Source of the DNA: a virus
Taxonomy: Duplodnaviria > Heunggongvirae > Uroviricota > Caudoviricetes
DNA length: 4,701 nucleotides
Reading direction: 5' to 3' (one strand)
Virus record (IMG/VR): IMGVR_UViG_2713896783_000005
Shown: positions 1-4,701 of the stretch, one piece after another
How the letters are laid out: each line of letters begins with the position of its first letter
How positions within the stretch are numbered: position 1 is the stretch's first letter
The notes under the pieces: model-generated
The model's input: the letters and a program-made list of their open reading frames with translations, nothing else
The model's database searches: none
Told to the model about the DNA's origin: nothing
Translations under genes and position numbers: made by a program

Positions 1-207
1 CAGGCTCTGTTACCGGCGATCGAAAAGGCAATGCCGCCTCTGCTGGTGGCCCGTATGCGCAGTCACAGCTCTGAATATTACCGTGAGATCGTCGAACGGA
101 GGGATCGGCTGGTGAAAGATGTGGATGATTTTGTCGCAGCGGCGATCGCCTGGGGCACCCTGACTAACAGTGGGGGTCAGCCTGGTAATGCTGTTGTCGT
201 GCATTGA
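1..207 (+). CDS. 3' end of upstream gene (5'-truncated by window edge); hypothetical protein, possibly a cII-like or other early regulatory protein
   Basis: Frame 1 is open from base 1 to TGA at 205-207 (...EYYREIVERRDRLVKDVDDFVAAAIAWGTLTNSGGQPGNAVVVH); E. coli-like codons (ctg, ccg, gcg); same strand as the rest of the operon. Function not recognisable from this fragment. Confidence 0.45.
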   Translation, partial: QALLPAIEKAMPPLLVARMRSHSSEYYREIVERRDRLVKDVDDFVAAAIAWGTLTNSGGQPGNAVVVH

Positions 208-275
208 CCAACAATATTCATGCCGGATTTCTTCCGGATGTTCGAGGGTAAAGTTCGGTATCAGATGAGGTGAGT

Positions 276-420
276 ATGGCTAATGCCTGGCTCAGATTGT
301 GGCATGACATGCCAAATGATCCCAAATGGCGAACCATTGCCAGGGTCTCAGGACAGCCAATCGCAACAGTGATGGCGGTGTATATCCACCTTCTGGTGAG
401 TGCGTCACGAAATGTCACGA
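276..420 (+). CDS. 5' fragment of an O-like replication initiator gene (first copy), cut off by the N gap
   Basis: ATG at 276 with the same RBS context as the full gene at 543; encodes MANAWLRLWHDMPNDPKWRTIARVSGQPIATVMAVYIHLLVSASRNVT, identical in protein to the start of the 543-1586 CDS; runs into N at 421. Confidence 0.4.
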
Positions 421-470
421 NNNNNNNNNNNNNNNNNNNNNNNNNNNNNNNNNNNNNNNNNNNNNNNNNN
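421..470. other. Assembly/scaffold gap (50 N)
   Basis: Run of exactly 50 n characters, flanked by near-identical sequence (204-420 vs 471-687). Confidence 0.95.
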
Positions 471-542
471 TTGACCAACAATATTCATGCCGGATTTCTT
501 CCGGATGTTCGAGGGTAAAGTTCGGTATCAGAAGAGGTGAGT

Positions 543-1586
543 ATGGCTAATGCCTGGCTCAGATTGTGGCATGACATGCCAAATGACCCCAAGTGGCGAA
601 CGATTGCCAGGGTATCAGGACAGCCAATCGCAACAGTGATGGCAGTGTATATCCATCTTCTGGTGAGCGCGTCACGAAATGTCACGACATGTCACGGCGT
701 GTCACTACGTGGTCACATTGATGTCACGACGGAAGATTTAGCAAGTGCGCTTGATGTGACGGAAGACGTAATTGATTCAATTTTGCATGCAATGCAGGGG
801 CGGGTTCTGGATGGTGACCTTATTTCCGGATGGGAAAAACGTCAGGTGCTGAAAGAGGACAATGGTAACGTTTCGCAAACGGCAAAATCCCCGGCAGAGC
901 GCAAGAGAGCGCAGCGGGAGCGGGAAAAGCTGCGGAAACATAATGCTGATTGTCACGATGAGTCACGACGTGTCACGCATCTGTCACGACAAGTCACGAC
1001 AGATAAAGATACAGATAAAGATACAGATACAGAATTAAACCCCACACATAACGCGCGCGAGAGTATTCCGACCAGTGAGTCGAATGGTGCGCCGTTGCAG
1101 ACAGCCGAACCTGAATACCTGGACGGCCTGAGCGAACCGATCGGGAAATTTTCGATGACTACTGTCTGGCAGCCGTCGCCGGATTTTCGACAACGGGCAG
1201 CAGTGTGGGGTATGGCTCTGCCTGAGCCGGAATTTACACCTGCTGAGCTTGCCGCATTCCGGGATTACTGGATGGCGGAGGGGAAGGTTTTCACGCAGGT
1301 TCAGTGGGAGCAGAAATTTGCCCGCCACGTGCAGCACGTCAGGGCACAGGTAAAACCAGTCAGCAAGGGGGGAAGCCATGCAGCATCAGGTGGCACGGCA
1401 TCACGGGCAGTTCAGGAAATCCGGGCTGCACGCGAACAGTGGGAACGTGACAACGGATTTATCAGCAACGGAAACGGCCTGGAAGCTGTGGGAGCTCATG
1501 GGGGAGGTGTATTCGAACCGCTGGACTCAGAAGAACGGGGCCGCACCTTCGAAGCTCTGGATTGCCCAGATTGGTGCGATGACTGA
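543..1586 (+). CDS. Phage replication initiation protein (lambda O analogue) with N-terminal HTH-like domain and C-terminal DnaT-like ssDNA-binding domain
   Basis: ATG at 543 preceded by AAGAGG (532-537); the track's GTG at 537 lacks an RBS. The segment IGKFSMTTVWQPSPDFRQRAAVWGMALPEPEFTPAELAAFRDYWMAEGKVFTQVQWEQKFARHVQ closely matches my recollection of the E. coli DnaT C-terminal domain ([64 protein letters not shown]). Iteron arrays lie inside the gene as in lambda O. Stop TGA 1584-1586. Confidence 0.85.
   Translation: MANAWLRLWHDMPNDPKWRTIARVSGQPIATVMAVYIHLLVSASRNVTTCHGVSLRGHIDVTTEDLASALDVTEDVIDSILHAMQGRVLDGDLISGWEKRQVLKEDNGNVSQTAKSPAERKRAQREREKLRKHNADCHDESRRVTHLSRQVTTDKDTDKDTDTELNPTHNARESIPTSESNGAPLQTAEPEYLDGLSEPIGKFSMTTVWQPSPDFRQRAAVWGMALPEPEFTPAELAAFRDYWMAEGKVFTQVQWEQKFARHVQHVRAQVKPVSKGGSHAASGGTASRAVQEIRAAREQWERDNGFISNGNGLEAVGAHGGGVFEPLDSEERGRTFEALDCPDWCDD
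671..732 (+). repeat. Iteron array 1: six GTCAC(G) repeats at 10-11 bp spacing (putative initiator binding sites, origin)
   Basis: GTCAC begins at 671, 681, 691, 701, 712 and 723, about one helical turn apart. The first two repeats are also present in the upstream duplicate at 404-418. Confidence 0.6.
952..1000 (+). repeat. Iteron array 2: five GTCACG repeats at 10-11 bp spacing
   Basis: GTCACG begins at 952, 962, 972, 983 and 993; same motif and phasing as array 1. Confidence 0.6.
1001..1032 (+). repeat. A-rich tandem repeat (GATAAAGATACA x2 plus GATACA) directly after iteron array 2; possible DNA-unwinding element, encodes a DKDTDKDTDTE linker
   Basis: 12-bp unit at 1002-1013 and 1014-1025, partial unit at 1026-1031; its position next to the iterons mirrors the AT-rich region of the lambda origin. 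Confidence 0.5.
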
Positions 1587-2040
1587 ACAGCAAATCCGTC
1601 TGGTGTGCCGTCAGTGCATGGACCGCTGCCGGGCGGGTGAAACGTGGCCCCCGGACCTGGCTGAGTTTGTTGCGCTGATTTCGGAGAGTGGGGCAAATCC
1701 ATTTGGTCTTACGGTGGATGCCGTGATGGAAGAGTACCGGCGCTGGCGCAATGAATCCTGGCGATACGACGGGAGTGATAAATACCCGTGGCCACAGCCT
1801 GTGCTGTACCACATCTGCCTCGAAATGCGTACCAGAGGGATTGAGCGCCAGATGACGCAAGGTGAGTTAAAACGACTTGCGGAACGGCAACTGACGAAAT
1901 GGGCAAAGCATGTTGGTAACGGGATGAGTGTTCCGCCAGTGCGACGACAACTGGAAGGGGCGAAACACCCGCAAGGGCCAACGCCAATTGAACGGCTGAA
2001 ACAGGAATACGAACGCCGGAAGGCAGCTGGTTTTATTTGA
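1378..2040 (+). CDS. Replication protein P-like (DnaB helicase loader); start uncertain (alternatives ATG 1498 or ATG 1579)
   Basis: Resembles lambda P as I recall it: WPPDLAEFVALI vs LPSPGQFVAWC, KYPWPQPVLYHICLEMR vs SYPWKSNAHYWLVTNLY, and a basic C-terminal tail. ATG 1378 has a G-rich SD (AAGGGGGG, 1365-1372) but overlaps the O frame by 209 nt. Stop TGA 2038-2040. Confidence 0.7.
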   Translation: MQHQVARHHGQFRKSGLHANSGNVTTDLSATETAWKLWELMGEVYSNRWTQKNGAAPSKLWIAQIGAMTEQQIRLVCRQCMDRCRAGETWPPDLAEFVALISESGANPFGLTVDAVMEEYRRWRNESWRYDGSDKYPWPQPVLYHICLEMRTRGIERQMTQGELKRLAERQLTKWAKHVGNGMSVPPVRRQLEGAKHPQGPTPIERLKQEYERRKAAGFI

Positions 2041-2073
2041 ATCTGAGAAACGATTTTGTCGGAGGAAATATTA

Positions 2074-2790
2074 ATGGAAACCGTATTTGACGCACTGAAA
2101 GCACTGAAAAAAGCCTCTTCACAGGTAGTGGCATCGCGCCTTGGAATCAGCCGCGAAGATGCTGTCAACGAACTGTGGAAACTGAAGCGCCGTGGTGAAG
2201 CGGATAACAAGGGGTCGATGTGGTGGCTGACTCAGACTGGTGAAAGTGAACCAGTGTCACCGGTACCGAAAGTGACAGCGCAAATGCTGACTGAGGCGAT
2301 TGAACATCATGGCCCACAAACGGCGGATGAGCTGGCACTGATGTTCGGGATTACCTCCCGCCGGGCGAATTCATCACTGGCCATGGCAATCAGCAAAGGG
2401 CGTCTGATTCGCGTGAATCAGGGCGGTAAATTTCGGTACTGCATACCGGGCGCTGATTTACCGGCAGAGCCGAAAGCCGCATCCATAACGGAAACGGATG
2501 GTAAAGCCTTTCCTCAGCCAGCAGGTGTTGCGTTACCAGTCGGGGAAGCGGAAACACAGGAAGAAATAAAAACGGAAAGTGTGGCGGTCACAGTGCAGTC
2601 ACAGCCGTCGTTCACCAGAAAGCATCCGGATGGTCTGATTTTACCATCGCTGCATGTGGCTAACCGCGAGCTGCGCCGGGCAAAAGGTCAGGTTCAGAAG
2701 TGGGAGCGAGTCTGCGCCGCGCTGCGGGAGCTGAACAAGTGCCGGGATATTCTCCGGGATATTACCGCCACCAGAGAACAGCAGCGGTGA
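2074..2790 (+). CDS. Hypothetical prophage protein with two tandem winged-helix-like modules (possibly DUF1627-like)
   Basis: ATG 2074 preceded by GGAGG (2061-2065) at 8 nt; the track's start at 2056 is a TTG with no RBS. Two similar segments ([12 protein letters not shown]...[20 protein letters not shown] and [46 protein letters not shown]) look like wHTH folds. Family name is from memory only. Confidence 0.7.
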
Positions 2791-3104
2791 GTGGGTGGAA
2801 GACGTGGTGCCGGGCGGAAATCATGATACTCCGGCAGTGTGCGGGAACGATGAAGGTAAAAAGCGTTGGCGCACTTATCGGACGAACTGAAGCGGCAGTG
2901 AGAACGAAGGCACGGGAGCTGGGCATCAGCATGATGTTACGTGGTGATTTTCACCCGTCGGCAAAATATTCTCAGCGTGATATTGAGCTGGCGCGGCAAC
3001 TGCATCAGAGAGGCATGCAAAGAAGGGAAATTGCCAGAAAATTAGGCATGCCGCTGCGCATAGTGAATAACTACGTTTATTTCGACAGGAGGGTGTCTGC
3101 GTGA
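2787..3104 (+). CDS. Small DNA-binding protein with two tandem GcrA-N-terminal-like HTH modules; start uncertain (GTG 2787, or ATG 2823/2850)
   Basis: Two repeats of the pattern W/Y-x-x-x-E/D-I-x-x-L...G-x-x-x-x-E-I-A/V...LG ([11 protein letters not shown]...[17 protein letters not shown] and [27 protein letters not shown]), resembling the GcrA N-terminal domain as I recall it. GTG 2787 overlaps the upstream TGA (2788-2790) as GTGA. The track's 2700 start would overlap the upstream gene by 90 nt and is rejected. Confidence 0.55.
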
Positions 3105-3328
3105 AAATCCTGTATCAGGATTACGGCCCGGTGGGGCAGGTGGTTATCAGCAGTACTGTAATGGAGTTTCGGAAGCATAACCGTGTGGTGGATGCTGTGC
3201 TGTTAACCTGTCCGGGGATATCGGCGAGTCGTGCAGGTGTGTTTATTATGAAGACGAAATTATATGGCAGTAAGGCGTGGATAAAGAAGGCGTATCGTGT
3301 AGCGTTGCAGGAGGTTAACAGTGAGTGA
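3101..3328 (+). CDS. Hypothetical small basic protein (75 aa)
   Basis: GTG 3101 preceded by AGGAGG (3087-3092) at 8 nt and overlapping the upstream stop as GTGA (3101-3104); about 11 K/R vs 5 D/E; no family recognised. Confidence 0.5.
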   Translation: MKILYQDYGPVGQVVISSTVMEFRKHNRVVDAVLLTCPGISASRAGVFIMKTKLYGSKAWIKKAYRVALQEVNSE

Positions 3329-3632
3329 AATTAAAGAAATGCCGGTAGTTCGTGACGGATATGGCTACTGGACACATCCTGAATATGAAAAATTCTGTGA
3401 TGGTCGGGAATATATTTCAACGGAAGAGTTTAACGCCTGGATGGAGGAAAATAATCTTCAATACGTCCTCTGCTTCAGAGATGAAGGATGTGCTGACCTT
3501 GATGCGTGTGATGCTGATATTTCTGCATGGGAACCGGAACGACCAGAGGGCGATGGCTGGTTTATTGGTTCCATTCATGATACGGAAGATGGCCCGGTTT
3601 GTGTCTGGTTGCGAAATAAGGCTGAAGCATAA
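3321..3632 (+). CDS. Hypothetical strongly acidic protein (103 aa)
   Basis: GTG 3321 preceded by AGGAGG (3309-3314) at 6 nt; overlaps the upstream gene by 8 nt; about 25 D/E vs 8 K/R by my count, Trp/Cys-containing; stop TAA 3630-3632. Confidence 0.6.
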   Translation: MSEIKEMPVVRDGYGYWTHPEYEKFCDGREYISTEEFNAWMEENNLQYVLCFRDEGCADLDACDADISAWEPERPEGDGWFIGSIHDTEDGPVCVWLRNKAEA

Positions 3633-3731
3633 AGGCGATAAACCAACTAACAACTAAATACTGAAGATTTAAATCAGAAACGATTTTTATTAAATCCTTA
3701 ACCGGAGGGATTCCTGCACCCTCAGAACATC

Positions 3732-3759
3732 AGGAGGCCGCCCGAAAGGGCGGTAAGAA
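3732..3759 (+). promoter_or_regulatory. Structured translation-initiation region: AGGAGG, then a CCGCCC-GAAA-GGGCGG hairpin, then 6 nt to ATG 3760
   Basis: Perfect 6-bp GC stem (3738-3743 with 3748-3753) closed by a GAAA tetraloop; consensus SD AGGAGG at 3732-3737 lies 22 nt from the ATG in linear sequence but about 6 nt if the hairpin forms. Confidence 0.35.
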
Positions 3760-3978
3760 ATGAAACATTATTTAGAAAAAAATTACCCACGAAAGAGCAG
3801 AACAACAGAGTTTCTGTTTTTCATTCTGTTTATAGTGTTGATGATACCGATATCCCCGCTATTACTGGTCTGGATAATTGGAAGGACATTTGAACCAGTT
3901 ATTGAGCTATATACCGATGTGACATGGGAATCATTCAGCGCACTGCACAATAAAATTAATCCGTATAAGGAAAACTGA
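3760..3978 (+). CDS. Small single-pass membrane protein (72 aa), AT-rich moron-like gene
   Basis: ATG 3760; hydrophobic segment FLFFILFIVLMIPISPLLLVWIIG flanked by a basic N-terminus (KNYPRKSR); rare codons (ata, aga, agg, cta, tta) and low GC contrast with neighbours; preceded by a 127-bp AT-rich non-coding stretch. Confidence 0.6.
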   Translation: MKHYLEKNYPRKSRTTEFLFFILFIVLMIPISPLLLVWIIGRTFEPVIELYTDVTWESFSALHNKINPYKEN

Positions 3979-3979
3979 T

Positions 3980-4537
3980 ATGAGCACTATTACCAGAGAA
4001 CGCGCGGAGATTAAATCATACATCACAGGCTTCCTGAGCGACTCGGCGCACGATAACAAGTCTTCAGACAGCCTGCTGGCTAATGTGTTTCGTATCGCGC
4101 TGGCATCACTGGAAGCAGAGCCGATAGCAATGGTAGTGCCTGATGAAATGGATTTGCTTACCTGCCATCTCGACGGTGTAACTAAAACATATGCTGATGG
4201 CTGGAACGCCTGCCGCGTCGCCATGCTTCAGGCCGGAAACTTTCGGGAAAATAAGAATTCGTCAACCAACAATTTTCGGGAAATCTCGGAAACGTCAACC
4301 AGATCTCCGATAACTCTGGATGGCTGGATAAGCTGTACTGAGCGAATGCCTGAAAAGAGCCAGAACGTGCTTATTTCGATGAATATCGATAGCGAGGCTG
4401 GGCCATTAATATATTCCGCACGCTATCTCGGAGGCACGTTCCGGCGCGGAGGTATAGCAGTTAGTCCGGGTAATGATCTTAGGCAAGCAACCCACTGGAT
4501 GTCGCTACCAGAACCGCCGCAGGAGGTGAATCAATGA
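3980..4537 (+). CDS. Prophage protein with DUF551-like C-terminal domain
   Basis: ATG 3980 one nt after the upstream stop, with AAGGA (3967-3971) upstream; C-terminal segment DGWISCTERMPEKSQNVLISM...ATHWMSLPEPP matches my recollection of the DUF551 signature (W...LP...HWMPLPEPP). Stop TGA 4535-4537. Confidence 0.7.
   Translation: MSTITRERAEIKSYITGFLSDSAHDNKSSDSLLANVFRIALASLEAEPIAMVVPDEMDLLTCHLDGVTKTYADGWNACRVAMLQAGNFRENKNSSTNNFREISETSTRSPITLDGWISCTERMPEKSQNVLISMNIDSEAGPLIYSARYLGGTFRRGGIAVSPGNDLRQATHWMSLPEPPQEVNQ
4237..4302 (+). repeat. In-frame imperfect 33-bp tandem duplication inside the DUF551-like gene (encodes NFRENKNSSTN / NFREISETSTR)
   Basis: TTTCGGGAAA at 4241-4250 and 4274-4283, and CGTCAACCA at 4260-4268 and 4293-4301, both 33 bp apart; located at the junction between the N-terminal region and the DUF551-like domain. 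Confidence 0.55.
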
Positions 4538-4617
4538 CCTGGCCTGAAGCATTCACAACGGTAGGAATTGCGATGGCGGTGGCGCTGGTGGTGTATTCGA
4601 TTTGCCGCTGGGGATAA
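4534..4617 (+). CDS. Candidate 27-aa hydrophobic microprotein (MTWPEAFTTVGIAMAVALVVYSICRWG), not in the ORF track
   Basis: ATG 4534 overlaps the upstream stop as ATGA; consensus AGGAGG at 4521-4526 sits 7 nt upstream; single hydrophobic stretch long enough for a short TM helix; stop TAA 4615-4617. Confidence 0.35.
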   Translation: MTWPEAFTTVGIAMAVALVVYSICRWG

Positions 4618-4701
4618 AAACGGTTTGCGGGAAAAGGATAGTTAAGTAGAATTGCTGCGGGTGCTTGAGGCTATCTGCCTCGGGCATGAACACCAACGGC
4701 A

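Follow-up and report, generated by a model that had tools for sequence, protein, structure and literature searches.

Our analyses indicate that the partial gene duplication seen around the scaffold gap of this sequence is very probably false and arose from short-read assembly and scaffolding, with no counterpart in the structure of the genome. The window, that is, the whole 4,701-nt stretch of prophage DNA that was analysed, contains a single run of N (50 N, 421-470, a scaffold gap), and the two sequences flanking it were traced to different prophages of the same finished Escherichia coli O157:H7 chromosomes. The tandem feature is not real; what was observed in the letters is real, and its cause is ordinary.

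Two prophage alleles around one gap

Direct ungapped alignment of 204-420 with 471-687 gave 8 mismatches in 217 bp, so that the co-linearity described in the original prediction was exact in every detail, and a repeat search of the window returned the same pair as a family (D1, 96% identity). Such similarity is far beyond chance. The mismatches fall at 266/533, 320/587, 326/593, 335/602, 347/614, 377/644, 389/656 and 401/668. The first of them (T at 266, A at 533) immediately precedes the GAGG Shine-Dalgarno motif, at a distance of 10 nt from the ATG, while the seven located 3′ of the ATG (276/543) are third-position, synonymous changes (D, K, T, V, A, H and S codons). The first copy (204-420, plus strand) covers the intergenic region, the ribosome binding site and, from the start of a replication gene, 48 codons plus 1 nt, and carries the allele that we call A, with the signature 266T to 401T. 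The second copy (471-687, plus strand), whose start reads TTGACCAACAAT, carries allele B and is the one in its true context. The edges of the repeat coincide with the contig ends, since copy 1 stops at 420, where the N run begins, and copy 2 starts at 471, right after it; these edges are thus contig ends and represent no biological boundaries. The left piece breaks off behind two GTCACG units (404-419) of an iteron-like array, corresponding to the first two units of the array at 671-728, in agreement with the statement that the gap breaks inside an iteron array.

To locate both pieces, nucleotide queries comprising window positions 1-420 and 471-1600 were run against 5,426 complete E. coli genomes. 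The left query matched TR01 at 1490232-1490651 on the plus strand (locus A) and the right query matched the same chromosome at 2104647-2105776 on the minus strand (locus B), both at 100%. Matches of 100% to both pieces occurred in the same O157:H7 chromosomes but at separate loci, which in TR01 and Sakai sit on opposite strands at a distance of about 0.6 Mb, and the same split was found in more than 20 further finished O157 chromosomes. The Sakai record names the two prophages Sp6 (locus A) and Sp11 (locus B): window 1-420 is identical to Sp6 at 1545932-1546351 and window 471-4701 is identical to the minus strand of Sp11 from 2198559 (100% in both cases). The locus A prophage adjoins potC and carries RacR/YdaS-type immunity genes, while that of locus B carries LexA-type/Cro immunity genes. 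An exact-substring test placed the end of the left contig (1-420, plus strand) only in the Sp6-type prophage and the right contig (471-4701, plus strand; 0 mismatches in 4,231 bp) only in the Sp11-type prophage. In these gap-free reference genomes each copy is present once, at its own locus. The two sequences are therefore real paralogous alleles and not sequencing errors, and the scaffold was joined across a repeat shared by related prophages, both as originally proposed. Errors of a collapsed consensus were also considered and rejected, since both alleles match distinct loci of single finished chromosomes exactly.

Finished O157 chromosomes differ in how far apart the Sp6-type and Sp11-type loci lie and in whether the two share a strand (examples are NZ_CP033605.1, NZ_CP018241.1 and NZ_CP022689.1). 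In TR01 the loci are on opposite strands and 614 kb apart, whereas strain 319 and CDC#03-98 have both on the same strand, at distances of 266 kb and 48 kb, respectively. This variability is consistent with known prophage-flanked inversions.

The co-occurrence of the alleles also bears on the origin of the DNA. A mixed or contaminated culture, with the alleles contributed by two strains carrying one prophage each, could in principle put two alleles of one segment in the same assembly, but the chance that this happened here is close to negligible: both alleles, together with a third copy described below that defines one of the forks, are found at 100% within single finished O157:H7 chromosomes, so that no second strain is needed.

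The other alternative, already raised in the original prediction, was a genuine tandem duplication of about 267 bp within one prophage, reaching from the ydaT stop codon to the first iterons, with its junction hidden by the gap. The geometry would allow it, as a 267-bp unit at 204-470 followed by 471-737 fits if the 50 hidden bases resembled 688-737. We concatenated the two 217-bp copies (A217+B217) and compared the product with the 5,426 complete genomes, in which a real tandem would give a match at 100% spanning at least 434 bp. None of the 5,426 genomes carried the A-then-B arrangement at 99% identity or higher; all the top places spanned just 218 bp, indicating that both halves of the query fall on one single copy. 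Besides, an exact-protein look-up found the intact B-type protein in 5,382 blocks, with a single copy in an Sp11-type context, and no second one, in 10 out of 10 sampled assemblies, and it returned no record for the open reading frame that spans the gap (276-518). A new tandem duplication begins with identical copies, but copy 1 differs from copy 2 by the Sp6/Sp14 alleles of two other prophages, matched exactly at 8 out of 8 variable sites, and these differences are not private to the locus. In addition, both edges of the repeat are contig ends and both are predicted by the paralogue forks presented below. On these grounds the tandem duplication was rejected and its probability is very low.

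Paralogue forks and the probable assembly path

A region of 3 kb that begins at ydaT and ends at the DUF1627 gene is about 90% identical in Sp6 and Sp11, and the two prophages are exactly the same from window position -11 to 265 (277 bp, including bases 1-203); at -12, Sp6 has T and Sp11 has A. Position 266 (plus strand) is the fork base, the first to split Sp6 and Sp14 (T) from Sp11 (A). Since Sp6 and Sp11 are identical up to that point, only 266-420 of the left piece is foreign to Sp11. The suggestion that 1-420 came from a different prophage than 471-4701 thus applies to 266-420, and it does not extend to 1-265.

The contig end at 420 led us to predict a third paralogue, which was then found as Sakai Sp14. 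A hybrid query made of allele A (340-420) and allele B (688-770) matched at 100% at 2.61 Mb of TR01, which corresponds to Sp14, in the same chromosomes. Like Sp11, Sp14 has a LexA-type/Cro region, but a different one. Sp14 differs from the left piece (1-420) at base 174 only and matches 204-420 at 100%, while Sp6 and Sp14 are the same over 175-420 and separate at 421, where Sp6 has A and both Sp14 and Sp11 have C. This second fork coincides with the stop of the left contig. Altogether, bases 1-173 and 175-265 are common to Sp6, Sp11 and Sp14, base 174 to Sp6 and Sp11, and 266-420 to Sp6 and Sp14. Given that every base of 1-420 is found in at least two of these prophages, it is more accurate to see the left piece as a multi-copy repeat path that was collapsed than as part of another prophage. 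As to the proposed check for several lambdoid prophages with related initiator genes, Sp6, Sp11 and Sp14 are all present in the same finished O157:H7 chromosomes.

We also examined other Sakai prophages. The fourth place reported for 1-420 corresponds to Sp12, which has only 1-137 in common with the window (L019 15907-16043, 95% identity), with a longest exact run of 47 nt and no 63-mer shared with the window; it was therefore rejected as another source of the boundary at 204. Past window position 137, Sp12 carries an unrelated replication gene pair, which places a mosaic boundary inside the ydaT gene. Sp8 has a different replication module and gave no match to the window. No sequence boundary at 203/204 was found in any paralogue examined.

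De Bruijn graphs were built from the TR01 copies, and again from four Sakai prophage regions, on both strands. Among the k values tried, only k=63 produced an Sp6/Sp14 node that was exactly 204-420 and an Sp11 (B) branch that began at the equivalent of 204, that is, at window 471; the node end at 420 did not vary with k. Because no paralogue shows a boundary at 203/204, the start of the right contig is explained only by the k-mer offset from the fork at 266. It follows from the k=63 graph, with its node at 204-420 and its B branch from 471, that the apparent repeat consists of the two alternative branches of one fork written in series.

These observations can be arranged into a probable series of events. 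The source is very probably an E. coli O157:H7-type genome with at least three lambdoid prophages (those of Sakai being Sp6, Sp11 and Sp14), whose ydaT and replication gene modules are about 90-99% identical. In the assembly graph, the sequence common to Sp6 and Sp11 (-11 to 265) splits at 266, one branch being that of Sp6/Sp14 and the other that of Sp11. The left contig would have run through the common sequence into the Sp6/Sp14 branch, which has two copies, and halted at 420 because Sp6 and Sp14 diverge at 421, a 1:1 fork. We would guess that it joined the Sp6/Sp14 branch through a preference for the branch with higher coverage. The Sp11 branch would have been emitted as a contig of its own, starting k-1 = 62 nt ahead of 533, the first base private to it. 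Such a lead of 62 nt points to a short-read de Bruijn assembler with k=63, a value read from that single coordinate. The scaffolder would then have joined the two contigs with a fixed spacer of 50 N despite their 217-bp homologous overlap, and the spacer would have taken its fixed length because the expected gap was not positive. The link was probably based on read pairs anchored in the collapsed 277-bp common stretch. Both branches of one fork would hence appear in series.

One detail goes against a pure k=63 unitig, namely that the right contig crosses a 101-bp stretch shared by Sp11 and Sp14 at which such a unitig would break, so the assembler must have resolved short repeats. Read lengths between about 100 and 250 nt would fit, as the 101-bp repeat was crossed while the repeats of 246-277 bp were not resolved. 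According to previous work, the repetitive and paralogous prophage sequence of O157 is beyond the resolution of short reads (PMC5359411).

Once 204-470 is deleted, the window shortens to 4,434 bp, and this sequence matches Sp11 exactly over its whole length in TR01, Sakai, CP051816 and one draft contig. This result also weighs on a further reading, according to which the prophage is a real hybrid, Sp6 on the left and Sp11 on the right, generated by homologous recombination or inversion, with the duplication as a local artefact at a true junction. Sp6 and Sp11 are inverted relative to each other and offer the 277-bp identical stretch and about 3 kb at 90% identity as substrate, inversions between homologous O157 prophages are documented (PMC8991562, citing Iguchi 2006), and finished strains differ in where the two loci lie relative to each other and on which strands. 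Nothing in the window requires a hybrid, however: positions 1-265 are the same in both prophages, no Sp6-specific base is present in the window upstream of the common stretch, removal of 204-470 alone gives perfect parental Sp11, and a crossover by itself cannot yield two copies. We consider such a hybrid improbable. The same low probability applies to its specific form, a crossover in the 277-bp identical stretch that would produce a chromosomal inversion of about 0.6 Mb and leave the duplicated stub as a local artefact.

What separates these situations from a false copy within an otherwise correct scaffold lies upstream of window base 1. If the left contig reaches Sp6-specific DNA, the scaffold may be chimeric or, less likely, represent a real hybrid prophage; if it reaches Sp11-specific DNA, the scaffold may be correct except for a stub from the wrong branch; and if it ends at base 1, it may be a 420-bp contig made of repeat only. 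Base 1 directly follows an Sp14-specific SNP, so that a graph node starts there at any k, a hint that the window could be a complete small scaffold. At the right end of the window (4701), located in the conserved hok-like region, no fork was found among Sp6, Sp11, Sp12 and Sp14.

The replication gene and its repeats

The DNA of the window belongs to the early-right region of a lambdoid prophage, with its genes in this order: the end of a YdaT-family gene, the gene for a replication protein of 347 aa, a lambda-P-like gene, a DUF1627 gene and small genes up to the hok-like region. The 3′ end of the YdaT-family gene occupies 1-207 on the plus strand (stop codon at 205-207; PF06254 was assigned on the full-length gene in related loci). 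The replication gene, in the position of lambda O, is complete at 543-1586 (plus strand) and is followed by the lambda-P-like gene at 1579-2040 (plus strand, PF06992). A Pfam scan of the 347-aa protein detected only a DnaT DNA-binding domain (PF17948, amino acids 203-269, 62.6 bits) and no match to the lambda O family (Phage_rep_O). The protein may be regarded as a putative initiator, a label that derives from the position of its gene and from the repeats within it.

Two iteron-like arrays lie inside this gene, both with a spacing of 10-11 nt. The first (671-728, plus strand) contains six GTCAC(G/T) units separated by 10, 10, 10, 11 and 11 nt, and the second (952-998, plus strand) contains five GTCACG units and is followed by AT-rich repeat sequence up to 1045. 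The latter corresponds to a 12-nt tandem repeat, GATAAAGATACA, located 3′ of the second array at 1005-1045 (plus strand, 68% AT). GTCACG was counted 13 times against 2.06 expected.

Comparison of the full replication genes of Sp6 and Sp11 revealed 32 codons with synonymous and 28 with non-synonymous differences. Base 421 falls on the second position of codon 49, which encodes Lys (AAA) in Sp6 and Thr (ACA) in Sp11 and Sp14 and constitutes the first amino-acid difference between the Sp6 and Sp11 paralogues. The claim that all coding differences are synonymous therefore held for the seven changes in the overlap and not as a gene-wide pattern; because the overlap ends just one base short of the first change that is non-synonymous, the all-synonymous pattern was partly an ascertainment effect. 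In the same way, purifying selection was correct in substance but overstated by the partial view. The first 48 codons are far more constrained than the remainder of the gene.

Other sequence elements were noted. Both copies contain a perfect 15-nt palindrome, TGGCATGACATGCCA, within the conserved beginning of the replication gene (300-314 and 567-581). Further downstream, at 3728-3762, a GC-rich hairpin (GCCGCCC GAAA GGGCGG) separates an AGGAGG motif from the start codon (ATG at 3760) of a small DUF4014-family gene.

Consequences and comparison with known systems

The paralogous prophage modules of O157:H7 have long been known, and the duplication has no biological import. The sequence serves instead as a worked example of how near-identical prophages give a draft scaffold a false, partial copy of a gene; here this is the truncated 48-codon "initiator" at 276-420. 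For annotation, gene counts, recombination calls and inference of selection, positions 204-470 should be removed, which leaves the exact Sp11 sequence. Linkage at the scaffold level across the 421-470 gap is not to be trusted.

The closest relatives of the window are the early-right replication modules of Sakai Sp6, Sp11 and Sp14, which match its pieces at 100%; they differ in that the two copies stand in series only in this scaffold and in no finished genome. A more distant likeness is found in the O/P replication module of phage lambda, where the iterons of ori, four of 19 bp, lie inside the O gene. As in lambda, iteron-like repeats at helical spacing (10-11 bp) are placed within the gene in the O position, an AT-rich stretch is located 3′ of the second array and a P-like gene lies next door. 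In contrast, the protein of the window lacks a Pfam match to lambda O and has only a DnaT DNA-binding domain, and its repeats are short GTCACG units distributed in two arrays instead of four 19-bp iterons. The region has a lambda-ori-like layout within the gene of a protein from outside the lambda O family, and it may be considered a putative origin.

Regarding the duplication itself, the nearest class is that of the false duplications at contig or gap boundaries of draft assemblies, as described for vertebrates (PMC9516828). The two versions in the window are paralogues in different prophages of a haploid genome and not haplotypes of a diploid. In both cases, two diverged versions of one sequence stand in series around a gap, and the assembler misses that they are alternatives, which results in a false partial gene copy.

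Follow-up and report, generated by a model that had tools for sequence, protein, structure and literature searches.

The phage λ origin, oriλ, combines iterons and an AT-rich tract midway along gene O, and iterons of the λ type are 19-bp imperfect inverted repeats, four in λ and six in Stx phages (PMC7466680). The DNA analysed here, a window of 4,701 nt, is the replication module of a Rac-like prophage of E. coli O157:H7. It resembles the oriλ of λ and of the Stx phages 933W and P27 in that repeats lie inside the initiator gene with an AT-rich tract on one side, the repeat DNA also encodes an inter-domain linker, the module has a λ-P-type loader partner (PF06992) and the same gene order, and the number of iterons varies among relatives (3–6 in the E. 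coli prophages compared here). It differs in its units, which are 10–11 bp long with a non-palindromic core of 5–6 bp, and in the presence of a second array ~225 bp upstream, in the coding sequence of the DNA-binding domain. The preliminary description had likened the locus to λ ori while noting short units of ~10 bp rather than 19 bp, split into two arrays. The units and the split were borne out and the likeness stands for the layout; it does not extend to the initiator, a DnaD-like winged helix plus DnaT-like domain that is not homologous to λ O, nor to the DNA, since alignment found no similarity to characterised lambdoid ori sequences or to any characterised lambdoid phage.

Replisome organisers of Gram-positive phages, such as SPP1 G38P, with oriL inside gene 38, and the products of the lactococcal Tuc2009 and TP901-1 rep genes, have a DnaD-like N-terminal DNA-binding domain, and their origin repeats and an AT-rich stretch lie inside the initiator gene. 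The window initiator shares the DnaD-like N-domain, the intragenic repeats, and the AT-rich stretch, but its C-domain is DnaT-like, its loader is λ-P-like and not G39P-like, its hosts are Proteobacteria, and its repeat unit is shorter, with two arrays of a single motif. No sequence membership was detected in the RepA_N plasmid initiators (pSK41 and pTZ2162 RepA; PDB 4pta, 4pql), which also differ in their longer iterons and in a host-specific C-terminal domain unrelated to DnaT. E. coli DnaT (primosomal protein I) resembles the window initiator in the C-terminal 75 residues (E 1e-20), while the N-terminal half is unrelated. A full-text literature search returned no description of an origin, or of binding or unwinding, for this initiator family; a paper on the Stx replication region mentions neither DnaT-type initiators nor repeats, and oriJ of Rac appears by name only in the literature found.

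Repeat arrays and A-rich tract of the initiator gene

Both arrays lie on the + strand inside the 347-aa initiator gene (543–1586, + strand). Array 1 (671–727) has six GTCAC cores, starting at 671, 681, 691, 701, 712, and 723 (spacings 10, 10, 10, 11, and 11; mean 10.4 bp), and array 2 (952–997) has five GTCACG units, starting at 952, 962, 972, 983, and 993 (spacings 10, 10, 11, and 10; mean 10.25 bp). The eleven repeats at 10–11 bp intervals reported in the preliminary description were thus recovered at their positions, and in numbers beyond those of 200 dinucleotide-preserving shuffles of the window: GTCAC occurs 23 times (8.4 ± 2.6 in shuffles, none of which reached 23) and GTCACG 13 times (2.1 ± 1.5). 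Nine of the 11 array copies are exact GTCACG, the exceptions being GTCACT at 701 and GTCACA at 712. Tandem Repeats Finder returned period-10 arrays at 671–716 and 952–1000. Plasmid iterons are mostly 17–22 bp, and the conserved core here, at 5–6 bp, is atypically short for iterons, a point against an origin.

A spacing of 10–11 bp places the copies of each array on one helical face, with a resultant of 0.96–0.99 at a period of 10.4–10.5 bp. The earlier proposal of a single face for all sites therefore holds inside each array, but the phase of array 1 against array 2 shifts with the helical repeat assumed. Placement of the repeats in the protein linker was likewise correct for array 2 (aa 137–152) and the tract that follows it, but not for array 1, which encodes aa 43–62, where a hairpin joins helix 1 of the winged helix to helix 2; the peptides quoted for the arrays are those encoded. 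Array 2 is the core iteron array. Array 1 looks accessory because it falls among the codons of the DNA-binding domain and many relatives do without it; compared with phage Evi and most relatives, the window has two extra in-frame units in this array, 21 bp in all. The copy-number range of 3 to 6 given above refers to array 2 and comes from a scan of viral contigs covering near-identical E. coli copies only.

An inverted copy, GTGAC (756–760, − strand), lies ~33 bp past array 1 at conserved 'DVT' codons, and most loci of the GTCAC class have it at the equivalent position. In Ralstonia phage Hennie the equivalent 'DVA' codons contain CGTTGC, the inverse of that phage's own GCAACG motif. Covariation of the inverted copy with the motif was considered and is partial only, holding in the GTCAC class and in Hennie and inconsistent in the CGAAC class. 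A second inverted copy, at 814–818, is peculiar to the window.

Directly after array 2, as the preliminary description had it, comes an A-rich tandem repeat, ACAGATAAAGAT x2.9 at 999–1033. With the ACAGAATTAAAC that follows, it forms an A-rich, purine-rich tract (999–1040, + strand), a candidate DNA unwinding element that encodes TDKDTDKDTDTEL. Its GC content is 0.325, and it is the least stable 40-mer of all coding regions in the window (dG −42.4 against a mean of −56.0, sd 4.1). In a set of 67 loci, GC content at third codon positions (GC3) drops from 0.66 in the remaining gene to 0.23 in the tract (p about 1e-12), and the minimum-GC window of the gene coincides with the tract in 58 of them. 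The tract codes for an acidic/lysine linker, which alone favours GAx and AAx codons; such coding leaves the A/T at third positions unaccounted for, and the AT-richness is maintained against codon bias.

The layout recurs in about 150 loci, taken from viral contigs and from Gamma-, Beta-, and Alphaproteobacteria; in most of them the repeats occupy the same gene positions, about +110–165 and +320–460, so the repeats are conserved in homologous initiator genes. We surveyed 79 loci on one-genome-per-species contigs with flanks of ±1.2 kb, an array being defined as at least three identical 5-mers 9–12 bp apart. Arrays were found at +100 to +200 in 43 of 78 loci and at +300 to +500 in 55 and 40 of 76 loci, and each of the remaining 100-bp bins within ±1.2 kb had arrays in 0–4 loci. 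Array 1, array 2, and the A-rich tract are also found in Escherichia, Aeromonas, and Pseudomonas phages, and Hennie, whose N-domain is 38% identical, has the same layout. Microcystis phage Mwe-JY25 is one of the few homologues without any arrays. Among 20 loci with a mean nucleotide identity of 70%, third-codon positions are 97% conserved inside the cores and 58% elsewhere. The units fall in all three reading frames (SR / VT / CH), and a peptide repeat therefore cannot account for them; the cores are under selection at their synonymous sites.

The initiator protein and its prophage module

The initiator matches PHROG phrog_1408, 'replication initiation protein' (E 3e-119), and, weakly, the PHROG families 'replisome organizer' (5.8e-6) and 'DnaD-like helicase loader' (6e-9). 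PGAP names 543–1586 'DnaT-like ssDNA-binding domain-containing protein' in an identical O157 genome, and some family members are labelled 'phage replisome organizer' at NCBI. From N to C terminus, the protein comprises a DnaD-like winged helix, a linker, and a DnaT-like domain. The N-domain (aa 1–104; 543–854, + strand) has a winged-helix fold of the DnaD N-terminal type, the fold search itself returning a generic winged helix only. Four diverse N-domains of the family gave nothing in Pfam even at E<=10, PF09681 included, and the full protein had no Pfam match to Phage_rep_O, its sole Pfam domain being PF17948 (DnaT). This family is large and uncharacterised, and its N-domain has no Pfam family.

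The C-terminal ssDNA-binding domain (aa 196–270; 1128–1352, + strand) matches PF17948 with E 3e-17 and the DnaT chains 6aep and 4ou6, also 9zbt, in the PDB (E about 1e-20). Against the DnaT equivalog NF002770 the score was 94.5, below the cut-off of 201, with aa 196–271 alone matched, and the protein is thus not a full-length DnaT. Between the domains lies a basic helix, AERKRAQREREK (aa 118–129; 894–929, + strand), just upstream of array 2. The λ-P-like helicase loader gene (1378–2040, + strand) matches PF06992 (E 1.3e-15) and phrog_109, 'P-like helicase loader' (E 1.5e-62), the latter over residues 18–220; PGAP starts this gene at 1579, but the open reading frame and the profile matches reach upstream to the ATG at 1378. 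The domain content, a DnaD-like winged helix and a DnaT ssDNA-binding domain next to a P-like loader, fits an initiator.

The genes of the module are ordered repressor, cro, (cII-like/YdaT), initiator, and loader. A truncated second copy of the start of the initiator gene (204–420, + strand; 96% identical to 471–687) ends at an N run (421–470) after two GTCACG units (404, 414); it is a scaffold artefact and lies outside the origin. Partial matches to 471–2100 occur in 2536 of 5426 complete E. coli genomes, and most of the segment is present in 658. Segment 479–1034 is common to the window, phage Evi, and its relatives, and segment 1003–2100 is common to the window and Rac-SA53, which places a mosaic joint at the A-rich tract. 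Phage Rac-SA53 has 87% identical counterparts of the C-terminal initiator half (ydaU) and of P (ydaV); its YdaU carries another N-domain and lacks GTCAC arrays. Hence arrays and N-domain move together. A search of plasmids matched prophage-bearing or phage-like records only. Scanning 471–2100 for promoters and terminators gave none exceeding shuffled expectation, and the sole promoter-like match in this segment reuses the GTGAC of array 2.

Repeat core and initiator residue 121

The repeat core differs by lineage, being GTCAC, CGAAC, G[TA]AAC, GTGAC, or GCAAC, yet arrays 1 and 2 of the same genome have an identical core in 44 of 47 loci at distances of 225–280 bp. Core identity follows residue 121 in the basic helix, with K for GTCAC, A or G for CGAAC, V for G[TA]AAC, T for GTGAC, and S for GCAAC; in the window, K121 and Q124 are the positions that covary with iteron class. 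The rule held for 53 of the 61 loci in which it was found and for 59 of 65 in an independent set, counts that ignore kinship. In leave-one-out prediction of the class, residue 121 was right for 46 of 60 loci and the nearest winged-helix relative for 30 of 60. The codons of the helix lie <60 bp from array 2, a distance at which recombinational co-transfer could add to the association.

The basic helix is thus a candidate sequence-reading element. We also considered the array 1 hairpin as the specificity determinant, that is, a site encoding its own reader, and rejected it because loci without array 1 (L145, L149, L128, L166, and most of the viral test set) keep a class-specific array 2, the class following the basic helix. 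The covariation raises the possibility, which we hold tentatively and at somewhat less than even odds, that one basic helix of the form R-x-[KR]-x-x-R-E-R mainly reads the iterons, with one position setting the core recognised. Such a recognition code, if true, would be simple and evolvable, and origin and initiator would re-specify together. Its switches would also rewrite array 1, among the codons of the DNA-binding domain, so that a new origin specificity would alter the hairpin sequence of the protein as well.

Origin reading, alternatives and significance

This Rac-like lambdoid prophage probably has its replication origin in segment 671–1040, inside its own initiator gene. The embedding of an origin in the initiator gene, proposed in the preliminary description, gains support from position, synonymous-site conservation, covariation, and the AT tract. 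The segment has the direct repeats in helical phase (three or more), the easily melted tract adjoining them, and the initiator gene in cis that mark an iteron origin, and the best reading of the type is an iteron origin with an unwinding element that would work like oriλ without being homologous to it.

The λ O protein forms a DNA-bending nucleoprotein complex at oriλ. In the mechanism we propose, the winged helix and the basic helix that follows it (AERKRAQRERE) would bind GTCAC(G) units, and recurrence every 10–11 bp would set the bound initiators on one DNA face, giving a cooperative, DNA-bending nucleoprotein complex. Array 2 abuts the easiest-melting duplex of the gene, at 999–1040, which would act as the site of unwinding, and the DnaT-like domain may then hold the opened strand and/or recruit host DnaB complexed with the λ-P-like loader. 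Array 1 would be accessory, probably increasing occupancy nearby, looping to array 2, or serving feedback control. We infer binding, unwinding, helicase loading, and origin activity at 671–1040 from the sequence comparisons above.

Iterons commonly double in initiation and control, and the repeats might bind the initiator for control only, through autorepression, a transcriptional roadblock, or handcuffing, with the origin elsewhere in the prophage. The distance of array 1 from the AT tract and its dispensability in many relatives would suit such a role, and covariation of core and initiator suits any role that needs initiator binding. We nevertheless regard control alone as unlikely: array 2 always adjoins the least stable, AT-rich tract of the gene, a feature superfluous for control, no further repeat-plus-AT element shows up within ±1.2 kb of the 79 loci, and in oriλ, the characterised analogue, the intragenic repeats are the origin (PMC7466680). 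Binding by another factor of host or phage, instead of the initiator, draws on the generic result of the N-domain fold search, but is very improbable given that the core switches with an initiator residue in hosts of three proteobacterial classes; a conserved host factor is disfavoured because a constant site would be expected. Nor are DnaA boxes enriched in the window (18 with <=2 mismatches against 13 ± 3.6 expected), and none falls within 560–1180.

The cores lie within the open reading frame and, with few exceptions, on its coding strand, which could also indicate that the initiator mRNA folds or is bound by a protein there, for translational control. Against this, an Rfam scan of the whole window gave zero matches, the 10–11 nt spacing equals the DNA helical repeat, and the AT-rich tract next to the repeats is of a kind that serves DNA melting; moreover, inverted copies occur beside array 1, and in two loci (L129, L153) array 1 is inverted relative to array 2, an orientation that suits duplex DNA binding and not a strand-specific RNA site. 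A role at the RNA level accordingly seems very unlikely. Least probable of all, and strongly disfavoured, is that these are functionless, slippage-prone tandem repeats or the by-product of a repetitive peptide. Copy number does differ among near-identical prophages and assemblies do break at the arrays, as slippage would have it, but the unit length is no multiple of three and uses all three frames, core synonymous sites are nearly invariant, positions are fixed over about 150 diverged loci, and one core is common to two separated arrays in nearly every genome carrying both.

A repeat origin inside the gene would explain why annotations of the initiator are often broken and draft assemblies are split within it. 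The replication module is common in E. coli and has relatives across Gamma-, Beta-, and Alphaproteobacteria, and the location of the origin would show where these prophages begin replication after induction, with a bearing on the amplification of neighbouring O157 genes and on the building of mini-replicons. With at least five iteron classes, each linked to a single initiator residue, the family is tractable for studying how initiator and origin change specificity jointly, and the classes may yield orthogonal replication parts. If the recognition code is true, the family would be a natural set of orthogonal origin–initiator pairs in temperate phages of Proteobacteria.

Phased repeats and their carrier prophage

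The GTCAC arrays of the preliminary description proved correct. On the + strand of the initiator gene, the core occurs at 671, 681, 691, 701, 712, and 723 (array 1) and at 952, 962, 972, 983, and 993 (array 2), and Tandem Repeats Finder returned two period-10 arrays together with ACAGATAAAGAT x2.9 at 999–1033. The window contains 23 GTCAC and 13 GTCACG, compared with 8.4 ± 2.6 and 2.1 ± 1.5 in shuffles, none of which reached either count. Mean spacings of 10.4 bp (array 1) and 10.25 bp (array 2) bear out the proposed phasing, placing the sites of each array on one side of the helix. Two inverted copies of the core, at 756 and 814, occur in the interval separating the arrays. A 10–11 bp unit does not divide into whole codons, so successive copies of the hexamer shift frame and are translated as SR, VT, and CH/GH by rotation; a peptide repeat therefore cannot have given rise to the arrays. 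Among all 40-mers in coding regions of the window, 1001–1040 has the lowest duplex stability (dG −42.4 vs. −56.0 ± 4.1), and the sole weaker duplex is intergenic (3655–3694). Among near-identical E. coli prophage copies (L010–L089), array 2 varies from 3 to 6 units and the length of the A[CA]AGAT hexamer tract from 18 to 54 nt, while array 1 has six units in all but one.

The 471–2100 segment occurs at 100% identity in many complete genomes of E. coli O157:H7, and some part of it is matched in 2536 of the 5426 complete E. coli genomes. In the genome of strain 319 it belongs to a Rac-like lambdoid prophage whose genes run in the order LexA-family repressor, Cro, YdaT, initiator, 'replication protein P', DUF1627, and more early genes; the initiator (543–1586, 347 aa) is annotated there as a 'DnaT-like ssDNA-binding domain-containing protein'. 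A small DNA-binding protein gene downstream of DUF1627, intact in the window (2832–3104), is split by IS1203 in strain 319 (locus L001, 8628–9841). Positions 204–420 repeat 471–687 at 96% identity (8 mismatches), and this copy ends at a 50-N run (421–470), directly after the second GTCACG of array 1. Because 1–420 (98.1%) and 471–900 (100%) align to the same place in a complete genome, the window must be a scaffold that joins two overlapping contigs, each derived from a sibling copy of the prophage, with the contig break inside the iteron array. Elsewhere, the DUF551 gene contains a 31-nt direct repeat (4238–4301; AACTTTCGGGAAAATAAGAATTCGTCAACCA / AATTTTCGGGAAATCTCGGAAACGTCAACCA, 74% identity, 33 nt apart) encoding NFRENKNSSTN / NFREISETSTR.

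Conservation of the layout and selection on the DNA

A tblastn search with aa 1–166 of the initiator located the N-terminal domain both in uncultured phages and in those infecting Escherichia, Aeromonas, Pseudomonas (65% identity), Ralstonia, and Microcystis. In each of the phages Evi, 204576, pAEv1818, phi1, and PACT201, four GTCAC occupy the position of array 1 and three to five that of array 2, with an inverted GTGAC ~33 bp past array 1 and a GATAAAGATA-type tract directly following array 2; array 1 of the window has two units more (21 bp, in frame). Ralstonia phage Hennie, with an N-domain of 38% identity, displays the same plan in a different word, GCAACG x4 at ~+130 and G[AC]AACG x5 at ~+390, then a purine-rich tract.

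The family scan, based on an N-domain alignment with one genome per species, comprised 79 loci from Gamma-, Beta-, and Alphaproteobacteria. Chains of at least three identical 5-mers at 9–12 bp spacing were present at +100 to 200 from the ATG in 43 of 78 loci, at +300 to 400 in 55 of 76, and at +400 to 500 in 40 of 76, while every other 100-bp bin within ±1.2 kb had chains in 0–4 loci. The repeats are thus kept at fixed gene positions across several proteobacterial classes, a conservation on which the preliminary description had made its reading depend. The core classes GTCACG, CGAACG, GTAACG/GAAACG, GCAACG, and GTGACG share ..ACG, and where both zones had at least three copies, the core was the same in both arrays (44/47 loci).

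In 20 GTCAC-class loci (mean 70% nucleotide identity), third-codon positions within cores were 97% conserved (n = 6) vs. 58% for other third positions (n = 94). GC3 of the 36 nt past array 2 was 0.23, compared with 0.66 in the remainder of the gene (67 loci, Wilcoxon p ~1e-12), even in 65–70% GC genomes; the lowest-GC window of the gene fell at the tract in 58 of the 67, and across the family the coding strand of the tract is rich in purines. Both the repeats and the tract are under selection at the DNA level.

Several irregular records were observed. The Serratia and Pantoea loci (L126 and L143) hold a different segment (YVYYVATTDGDVVRVGISRNPWAR...) at +325 to +690 instead of the basic helix and usual arrays, with (A)CTACG / CGTAG repeats. 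The initiator gene of phage 204576 (L003, ~1815) has a frameshifting 1-bp deletion relative to Evi, and the PACT201 copy (L006, 1460–2060) has several frame breaks; each case reflects either a pseudogene or an error in sequencing. Of the N-domain homologues in the database, most are partial, 150–190 aa long and ending about at array 2 and the tract, and several Pseudomonas phage records (annotations of L005, L006) give the gene as two hypothetical proteins or leave it unannotated. The repeats seem to defeat both assembly and gene calling.

The initiator, its loader, and the basic helix

In PHROGs, the 347-aa protein falls under 'replication initiation protein' (E 3e-119) and the product of the following gene under P-like helicase loader; phrog_15931 (482 positions) is one PHROG that covers both proteins. 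Pfam found only a DnaT domain (aa 203–269) in the initiator, leaving the N-domain without a family match, and Phage_lambda_P in the next gene. Residues 196–270 resemble the C-terminal ssDNA-binding domain of solved DnaT structures (E 1e-20), but the initiator as a whole is no DnaT equivalog. An AlphaFold2 model of aa 1–125 from 42 homologues (pLDDT 77.6) has helices at 29–45, 63–70, and 74–84 and a wing at 85–94; a Foldseek search with it returned nothing significant. The proposal that the repeat DNA encodes a protein linker failed for array 1, which codes for aa 43–62, modelled as a lower-confidence hairpin joining helices 1 and 2. In some homologues (proteins P0041, P0044, P0051, P0058, and others; locus L161), the N-domain is fused directly to an HNH nuclease (PF01844, PF14279), fitting a modular DNA-binding domain; the basic helix is missing from these proteins, and L161 yielded no arrays.

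The loader ORF continues upstream of its annotated start (1579) for 201 nt, to an ATG at 1378 that is preceded by AAGGGGGGAAG. This long form shares the final 209 nt of the initiator gene, read in a different frame; its residues 18–220 are spanned by the PHROG P-like profile, and it is also open in Rac-SA53 (L169, 1879–2544).

The alignment columns sharing the most mutual information with iteron class were K121 and Q124, both located outside the winged helix, in the subsequent basic helix, AERKRAQRERE. At residues 121 and 124, K + Q corresponds to GTCAC, A or G + W to CGAAC, V + Y/F/H to G[TA]AAC, T + Y/W to GTGAC, and S + H/R to GCAAC. This rule, outside which the Serratia and Pantoea repeats fall, fits 53 of 61 discovery loci and 59 of 65 independent viral-contig loci (alignment led by a distant member, 40–63% identity), both counted without phylogeny correction; loci overlooked by the first array detector likewise carry the predicted word. 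In leave-one-out prediction, residue 121 gave the class in 46/60 loci vs. 30/60 for the nearest winged-helix-core relative. For example, L105 (K, GTCAC) and L114 (V, GTAAC) differ in class although their winged-helix cores are 81% identical, as do L145 (K, GTCAC) and L149 (A, CGAAC), whose winged-helix cores are 69% identical. As a caveat on the covariation, the basic-helix codons lie <60 bp from array 2; array 1, across conserved winged-helix coding sequence from them, has the same class. A recognition code in which this single helix sets iteron recognition is possible, though somewhat less likely than not.

A putative origin and its modularity

These sequence features are best explained by an iteron-type origin embedded in the initiator gene, a reading that is very probable. 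The repeats could instead be sites of control only, be bound by another factor, act at the RNA level, or be neutral, but each of these alternatives is weakened by one or another finding: the adjacent tract, which stays AT-rich despite codon bias; the way the core covaries with the initiator; the presence of inverted copies; or conservation at synonymous sites. In the embedded origin, array 2 and the tract would form the core and array 1 an accessory site set; the cis-encoded initiator would bind both arrays, and the host helicase would be brought in by the DnaT-like domain and the P-like loader.

The nearest systems by fold are the DnaD-like replisome organisers of Gram-positive phages and possibly the RepA_N plasmid initiators, both of which also have repeats within the initiator gene. 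The origin is predicted to work like oriλ, where iterons and an AT-rich tract lie mid-gene in O, whose product also binds AT-rich single strands (PMC7466680). The lambda ori arrangement proposed earlier therefore stands for iterons and an AT-rich tract mid-initiator-gene, but not as membership of the oriλ family: the initiator has no kinship with O, its repeat units measure 10–11 bp and are non-palindromic rather than 19-bp inverted repeats, and a second array lies within the DNA-binding-domain coding sequence. Comparison with characterised lambdoid ori sequences had been suggested; the DNA was found in no characterised lambdoid phage, a further difference from that family, and outside the subscription literature we found no description of this origin.

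Megablast broke the region at the tract into two sets of relatives. The N-module (479–1034) is common to phage Evi and relatives, including Tritos and vB_EcoS-640R1, and the C-module with P (1003–2100) to Rac-SA53 ydaU + ydaV and PPompW/Stx2a phages, the A-rich tract (1003–1034) being the mosaic joint. Rac-SA53 YdaU has a different N-domain and its gene lacks GTCAC arrays, although a short GATACAGATACAGAT tract is kept at the joint. The arrays therefore move together with the N-domain, as a putative specificity cassette.

Follow-up and report, generated by a model that had tools for sequence, protein, structure and literature searches.

A small prophage protein of Shiga-toxigenic E. coli with two different predicted HTH domains and a conserved linker: one uncharacterised protein of a widespread phage family

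The window, by which we mean the whole stretch of 4,701 nucleotides that was analysed, is the early-right region of a Rac/lambdoid-type prophage and is, over the stretch used as query, 100% identical to many Shiga-toxigenic E. coli chromosomes, for example that of O157:H7 TR01. The genes of this region, the overlaps at the two ends of the gene studied here and the start codon called by RefSeq/PGAP are the following:

543-1586, + strand: O-like replication initiator with DnaT domain
1378-2040, + strand: P-like helicase loader
2074-2790, + strand: DUF1627 gene, directly upstream of the gene studied here (Pfam DUF1627, 7.9e-79)
2787-2790, + strand: GTGA overlap on the upstream side, the GTG start (2787-2789) lying over the TGA of the DUF1627 gene (2788-2790)
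2787-3104, + strand: CDS of the two-HTH protein, stop included (155 homologues at E<=1e-3; the family alignment supports the full length)
2823-2825, + strand: ATG taken as start by RefSeq/PGAP (93-aa WP_000603384.1), judged to be the internal Met M13 and a truncated call
3101-3104, + strand: GTGA overlap on the downstream side, the gene's own TGA (3102-3104) lying over the GTG (3101) of the phrog_1001 gene
3101-3328, + strand: small ORF phrog_1001, the next gene (PHROG assignment)
3321-3632, + strand: small ORF phrog_1372
3760-3978, + strand: DUF4014 gene
3980-4537, + strand: DUF551 gene

The gene for the two-HTH protein is an intact ORF coding for 105 residues, in frame with the listed ORF 2700-3104, and it is a real gene. 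The initial annotation had placed a small protein at 2787-3104 and these coordinates are correct, the ORF being intact and its long start being supported by homologues. The protein has a pI of 11.1, with 21 K+R against 8 D+E. Scanning for promoters and terminators gave no such site between the two-HTH gene and its neighbours, and an Rfam scan gave no separate RNA element at the gene. Since there is no promoter or terminator in between and since the gene overlaps its neighbours by 4 nt at both ends, we take it to be one cistron of a delayed-early operon. Judging from its position in the operon, it would be transcribed along with the replication genes in the delayed-early phase, and the protein would be made, like the replication proteins, soon after induction. 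The 4-nt GTGA overlap with the DUF1627 gene suggests translational coupling, and the two-HTH gene is probably coupled in this way to its neighbours. Iteron clusters were also seen inside the O-like gene of the same operon.

The DUF1627 gene lies directly upstream in 80 of 80 E. coli-type viral loci, even where DUF1627 identity is 43-66%, and the cargo downstream of the two-HTH gene varies among the same 80 loci. The DUF1627 partner is absent in other genera, and there the two-HTH gene follows a P-like protein, DnaB or RecT. Tight gene packing is seen in these genera too and in phages D6 and Parlo and the Vibrio phages.

RefSeq/PGAP names WP_000603384.1 a 'DNA-binding protein' and starts it at locus 12124, which is window position 2823. 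In an alignment of 24 diverse homologues from several genera W7, A10 and E11, the residues that open helix 1, are invariant, and most of these homologues start about 3 residues before W7. The GTG at 2787 is the sole start codon 5' of W7 that does not reach deep into the DUF1627 gene. Because the PGAP call drops the invariant W7, A10 and E11, we judge from the alignment that GTG 2787 is the correct start and that the 93-aa RefSeq/PGAP call is truncated. A long form of 105-112 aa is annotated as well in phage D6 (orf90, 105 aa), in Serratia phage Parlo and in a Vibrio phage.

An AlphaFold2 model built from a 90-sequence alignment gave two three-helix units (mean pLDDT 77, pTM 0.44), with helices at residues 9-18, 24-31 and 35-45 in the first unit and 63-74, 79-86 and 90-104 in the second. 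The first unit was modelled with better confidence (pLDDT 85) when residues 4-55 were taken alone. With a pTM of 0.44 and a linker pLDDT below 50, at residues 54-57, the model leaves the relative orientation of the two units unpredicted. The parts of the protein are the following:

2799-2930, + strand: Domain 1 (D1), residues 5-48, Myb/GcrA-type three-helix HTH (AlphaFold2 span residues 9-45)
2889-2921, + strand: predicted recognition helix of D1, residues 35-45
2931-2972, + strand: inter-domain linker, residues 49-62, family pattern SL-x3-G-[DE]-x-H-x3-K-Y-S, low pLDDT
2973-3098, + strand: Domain 2 (D2), residues 63-104, Hin/resolvase/Tc3-type three-helix HTH, from the AlphaFold2 helices and Pfam
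3054-3098, + strand: predicted recognition helix of D2, residues 90-104

The predicted third helices are conserved, and the nearest structures are all DNA-binding HTH domains, namely, the GcrA DNA-binding domain (DBD), IstA, Tn3 resolvase, sigma region 4, Tc3 and Myb. Among close homologues G53, H56 and S58 of the linker are invariant and K60 and Y61 nearly so, and the length and pattern of the linker are kept in relatives at 28-58% identity. Since both length and sequence are kept at this distance, conservation suggests that the linker has a role in spacing or in contacting DNA. Two different HTH domains and a fixed linker make up the whole protein.

It had been proposed that the protein is built from two repeats with the motif W/Y-x-x-x-E/D-I-x-x-L ... 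E-I-A/V ... LG, both resembling the N-terminal domain of GcrA. The motif matches each half in part and neither half exactly. The first half has W7-x3-E11-I12-x2-L15 but S26-V27-G28 in place of E-I-A, and its LG in the matching register is I31-G32 and not L45-G46. The second half has Y61-x3-D65-I66, with the L (L68) one position too soon, and further on E81-I82-A83 and L86-G87. BLASTP of one half against the other gave no match at E<=100 and hhalign of narrow profiles made from close homologues gave a probability of only 1%. Broad profiles were then made from 85 D1 units and 51 D2 units cut from the 1305 proteins of an exhaustive HMMER search, and with these hhalign aligned D1 to D2 over 40 columns (probability 95.2%, E 2.6e-8). 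The motif implies the same register, with W7 on Y61, E11 on D65, I12 on I66, V27-G28 on I82-A83 and I31-G32 on L86-G87. In 150 family representatives the D1 and D2 HMMs gave zero cross-assignment. The resemblance of the halves is therefore above chance at the family level, yet it is generic for three-helix HTH domains and a recent tandem duplication is unsupported. What stands of the two HTH-like halves is the pair of three-helix units and their common register; the units are of distinct subtypes, D1 of Myb/GcrA type and D2 of another, and a tandem GcrA repeat was rejected.

In sequence searches GcrA was found with the broad D1 profile. The Pfam GcrA model (PF07750) did not match the whole protein at E<=1 nor either half at E<=10, so that the window protein does not reach the gathering score of 26.9 bits, and PDB sequence searches with the single protein or with narrow half profiles did not find GcrA. 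With the broad D1 profile, a PDB-wide search gave the GcrA chains 5yiu_A (E 4.9e-5, 26.2 bits) and full-length 7ye1_G (E 2e-4), and a one-to-one alignment with the deposited GcrA sequence ran end to end at 27.6 bits. Some distant multi-unit members of the family score above the Pfam gathering score (P0130, 36.5 bits; P0162, 34.9 bits). The profile searches suggested as a check by the initial annotation therefore did detect GcrA-like similarity, through the broad D1 profile and not through Pfam. The same D1 profile gave 27-29 bits with c-Myb repeat 3 (R3), equal to or slightly above GcrA, and at E<=0.01 the commonest Pfam label of D1 units was Myb_DNA-binding (12 of 85) against GcrA in 2 of 85. 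The window protein's own D1 has no Pfam match at all, Myb included. The GcrA DBD (Caulobacter GcrA residues 1-45; PDB 5YIU/5YIV; the N-terminal part of PF07750) is the closest solved structure for D1. Of the three spaced tryptophans of Myb/SANT domains (PF00249; c-Myb R2R3, PDB 1H88/1H89) D1 has only the first, W7, and the second unit of the protein is not Myb-like. D1 is best described as a Myb/GcrA-type three-helix HTH.

In GcrA the DBD (residues 1-45) is followed by a disordered linker (46-107) and by a C-terminal domain that interacts with sigma70 region 2, carries a CCCH zinc finger of the form C-X14-C-X9-C-X2-H and is required for activation (PMC5887438). Bases are read by R33, N34, I37, G38, H41 and R42, and the first four of these build two methyl pockets for m6A (PMC5887438). 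In the profile alignment the six base readers fall on E35, A36, R39, T40, R43 and E44 of our protein, none identical. W3, T32 and K39 of GcrA, which serve the fold or contact the DNA backbone, fall on W7, T34 and K41, which are conserved in the family, while W15 of GcrA is replaced by A19. The two-HTH protein has a GcrA-type N-terminal three-helix DNA-binding domain in D1, but the long linker and the CCCH zinc-finger domain are absent, as the protein ends at residue 105 with the second HTH and its only cysteines are C8 and C18. GcrA is an alphaproteobacterial regulator, whereas this is a protein of an enterobacterial prophage with a second, different HTH in place of linker and zinc finger. As Pfam gives no match, 0 of 6 base readers are kept and the sigma70-binding zinc finger is missing, the protein does not belong to the GcrA family. 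It may have its DNA-binding fold in common with GcrA, but it cannot work by the known mechanism of GcrA.

For D2 the GcrA reading did not survive, only 2 of the 51 D2 units being labelled GcrA by Pfam at E<=0.01; HTH_23 (20), Sigma70_r4_2 (14), HTH_7 (13) and HTH_38 (10) were among the labels of the 51. The best HTH_7 match of any D2 unit in the family has an E-value of 2.6e-8. The D2 of the window protein scores 21.9-23.2 bits on HTH_7 (PF02796) over residues 60-87, where the cut-off is 23.8, and matches HTH_23, HTH_3 and Sigma70_r4_2 as well. D2 is of the subtype found in Hin, resolvase and Tc3 (HTH_7, HTH_23 PF13384, HTH_38; bipartite domain of Tc3 transposase, PDB 1U78), although our protein lies just below the Pfam cut-offs and its D1 is of another subtype. 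No serine-recombinase or transposase catalytic domain is present in the 105-aa protein, and adjacent ORFs have no serine-recombinase domain.

The best family match of the whole protein was PHROG 323, named 'transcriptional regulator, D5-like', at 91.8 bits and E 1.2e-25. Residues 5-104 align with positions 147-248 of the 319 in the profile, so that the two-HTH protein is equivalent to a module in the middle of longer proteins; for this clade the name is a database label. A T5-like 'D5 protein' is among the BFVD fold matches. An archaeal two-HTH 'CRISPR repeat binding protein' of the same length (PDB 2LVS, 105 residues) is about 13% identical, but the D1 and D2 profiles both match its second domain and a two-domain correspondence is not shown. 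PADLOC-DB defence models gave no match at E<=0.01 to the two-HTH protein or to five neighbouring gene products, and NCBIfam gave no curated family for it.

The 155 homologues came from a word-indexed search of 5.8 billion proteins; they are mostly 100-105 aa long and belong to Escherichia, Salmonella, Enterobacter, Pantoea and Franconibacter. The exhaustive HMMER profile search of 1.84 billion representatives gave 1305 at E<=1e-3. Intact copies of the gene, with coverage of >=80%, occur in 526 complete E. coli genomes, and identity across genera is 58-70%. In 150 representatives the recurrent architectures were D1-D2 (about 105 aa) and D1-D1-D2 (about 150-180 aa), and the order D1-D2, the linker length and the linker motif are kept down to about 30% identity. 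Among cultured phages tblastn found relatives in phage D6, Serratia phage Parlo, Pantoea and Xanthomonas phages and about 88 Vibrio phages, the feature being a 'hypothetical protein' or unnamed in all matches listed; megablast against cultured phages gave no match other than to the 3' end of the DUF1627 gene. BFVD has many phage proteins of 100-125 aa, uncharacterised as well, that align over the full length. The sources and cluster look-ups gave no names beyond 'DNA-binding protein' or 'hypothetical protein', no paper found mentions the accession, and DUF1627 appears in the literature found only as a synteny marker. There was no dedicated Pfam or NCBIfam model for the D1-linker-D2 family among the models searched and no characterised member was found. 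We place the two-HTH protein, itself uncharacterised, in a phage family of small bipartite HTH proteins that is widespread.

Bipartite domains of the Tc3/paired type and Myb R2R3 place one recognition helix in each major groove and read a composite asymmetric site. They make up a functional class and not a homology family, and our protein would belong to it, its own two-domain layout being predicted and conserved. On this comparison, the two-HTH protein would bind double-stranded DNA as a monomer, the third helix of D1 and that of D2 would each enter a major groove, and the linker of fixed length would set the spacing so that one composite asymmetric site is read. That the protein binds DNA at all is very probable. 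Its role would be that of a sequence-specific regulator or an architectural factor on phage or host DNA during early lytic growth, which is our guess. Taken together, we propose with a probability of roughly 0.6 that this small basic prophage protein is a monomeric bipartite sequence-specific DNA binder acting as a regulator or architectural factor early in lytic growth. The suggestion of the initial annotation that it is a phage transcription factor is plausible; the regulator reading is tentative, somewhat short of even odds, and we rate it above a role in replication or recombination.

As a replication or recombination accessory the protein would act alongside the O-like, P-like and DUF1627 products, binding either recombination intermediates or the origin or iterons of the phage, and would not regulate transcription. 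The two-HTH gene is immediately 3' of the replication module made up of the O-like DnaT-domain gene, the P-like loader and DUF1627, its E. coli copies always following DUF1627 and those of other genera the P-like protein, DnaB or RecT; the 'D5-like' label of PHROG 323, the BFVD match to the T5-like protein and the iteron clusters in the O-like gene point the same way. However, in D6, Parlo and the Vibrio phages the gene has small early ORFs around it and no replication gene next to it, mosaic 'nin-like' cargo typically sits at a module boundary as this gene does, and searches of Pfam, PHROG and NCBIfam did not link the sequence to any family of replication proteins. We therefore regard such a role as unlikely, though worth keeping in mind.

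It is a good deal less probable that the protein is a DNA-binding module that came from a transposase or homing endonuclease and now acts alone, for instance as decoy, immunity factor or selfish remnant. D2 units do match HTH_7, HTH_23, HTH_38, HTH_SB, HTH_Tnp_1 and CENP-B_N, and proteins named 'Endonuclease', 'HNHc domain containing protein' and 'Transposase' in BFVD carry a similar two-HTH module. Yet the dominant, conserved architectures stand alone, at about 105 aa and about 160 aa, with a conserved linker of their own, no catalytic-domain remnant flanks the gene, and the cross-genus identity of 58-70% speaks for selection on a function of its own.

SANT and sigma region 4, which are three-helix relatives of D1, can also mediate protein contacts, and the protein could instead be a helical protein-protein interaction module of SANT-like, anti-sigma-like or TPR-like kind that does not bind DNA. 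In favor of this, phmmer against PDB sequences ranks TPR proteins (Pins/LGN) first with an E-value of 2.8e-7, and the exhaustive search contains a 1621-aa TPR protein. The TPR scores, however, are sums of many sub-significant repeats, each stretch having an independent E-value of at least 1.4, and they fall on residues 35-96, which in the model are the linker and the D2 HTH (pLDDT about 90); the TPR or designed-repeat reading of the PDB sequence searches was rejected as an artefact of summed weak repeats. The structural neighbors, all HTH DNA binders, and the pI of 11.1 likewise speak against a protein that does not bind DNA, which we consider very improbable.

A DNA methyltransferase-type gene lies 1-3 genes downstream of the two-HTH gene in 7 of the 8 loci of other enterobacterial genera. 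Pfam confirmed C-5 cytosine methylases (PF00145) in three of them (L084, L087 and L088), those of L089 and L090 were recognised because tblastn showed them to be 75-80% identical to the enzymes of these three, and L083 has a DUF4942 protein with a weak sub-threshold MTS match (20.9 bits, cut-off 23), of which L085 holds a 97% identical copy. In one homologue, P0036, the protein is fused to an N-terminal fragment of a D12 Dam-type methylase. Overall, no more than about 15 of the 93 loci have a methyltransferase gene near the two-HTH gene. The prophage of the window lacks one downstream as far as the Q-like region, and the annotations of phage D6, Parlo and the Vibrio phage show none within 4 kb. 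For these reasons the linkage was discounted and rejected as a functional module; it is treated as a shared position in the mosaic 'nin-like' cargo region and kept as a lead. The most that could be made of it is that D1-linker-D2 proteins are modification-aware DNA readers of phages, in which GcrA/Myb-type and Hin-type heads sense methylation and tune early expression. GcrA as the closest structure of D1, the methyltransferases downstream in several enterobacterial genera and the single Dam-fragment fusion hint at this, but the methyl-pocket residues of GcrA are not conserved and the methyltransferase is missing at most loci, and we hold the idea to be highly improbable. Just as improbable is a GcrA-type regulator that rides on RNA polymerase sigma70, reads N6-methyladenine sites and activates a subset of promoters, for the same structural and methyltransferase hints and a BFVD fold match to a phage protein called 'GcrA cell cycle regulator' are outweighed by the lack of a Pfam GcrA match, of any shared base-contacting residue, of the sigma-interacting domain and of a methyltransferase in its own prophage, and by Myb repeats that fit D1 equally well.

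The preferred reading is that of a bipartite DNA binder of early lytic growth, and the two-HTH protein is fairly ordinary phage cargo. The analysis gives a description at the level of domains, namely, a Myb/GcrA-type HTH, a conserved linker and a Hin/Tc3-type HTH, for a family with 1305 representative clusters. The start correction applies to many RefSeq E. coli genomes in which the start of the two-HTH protein is mis-called. GcrA-DBD-like heads occur outside alphaproteobacteria without the sigma-binding tail, and a 'GcrA-like' label on phage proteins should not be taken as GcrA function. If the protein turns out to be a regulator of the prophages of Shiga-toxigenic E. coli, it could bear on the biology of prophage induction.

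The DUF1627 gene (window 2074-2790, +) and the two-HTH gene directly downstream of it (2787-3104, +) behave as a fixed pair in all of the E. coli loci L002-L081 (80/80), and the pairing persists even though DUF1627 identity falls to 43-66%. DUF1627 itself gave faint winged-helix matches (MarR, TrmB and HTH_11). The two genes may constitute a two-gene module. The RefSeq/PGAP annotation places the start of the window allele of the two-HTH gene at ATG 2823 instead of at GTG 2787, and the resulting 93-aa product (WP_000603384.1) lacks the invariant W7, A10 and E11 at the beginning of helix 1. Other alleles of the family are annotated with a length of 102-105 aa. The ATG 2823 call is probably a systematic start-site miscall across many STEC genomes.

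In seven of the eight loci from other enterobacterial genera, the homologue has a DNA methyltransferase-type gene one to three genes to its 3' side:
L083 and L085, 5925-7607: methyltransferase-type gene
L084, 6237-8288: methyltransferase-type gene
L087, 6608-8665: methyltransferase-type gene
L088, 6305-8395: methyltransferase-type gene
L089 and L090: equivalents of the L084, L087 and L088 genes
One type of downstream gene codes for a C-5 cytosine methylase of about 690 aa, often accompanied by a second methyltransferase-like ORF of about 250 aa, and the other type codes for a DUF4942 protein whose methyltransferase-domain match is weak. Overall, such a downstream gene was found in only about 15 of 93 loci, and it is absent from the window's own prophage. 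The close homologue P0036 (156 aa) is an in-frame fusion: its first 55 or so residues are an N-terminal piece of a D12-class (Dam-type) DNA methyltransferase (PF02086), and the complete two-HTH protein follows. This fusion is probably a recombination scar.

Elsewhere in the window the following features were located:
207-684: two copies of about 210 nt, about 95% identical, one on each side of an N run
421-470: the N run (50 N)
671-730 and 951-1000: GTCACG(A/G)-type iterons in two clusters, both within the O-like replication gene
1001-1033: short tandem repeat of the AGATAAAGATAC type, 3' of the iteron clusters, encoding a TDKD repeat
3738-3753: hairpin CCGCCC-GAAA-GGGCGG with a 6-bp G+C stem and a GAAA tetraloop
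4659-4701: partial match to the sok antitoxin RNA (Rfam RF01794; 26.7 bits, E 0.004), truncated at the edge of the window
The duplicated stretch comprises the 5' end of the O-like gene and the region upstream of it, and 207-684 appears to reflect a scaffold gap or a junction of similar prophage copies rather than biology. The two iteron clusters look like an origin. The hairpin lies directly in front of the start codon of DUF4014, in the last part of 3633-3759, which is the one intergenic gap of appreciable size; it lacks a trailing T-run and matched no Rfam family. The partial sok match fits the annotation of a Hok/Gef gene a short way 3' of this stretch in the identical O157 locus (L001, 14129-14284).

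Residues 43-94 of the two-HTH protein (window 2915-3068), spanning the end of the first HTH domain (D1), the linker and part of the second (D2), matched TPR proteins (Pins/LGN, TPR_10/12) via summed weak scores, because of which a 1621-aa TPR protein was drawn into the profile search. We rejected a TPR relationship, judging the similarity to be a compositional or helical-periodicity artefact. The profile search also returned certain long metagenomic proteins made up of 4-11 tandem HTH units, all D1-like or all D2-like:
D1-type arrays: P0130 (791 aa), P0162, P0167 and P0171
D2-type arrays: P0139 (818 aa), P0152, P0166 and P0193
Some units of the D1-type arrays passed the Pfam GcrA threshold. 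Poly-HTH arrays of this D1-only or D2-only kind are unusual.

Follow-up and report, generated by a model that had tools for sequence, protein, structure and literature searches.

The small, very acidic proteins that mobile elements make early include Ocr (T7 gp0.3) and ArdA, both of them elongated dimers. Ral of phage lambda and Lar of Rac act by altering EcoKI modification and restriction. In phage mEp213, gp45 (AFM76385.1) is encoded directly behind N in the early leftward operon, with cIII, kil, and abc2 downstream; in lambda, ral sits at about the same operon position. Silas et al. (2023) list mEp213 gp45 as UDP0184 in their supplements, call it 'orf184' in the text, and place it alongside the anti-restriction gene ral in one accessory region (bioRxiv 10.1101/2023.04.06.535777). 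Orf184 triggers Gop-beta-cII abortive-infection cell death: the death was mapped to gop and beta by transposon suppressor screens in the natural isolate ECOR59, and the effect was reconstituted in a laboratory strain (bioRxiv 10.1101/2023.04.06.535777). No counter-defence phenotype was reported for orf184 in the screen that yielded the Gop-beta-cII result, and the curators' note on UDP0184 states that nothing meaningful was found (bioRxiv 10.1101/2023.04.06.535777). Cell-death systems were likewise triggered by Ocr and ArdA in that screen, a response interpreted by the authors as decoy immunity (bioRxiv 10.1101/2023.04.06.535777). Lambda is also restricted by Gop-beta-cII.

How does a 103-aa protein of an Escherichia coli prophage compare with these systems? 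The window analyzed here, 4,701 nucleotides of the caudoviricete record IMGVR_UViG_2713896783_000005 in IMG/VR, carries at 3321-3632 (+) a gene whose product aligns with mEp213 gp45 over its full length at 43% identity (BLASTP, E = 3e-29). The link to orf184 was found by searching the supplements of Silas et al. with family peptides (bioRxiv 10.1101/2023.04.06.535777). Both proteins belong to PHROG 1372, carry a net charge of -17, share the conserved motifs and the order of structural elements, and are encoded by early accessory genes of lambdoid phages. They differ in operon, orf184 lying in the early leftward operon after N and the 103-aa gene in the rightward operon after the replication genes, and in the acidic insert, which is helical and about six residues longer in orf184. 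The trigger phenotype belongs to orf184 and is reported only for mEp213 gp45; by analogy, the 103-aa protein may trigger Gop-beta-cII as well. A full-text literature search by RefSeq accession, PHROG identifier, and hairpin peptide returned no match to the family, nor did the supplements of a machine-learning anti-defence paper. The family has been met once in the literature, through the trigger phenotype, and the window protein is a new member of it.

Gene and prophage setting

A Rac-like lambdoid prophage of O157:H7, O26, O121, and other Shiga-toxin-producing E. coli matches the window at 100% identity. In these prophages the order is cro-like, ydaT-like, an O-like/DnaT-domain replication gene with iterons, a P-like helicase loader, DUF1627, a helix-turn-helix (HTH) gene, the 75-aa gene, the 103-aa gene, DUF4014, DUF551, and hok. 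The HTH gene (2823-3104, +), labeled 'DNA-binding protein' in RefSeq and matching PHROG 323 and, weakly, Pfam HTH models, heads a block of three. It is followed by the 75-aa gene (3101-3328, +; PHROG 1001), a neighbor in this prophage lineage only, whose product is basic (net +6, pI 9.8). The TGA stop of the 75-aa gene, at 3326-3328, falls inside the 103-aa gene, so that the two share 8 nt (GTGAGTGA, 3321-3328, +). The sequence-only reading had claimed that the 103-aa gene is coupled to this basic neighbor, and the overlap does imply translational coupling. A Shine-Dalgarno sequence, AGGAGG (3309-3314, +), can be read six nucleotides upstream of the GTG start at 3321, and this start matches the equivalent position in aligned homologs. 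Neither promoter-like nor terminator-like sites were found flanking the 103-aa gene in the window, which therefore places it within the early rightward transcript.

In identical prophages the 103-aa gene is annotated in RefSeq as 'hypothetical protein' WP_001289673.1. On sequence grounds it is a genuine gene and a chance open reading frame is excluded, because it combines a RefSeq annotation, a match to PHROG 1372, and hundreds of full-length homologs. Acidic residues (10 Asp, 15 Glu) far outnumber basic ones (3 Lys, 5 Arg) in its product, whose net charge is -17 and pI 4.12. The strong acidity first noticed (25 acidic against 8 basic residues) is thereby confirmed, as is the quoted acidic run CADLDACDADISAWEPERPEGDG, which corresponds to residues 57-79 (3489-3557, +). 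At a threshold of at least 80% nucleotide identity, 780 of 5,426 complete E. coli genomes carry the gene, with a median of two copies in each positive genome.

Family and conservation

The 103-aa protein matches PHROG 1372 over residues 1-102 (E = 4.1e-56). A profile built from close homologs, run against 1.84 billion representative proteins, retrieved 729 clusters at 50% identity; 233 clusters score E <= 1e-10. Pfam, NCBIfam, and PADLOC hold no model that matches the 103-aa protein, and scanning 38 diverse members at E values up to 10 still gave no domain-model match. PHROG 1372 remains 'hypothetical' in every database; since neither Pfam nor NCBIfam has a model for it, the family merits a name even if its role proves to be ordinary housekeeping. 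Relatives are found in many proteobacterial phages (60 deposited genomes), with hosts in Escherichia, Klebsiella, Erwinia, Yersinia, Pectobacterium, Serratia, Pseudomonas, Burkholderia, Vibrio, and Ralstonia, and they usually occupy early accessory regions of many unrelated temperate phages. The family is also present on 2,029 plasmids, chiefly of Klebsiella, of which 1,759 are conjugative.

Strong acidity is a family trait rather than a peculiarity of the window copy: the net charge of the domain has a median of -14 (5th-95th percentile -18.6 to -7), and it is -10 or lower in 86% of 130 representatives. Some acidic positions are fixed (D87, E89, D90), and others, in the variable columns 54-66, reflect composition. 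Four motifs mark the family, R-D, G-x-W-[TS]-H-P, W-x-P-x-x-P-x-G-x-G-W-F, and S-I-H-D-T-E-D-G-P-x-C-x-W-x-R, and all four are present in the 103-aa protein. Its conserved positions are R11-D12, G15, W17-T-H-P20, and W40 in the N-terminal half and, toward the C-terminus, W70-x-P72-x-x-P75-x-G-x-G-W-F81 and S84-I-H-D-T-E-D-G-P-x-C-x-W-x-R98, including C94 and W96. In the motif W17-T-H19-P20 (3369-3380, +) the His and Pro are invariant in two alignments, and the motif is largely buried in the model of the homolog. The acidic variable segment at residues 57-79 is shortened here, and most members have a longer acidic helix in its place. The tip of the acidic beta-hairpin, H86-D-T-E-D-G91 (3576-3593, +), is both conserved and solvent-exposed, being 70-89% identical and 78-87% acidic across representatives, which makes it a candidate interaction site.

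Predicted structure

An AF2 model of the 103-aa protein (pLDDT 82.6) places helices at residues 20-26 and 34-43 and strands at 46-52, 80-88, and 91-99; segment 57-79 has a low pLDDT of 64-68. The geometric tests that follow rest on the predicted monomer of the homolog orf184, not on the 103-aa protein itself. Its coordinates were available as AlphaFold model text in the supplement of Silas et al., from which all C-alpha and charged side-chain atoms were transcribed by hand. The orf184 model has a mean pLDDT of 95.6, and its acidic insert is a confident helix (pLDDT 96). Compared by order alone, the structural elements run in the same sequence in both models. In its model, orf184 forms a flattened globule measuring 23 x 33 x 41 A (radius of gyration 14.1 A). 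Conserved residues are mostly buried, and a structural salt bridge links R101 to E44. The hairpin tip H89-G94, which corresponds to H86-G91 of the 103-aa protein, is the main conserved patch left exposed. From these models, the 103-aa product is predicted to be a compact alpha/beta domain located in the cytoplasm, negative over its whole surface, with an acidic hairpin that protrudes.

Does the charge of this surface resemble that of DNA? The 23 acidic residues of orf184 point in all directions and cluster no more than random exposed residues do (mean resultant length of their directions from the center 0.18 against 0.18, p = 0.45). In a rigid-body search, at most 8 of the 23 carboxylates came within 3 A of the phosphates of ideal B-DNA, and forty random placements in the same ellipsoidal shell gave 8.2 +/- 0.8; this fit is crude, since it uses a monomer, straight DNA, and the model of a homolog.

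Relatives of known structure were sought by sequence and by fold, and none was found; a Foldseek search against viral models matched uncharacterized family members only. Weak matches to PDB entries (DDA1, viral glycoproteins, a lectin) are artefacts of tagged constructs, because Strep-tag II (WSHPQFEK) resembles WTHPEYEK at residues 17-24 (3369-3392). Agenet/Tudor matches at E about 1 are noise. The two conserved His lie 14.5 A apart in the orf184 model, a distance that rules out a shared metal or catalytic site. We therefore rejected a zinc site formed by H19, C26, H86, and C94, in which, moreover, C26 is not conserved beyond enterobacteria. A 2H-phosphoesterase reading of H-D-T-E as HxTx was also rejected, given the single copy of the motif and the lack of a fold match.

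Genomic contexts and fusions

The neighbors of the 103-aa gene were surveyed in 80 viral contigs carrying a copy 92-99% identical to it, all of them near-identical E. coli prophages. The block of HTH, 75-aa, and 103-aa genes is present and constant in 26 loci. Two further loci hold a 39%-identical relative of the 75-aa protein that is not adjacent to the 103-aa gene, and the remaining 52 lack the 75-aa gene despite a near-identical 103-aa gene. In 42 of these 52, a Ren-like protein and an unrelated 84-aa protein (PHROG 4030) are encoded upstream, and the 84-aa gene overlaps the 103-aa gene by the same 8 nt. The two families also differ in distribution. Phage records with the 75-aa family number 101 and come mainly from Stx-converting phages, Fels-1, and Klebsiella phages. 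The organism tally of the 103-aa family contains none of these Stx-converting phage names, and the 75-aa tally in turn lacks the Burkholderia, Pseudomonas, Erwinia, and Vibrio phages in which the 103-aa family occurs. Farther afield, the neighbors all differ in phages D6, LASTA, PY54, mEp213, Eho59, Ymer, PseuP_224, vB_RY5, R20L, and PSTRCR_117lys. The family moves readily from one accessory region to another. In a second prophage lineage (L029 4441-4792) the gene is followed by two other very acidic open reading frames, of 60 aa (PHROG 1997) and 58 aa (PHROG 519), so acidic accessory genes cluster there.

Among the other genes found beside family members are those for RdgC, exonucleases, RecA-like or Erf recombinases, and orphan DNA methyltransferases. 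In Erwinia phage 59 the family gene lies in the recombination (early leftward) operon. Plasmid homologs carry less negative charge (net -8 and -6), and their genes are located within or downstream of the tra operon, outside the leading region where plasmid anti-defence genes cluster. On pKpQIL, a KPC carbapenemase plasmid, the homolog sits between finO and repA. On about 1,500 Klebsiella IncF plasmids it is translationally coupled to the gene for a DUF2726 protein that is basic, anchored in the membrane, and built on a restriction-endonuclease-like fold. A gene for a secreted PLD-family nuclease follows this pair, also between finO and repA (pKpQIL-IT, NC_019155.1, L086 9336-10946), and the three together may represent a nuclease-and-inhibitor arrangement.

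Of the representative clusters listed, about half consist of longer proteins. The fused domains include Lar-like (three cases), Rv2179c-like 3'-5' exonuclease (two), RdgC, Tad2-like, and DHHA1 domains. Fusion to such varied partners indicates that the acidic domain behaves as an independent module, and multi-domain conflict proteins of phages and plasmids show comparable modular fusions. The commonest partner is a segment of about 100 aa, ERQRQ...EGWTPEHDDEH...GELA...WKP...RR-LVKAGALILAEIERLDR, found in representatives P0180, P0194, P0195, P0234, P0246, P0253, and P0258; it has no match in Pfam, PHROG annotations, or PDB sequences. The same segment is also C-terminal in many larger phage proteins (PHROGs 6628, 9763, 11504, and 9434). 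One member, P0158 (305 aa), has two tandem copies of the acidic domain, each followed by a short helical extension. In an E. coli prophage (L028 3629-4312) the gene is fused in frame to the upstream open reading frame, giving a reading frame of 227 aa, which shows loss of a stop codon as a route to longer forms.

Could the gene belong to a known anti-CRISPR module? The AcrIE9/AcrIE10 module of Enterobacterales plasmids superficially resembles this locus in having an HTH gene followed by two small genes (PMC12248084, PMC13530269), and Klebsiella IncF plasmids, pKpQIL among them, carry both it and PHROG 1372 in abundance. The plasmid homolog, however, is located between finO and repA and not in the leading region, which holds the other anti-restriction and SOS-inhibition genes of pKpQIL. 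Searches with the window proteins (phmmer) and with the family profile (E up to 10) gave no match among open reading frames of the pKpQIL leading region, the presumed site of acrIE9.2-acrIE10, and the window proteins matched no PDB sequence, including the AcrIE10 entries 8JI9, 9M7T, and 9UER. Lacking similarity to the open reading frames of the presumed site or to AcrIE10 in the PDB, identity with the module was rejected.

Proposed function

We propose that the 103-aa protein is an effector that binds a protein of the host or of a rival element, probably through its acidic hairpin, and that Gop-beta-cII senses this action; we give this reading a probability of about 0.4. The gene is co-transcribed with the replication genes in the early rightward operon, and transcription from an early operon means that the protein is made soon after infection or induction. 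It would then bind its partner and block or redirect it. The target would probably be basic, a nucleic-acid-handling or immunity protein, and the 103-aa protein would serve counter-defence or host takeover by protein-protein binding, with no copying of DNA geometry. In cells with a P4-type Gop-beta-cII system, either the protein itself or this activity would be sensed and Gop toxicity released, resulting in abortive infection. That a target exists, what it is, and that the hairpin forms the interface are points that we infer. The spread of the family over early accessory regions and conjugative plasmids, its conflict-type fusions, and the trigger activity of orf184 make such an effector the most likely reading. 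Against it, direct anti-defence activity is reported for no member, the trigger is a 43%-identical homolog with a longer insert, and the plasmid homologs are less acidic and lie outside the leading region.

Why not a DNA mimic, as the sequence-only reading suggested? A true mimic of the Ocr or ArdA type, filling the DNA-binding groove of restriction or other defence proteins, would suit the net charge of -17, the pI of 4.1, and the family-wide acidity, as it would the company of orf184 with ral, the fusion of some members to Lar-like restriction-alleviation domains, and the frequent adjacency of DNA methyltransferase genes. Acidity of this degree is not rare, however, among small early phage proteins: in lambda, NinF carries -10 over 56 aa and Ea10 -14 over 122 aa, whereas the host-nuclease inhibitor Gam carries only -8 over 138 aa and the anti-restriction protein Ral is basic (net +3). 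Sequence, domain, and fold searches uncovered no similarity to Ocr or the ArdA family, and Ral and Lar are not homologous to the 103-aa protein either, although three members are fused to a Lar-like domain. Surface-charge mapping, which had been recommended as a check, found the carboxylates of the orf184 model evenly spread over a compact globule, where Ocr and ArdA mimicry would call for a DNA-like lattice, and the 8 of 23 carboxylates fitted to B-DNA equal the random 8.2 +/- 0.8 in that crude test. No PHROG 1372 member is known to bind a restriction enzyme or to alter EcoKI modification and restriction in the manner of Ral and Lar. With no homology to the mimics, an even spread of charge, and a fit to B-DNA equal to random, specific mimicry is not borne out and we hold it to be quite improbable. 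The match to a known structural or enzymatic family that would have counted against the sequence-only reading was sought and none was found. The broader anti-defence candidacy is reasonable and is supported by the small, acidic, early protein and by a setting associated with counter-defence, namely orf184 near ral and Gop-beta-cII. The antitoxin proposal of the sequence-only reading has fared worse. Under it, the 103-aa protein would be the antitoxin or immunity partner of the adjacent gene, the 75-aa protein here and a nuclease-like protein on plasmids. The 8-nt overlap with the basic 75-aa gene fits such a pairing, as does pKpQIL and its Klebsiella IncF relatives, where the homolog overlaps a basic (net +15) DUF2726 protein by 4 nt and precedes a PLD-family nuclease gene. 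Yet the 75-aa gene is missing from 52 of the 80 loci, an unrelated 84-aa gene stands upstream in 42, the 75-aa and 103-aa families reside in largely different phages, and neighbors change with every phage lineage examined. Neither Pfam nor the predicted structure reveals an HTH, RHH, or AbrB domain in the 103-aa protein, a DNA-binding domain of the sort usual in type II antitoxins. As there is no conserved partner gene, the toxin-antitoxin reading is rejected for phages. The pKpQIL arrangement still lends some support to a plasmid version of it, and taking phages and plasmids together it is very improbable.

Two other roles would leave host defences aside. In one, the protein would be an accessory factor in the DNA metabolism of its own element (recombination, replication, or repair), modulating a partner such as RdgC, an exonuclease, RecA, or SSB. 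Genes for RdgC and 3'-5' exonucleases do recur as neighbors and fusion partners, the gene follows replication genes here and lies in the recombination operon of mEp213 and Erwinia phage 59, and the plasmid copies lie in or after the tra operon. The gene is nevertheless dispensable and patchy among close prophages, in the manner of accessory genes, while core functions are kept; no one DNA-metabolism gene is constantly linked to it; and orf184 triggers abortive infection. The triggers of abortive infection described so far are mostly immune antagonists or structural proteins. We consider this role unlikely. The protein might instead bind or degrade a small molecule, for instance as a sponge for immune nucleotides, or be a metal-dependent enzyme. 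Its five Trp, its two conserved His, and the fusion of single members to a Tad2-like sponge or a DHHA1 phosphoesterase domain would be compatible with this. In the orf184 model, however, the conserved His are too far apart (14.5 A) and the conserved aromatics are mostly buried in the core; Cys26 is not conserved family-wide, and no enzyme or sponge family or fold was matched. A role of this type is very unlikely.

Returning to the protein-binding effector, what might Gop-beta-cII perceive? A six-frame profile search of lambda found no family member (best E = 0.3). Since lambda is restricted all the same, Gop-beta-cII either has several triggers or guards a component that phages disturb. The restriction of lambda fits the guarding of a host process; several independent triggers explain it equally well. 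In a bolder version, which we regard as doubtful, the family would be a new broad-host class of effectors, common to temperate phages and conjugative plasmids, that neutralize a conserved hub of immunity or of DNA repair and the nucleoid through the acidic hairpin, with Gop-beta-cII guarding that hub. Such guarding would explain why lambda, which has no family member, is restricted. If this were true, the guarded hub would be directly discoverable with the 103-aa protein as bait. Orf184 is among the few known protein triggers of abortive-infection systems, and the binding partner of the family, once found, would show what Gop-beta-cII senses. It could also expose a mechanism of counter-defence or host takeover common to phages and resistance plasmids.

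Other features of the window

The window contains 50 N (421-470) between two direct copies of 217 nt (204-420 and 471-687) that are 96% identical and both include the start of the O-like replication gene. This duplication looks like a scaffold gap or an assembly duplication, not biology. Within the O-like/DnaT-domain gene, a GTCACG-based repeat occurs eight times at intervals of about 10 nt, in two clusters (671-709 and 952-1011); these are probably the origin iterons of the prophage. A 12-nt tandem repeat, AGATAAAGATAC, at 1001-1027 of the same gene encodes a DKDTDKDTD linker. Downstream of the 103-aa gene, an AGGAGG at 3732-3737 sits 22 nt upstream of the ATG of the DUF4014 gene (3760). The intervening 3738-3753 could fold into a GC stem of 6 bp capped by a GAAA loop, and this stem might place the Shine-Dalgarno sequence close to the start codon. 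At the end of the window, 4659-4701 gives a partial match to the Rfam sok family (RF01794; 26.7 bits, E = 0.004) that is below the gathering score and cut by the window end, and in an identical prophage a hok/gef gene lies just downstream (L001 10829-10984).

What the first reader, a model, noticed from the sequence alone, without database searches (positions are those of the whole stretch)
3633..3978. AT-rich moron-like insertion encoding a 72-aa single-TM protein
After the TAA at 3632 the composition shifts to AT-rich for about 350 bp: a 127-bp non-coding leader, then an ORF rich in E. coli rare codons (ata x4, cta, tta, aga, agg) encoding one transmembrane helix. The contrast with the flanking genes suggests a separately acquired gene, possibly with its own promoter. 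Small membrane proteins at this position in prophages are candidates for superinfection exclusion, abortive-infection effectors or membrane toxins.
Basis: partly seen in the sequence, partly recalled or inferred. Interest (0 to 1): 0.6.

Follow-up and report, generated by a model that had tools for sequence, protein, structure and literature searches.

The report
Known phage membrane gene, DUF4014
The AT-rich stretch holds a real, already annotated small phage membrane-protein gene of unknown function (family DUF4014, also present in Shiga-toxin phages) that sits inside an early operon of a Rac-like prophage rather than being a self-contained inserted gene, and its 'leader' is a separate, reusable ribosome-binding cassette shared with other genes.

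Summary
Window 3633-3978 is the most AT-rich 346 bp of the window (38% vs 51.5% GC). The 72-aa ORF is real, rich in rare codons and has one TM helix. It is Pfam DUF4014 / PHROG 1832, 100% identical to an annotated protein in about 500 complete E. coli genomes. Homologs include 933W L0067 and epsilon15 gp46. It is under purifying selection (dN/dS about 0.2).

The 'moron' reading is only partly right. The ORF is a gene-sized mosaic module (breakpoints at 3760-65 and 3978-88). No promoter or terminator was found, and the next gene starts 1 nt after its stop. Low GC is a family-wide trait, and about two-thirds of it comes from amino-acid composition.

The leader is not part of the module. Its last 71 nt recur at 90-97% identity in front of a different gene (DUF7167). 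They carry AGGAGG, a -15.5 kcal/mol GNRA hairpin and the AUG, with the geometry of the T4 gene 38 split ribosome-binding site (22 nt reduced to 5-6).

Function is untested. Database labels ('acetyltransferase inhibitor', 'released from the phage') are propagated, not demonstrated. Most likely it is an N-in/C-out inner-membrane accessory protein made early in lytic growth. Interest is low to moderate.

The parts
3321..3632 (+). Upstream gene (103 aa, PHROG 1372, function unknown). It also has low GC3 (0.359) and ends with TAA at 3630-3632.
   Evidence: It travels together with 3633-3762 in L011 and L003 at 94-95% identity.
3633..3688 (+). 5' half of the 127-bp gap: AT-rich spacer that is shared only with loci carrying the same upstream gene.
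   Evidence: No promoter-like site beyond chance. No ORF of 30 aa or more.
3689..3759 (+). Portable 71-nt leader cassette that recurs at 90-97% identity in front of different cargo genes (DUF4014 or DUF7167).
   Evidence: Mean pairwise difference is 0.059, against 0.289 at synonymous sites of the adjacent ORF. No Rfam family matches it.
3705..3723 (+). First predicted hairpin of the cassette: GAGGG, 9-nt loop, CCCTC.
   Evidence: present in the MFE and centroid structures of the 87-nt fold. The only variation seen is in the loop, C/T at 3713.
3732..3737 (+). Strong Shine-Dalgarno sequence AGGAGG, 22 nt upstream of the AUG.
   Evidence: It is part of the minimal core CAGGAGG-hairpin-TA..ATG found in all copies.
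3737..3754 (+). GC hairpin with a GNRA tetraloop (G.U plus six G-C pairs, loop GAAA at 3744-3747) between the SD and the AUG. When folded, the SD lies 5-6 nt from the AUG.
   Evidence: centroid -15.5 kcal/mol, z = -3.6, forms in all five contexts folded. (116 of 120 sampled sites are the same hairpin with 5-6 of 6 stem positions paired; the stem variants that keep all six pairs do so through G.U). T4 gene 38 precedent in PMC3014915.
3760..3978 (+). DUF4014 gene: 72-aa single-pass membrane protein. It has a basic N-terminus (residues 1-17), a TM segment (residues 18-41, nt 3811-3882), and a conserved acidic C-terminal helix ending in LHNKINPYKE.
   Evidence: Pfam PF13198, 87.2 bits, full length. 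PHROG 1832, E = 1e-44. Annotated WP_000683609.1. Alignment A1. dN/dS 0.20. AF2 pLDDT 79.5. Hydropathy and charge.
3776..3782 (+). A7 homopolymer at codons 6-8. It is the site of A7 to A6 frameshift alleles in two different DUF4014 alleles. It is intact in the window.
   Evidence: The A6 form of the window-type allele is present in 7 of 504 complete E. coli genomes.
3976..3982 (+). Stop/start junction TGA-T-ATG, which couples DUF4014 to the next gene. It is the 3' breakpoint of the module.
3980..4537 (+). Downstream DUF551 gene (185 aa). This neighbour varies between loci and is not a fixed partner.

Best explanation
Window 3760-3978 is an intact copy of a known but uncharacterised phage accessory gene, Pfam DUF4014 / PHROG 1832 (same family as 933W L0067 and epsilon15 gp46). 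It lies in the rightward early operon of a Rac-like lambdoid prophage of EHEC-type E. coli, between the replication genes and the hok/nin-like region.

Shown:
- It is a gene-sized mosaic module swapped among lambdoid, P22-like, epsilon15-like and P1-like phages at its start codon and at its stop/next-start junction.
- It has no detectable promoter or terminator of its own, and it is coupled to the next gene by a 1-nt gap.
- Its AT-richness is a family-wide property, largely imposed by a Phe/Ile/Leu/Lys/Asn/Tyr-rich sequence.
- The last 71 nt of the 'leader' are an independent cassette shared with other cargo genes.

Inferred:
- The gene is transcribed by read-through from the early promoter during lytic development.
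- It is translated through a split ribosome-binding site. AGGAGG lies 22 nt from the AUG, and a stable GNRA hairpin brings it to 5-6 nt, as in T4 gene 38.
- The product inserts in the inner membrane N-in/C-out. It acts through its conserved membrane-proximal and C-terminal helix (PISPL...W..G...E...ELY...LHNKINPYKE) on a conserved host envelope component.
- The most plausible class of effect is modulation of the envelope during infection, for example exclusion of superinfecting phage or inhibition of a membrane enzyme.
For: Identity:
- Pfam 87.2 bits against a cutoff of 23.2, full length. PHROG 1832.
- 100% identical DNA in about 500 complete genomes, annotated 'DUF4014 family protein'.
- 127 phage records carry homologs.

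Real coding gene:
- Median dN/dS is 0.20, lowest in the C-terminal tail at 0.19.
- 24 columns are invariant across alleles of 58-99% identity.

Module boundaries:
- BLAST breakpoints fall at 3760-3765 and 3978-3988 against 933W, D6, ArgO145, pPE4 and L012.
- L011 has the same upstream gene and leader but a DUF7167 gene instead.

Operon-embedded:
- No promoter or terminator.
- TGA-T-ATG junction in about 113/115 loci, with varying downstream genes.
- In epsilon15, g341c, 933W and D6 the gene follows its upstream neighbour with a gap of 0-1 nt.

Composition:
- Expected GC from amino acids is 0.405 and observed is 0.356.
- Family mean is 0.372 against 0.487 in the flanks.
- Prophage tRNAs with anticodons CAT (annotated Ile) and TCT.

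Leader cassette:
- 90-97% identical copies in front of DUF7167.
- Five-fold more conserved than synonymous sites of the adjacent ORF.
- Hairpin of -15.5 kcal/mol in every context folded.
- 22 nt reduced to 5-6 nt, matching the T4 gene 38 case described in PMC3014915.

Topology: 5 K/R against 2 D/E before the TM, and 3 K/R against 5 D/E after it. The AF2 model is a helix at 14-28, a kink, then a helix at 31-66.
Against: - No experiment of any kind bears on the function. I found no paper on DUF4014, PF13198 or L0067.
- The hairpin stem shows no compensatory substitutions, only C to U changes that keep G.U pairs. The structure therefore rests on thermodynamics and sequence conservation, not covariation. 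The high conservation could equally reflect recent spread or recombination.
- A weak promoter, or one using another sigma factor, cannot be excluded by consensus scans.
- Frameshifted (A7 to A6) and IS1-disrupted copies occur. The gene is therefore dispensable in resident prophages, and it could even be mildly deleterious.
- Topology is predicted only from the positive-inside rule.
Confidence: 0.6

Rival explanations
1. It is a true moron. The gene would be autonomously expressed in the lysogen from a promoter in the leader, giving the host superinfection exclusion by blocking DNA injection at the inner membrane, like HK97 gp15, P22 SieA or T4 Imm.
For: - Presence/absence polymorphism between related prophages.
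- Lower GC than the surroundings.
- A small inner-membrane protein.
- An unusual 127-bp gap upstream, whereas most neighbouring genes overlap.
Against: - No promoter above chance and no terminator.
- A 1-nt gap to the next gene.
- In most phages the gene has no upstream gap at all.
- The gap sequence belongs to other units.
- No PADLOC match.
- Frameshifted and IS-disrupted copies occur in resident prophages. That argues against strong benefit to the lysogen.
Confidence: 0.15
2. It is a membrane toxin or abortive-infection effector. The small hydrophobic protein would depolarise or permeabilise the inner membrane, as Hok-type toxins or holins do.
For: - Single TM, with N-in/C-out topology like Hok.
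- A hok/sok locus lies just downstream.
- Recurrent inactivating alleles would fit counter-selection of a toxic gene.
Against: - No antisense RNA or antitoxin partner. The downstream neighbour is variable.
- No Rfam or PADLOC match in the region.
- Purifying selection is strongest in the extramembrane C-terminal tail. That points to a specific partner rather than generic membrane damage.
- 497 of 504 complete genomes keep the A7 run of this allele intact.
Confidence: 0.1
3. It inhibits a host O-antigen (or other surface-polysaccharide) O-acetyltransferase, as the labels 'sugar / O-polysaccharide acetyltransferase inhibitor' claim. That would make it a serotype-conversion factor.
For: - The label goes back to an older annotation of epsilon15 gp46, quoted in the g341c record. 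Some E. coli entries carry it too.
- Epsilon15 is known from classical work to suppress O-acetylation (own knowledge).
- Small phage proteins that alter O-antigen without being enzymes do exist, for example gnarl1-3 (PMC12373910).
- An inner-membrane location would suit an acyltransferase-3 target.
Against: - I could find no experiment behind the label, and the current epsilon15 RefSeq record has dropped it.
- The family is common in phages of hosts with many different O-antigens, including O157, O26, O145 and K-12-infecting phages.
- The DUF4014 motif is absent from the supplements of the gnarl screen.
Confidence: 0.1
4. The conserved hairpin cassette is not a translational device. It would be a short homology 'linker' that promotes recombination between phages, or a binding or processing site (boxB-like N-type antiterminator target, RNase III site, mRNA stabiliser).
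For: - Mosaic breakpoints coincide with the cassette ends.
- The cassette is far more conserved than the adjacent synonymous sites.
- It occurs twice in ArgO145, before two different genes.
- The GNRA-type loop on a GC stem resembles lambda boxB (own knowledge).
Against: - The SD, the stem and the AUG keep a fixed register with 6-7 nt after the stem in every cargo. A pure recombination linker would not need that.
- There is no boxA-like partner in the short-core copies that directly follow a stop codon.
- The position, mid-operon and abutting a start codon, is not that of nut sites.
- These roles are not mutually exclusive with a split RBS.
Confidence: 0.25
5. It is a virion protein 'released from the phage upon host infection', as the PHROG 1832 and RefSeq viral label says.
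For: Only the label itself.
Against: - The gene sits in early (ea/nin-type) operons next to replication and recombination genes in every phage examined, never among structural genes.
- It encodes a 72-aa integral membrane protein.
- No source for the phrase turned up in the literature search.
Confidence: 0.02

Closest known systems
Pfam DUF4014 (PF13198) / PHROG 1832: 933W L0067, VT2-Sakai, epsilon15 gp46, epsilon34 gp27, g341c gp23, ES18 gp39, D6 orf103
   Same: Full-length profile match. Same length (72 aa), the same TM plus LHNKINPYKE C-terminus, the same early-operon setting, and often the same neighbours (ead/Ea22-like upstream, DUF551 downstream, as in epsilon15).
   Different: Nothing essential; it is a member. 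This allele has a distinct N-terminus (MKHYLEKN... against the commoner MTTLFRKE...). Unlike most members, it is preceded by a 127-bp gap with the SD-hairpin cassette instead of abutting the upstream gene.
Morons of lambdoid phages (e.g. HK97 gp15, lambda lom/bor)
   Same: An extra gene that is present in some relatives and absent in others, with lower GC than its surroundings. In the case of HK97 gp15 it is also a small inner-membrane protein.
   Different: No own promoter or terminator was detected, and the gene is translationally coupled to the next one. It lies in the early operon, not the late one. The low GC is explained largely by amino-acid composition and is family-wide.
Split ribosome-binding sites of phage T4 genes 38 and 25
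   Same: A strong SD lies too far from the AUG (22 nt, identical to gene 38). An intervening stable hairpin reduces the spacing to about 5 nt.
   Different: There is no sequence relationship and it is untested here. This one behaves as a portable cassette placed before several unrelated cargo genes in temperate enterobacterial phages.
Small phage inner-membrane exclusion proteins (T4 Imm, P22 SieA, HK97 gp15) and Hok-type toxins
   Same: Size class, and a single hydrophobic helix with a short extramembrane tail.
   Different: No sequence or profile similarity: PADLOC, NCBIfam and BFVD gave nothing. There is also no regulatory antisense RNA as in hok/sok.

Membership tests
Pfam DUF4014 (PF13198) | Score above the curated gathering threshold over the full-length profile | tested here: met
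   87.2 bits against a cutoff of 23.2, residues 1-72 on profile positions 1-72. PHROG 1832, E = 1.1e-44.
Pfam DUF4014 (PF13198) | Conserved family residues: the PISPL kink in the TM, W38, G41, E45/E49-L-Y, and the C-terminal LHNKINPYK | tested here: met
   All 24 invariant columns of alignment A1 are present in the window protein.
Moron (autonomous extra gene in a prophage) | Present in some closely related phages and absent from others at the same site | tested here: met
   L011 has the same upstream gene and leader with DUF7167 in its place. L009 has a different small gene before DUF551.
Moron (autonomous extra gene in a prophage) | Own promoter immediately upstream | tested here: not met
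   No sigma-70-like site in 3633-3759. The best relaxed match is 8/12, reached by 97% of shuffles. This is a consensus test only; expression was not measured.
Moron (autonomous extra gene in a prophage) | Own terminator immediately downstream | tested here: not met
   No terminator-like site in 3000-4701. The next gene starts 1 nt after the stop codon.
Moron (autonomous extra gene in a prophage) | Nucleotide composition distinct from the neighbours, indicating separate origin | tested here: inconclusive
   GC is 0.356 against 0.515. However, 0.405 is expected from the amino acids alone, the upstream gene shares the low GC3, and the trait is family-wide.
Moron (autonomous extra gene in a prophage) | Expressed from the repressed prophage | not testable with these tools
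   This needs transcript mapping or reporter fusions in a lysogen.
T4 gene 38-type split ribosome-binding site (works-like comparison) | SD at a non-functional distance from the AUG, with an intervening stable hairpin that restores spacing of about 5-11 nt | tested here: met
   AGGAGG at 3732-3737, AUG at 3760 (22 nt). Hairpin at 3737-3754, -15.5 kcal/mol, z = -3.6, leaving 5-6 nt. Gene 38 goes from 22 to 5 nt (PMC3014915).
T4 gene 38-type split ribosome-binding site (works-like comparison) | Translation depends on the structure (destabilising mutations lower it, compensatory ones restore it), or natural covariation supports the stem | tested here: inconclusive
   120 sampled sites: the 116 that are this hairpin keep 5-6 of 6 stem positions paired, but only through identity or G.U, with no compensatory pair.
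Known anti-phage defence / superinfection exclusion proteins | Profile match to a described defence or exclusion family | tested here: not met
   No PADLOC hit at E <= 0.1. No NCBIfam hit. No BFVD structural match.
Epsilon15-type O-acetyltransferase inhibitor | Demonstrated loss of O-acetylation caused by the protein | not testable with these tools
   The label is traceable only to an older epsilon15 gp46 annotation. I found no supporting experiment.

The most novel reading that the evidence does not exclude
The ORF and its surroundings may reveal a cassette system in temperate enterobacterial phages. Small accessory genes (DUF4014, DUF7167 and others) would be exchanged between a conserved 5' joint that doubles as a structured, T4-gene-38-like ribosome-binding site and a conserved 3' TGAnATG joint. 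Any incoming cargo would then be immediately translatable. The DUF4014 cargo itself would be a new kind of small inner-membrane effector that binds a conserved host envelope protein through its invariant C-terminal LHNKINPYKE helix, possibly with expression switched by slippage in its A7 run.
Probability: 0.2. Interest if true: 0.55.

Novelty: already known. Interest (0 to 1): 0.3.

Why it matters
DUF4014 is one of the commonest uncharacterised accessory genes of Shiga-toxin and other lambdoid, P22-like and epsilon15-like phages. The exact window sequence occurs in about 500 of 5426 complete E. coli genomes, and roughly half of all genomes match some part of the 346-bp region. Databases give the family two contradictory function labels, neither of which I could trace to any experiment.

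Three points clear away misleading readings and define a concrete test object:
- the gene is an operon-embedded early gene rather than a lysogen-expressed moron;
- its AT-richness is intrinsic to the family;
- its labels are propagated, not demonstrated.

The by-product is modest but may be new. It is a portable SD-hairpin-AUG leader, absent from Rfam, shared by different cargo genes and more conserved than neighbouring synonymous sites. It offers a natural example of a split ribosome-binding site outside the T-even phages, and possibly a recombination joint for gene-cassette exchange.

Tried and rejected
- Literature searches for DUF4014, PF13198 and L0067/933W returned nothing.
- 'Released from the phage' and 'acetyltransferase inhibitor' gave only irrelevant papers.
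- The epsilon15 genome paper (PMC2698709) is not held. The epsilon34 genome paper does not discuss its homolog.
- I checked whether the gnarl O-antigen-modifying proteins include DUF4014. They are from lytic phages and Mu, and the family motif is absent from the supplements.
- PADLOC, NCBIfam and the BFVD fold search gave no hits. A single helix is in any case uninformative for fold search, so I did not run further fold searches.
- The profile search of 1.84 billion representatives found only 23 hits, all close family members or fragments, and so no remote relatives to borrow a function from.
- The Rfam scan at E <= 1 found nothing in the leader.
- The minus strand of the leader folds no better than shuffles (z = -0.3), so an antisense RNA is unlikely.
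- Covariation support for the hairpin failed because the stem is nearly invariant. For that reason I did not build a covariance model.
- The look-up for EDL933/Sakai locus tags, meant to find expression data, returned only generic names.
- An intrinsic terminator on either strand was rejected: there is no U-run after either hairpin.

Full report
**What is there**

The window is part of a Rac-like lambdoid prophage. It is 100% identical over 3321-4537 to about 500 complete E. coli genomes, including O157:H7 and O26 strains.

In the RefSeq record the gene order is:
- cro, ydaT, a DnaT-like replication gene, P, DUF1627, an HTH protein and two hypothetical genes;
- then the finding's ORF, annotated 'DUF4014 family protein' (WP_000683609.1);
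- then a DUF551 gene, hok, and further on the nin/Q-type genes and two tRNAs.

TAA ends at 3632, the gap is 3633-3759 (127 bp), and the ORF is 3760-3978 (72 aa).

**Composition**

- 3633-3978 is 38.2% GC against 51.5% for the window, and lies in the lowest 1% of 346-bp windows.
- The ORF alone is 35.6% GC.
- Re-encoding its amino acids with the codon usage of the window's other genes gives 40.5%. So about two-thirds of the deficit comes from a Phe/Ile/Leu/Lys/Asn/Tyr-rich protein.
- The remainder is a real synonymous bias: GC3 is 0.40 against 0.51 expected. The upstream gene 3321-3632 shares it (GC3 0.36), but the downstream DUF551 gene does not.
- Rare codons are enriched: 10/72 against 64/1194, p = 0.007.
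- Across 65 unique family members from many phage backgrounds the ORF averages 37% GC, against 49% in its flanks. Low GC is therefore a property of the family and not a mark of recent arrival.
- The prophage also carries a tRNA with anticodon CAT, which RefSeq calls tRNA-Ile (it would read ATA), and a tRNA-Arg (TCT).

**The protein**

- It matches Pfam DUF4014 end to end, at 87 bits against a cutoff of 23. It also matches PHROG 1832.
- Homologs occur in 127 phage records. They include 933W (L0067), VT2-Sakai, many Stx phages, epsilon15 (gp46), epsilon34, g341c, ES18 and the P1-like D6.
- A profile search of 1.84 billion representatives found only 23 hits, all close relatives or fragments. The family is narrow and enterobacterial.
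- Intact copies are under purifying selection. Median dN/dS is 0.20, and it is lowest in the C-terminal tail at 0.19.
- 24 columns are invariant, among them PISPL-type prolines in the hydrophobic segment, W38, G41, E45, E49-L-Y and the C-terminal LHNKINPYK.
- Hydropathy gives one TM segment at residues about 18-41. Charge distribution is 5 K/R against 2 D/E before it, and 3 K/R against 5 D/E after it, which predicts N-in/C-out.
- AlphaFold2 gives one long kinked helix, mean pLDDT 79.5.
- There is no match to PADLOC, NCBIfam or BFVD structures.

**Is it a moron?**

The gene is exchanged as a unit. BLAST breakpoints against 933W, D6, pPE4, ArgO145 and L012 fall at 3760-3765 and 3978-3988. L011 has the same upstream gene and the whole 127-bp leader, but a DUF7167 gene follows instead.

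The other defining features of a moron fail:
- There is no sigma-70-like promoter or intrinsic terminator.
- The best relaxed promoter match in the leader is 8/12, which 97% of shuffles reach.
- The next gene starts 1 nt after the stop codon, here and in about 113 of 115 related loci, although that next gene varies between DUF551 types, an HNH endonuclease, an 87-aa protein and others.
- In epsilon15, g341c, 933W and D6 the gene also abuts its upstream neighbour.

It is therefore an operon-embedded early accessory gene. It sits in the rightward early operon here and in the leftward 'ea' region in the P22-like and Stx phages.

**The leader**

The 127 bp are composite. Positions 3633-3688 travel with the upstream gene. 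Positions 3689-3759 are a separate unit.

That unit recurs at 90-97% identity in front of DUF7167 genes, after ead/Ea22-like or other genes, in many E. coli prophages and in phage pPE4. A shorter core, CAGGAGG-CCGCCC-GAAA-GGGCGG-TA...ATG, directly follows a stop codon in other loci. It occurs twice in ArgO145, before two different genes.

Among loci that have both the 71-nt unit and DUF4014, the unit differs by 5.9% on average, while synonymous sites of the ORF differ by 28.9%.

The hairpin at 3737-3754 is stable: -15.5 kcal/mol, z = -3.6, and it is predicted in all five contexts folded. AGGAGG (3732-3737) lies 22 nt from the AUG, and the folded stem leaves 5-6 nt. This is the arrangement described for T4 gene 38, 22 nt reduced to 5 nt (PMC3014915).

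I think a split ribosome-binding site is the most likely role, possibly combined with a role as a recombination joint. The evidence has limits. Of 120 sampled matches to the pattern, 116 are this hairpin. Their stems vary only by changes that keep G.U pairs, apart from two single mismatches, so there is no covariation. There is no Rfam family for it, and the minus strand folds no better than chance.

**Function**

Nothing experimental exists that I could find.

- 'Sugar / O-polysaccharide acetyltransferase inhibitor' goes back to an older annotation of epsilon15 gp46, quoted in the g341c record. The current epsilon15 record has dropped it.
- 'Released from the phage upon host infection' is the PHROG label. 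It is implausible for an early-operon membrane protein.
- Small non-enzymatic phage proteins that alter O-antigen do exist (gnarl1-3, PMC12373910), but they are not this family.

My best inference is that the protein is made early in lytic growth, inserts N-in/C-out, and engages a conserved envelope component through its invariant tail. Exclusion of other phages, or inhibition of a membrane enzyme, are the likeliest outcomes. This last step is inference only.

**Verdict**

The gene is already known as an annotated family of unknown function. The portable SD-hairpin leader is the one feature that may not have been described before.

Noticed in passing
window 3776-3782 (A7 run, codons 6-8 of the DUF4014 ORF): Loss of one A (A7 to A6) accounts for the two recurrent frameshifted products seen in viral contigs. 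It arose in two different alleles: MVTLFRKN... (26 aa, 21 copies) and MKHYLEKI... (24 aa, 6 copies). The A6 form of the window-type allele is in 7 of 504 complete E. coli genomes. This could be simple decay, or slippage-based on/off switching. Copies are not independent events.
   Followed up: partly
window 204-420 and 471-687, N-run 421-470: A run of 50 N is flanked by two 217-bp copies of the same sequence (the start of the ydaU-like gene and its upstream region) that are 96.3% identical, with 8 mismatches. It looks like a scaffolding join between contig ends from two paralogous prophages, not a biological tandem duplication.
   Followed up: partly
window 671-723 and 952-993: There are two clusters of GTCAC(G/T) repeats spaced about 10 bp apart inside the DnaT-like/ydaU-type replication gene. 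The pattern is that of origin iterons lying within a lambda O-like gene.
   Followed up: no
window 4534-4617: An unannotated 27-aa hydrophobic ORF (MTWPEAFTTVGIAMAVALVVYSICRWG). It has a good SD (AGGAGG) and overlaps the DUF551 stop codon (ATGA). It is 100% identical over 85 bp in phage ArgO145 and 98% in pPE4. It is possibly another small membrane protein just upstream of hok/sok.
   Followed up: partly
window 4659-4701: A partial match to Rfam sok antitoxin RNA (RF01794, 26.7 bits, cut off by the window end). A Hok/Gef gene follows in the full prophage (L001 10508-10663).
   Followed up: partly
L001 14807-14882 and 14983-15059 (same prophage, about 5 kb downstream of the window): The prophage encodes a tRNA with anticodon CAT, annotated tRNA-Ile by RefSeq (the lysidine type that would read ATA), and a tRNA-Arg (TCT). 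These match rare codons that are enriched in the DUF4014 ORF and in several neighbouring genes.
   Followed up: partly
L002 (phage ArgO145) 2970-2995 and 4001-4071; window 3980-4010: The SD-hairpin core occurs twice in one phage, before two different genes. The varied genes that follow DUF4014 share similar first codons (M-x-T-I/L-T-K/R-E...). This suggests a conserved 3' joint as well as the 5' one, so small genes may be exchanged between two short conserved linkers.
   Followed up: partly
L003 (phage Rac-SA53) 3461-4226: In Rac-SA53 an IS1 element has inserted at the very start of the DUF4014 ORF (8-bp target duplication AAACATTT). This is another independent inactivation of the gene.
   Followed up: no
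L004 (PP818812.1, 'Actinobacillus phage vB_Apl-pPE4'): This record, said to be from Actinobacillus pleuropneumoniae, carries the E. coli Rac-like module (replication genes, leader cassette, DUF7167, DUF4014, hok) at 84-98% DNA identity to the window. The host assignment looks doubtful, or the phage came from an enterobacterial contaminant.
   Followed up: no

Follow-up and report, generated by a model that had tools for sequence, protein, structure and literature searches.

A putative hairpin-bridged Shine-Dalgarno cassette at mosaic joints in the early operon of Rac-like lambdoid prophages of Escherichia coli

Introduction

Shine-Dalgarno (SD) sites bridged to their start codon by a hairpin are textbook curiosities, known from two genes of bacteriophage T4. 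In gene 38 a hairpin shortens the spacing between the SD and the start codon from 22 to 5 nt, in gene 25 from 27 to 11 nt, and in both genes destabilizing mutations lower translation (Nivinskas et al. 1999 for gene 38, as reviewed in PMC3014915). The structure of gene 25 is conserved in close relatives only, suggesting a recent origin (PMC3014915). Other stem-loops of phages have been described in different roles. In T4-type phages, the promoter-early stem-loops (PeSL) mediate modular shuffling (PMC2839356, PMC4122927), while in lambdoid prophages the Pas sRNAs are described as having terminator stem-loops and as being located near the lysis (holin/lysozyme) and antiterminator Q genes (bioRxiv 10.64898/2026.05.13.724894).

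Here, we analyze a DNA stretch of 4,701 nt (hereafter, the window; IMG/VR virus record IMGVR_UViG_2713896783_000005) in which a hairpin lies between a consensus SD and the start codon of a small gene. A previous sequence-only reading of this DNA had proposed a T4-like role for the hairpin in bringing SD and start codon closer together, a precedent that it cited correctly, and had named an RNA stabilizer or a weak terminator as alternatives. The comparative and thermodynamic evidence summarized below makes the shortening of the distance the best-supported explanation and, with confidence somewhat better than even, we interpret the element as a split, hairpin-bridged SD initiation region in the early polycistronic mRNA of a Rac-like lambdoid prophage.

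Genomic Setting of the Element

The window matches with 100% identity a prophage of E. coli O157:H7, O26, O121 and other strains; it corresponds to the early rightward operon of this lambdoid, Rac-like prophage. RefSeq annotation and Pfam searches give the order of the genes as a Cro/CI-like regulator, a YdaT-family protein, a DnaT-domain O-like protein with iterons, lambda P, DUF1627, a small DNA-binding protein and two hypothetical genes, followed by a gap of 127 nt and then by DUF4014 (3760-3978), DUF551 (3980-4537) and hok/sok. Elsewhere in the operon all the neighboring genes overlap or are almost contiguous, and this gap is the only long one.

The last gene before the gap (3321-3632, + strand; ORF list and RefSeq annotation of the identical O157:H7 region) encodes a hypothetical, rac22-like protein of 103 aa for which a Pfam search returned no match. 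It is followed by the A/T-rich and poorly conserved part of the spacer (3633-3688, + strand), which in alignments and haplotypes shows entropies of 1.0-2.0 bits and whose sequence varies with the identity of the upstream gene. On the other side of the gap, the DUF4014 gene (3760-3978, + strand) encodes a protein of 72 aa with one predicted membrane-spanning segment that matches Pfam PF13198 over its full length (E = 1e-24). Its start at 3760 is also the one annotated in RefSeq, and its homologues are equal in length and align at their N-termini. The DUF551 gene (3980-4537, + strand; ORF list, RefSeq and Pfam) starts 1 nt past the DUF4014 stop codon and, because of this position, its translation is probably coupled to that of DUF4014 and hence indirectly dependent on the element described here.

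Regarding transcription, no sigma-70 consensus promoter was found near the hairpin or in the A/T-rich spacer in the window or in sequences L093 and L001. The only good early promoter candidate, pR-like, precedes the Cro-like gene and is thus about 3.7 kb distant from the hairpin. Terminator-like sites were likewise absent from positions 3000-4701 of the window and from L093, and all of the variant tails are A-rich. An intrinsic (Rho-independent) terminator was rejected, the stem being followed by UAAGAAAUG on the + strand and by CCUCCUGAUG on the minus strand, with a U-tract on neither. The weak terminator put forward in the sequence-only reading falls with it, as no copy of the element has a U-tract. 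Since the gap holds neither a promoter nor a terminator and the early promoter candidate is about 3.7 kb away, the hairpin is most likely internal to a polycistronic mRNA and would be read through from the early promoter.

Anatomy and Folding of the Hairpin

Read directly from the sequence, the + strand carries a consensus SD, AGGAGG, at 3732-3737, separated by 22 nt from the ATG at 3760-3762. The SD is adjoined, with 0 nt between, by a hairpin (3738-3753, + strand; folding and variants) made of CCGCCC (3738-3743), a GAAA tetraloop (3744-3747) and GGGCGG (3748-3753), and the UAAGAA at 3754-3759 leaves 6 nt from the stem to the ATG at 3760. The placement of the hairpin exactly between the SD and the ATG, as originally described, is thus confirmed. 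The 6-bp G/C stem can be extended by an optional seventh pair, G3737-U3754.

The calculation of the folding energy, which had been suggested as a check of the bridging idea, agrees with it: the hairpin by itself has -12.4 kcal/mol (-14.4 kcal/mol with the seventh pair), and every base of the stem is paired with a probability of about 1.0 in ensemble folding within four different sequence contexts. For the segment of 36-38 nt around the hairpin the minimum free energy (MFE) is -16.4 kcal/mol (z = -3.5 to -4.4), a stability reached by 0-1 of 200 shuffled sequences. Ten perfect 6-bp hairpins occur in the 4.7-kb window, and that at 3738-3753 is the only one with an all-G/C stem. The A-rich spacer UAAGAA (3754-3759, + strand) is, instead, unstructured, with unpaired probabilities of 0.85-0.98 at 3755-3757.

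The duplex of AGGAGG with the 3' end of 16S rRNA amounts to -10.3 kcal/mol, and start codons (ATG, GTG or TTG) are absent 5-9 nt 3' of it (3743-3747), so that this SD is unable to act linearly. The claim of the sequence-only reading that the linear SD is too far from the ATG to work is therefore upheld: 22 nt separate the two, no start codon is in linear reach, and yet the GGAG at 3733-3736 is invariant. In the spacer between the stem and the AUG the sole complementarity to 16S rRNA is UAAG (-1.2 kcal/mol), and the 3' arm plus spacer (AAAGGGCGGU), located 6 nt from the AUG, could form a duplex of -8.2 kcal/mol with the anti-SD if the stem were melted. The consensus SD lies outside the stable stem, which is not the arrangement of an SD-sequestering hairpin or an RNA thermometer; in some folds weak alternative pairings with an upstream UUCCUG or CCUC cover it partly, and its unpaired probability ranges from 0.02 to 0.8 depending on the context.

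A hairpin-bridged site is expected to combine a strong SD, lying more than about 15 nt from the start with none in linear reach, and a stable hairpin contained wholly between the two that leaves an effective spacing of about 5-11 nt. At this locus we found a strong SD (-10.3 kcal/mol) at 22 nt and a hairpin leaving 6 nt, the spacing being 6-11 nt across the gene families described below.

Distribution of the Element

The leader of about 75 nt that ends in the hairpin is present in 2,645 of the 5,426 complete E. coli genomes, the copy number reaching 6 per genome (an 81-nt query spanning 3685-3765 gave 4,340 matching places in these 5,426 genomes), and it is carried by the phage records Rac-SA53, mEp460, ArgO145 and several Stx-converting phages. 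A scan with a strict pattern of one genome per bacterial species returned only E. coli and Shigella flexneri, apart from chance matches. E. coli K-12 Rac does not contain the element, the corresponding part of this prophage being deleted, and for this reason the transcript and ribosome-profiling data of K-12 could not be used. Searches for other hairpins in the same architecture in 2.6 Mb of prophage DNA recovered essentially this family alone. In Rfam 15 the window had no match at the gathering score, the best sub-threshold one being an irrelevant eukaryotic element (21 vs. 45 bits required), and a literature search for the hairpin 16-mer and for DUF4014 found nothing.

Three sequences that might have been taken for relatives were set aside. 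In L214, a P2-like phage, a 23-nt exact match would have added the terminase gene gpM as a seventh gene family; it falls within the coding sequence of gpM (…IQAQEAARKGGNETM…), and no such intergenic hairpin is present in P2, Fels-2 and Klebsiella relatives. In two viral contigs with a compensated stem the hairpin is non-homologous and was left out of the counts: in L263 it is followed by a U-run, making it a terminator, and in L282 the flanks are unrelated.

Edges of Homology and Upstream Contexts

In alignments of copies from different phages, the homology ends on the right 1-3 nt past the stem, in the first nucleotides of 3754-3759, which makes the spacer the site of a mosaic breakpoint also according to the entropy of the columns. 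Among 124 distinct haplotypes, the column entropy is about 0 bits at 3731-3755 and 0.7-0.9 bits at 3689-3730; it is 1.5-2.0 bits outside these regions, the rise to more than 1 bit beginning at 3756. Within the shared leader, conservation is highest in a unit of 25 nt comprising the SD, the hairpin and the 2 nt that follow the stem. A chance origin of the hairpin can be dismissed because of this conservation, with about 0 bits of entropy over 3731-3755 and presence in 2,645 of 5,426 genomes.

On the left, two contexts can be distinguished. In context A copies only, the unit is preceded by a conserved leader segment of 42 nt (AATCCTTAACCGGAGGGATTYCTGCACCCTCARAACAT; 3689-3730, + strand; conservation and folding). 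In context B this segment is absent and only 3 nt separate the core CAGGAGG-hairpin from the stop codon of another upstream gene. Both contexts are found in some phages, 1,064 bp apart.

The leader segment of context A has its own potential for pairing. The second inverted repeat mentioned in the sequence-only reading is present, although its end had been misplaced at 3722: GAGGG at 3705-3709 pairs with CCCTC at 3719-3723. It competes with a better helix formed by AAUCCUU (3693-3699) and AGGGAUU (3706-3712), and two anti-SD-like sequences of the segment, UUCCUG (3711-3716) and CCUC (3720-3723), can pair with the SD. For both upstream helices (3693-3712 and 3705-3723) the sequence is conserved, and the changes observed are mismatching or one-sided, with no compensation; similarly, no compensatory changes were found among the copies for the SD-masking pairing of 3711-3716 with 3731-3736. 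A short upstream ORF that would terminate at the UAA following the stem was also considered and rejected, its frame having no start codon.

Genes Joined to the Element

At least 6 unrelated genes start 6-11 nt past the stem, and all but one of the families lack an SD of their own. The spacer measures 6 nt in front of DUF4014 (TAAGAA, TAATGA or TAATAA), 7 nt in front of DUF7167, 8-9 nt in the two MTELTKE families, 9 nt in MQEIKEN and 8 nt in MLTLKH; in MGITKERL it is 11 nt, and this is the only family equipped with its own GGAG after the stem. The N-terminal coding regions of these genes are mutually unrelated in pairwise BLAST comparisons and their start codons agree with the RefSeq annotation. 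In E. coli O18 strain CFSAN067215, a DUF4014 homologue is located elsewhere in the operon, without the hairpin, and is preceded by AAGGAG, 6 nt and GTG. The homologue provides a natural control, in which the linear spacing equals the effective spacing of the folded element.

The best reading of these observations is that the 25-nt unit behaves as a portable cassette located at mosaic joints, to which unrelated genes appear to have become attached at 6-11 nt, and the cassette may favor gene exchange by homologous recombination.

Sequence Variation in the SD and Stem

Across 64 haplotypes GGAG at 3733-3736 is invariant and the GAAA loop almost invariant, while G3737 varies among G, A and T, with an A that would pair with U3754. 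The common changes in the stem are C-to-U at 3741 and 3743, which retain a G·U pair in the RNA of the + strand, and G-to-A changes are much rarer; this pattern of substitution fits a helix formed by the + strand RNA. Overall, 97.7% of the stem cells are paired, including 20 G·U-keeping haplotype cells and one G:C-to-A:U pair, with 9 cells unpaired, bearing in mind that haplotype counts do not equal independent events.

The pair 3740-3751 occurs in four states: G:C in the majority of the copies, G·U in 6, A·C in 23 and A:U in 7, with computed stabilities of the hairpin of -12.4, -10.5, -7.0 and -10.9 kcal/mol, respectively. The A:U state shares its flanking background with the A·C intermediate, as expected if it were a compensating change following the disruptive A·C, with stability regained from -7.0 to -10.9 kcal/mol. 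Because A·C-mismatched stems are not rare (23 copies), the full stability of the stem is not strictly required. When the structure of the stem was compared with column shuffles the two were indistinguishable, 79-104 of 500 shuffles reaching the observed values among copies that are about 93% identical. Covariation in the stem thus appears real but statistically weak, and is suggestive only.

Proposed Mechanism and Alternative Explanations

Taken together, these data suggest the following model. The 127-nt gap before DUF4014 breaks the chain of closely spaced genes, so that a fresh initiation by the ribosome would be required at this point of the mRNA. The 30S subunit would pair with the exposed consensus SD AGGAGG, and the next 16 nt would fold by themselves into the very stable GAAA-tetraloop hairpin, which would be looped out of the path of the mRNA. 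In this way, an AUG that is 22 nt distant along the sequence would end about 6 nt from the SD, a normal spacing, and it is presumably this folded form that is used by the ribosome. A broader proposal, which we advance only tentatively and consider rather doubtful as a whole, is that the 25-nt unit is a self-contained, context-insulated translation cassette that also serves as a recombination joint in the accessory-gene region of E. coli lambdoid prophages, with the 42-nt upstream segment, which contains both SD-like and anti-SD-like strings, perhaps adding a regulatory layer. If so, any small gene recombining behind the stem would be translated at once, the geometry of its ribosome binding site (RBS) being fixed by the pre-folded hairpin.

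The most serious rival to bridging assigns the role of working SD to the 3' arm of the stem, AAGGGCGGU, which the hairpin would hide, lowering translation, while AGGAGG would only keep a 30S subunit on standby for the opening of the stem. In favor of this model, the 3' arm together with the spacer has a pairing energy of -8.2 kcal/mol with the 16S 3' end and is ideally placed, in linear terms, relative to the AUG; the 6-11-nt spacing of the swapped genes fits it equally well; and in L263, a viral contig that is not related, such a hairpin (CCUCCC-GAAA-GGGAGG) contains a true SD. The energies are nevertheless unfavorable to it, as opening the stem costs 12.4-14.4 kcal/mol for a gain of 8.2 kcal/mol, whereas the exposed AGGAGG gives -10.3 kcal/mol free of cost. 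Moreover, the central C of the 3' arm, wrong for an SD, is nearly invariant (C67), the invariance of the upstream GGAG is not something that a masked SD requires, and bridging is the mechanism of T4 gene 38, whose anatomy is the same (PMC3014915). For these reasons we regard this model as unlikely. About equally unlikely, as an explanation of the element, is a function in RNA stability in which the hairpin blocks 3' exonucleases to the benefit of the upstream cistrons, or shields the downstream 5' end after a cut by RNase E, its adjacency to the SD being incidental. A very stable G/C tetraloop stem within an A/U-rich intergenic region would suit such a function. Many intercistronic protective hairpins sit just after a stop codon, and that of context B is placed 3 nt after one. 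What RNA stability leaves unexplained is why the hairpin adjoins an invariant SD with 0 nt between them, why most of the downstream families have no other SD and why the distance to the start is constant at 6-11 nt. A stabilizing role of the RNA is compatible with bridging and the two could coexist.

The element might also be a recombination linker only, that is, a recently spread patch of homology for cassette exchange whose hairpin has no function in the RNA. The homology breakpoints at both edges of the core, the presence of up to 6 copies per genome and of two copies 1,064 bp apart in single phages, and an overall identity of 93%, which leaves selection little time to show, are all in line with this idea. 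A mere linker would, however, oblige the downstream genes to bring their own SD, which all but one family lack; in addition, selection on the + strand RNA is indicated by C-to-U changes outnumbering G-to-A changes in the stem and by the A:U compensation, and conservation is much stronger in the core than elsewhere in the shared leader, making this explanation quite improbable. Finally, a GNRA hairpin could be the operator of a phage RNA-binding protein, such as an N-like arginine-rich peptide, acting in antitermination or in translational repression. The core GCCC-GAAA-GGGC resembles lambda boxB, its loop is almost invariant, and upstream of it UCCUUAAC (3695-3702) has what we take to be a loose resemblance to boxA. 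Against an operator, the loop is a tetraloop rather than a pentaloop, the boxA-like UCCUUAAC is at a distance of about 36 nt instead of about 8 nt and does not occur in context B, the site is located among accessory genes about 3.7 kb downstream of the early promoter candidate, and neither an N-like gene in the searches nor a match in Rfam was identified. We consider this last explanation very improbable.

Implications

If the bridging interpretation is correct, a mechanism of this kind would be in routine use in the temperate prophages of about half of the complete E. coli genomes, including strains of O157:H7, O26, O121 and O104:H4. It would also supply a rule for the annotation of start codons that seemingly have no SD, and a compact natural part, consisting of an SD and a GAAA hairpin, in which the geometry of the RBS is independent of the downstream gene and which could be of interest for the design of expression cassettes. 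The sharp breakpoints at the cassette offer a concrete case, amenable to testing, in which mosaic exchange in lambdoid phages could be guided by short regulatory sequences. Should the unit prove to be self-contained as well, it would be to translation what the PeSL cassettes of T4-type phages, with their promoter and terminator, are to transcription.

Comparison With Known Systems

Among the stem-loops with which the prophage cassette can be compared, lambda boxB has the sequence GCCCU-GAAAA-AGGGC. The two share a short G/C stem, a GNRA-type loop and the core GCCC-GAAA-GGGC, but the cassette has a tetraloop, abuts an SD and a start codon, is not promoter-proximal and has no boxA at the proper distance. 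A lambda-type nut site consists of a 5-bp stem with a pentaloop and a boxA about 8 nt upstream, whereas here a tetraloop was found on a 6-bp stem. An identity with the Pas sRNAs was rejected because the positions differ, the distinction being based on the published description of their location and terminator stem-loops (bioRxiv 10.64898/2026.05.13.724894).

The PeSL are closer in behavior. In both cases a short conserved stem-loop motif is repeated between small accessory genes, and gains, losses and replacements of genes break at the motif. The PeSL combine a sigma-70 promoter and a terminator, whereas the cassette has neither, carries a translation signal and is found in lambdoid prophages. 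It resembles the PeSL in behavior, as far as recombination at the cassette can be deduced from sequence comparisons, and it is not a member of this class because it lacks both the promoter and the terminator.

In its anatomy, the cassette most directly recalls T4. The gene 38 site that we retrieved, UAAGGAG-AGGGGC-UUCG-GCCCUU-CUAAAU-AUG, shows a strong SD 22 nt from the AUG, a G/C-rich stem starting from the SD, an extra-stable tetraloop and a short A/U-rich spacer, as the cassette does, and the folding energies are alike (MFE of -16.7 kcal/mol in gene 38 vs. -16.4 kcal/mol here). The spacer before the AUG measures 4 nt in gene 38 and 6 nt in the prophage cassette. In gene 38 the stem is of 8 bp, overlaps the last 2 nt of the SD and is closed by a UUCG loop, whereas in the cassette it is of 6-7 bp, abuts the SD and carries GAAA, and there is no sequence homology between the two. 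Gene 38 is, furthermore, a single late gene of a virulent phage in which the mechanism has been proven by mutation, while for the cassette, which belongs to an early operon of temperate prophages and precedes at least 6 unrelated genes, sequence evidence points to the use of bridging. In gene 25 an intervening structure cuts the spacing from 27 to 11 nt, a value that overlaps the effective 6-11 nt of the cassette; this structure is found at a junction where genes overlap, belongs to one gene only and is not a mobile cassette. Bridging as a kind of mechanism is, then, already known, and what is new in the prophage element is its setting and behavior: an SD-hairpin unit that recurs in E. coli and Shigella prophages by the thousand, precedes at least six unrelated genes and has breakpoints at its edges.

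A Separable Leader Segment Upstream of the SD-Hairpin Core

The SD-hairpin core, in which AGGAGG is followed by a GAAA-tetraloop hairpin ahead of the DUF4014 start codon, is preceded in the window by a conserved leader segment of 42 nt (3689-3730), in which the sequence CCTTAA is invariant. This segment is separable from the core, since the copies of context B carry the core without it. It contains an SD-like GGAGGG together with the anti-SD-like sequences UUCCUG and CCCUC, and folding predicts that it could form mutually exclusive helices, some of which would mask the real SD. Covariation was looked for in the segment and none was found, and it matched no known family.

Decayed Copies and an Unexpected Host Attribution

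Some copies of the cassette are decayed. In Escherichia phage Rac-SA53 (2598-3415) the copy is interrupted by an IS1, which sits shortly downstream of the start codon that comes after the hairpin. In nine viral contigs (e.g. L292, at 8288) the cassette has AGGAGA and an A·C-mismatched stem, and the stem is followed by unrelated sequence with no start codon nearby.

The E. coli leader and the DUF4014 gene were also found in the record of Actinobacillus phage vB_Apl-pPE4 (PP818812.1, 11347-11421 and 12350-12567), with 96% (leader) and 84.5% (gene) identity. Their presence is surprising for a Pasteurellaceae host, the host attributed to this phage being Actinobacillus pleuropneumoniae; one possibility is that the phage belongs to the lambdoid phages of E. 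coli type, the other that its host assignment needs checking.

Other Features of the Window

In the region 204-687, 50 N (421-470) separate the two arms (204-420 and 471-687) of a direct repeat of 217 nt, which are 96% identical; the repeat comprises the intergenic sequence that precedes the O-like replication gene and about 140 nt of the beginning of that gene. At the corresponding place the intact O157:H7 chromosome has only one O-like gene. The N run and the repeat do not look biological; they resemble a gap left by scaffolding, or an assembly join that was collapsed or duplicated.

The O-like gene, which has a DnaT domain, contains eight iteron-like GTCACGA repeats spaced by 10-11 nt in two clusters (671-709 and 952-1011), followed by two tandem copies of AGATAAAGATACAGA (1001-1027), and these elements presumably constitute the replication origin of the prophage.

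At the other end of the window lies an unannotated ORF of 27 codons (4534-4617; MTWPEAFTTVGIAMAVALVVYSICRWG). It has a single hydrophobic segment and may encode a small membrane protein. Its ATG shares bases with the DUF551 stop codon (ATGA) and lies 7 nt downstream of a consensus AGGAGG (4521-4526); the RefSeq annotation of the O157:H7 region has no feature between DUF551 and hok. Positions 4659-4701 match Rfam sok (RF01794; 26.7 bits, E = 2e-4) partially, the match being cut off by the window end, and in the O157:H7 genome the Hok CDS lies about 130 nt beyond this point.

Unrelated Hairpins Built on the Same Plan

SD-adjacent GAAA hairpins, unrelated in sequence to the cassette, occur in two metagenomic viral contigs, L263 (10391-10412) and L282 (6245-6266). 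The L263 stem, CCUCCC/GGGAGG, thus encloses an SD and is followed by a U-run. Both contigs share the plan of the cassette, namely AGGAG(A/G), a G/C stem of 6 bp, a GAAA loop and an ATG 7-10 nt further on, which hints that such hairpins arise independently and repeatedly in phages.

Follow-up and report, generated by a model that had tools for sequence, protein, structure and literature searches.

Enterobacteria encode a number of small single-pass inner-membrane proteins with regulatory roles, among them MgtS, AcrZ, PmrR, MgrB, and KdpF, and the proteins of this group act by binding to a larger membrane protein. Here, we describe a predicted 27-residue peptide that resembles them in several respects, and which is specified by a short open reading frame (small ORF) in a 4,701-nucleotide stretch of Caudoviricetes DNA (IMG/VR record IMGVR_UViG_2713896783_000005; hereafter, the window). 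Like these proteins (about 27-50 residues long), the peptide would consist of a single hydrophobic helix that carries a small-xxx-small motif and ends in a charged juxtamembrane segment, and it too is of a kind that is routinely missed by annotation. Unlike them, it is phage-borne and the product of what appears to be a translationally coupled terminal cistron, and we found no relationship at the sequence level. In fact, the KdpF model TIGR02115 gave 14.7 bits against a cut-off of 26.85, and Pfam returned nothing above threshold.

Several other described systems also invite comparison. Type I toxins, such as Hok/Gef, TisB, DinQ, ShoB, and Ibs, share with the peptide a very small hydrophobic helix and are often prophage-borne, but the small ORF differs from them in having a consensus Shine-Dalgarno sequence and a coupled arrangement, and in being without its own promoter, folded leader, or antisense RNA. 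Prophages also encode membrane proteins that exclude superinfecting phages, with HK97 gp15, P22 SieA, and lambda/Rac SieB as examples, although these are much larger than 27 residues and their promoters are usually active in the lysogen. A functional analogy is nonetheless plausible here, as the small ORF looks like a moron-like accessory gene of temperate phages for an inner-membrane protein; the comparison itself gave no sequence similarity to the superinfection-exclusion proteins and no match in PADLOC. By its location in some phages, moreover, the small ORF recalls the accessory genes of the exo-xis region, which is early-transcribed, non-essential, and mosaic, since in the intact phages VT1-Sakai and PhiR12_1 it is found at the distal end, after Ea22-like or DUF551 genes; in this window and in phage 933W, the location is a different one. 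Whereas the exo-xis proteins described so far are soluble, the peptide is a predicted membrane helix. The papers on exo-xis cover Ea22, its DUF551-bearing variant, and other ORFs, while in the exo-xis review the word 'transmembrane' is absent and no small or unannotated ORF is mentioned.

Positions 3640-4701 of the window are 100% identical to E. coli O157:H7 chromosomes, and the features of this part that are of concern here are as follows.

3760-3978, plus strand: gene for a DUF4014 membrane protein of 72 aa (Pfam PF13198, E = 1e-24)
3980-4537, plus strand: DUF551 gene, 185 aa with a C-terminal DUF551 (Pfam PF04448, E = 5.3e-20; RefSeq 'DUF551 domain-containing protein')
4521-4526, plus strand: Shine-Dalgarno sequence AGGAGG, with a 7-nt spacer (tgaatca) to the ATG at 4534
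4534-4537, plus strand: ATGA start-stop overlap, formed by the small-ORF ATG at 4534 and the DUF551 stop TGA at 4535-4537
4534-4617, plus strand: small ORF, 84 nt, with an ATG start, 27 codons, and a TAA stop at 4615-4617; predicted product MTWPEAFTTVGIAMAVALVVYSICRWG
4618-4658, plus strand: spacer of 41 nt between the small-ORF stop and the 5' end of the hok mRNA
4659-4701, plus strand: 5' portion of the hok mRNA leader, belonging to a type I toxin-antitoxin locus of the hokW/sokW type (Rfam RF01794)

The stop of the DUF4014 gene is 1 nt ahead of the DUF551 ATG in the same orientation, and the AGGAGG sits within the final codons of the DUF551 gene (..PPQEVNQ*). Upstream of these two genes in the prophage are replication genes for a DnaT-like/O-type protein, P, and DUF1627, while just beyond the window end are a Hok/Gef toxin gene, a YgiW-like gene, DUF968, RusA, DUF1133, and the Q-region. 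The Rfam model RF01794 (sok/hok) matched with 113.5 bits (E = 1.9e-26), and as its position 1 falls on position 7020 of the extended locus (L001), or 4659 of the window, the hok mRNA leader is cut off by the window end. The hok coding sequence lies past this end, with a Hok/Gef coding sequence annotated in L001, and sokW, mokW, and hokW are all present in the annotation of phage 933W. That a hok/sok locus adjoins the small ORF had been overlooked in the earlier, sequence-only reading of the window. Judging by position alone, the hok promoter (TTGCGG-16 nt-TAGAAT) should be in 4618-4658; our scan of 3600-4701 for consensus promoters and terminators did not flag it. The same scan revealed no terminator-like site between the small ORF and the hok mRNA, and found nothing promoter-like in the AT-rich leader to which the sequence-only reading had attached the DUF4014, DUF551, and small-ORF genes.

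The initiation site of the small ORF had been described in that reading as an ATGA overlap at 4534 with an AGGAGG placed 7 nt upstream, and both are indeed present. This is the layout expected for translational coupling between the small ORF and the DUF551 gene. It had been called a very strong initiation context for a chance ORF, yet by itself the site is not beyond chance. More precisely, AGGAGG-N5-9-ATG is observed once in the window against 0.28 expected and turns up at least once in 48 of 200 shuffles, and as many as 19 ORFs of at least 20 aa overlap the interval 3500-4701. Judged in the window alone, the small ORF and its Shine-Dalgarno sequence are not beyond chance, and the initiation region has no unusual structure (folding z = -0.8). 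What raises the small ORF above chance is its comparison with homologous loci.

To assemble these, we combined two scans of IMG/VR, one for the N-terminal codons and the other for the 3' end of the DUF551 gene, with the phage loci, which together gave 124 homologous sites. As the pattern of the N-terminal scan, by which many of the sequences were gathered, fixes codons 1-7, it is worth adding that the scan anchored on the DUF551 3' end applies no selection for an intact ORF. The frame is intact at exactly 27 codons in 115 of the 124 sites, representing 35 protein and 57 DNA versions, and the versions that keep the frame (about 57 distinct at the DNA level) come from prophages of E. coli, Shigella, and Salmonella. 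In the DUF551-anchored sample, the small ORF comes next in about 62 cases and is intact in 59. Examples of 27-codon variants are MTWPEAFANVGTVMAVVLVVYSICRWR (933W), MNWPEAFTAVGVAIAVAFILYSLFRWG (VT1-Sakai), and MSWPDAIVTLGMVFAAAFVVYSICRWG (PhiR12_1). A tblastn search of the GenBank phages with the peptide returned 94 records, 92 of them with at least 80% query coverage and nearly all full length, at identities of 100, 89, 81, 67, 63, and 59%.

Sites that depart from 27 codons have in-frame shorter forms, a stop at codon 26 (L207), or a TAG at codon 3, the last of these being a disrupted copy in Shigella phage POCJ13; a further copy, in the DUF551-anchored set, is disrupted by a frameshift (L139). 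Otherwise, length variants are in-frame deletions or expansions (e.g., P0072 and P0079), and among those in the databases are (Ala-Met)n expansions that keep the frame, as well as extensions by stop loss that add basic tails, with frameshifts being rare. The start is conserved as well. Behind unrelated upstream genes, a GGAGG or GAGG is kept 6-10 nt ahead of the ATG (e.g., gtGGAGGatgttttacgATGA and gagcaGAAGGtgaatcaATGA), and the ATGA overlap together with the Shine-Dalgarno sequence is retained in nearly all homologues. In most of the homologous loci, the overlapping TGA ends an upstream ORF of at least 100 codons, whichever the upstream gene may be, and in the VT1-Sakai type the overlap is retained via an extra ATG (aaATGATGAAT). 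The sequence-only reading had named conservation of the ORF and its ribosome-binding site in related prophages as a check, and stops or frameshifts in otherwise conserved homologous regions as evidence to the contrary. With 115 of 124 sites intact and the ATG and Shine-Dalgarno sequence kept, the check came out in favor of the gene, whereas stops and frameshifts do exist, but only occasionally (POCJ13, L139, and L207).

We assessed selection on the amino-acid sequence with pairwise Nei-Gojobori estimates (rather than a phylogenetic codon model) over codons 8-27, and made use of the DUF551-anchored sample, because the search pattern fixes codons 1-7. Between lineages, pN/pS was 0.25-0.8, with pS reaching up to 0.81. 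Fisher p values went down to 1e-4 for divergent pairs, and close pairs were individually non-significant. By comparison, stops interrupt the +1 frame in all lineages, and in the +2 frame pN/pS was about 0.7-11 and at least 1 for most pairs. Substitutions are biased to those that are synonymous or exchange one hydrophobic residue for another. Thus, in the synonymous-substitution test that the sequence-only reading had also proposed, pN is below pS in this frame only and the shifted frames fail, which points to a purifying selection on the small ORF that is moderate.

The peptide itself had been read as essentially one short hydrophobic helix, and this description was borne out by the homologues, in which the acidic N-terminal cap, the hydrophobic helix, and the basic C-terminal end are all conserved. 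A transmembrane helix is predicted at approximately residues 6-24 (nucleotides 4549-4605), with M-x-W-P-E-A as the cap that precedes it, C-R-W-G at the C-terminal end, and a G11xxxA15 motif in its interior. Near-invariant among the 35 protein variants are Trp3 (35/35), Gly11 (34/35), and Ala15 (33/35), as well as Cys24 (33/35), Arg25 (33/35), and Trp26 (34/35) toward the C-terminus, while positions in the helix interior swap among V, I, L, A, M, and F. From the positive-inside rule, we infer a single-pass topology, with the N-terminus predicted to be outside and the C-terminus inside.

The genomic surroundings of the small ORF are far less constant. Mosaic breakpoints, at which the flanking DNA switches, coincide precisely with the ATGA on one side and the stop codon on the other, and at least four unrelated gene ends precede the small ORF. 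Upstream partners include DUF551 (..PPQEVNQ*), a protein ending in ..ISVEDVLR* that is without a Pfam domain, L0139 of 933W (..NIEQKVNQ*), and others. The DUF551 end is immediately upstream in 56 of 95 loci, and this same end alternatively precedes several other genes instead of the small ORF. A DUF4014 gene is located within 2.5 kb upstream in 26 of 95 loci as against 1 of 33 DUF551 loci without the small ORF, although these loci are not independent. Downstream, the alternatives are the hok promoter (as in this window and 933W), GC-rich, terminator-like hairpins with U-tracts (at least five different ones), and DUF4222 followed by xis/int. In VT1-Sakai and PhiR12_1, which have the exo-xis location, the order is DUF551, small ORF, DUF4222, and xis/int, while in 933W the small ORF is near attR, and in this window the cassette is on the replication/nin side, between the replication genes (O/P) and RusA/Q and beside hok.

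Given the four or more unrelated gene ends behind which the small ORF is found, and its varied downstream contexts, there is no fixed trio with DUF4014 and DUF551. The proposal that these genes form a three-gene coupled module consequently does not hold as a conserved unit, given the 56 of 95 loci with DUF551 and the 26 of 95 with DUF4014. Likewise, hok is found no more than 600 nt downstream in 53 of 109 loci, and the position directly upstream of hok/sok is one of several contexts and not a functional requirement. On this comparison of loci, the small ORF is best described as a candidate portable terminal cistron of early accessory operons. Its neighbors are early, regulatory, or replication genes, and not a lysis cassette with endolysin or spanin. 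We had also considered a holin or other membrane protein of a lysis cassette, and such non-lysis neighbors, here and in the distant relatives described below, rule against it.

As to distribution, a 101-nt query around the small ORF gave 3304 matches (164 on plasmids), which are spread over 1727 of 5426 complete E. coli genomes with up to 7 copies per genome, and EHEC genomes can have it in as many as seven prophages. In a search of one genome per species, the core family was confined to Escherichia and Shigella, apart from two tiny contigs filed under Xanthomonas pisi (431 bases) and Acinetobacter idrijaensis (369 bases), which carry E. coli-type sequence and look like contamination. Protein databases, searched for homologues with a 40-aa in-frame extension of the peptide, add E. 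albertii and a few Salmonella entries. In the five lambdoid or cryptic prophages of K-12 MG1655 (DLP12, e14, Rac, Qin, and CPS-53), tblastn detected no copy, the best E-value being 0.13 and the alignments short fragments.

In the RefSeq/PGAP annotation of this locus, DUF4014 and DUF551 are annotated and nothing is at 4534-4617, and for the matches listed in the E. coli genome search, the upstream gene is the only feature annotated beneath them. GenBank does hold a few deposited entries of the exact 27-aa sequence ('hypothetical protein FORC28_2400' and 'bacteriophage protein'), so that the term unannotated, used of it in the sequence-only reading, is right for RefSeq/PGAP at the loci inspected but not for GenBank. 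Entries extended at the 5' side are named 'hypothetical protein' or, at contig ends, 'DUF551 domain-containing protein, partial', and an apparent cluster fusion with 121-aa DUF551 proteins proved to be a clustering artefact from such partial entries. Pfam, NCBIfam, PHROGs, and PADLOC contain no family for the peptide and gave sub-threshold compositional matches only, which for the core family together with 20 distant relatives were the DUF883_C glycine zipper (E = 0.04), KdpF (0.024), and phrog_4612 (0.019). A literature search with the peptide string returned no match, and the peptide sequence is absent from the supplements of two published EHEC translatome (Ribo-seq) papers. In the part of it covered here, the published EHEC Sakai Ribo-seq catalogue has ORFs of at least 93 bp only, and because its shortest ORF is 93 bp it appears to be blind to one of 84 nt.

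Taken on the comparative evidence, the 84-base frame very probably constitutes a genuine gene, whose product would be a membrane peptide of 27 residues with a single helix. The fuller statement, which we consider likely, is that 4534-4617 represents a real and independently mobile gene of lambdoid prophages, Stx-converting and others, whose product would be a single-pass microprotein of the inner membrane. Set against this are readings in which the same stretch is conserved for some other reason. One such reading, unlikely in our estimation, sees in the small ORF a translation-only 'spacer' cistron that carries ribosomes to the end of the operon, thereby preventing Rho-dependent polarity, or else modulates the hairpin that follows it or, in this window, the read-through into the hok promoter and leader. 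It would suit such a cistron that a GC-rich hairpin with a U-run is found approximately 5-20 nt past the stop in at least five independent contexts, that the hok promoter follows in about half of the loci (here, with the hok mRNA start 41 nt past the stop), and that the start is coupled to the upstream stop in nearly all loci. However, we disfavor it because a pure spacer needs neither residue conservation, a fixed length, nor a helix, yet Trp3, Gly11, Ala15, Tyr21, Cys24, Arg25, and Trp26 are conserved despite nearly saturated third positions, the frame has a fixed length of 27 codons, and distant relatives with unrelated flanks retain the hydrophobic helix. Codon-position bias and a pN below pS in this frame only also make it very improbable that 4534-4617 is a conserved non-coding element of DNA or RNA, either a recombination linker or a control part of hok/sok, with a frame that is open by chance. 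Mosaic lambdoid phages do, admittedly, often have short conserved junctions at gene boundaries, different genes are followed by the same junction GGTGAATCAATGA, and in this window alone the ORF and Shine-Dalgarno sequence are not beyond chance. Nonetheless, indels are in frame, protein identity is 59-67% in lineages with near-saturated synonymous sites, the small ORF is also present without hok, and no structured-RNA signal was detected over it.

Were the peptide instead not the product of a separate gene, but a membrane anchor that some copies of the upstream protein gain at their C-terminus through -1 frameshifting near the stop, then one would look to the small-ORF frame, in which at least the 13 codons preceding the ATG are free of stops, and to some longer database products that run into the peptide, among them a fusion to an Ea22-like coiled-coil protein (P0101, 143 aa) and fusions to other upstream proteins (P0104 and P0094). 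We give this little credence, however, as the upstream genes are mutually unrelated, a slippery heptamer (X XXY YYZ) is neither present nor conserved before the overlap (..CAGGAGGTGAATCAATGA..), the conserved feature is an ATG with a properly spaced Shine-Dalgarno sequence, and the fusions are rare cluster representatives, which is consistent with deletions. A role like that of Hok, in which a membrane-damaging peptide of the type I toxin kind serves as a prophage addiction or abortive-infection element, is a distinctly unlikely reading, even if a hydrophobic single helix of 27 residues has the size of TisB, DinQ, and ShoB and adjoins hok/sok in 53 of 109 loci. Here, the small ORF is equally present without hok, lacks a promoter, a long structured leader, and an antisense RNA of its own (the sole nearby Rfam match being hok/sok itself), and was not matched by Pfam Hok (E up to 1) or PADLOC. 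Moreover, no unusual structure is predicted for its initiation region (z = -0.8), and its consensus Shine-Dalgarno sequence is coupled to the upstream gene, from which it would follow that expression of the operon always yields the product, contrary to the way in which type I toxins are controlled. A pore-forming toxin is an unlikely role for the peptide, and since the regulatory hallmarks of a type I toxin are missing and the product would be made whenever the operon is on, a regulatory small membrane protein seems more likely than a toxin.

For such a regulatory membrane peptide, we envisage the following course of events. As the final cistron in an early accessory operon, the small ORF would be translated by ribosomes that either finish the upstream gene or are recruited by the AGGAGG, and that initiate at ATG 4534. 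The peptide would then insert in the membrane such that its short acidic N-terminus (MTWPE) faces outward and the basic C-terminus (CRWG) faces the cytoplasm. With lower confidence, we suggest that the face of the helix bearing G11xxxA15, together with the juxtamembrane YSICRW end, might pack against a membrane protein of the host or phage, and that modulation of this partner may be of benefit to the phage or to the lysogen, host takeover and the exclusion of other phages being examples.

Beyond the enterobacterial family, we scanned the fetched loci for M-x-W-P-E-A-[I/M] without forcing an ATGA, and this gave 126 matches. Of these, 35 (28 distinct) are ORFs of 20-37 aa in which residues 7-22 are almost all hydrophobic, as compared with a random expectation of about 1 for ORFs of up to 45 aa with a hydrophobic tail (an estimate, at 0.8% per match). 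Most of the 28 distant peptides have N, S, or T at residue 2 and overlap, as ATGA, the end of a sizeable ORF upstream, and the contigs that carry them range from 30 to 70% GC. Against PHROG and Pfam, the distant peptides had no family match. Their neighbors are early and lysogeny genes (CII-like, Ant, integrase, and DNA polymerase), and among 150 flanking ORFs compared with PHROGs no constant neighbor recurs. Tentatively, then, the 27-aa peptide might be the enterobacterial branch of a wider and uncatalogued class of temperate-phage microproteins, possible but on balance doubtful, for which common descent and convergence are alternatives. As part of this same tentative reading, the class would be defined by an M-[NST]-W-P-[ED]-A cap and a single transmembrane helix, within some 24-37 aa in total, together with a start that overlaps the stop of an upstream early gene, and its phages would have hosts of 30% to 70% GC. 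If the class is true, its breadth would imply a common and conserved bacterial membrane target (e.g., part of the machinery for insertion, division, or transport) whose manipulation in early infection is shared by many unrelated phages, and if its members are homologous, the WPEA-helix would point to a general phage strategy.

What appears to be new here is a widespread and essentially uncharacterised phage microprotein gene that has been missed by standard annotation. Small membrane proteins are a known class that is badly under-annotated, and the terminal cistron of these operons would be missed only because it is 84 nt long, so that the finding is useful without being surprising in kind. 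The peptide belongs to the accessory regions of Stx phages (exo-xis, nin-like), which are poorly understood and which bear on the choice between lysis and lysogeny, and through it on the release of toxin. Proof that it is produced, along with a membrane partner, would thus make the peptide a new player in the lysis-lysogeny biology of Stx phages.

At its downstream end, the window runs into a type I toxin-antitoxin locus of the hokW/sokW type, in the region of window positions 4618-4701 and, beyond the window, positions 7020-7344 of the E. coli O157:H7 locus that carries the DNA there (its 7020 being window 4659), such that the end of the window falls inside it. The features placed here are as follows.

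Window ~4625-4652: presumed hok promoter, TTGCGG-16 nt-TAGAAT
Window 4659: 5' end of the hok mRNA, from the Rfam alignment

Our scan of the stretch between the upstream operon and hok/sok found no terminator, and read-through transcripts from that operon would thus, judging from the sequence, carry a 5'-extended hok leader.

Further upstream, we noticed the following two elements ahead of the DUF4014 gene.

Window 3732-3737: Shine-Dalgarno AGGAGG, 22 nt from the ATG at 3760
Window 3738-3753: stable GAAA-tetraloop hairpin ccgccc-gaaa-gggcgg, between this AGGAGG and the ATG

In the fold computation for the window 3732-3762 region, the hairpin had an energy of -16.4 kcal/mol (z = -4.4), and once folded it would put the Shine-Dalgarno ~6 nt from the start codon. 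Split ribosome-binding sites are found in T4 genes 38 and 25, which the AGGAGG-hairpin-ATG layout resembles.

At the start of the window, 'tgtcacga'-type direct repeats are clustered at 400-420, 680-730, and 950-1000 within the O-like (DnaT-like) replication gene, and by sequence they look like origin iterons. Here, a run of 50 Ns (421-470) is flanked on both sides by near-duplicate DNA, with 200-420 resembling 471-690, and this part of window 1-520 has the appearance of an assembly artefact, either a gap or a junction, rather than of biology. In some strains, IS1203 adjoins the region around window 1-520.

Among related prophages, the O157 one with the cassette adjoins rspB, a site shared with the K-12 cryptic prophage Qin (O157 locus 3697-5485 versus the Qin locus), and Qin likewise has hok and DUF968 genes, hokD and ydfU, in a corresponding order. 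Actinobacillus phage vB_Apl-pPE4 (PP818812.1) carries ~91% identical E. coli lambdoid sequence, cassette region included. The host on file is Actinobacillus pleuropneumoniae, which is an unusual assignment unless the sequence is a contaminant.

In phage 933W, an extra gene, L0139, separates the DUF551-type end from the small ORF (933W locus 2295-2846 versus window 4500-4617), and the short junction ..(Q/K)EVNQ* / GGTGAATCAATGA is found at the L0139 end, as though L0139 had entered at a linker that can be used repeatedly. Three database proteins (P0101, P0104, and P0094) have the 27-aa peptide joined in frame to the C-terminus of an upstream protein, one example of such fusion being a 143-aa Ea22-like coiled-coil protein that ends in ..MSWPDAFAIAGVAMSIALIVFAICRWG. 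These fusions may have arisen by deletion and may anchor an exo-xis protein in the membrane.
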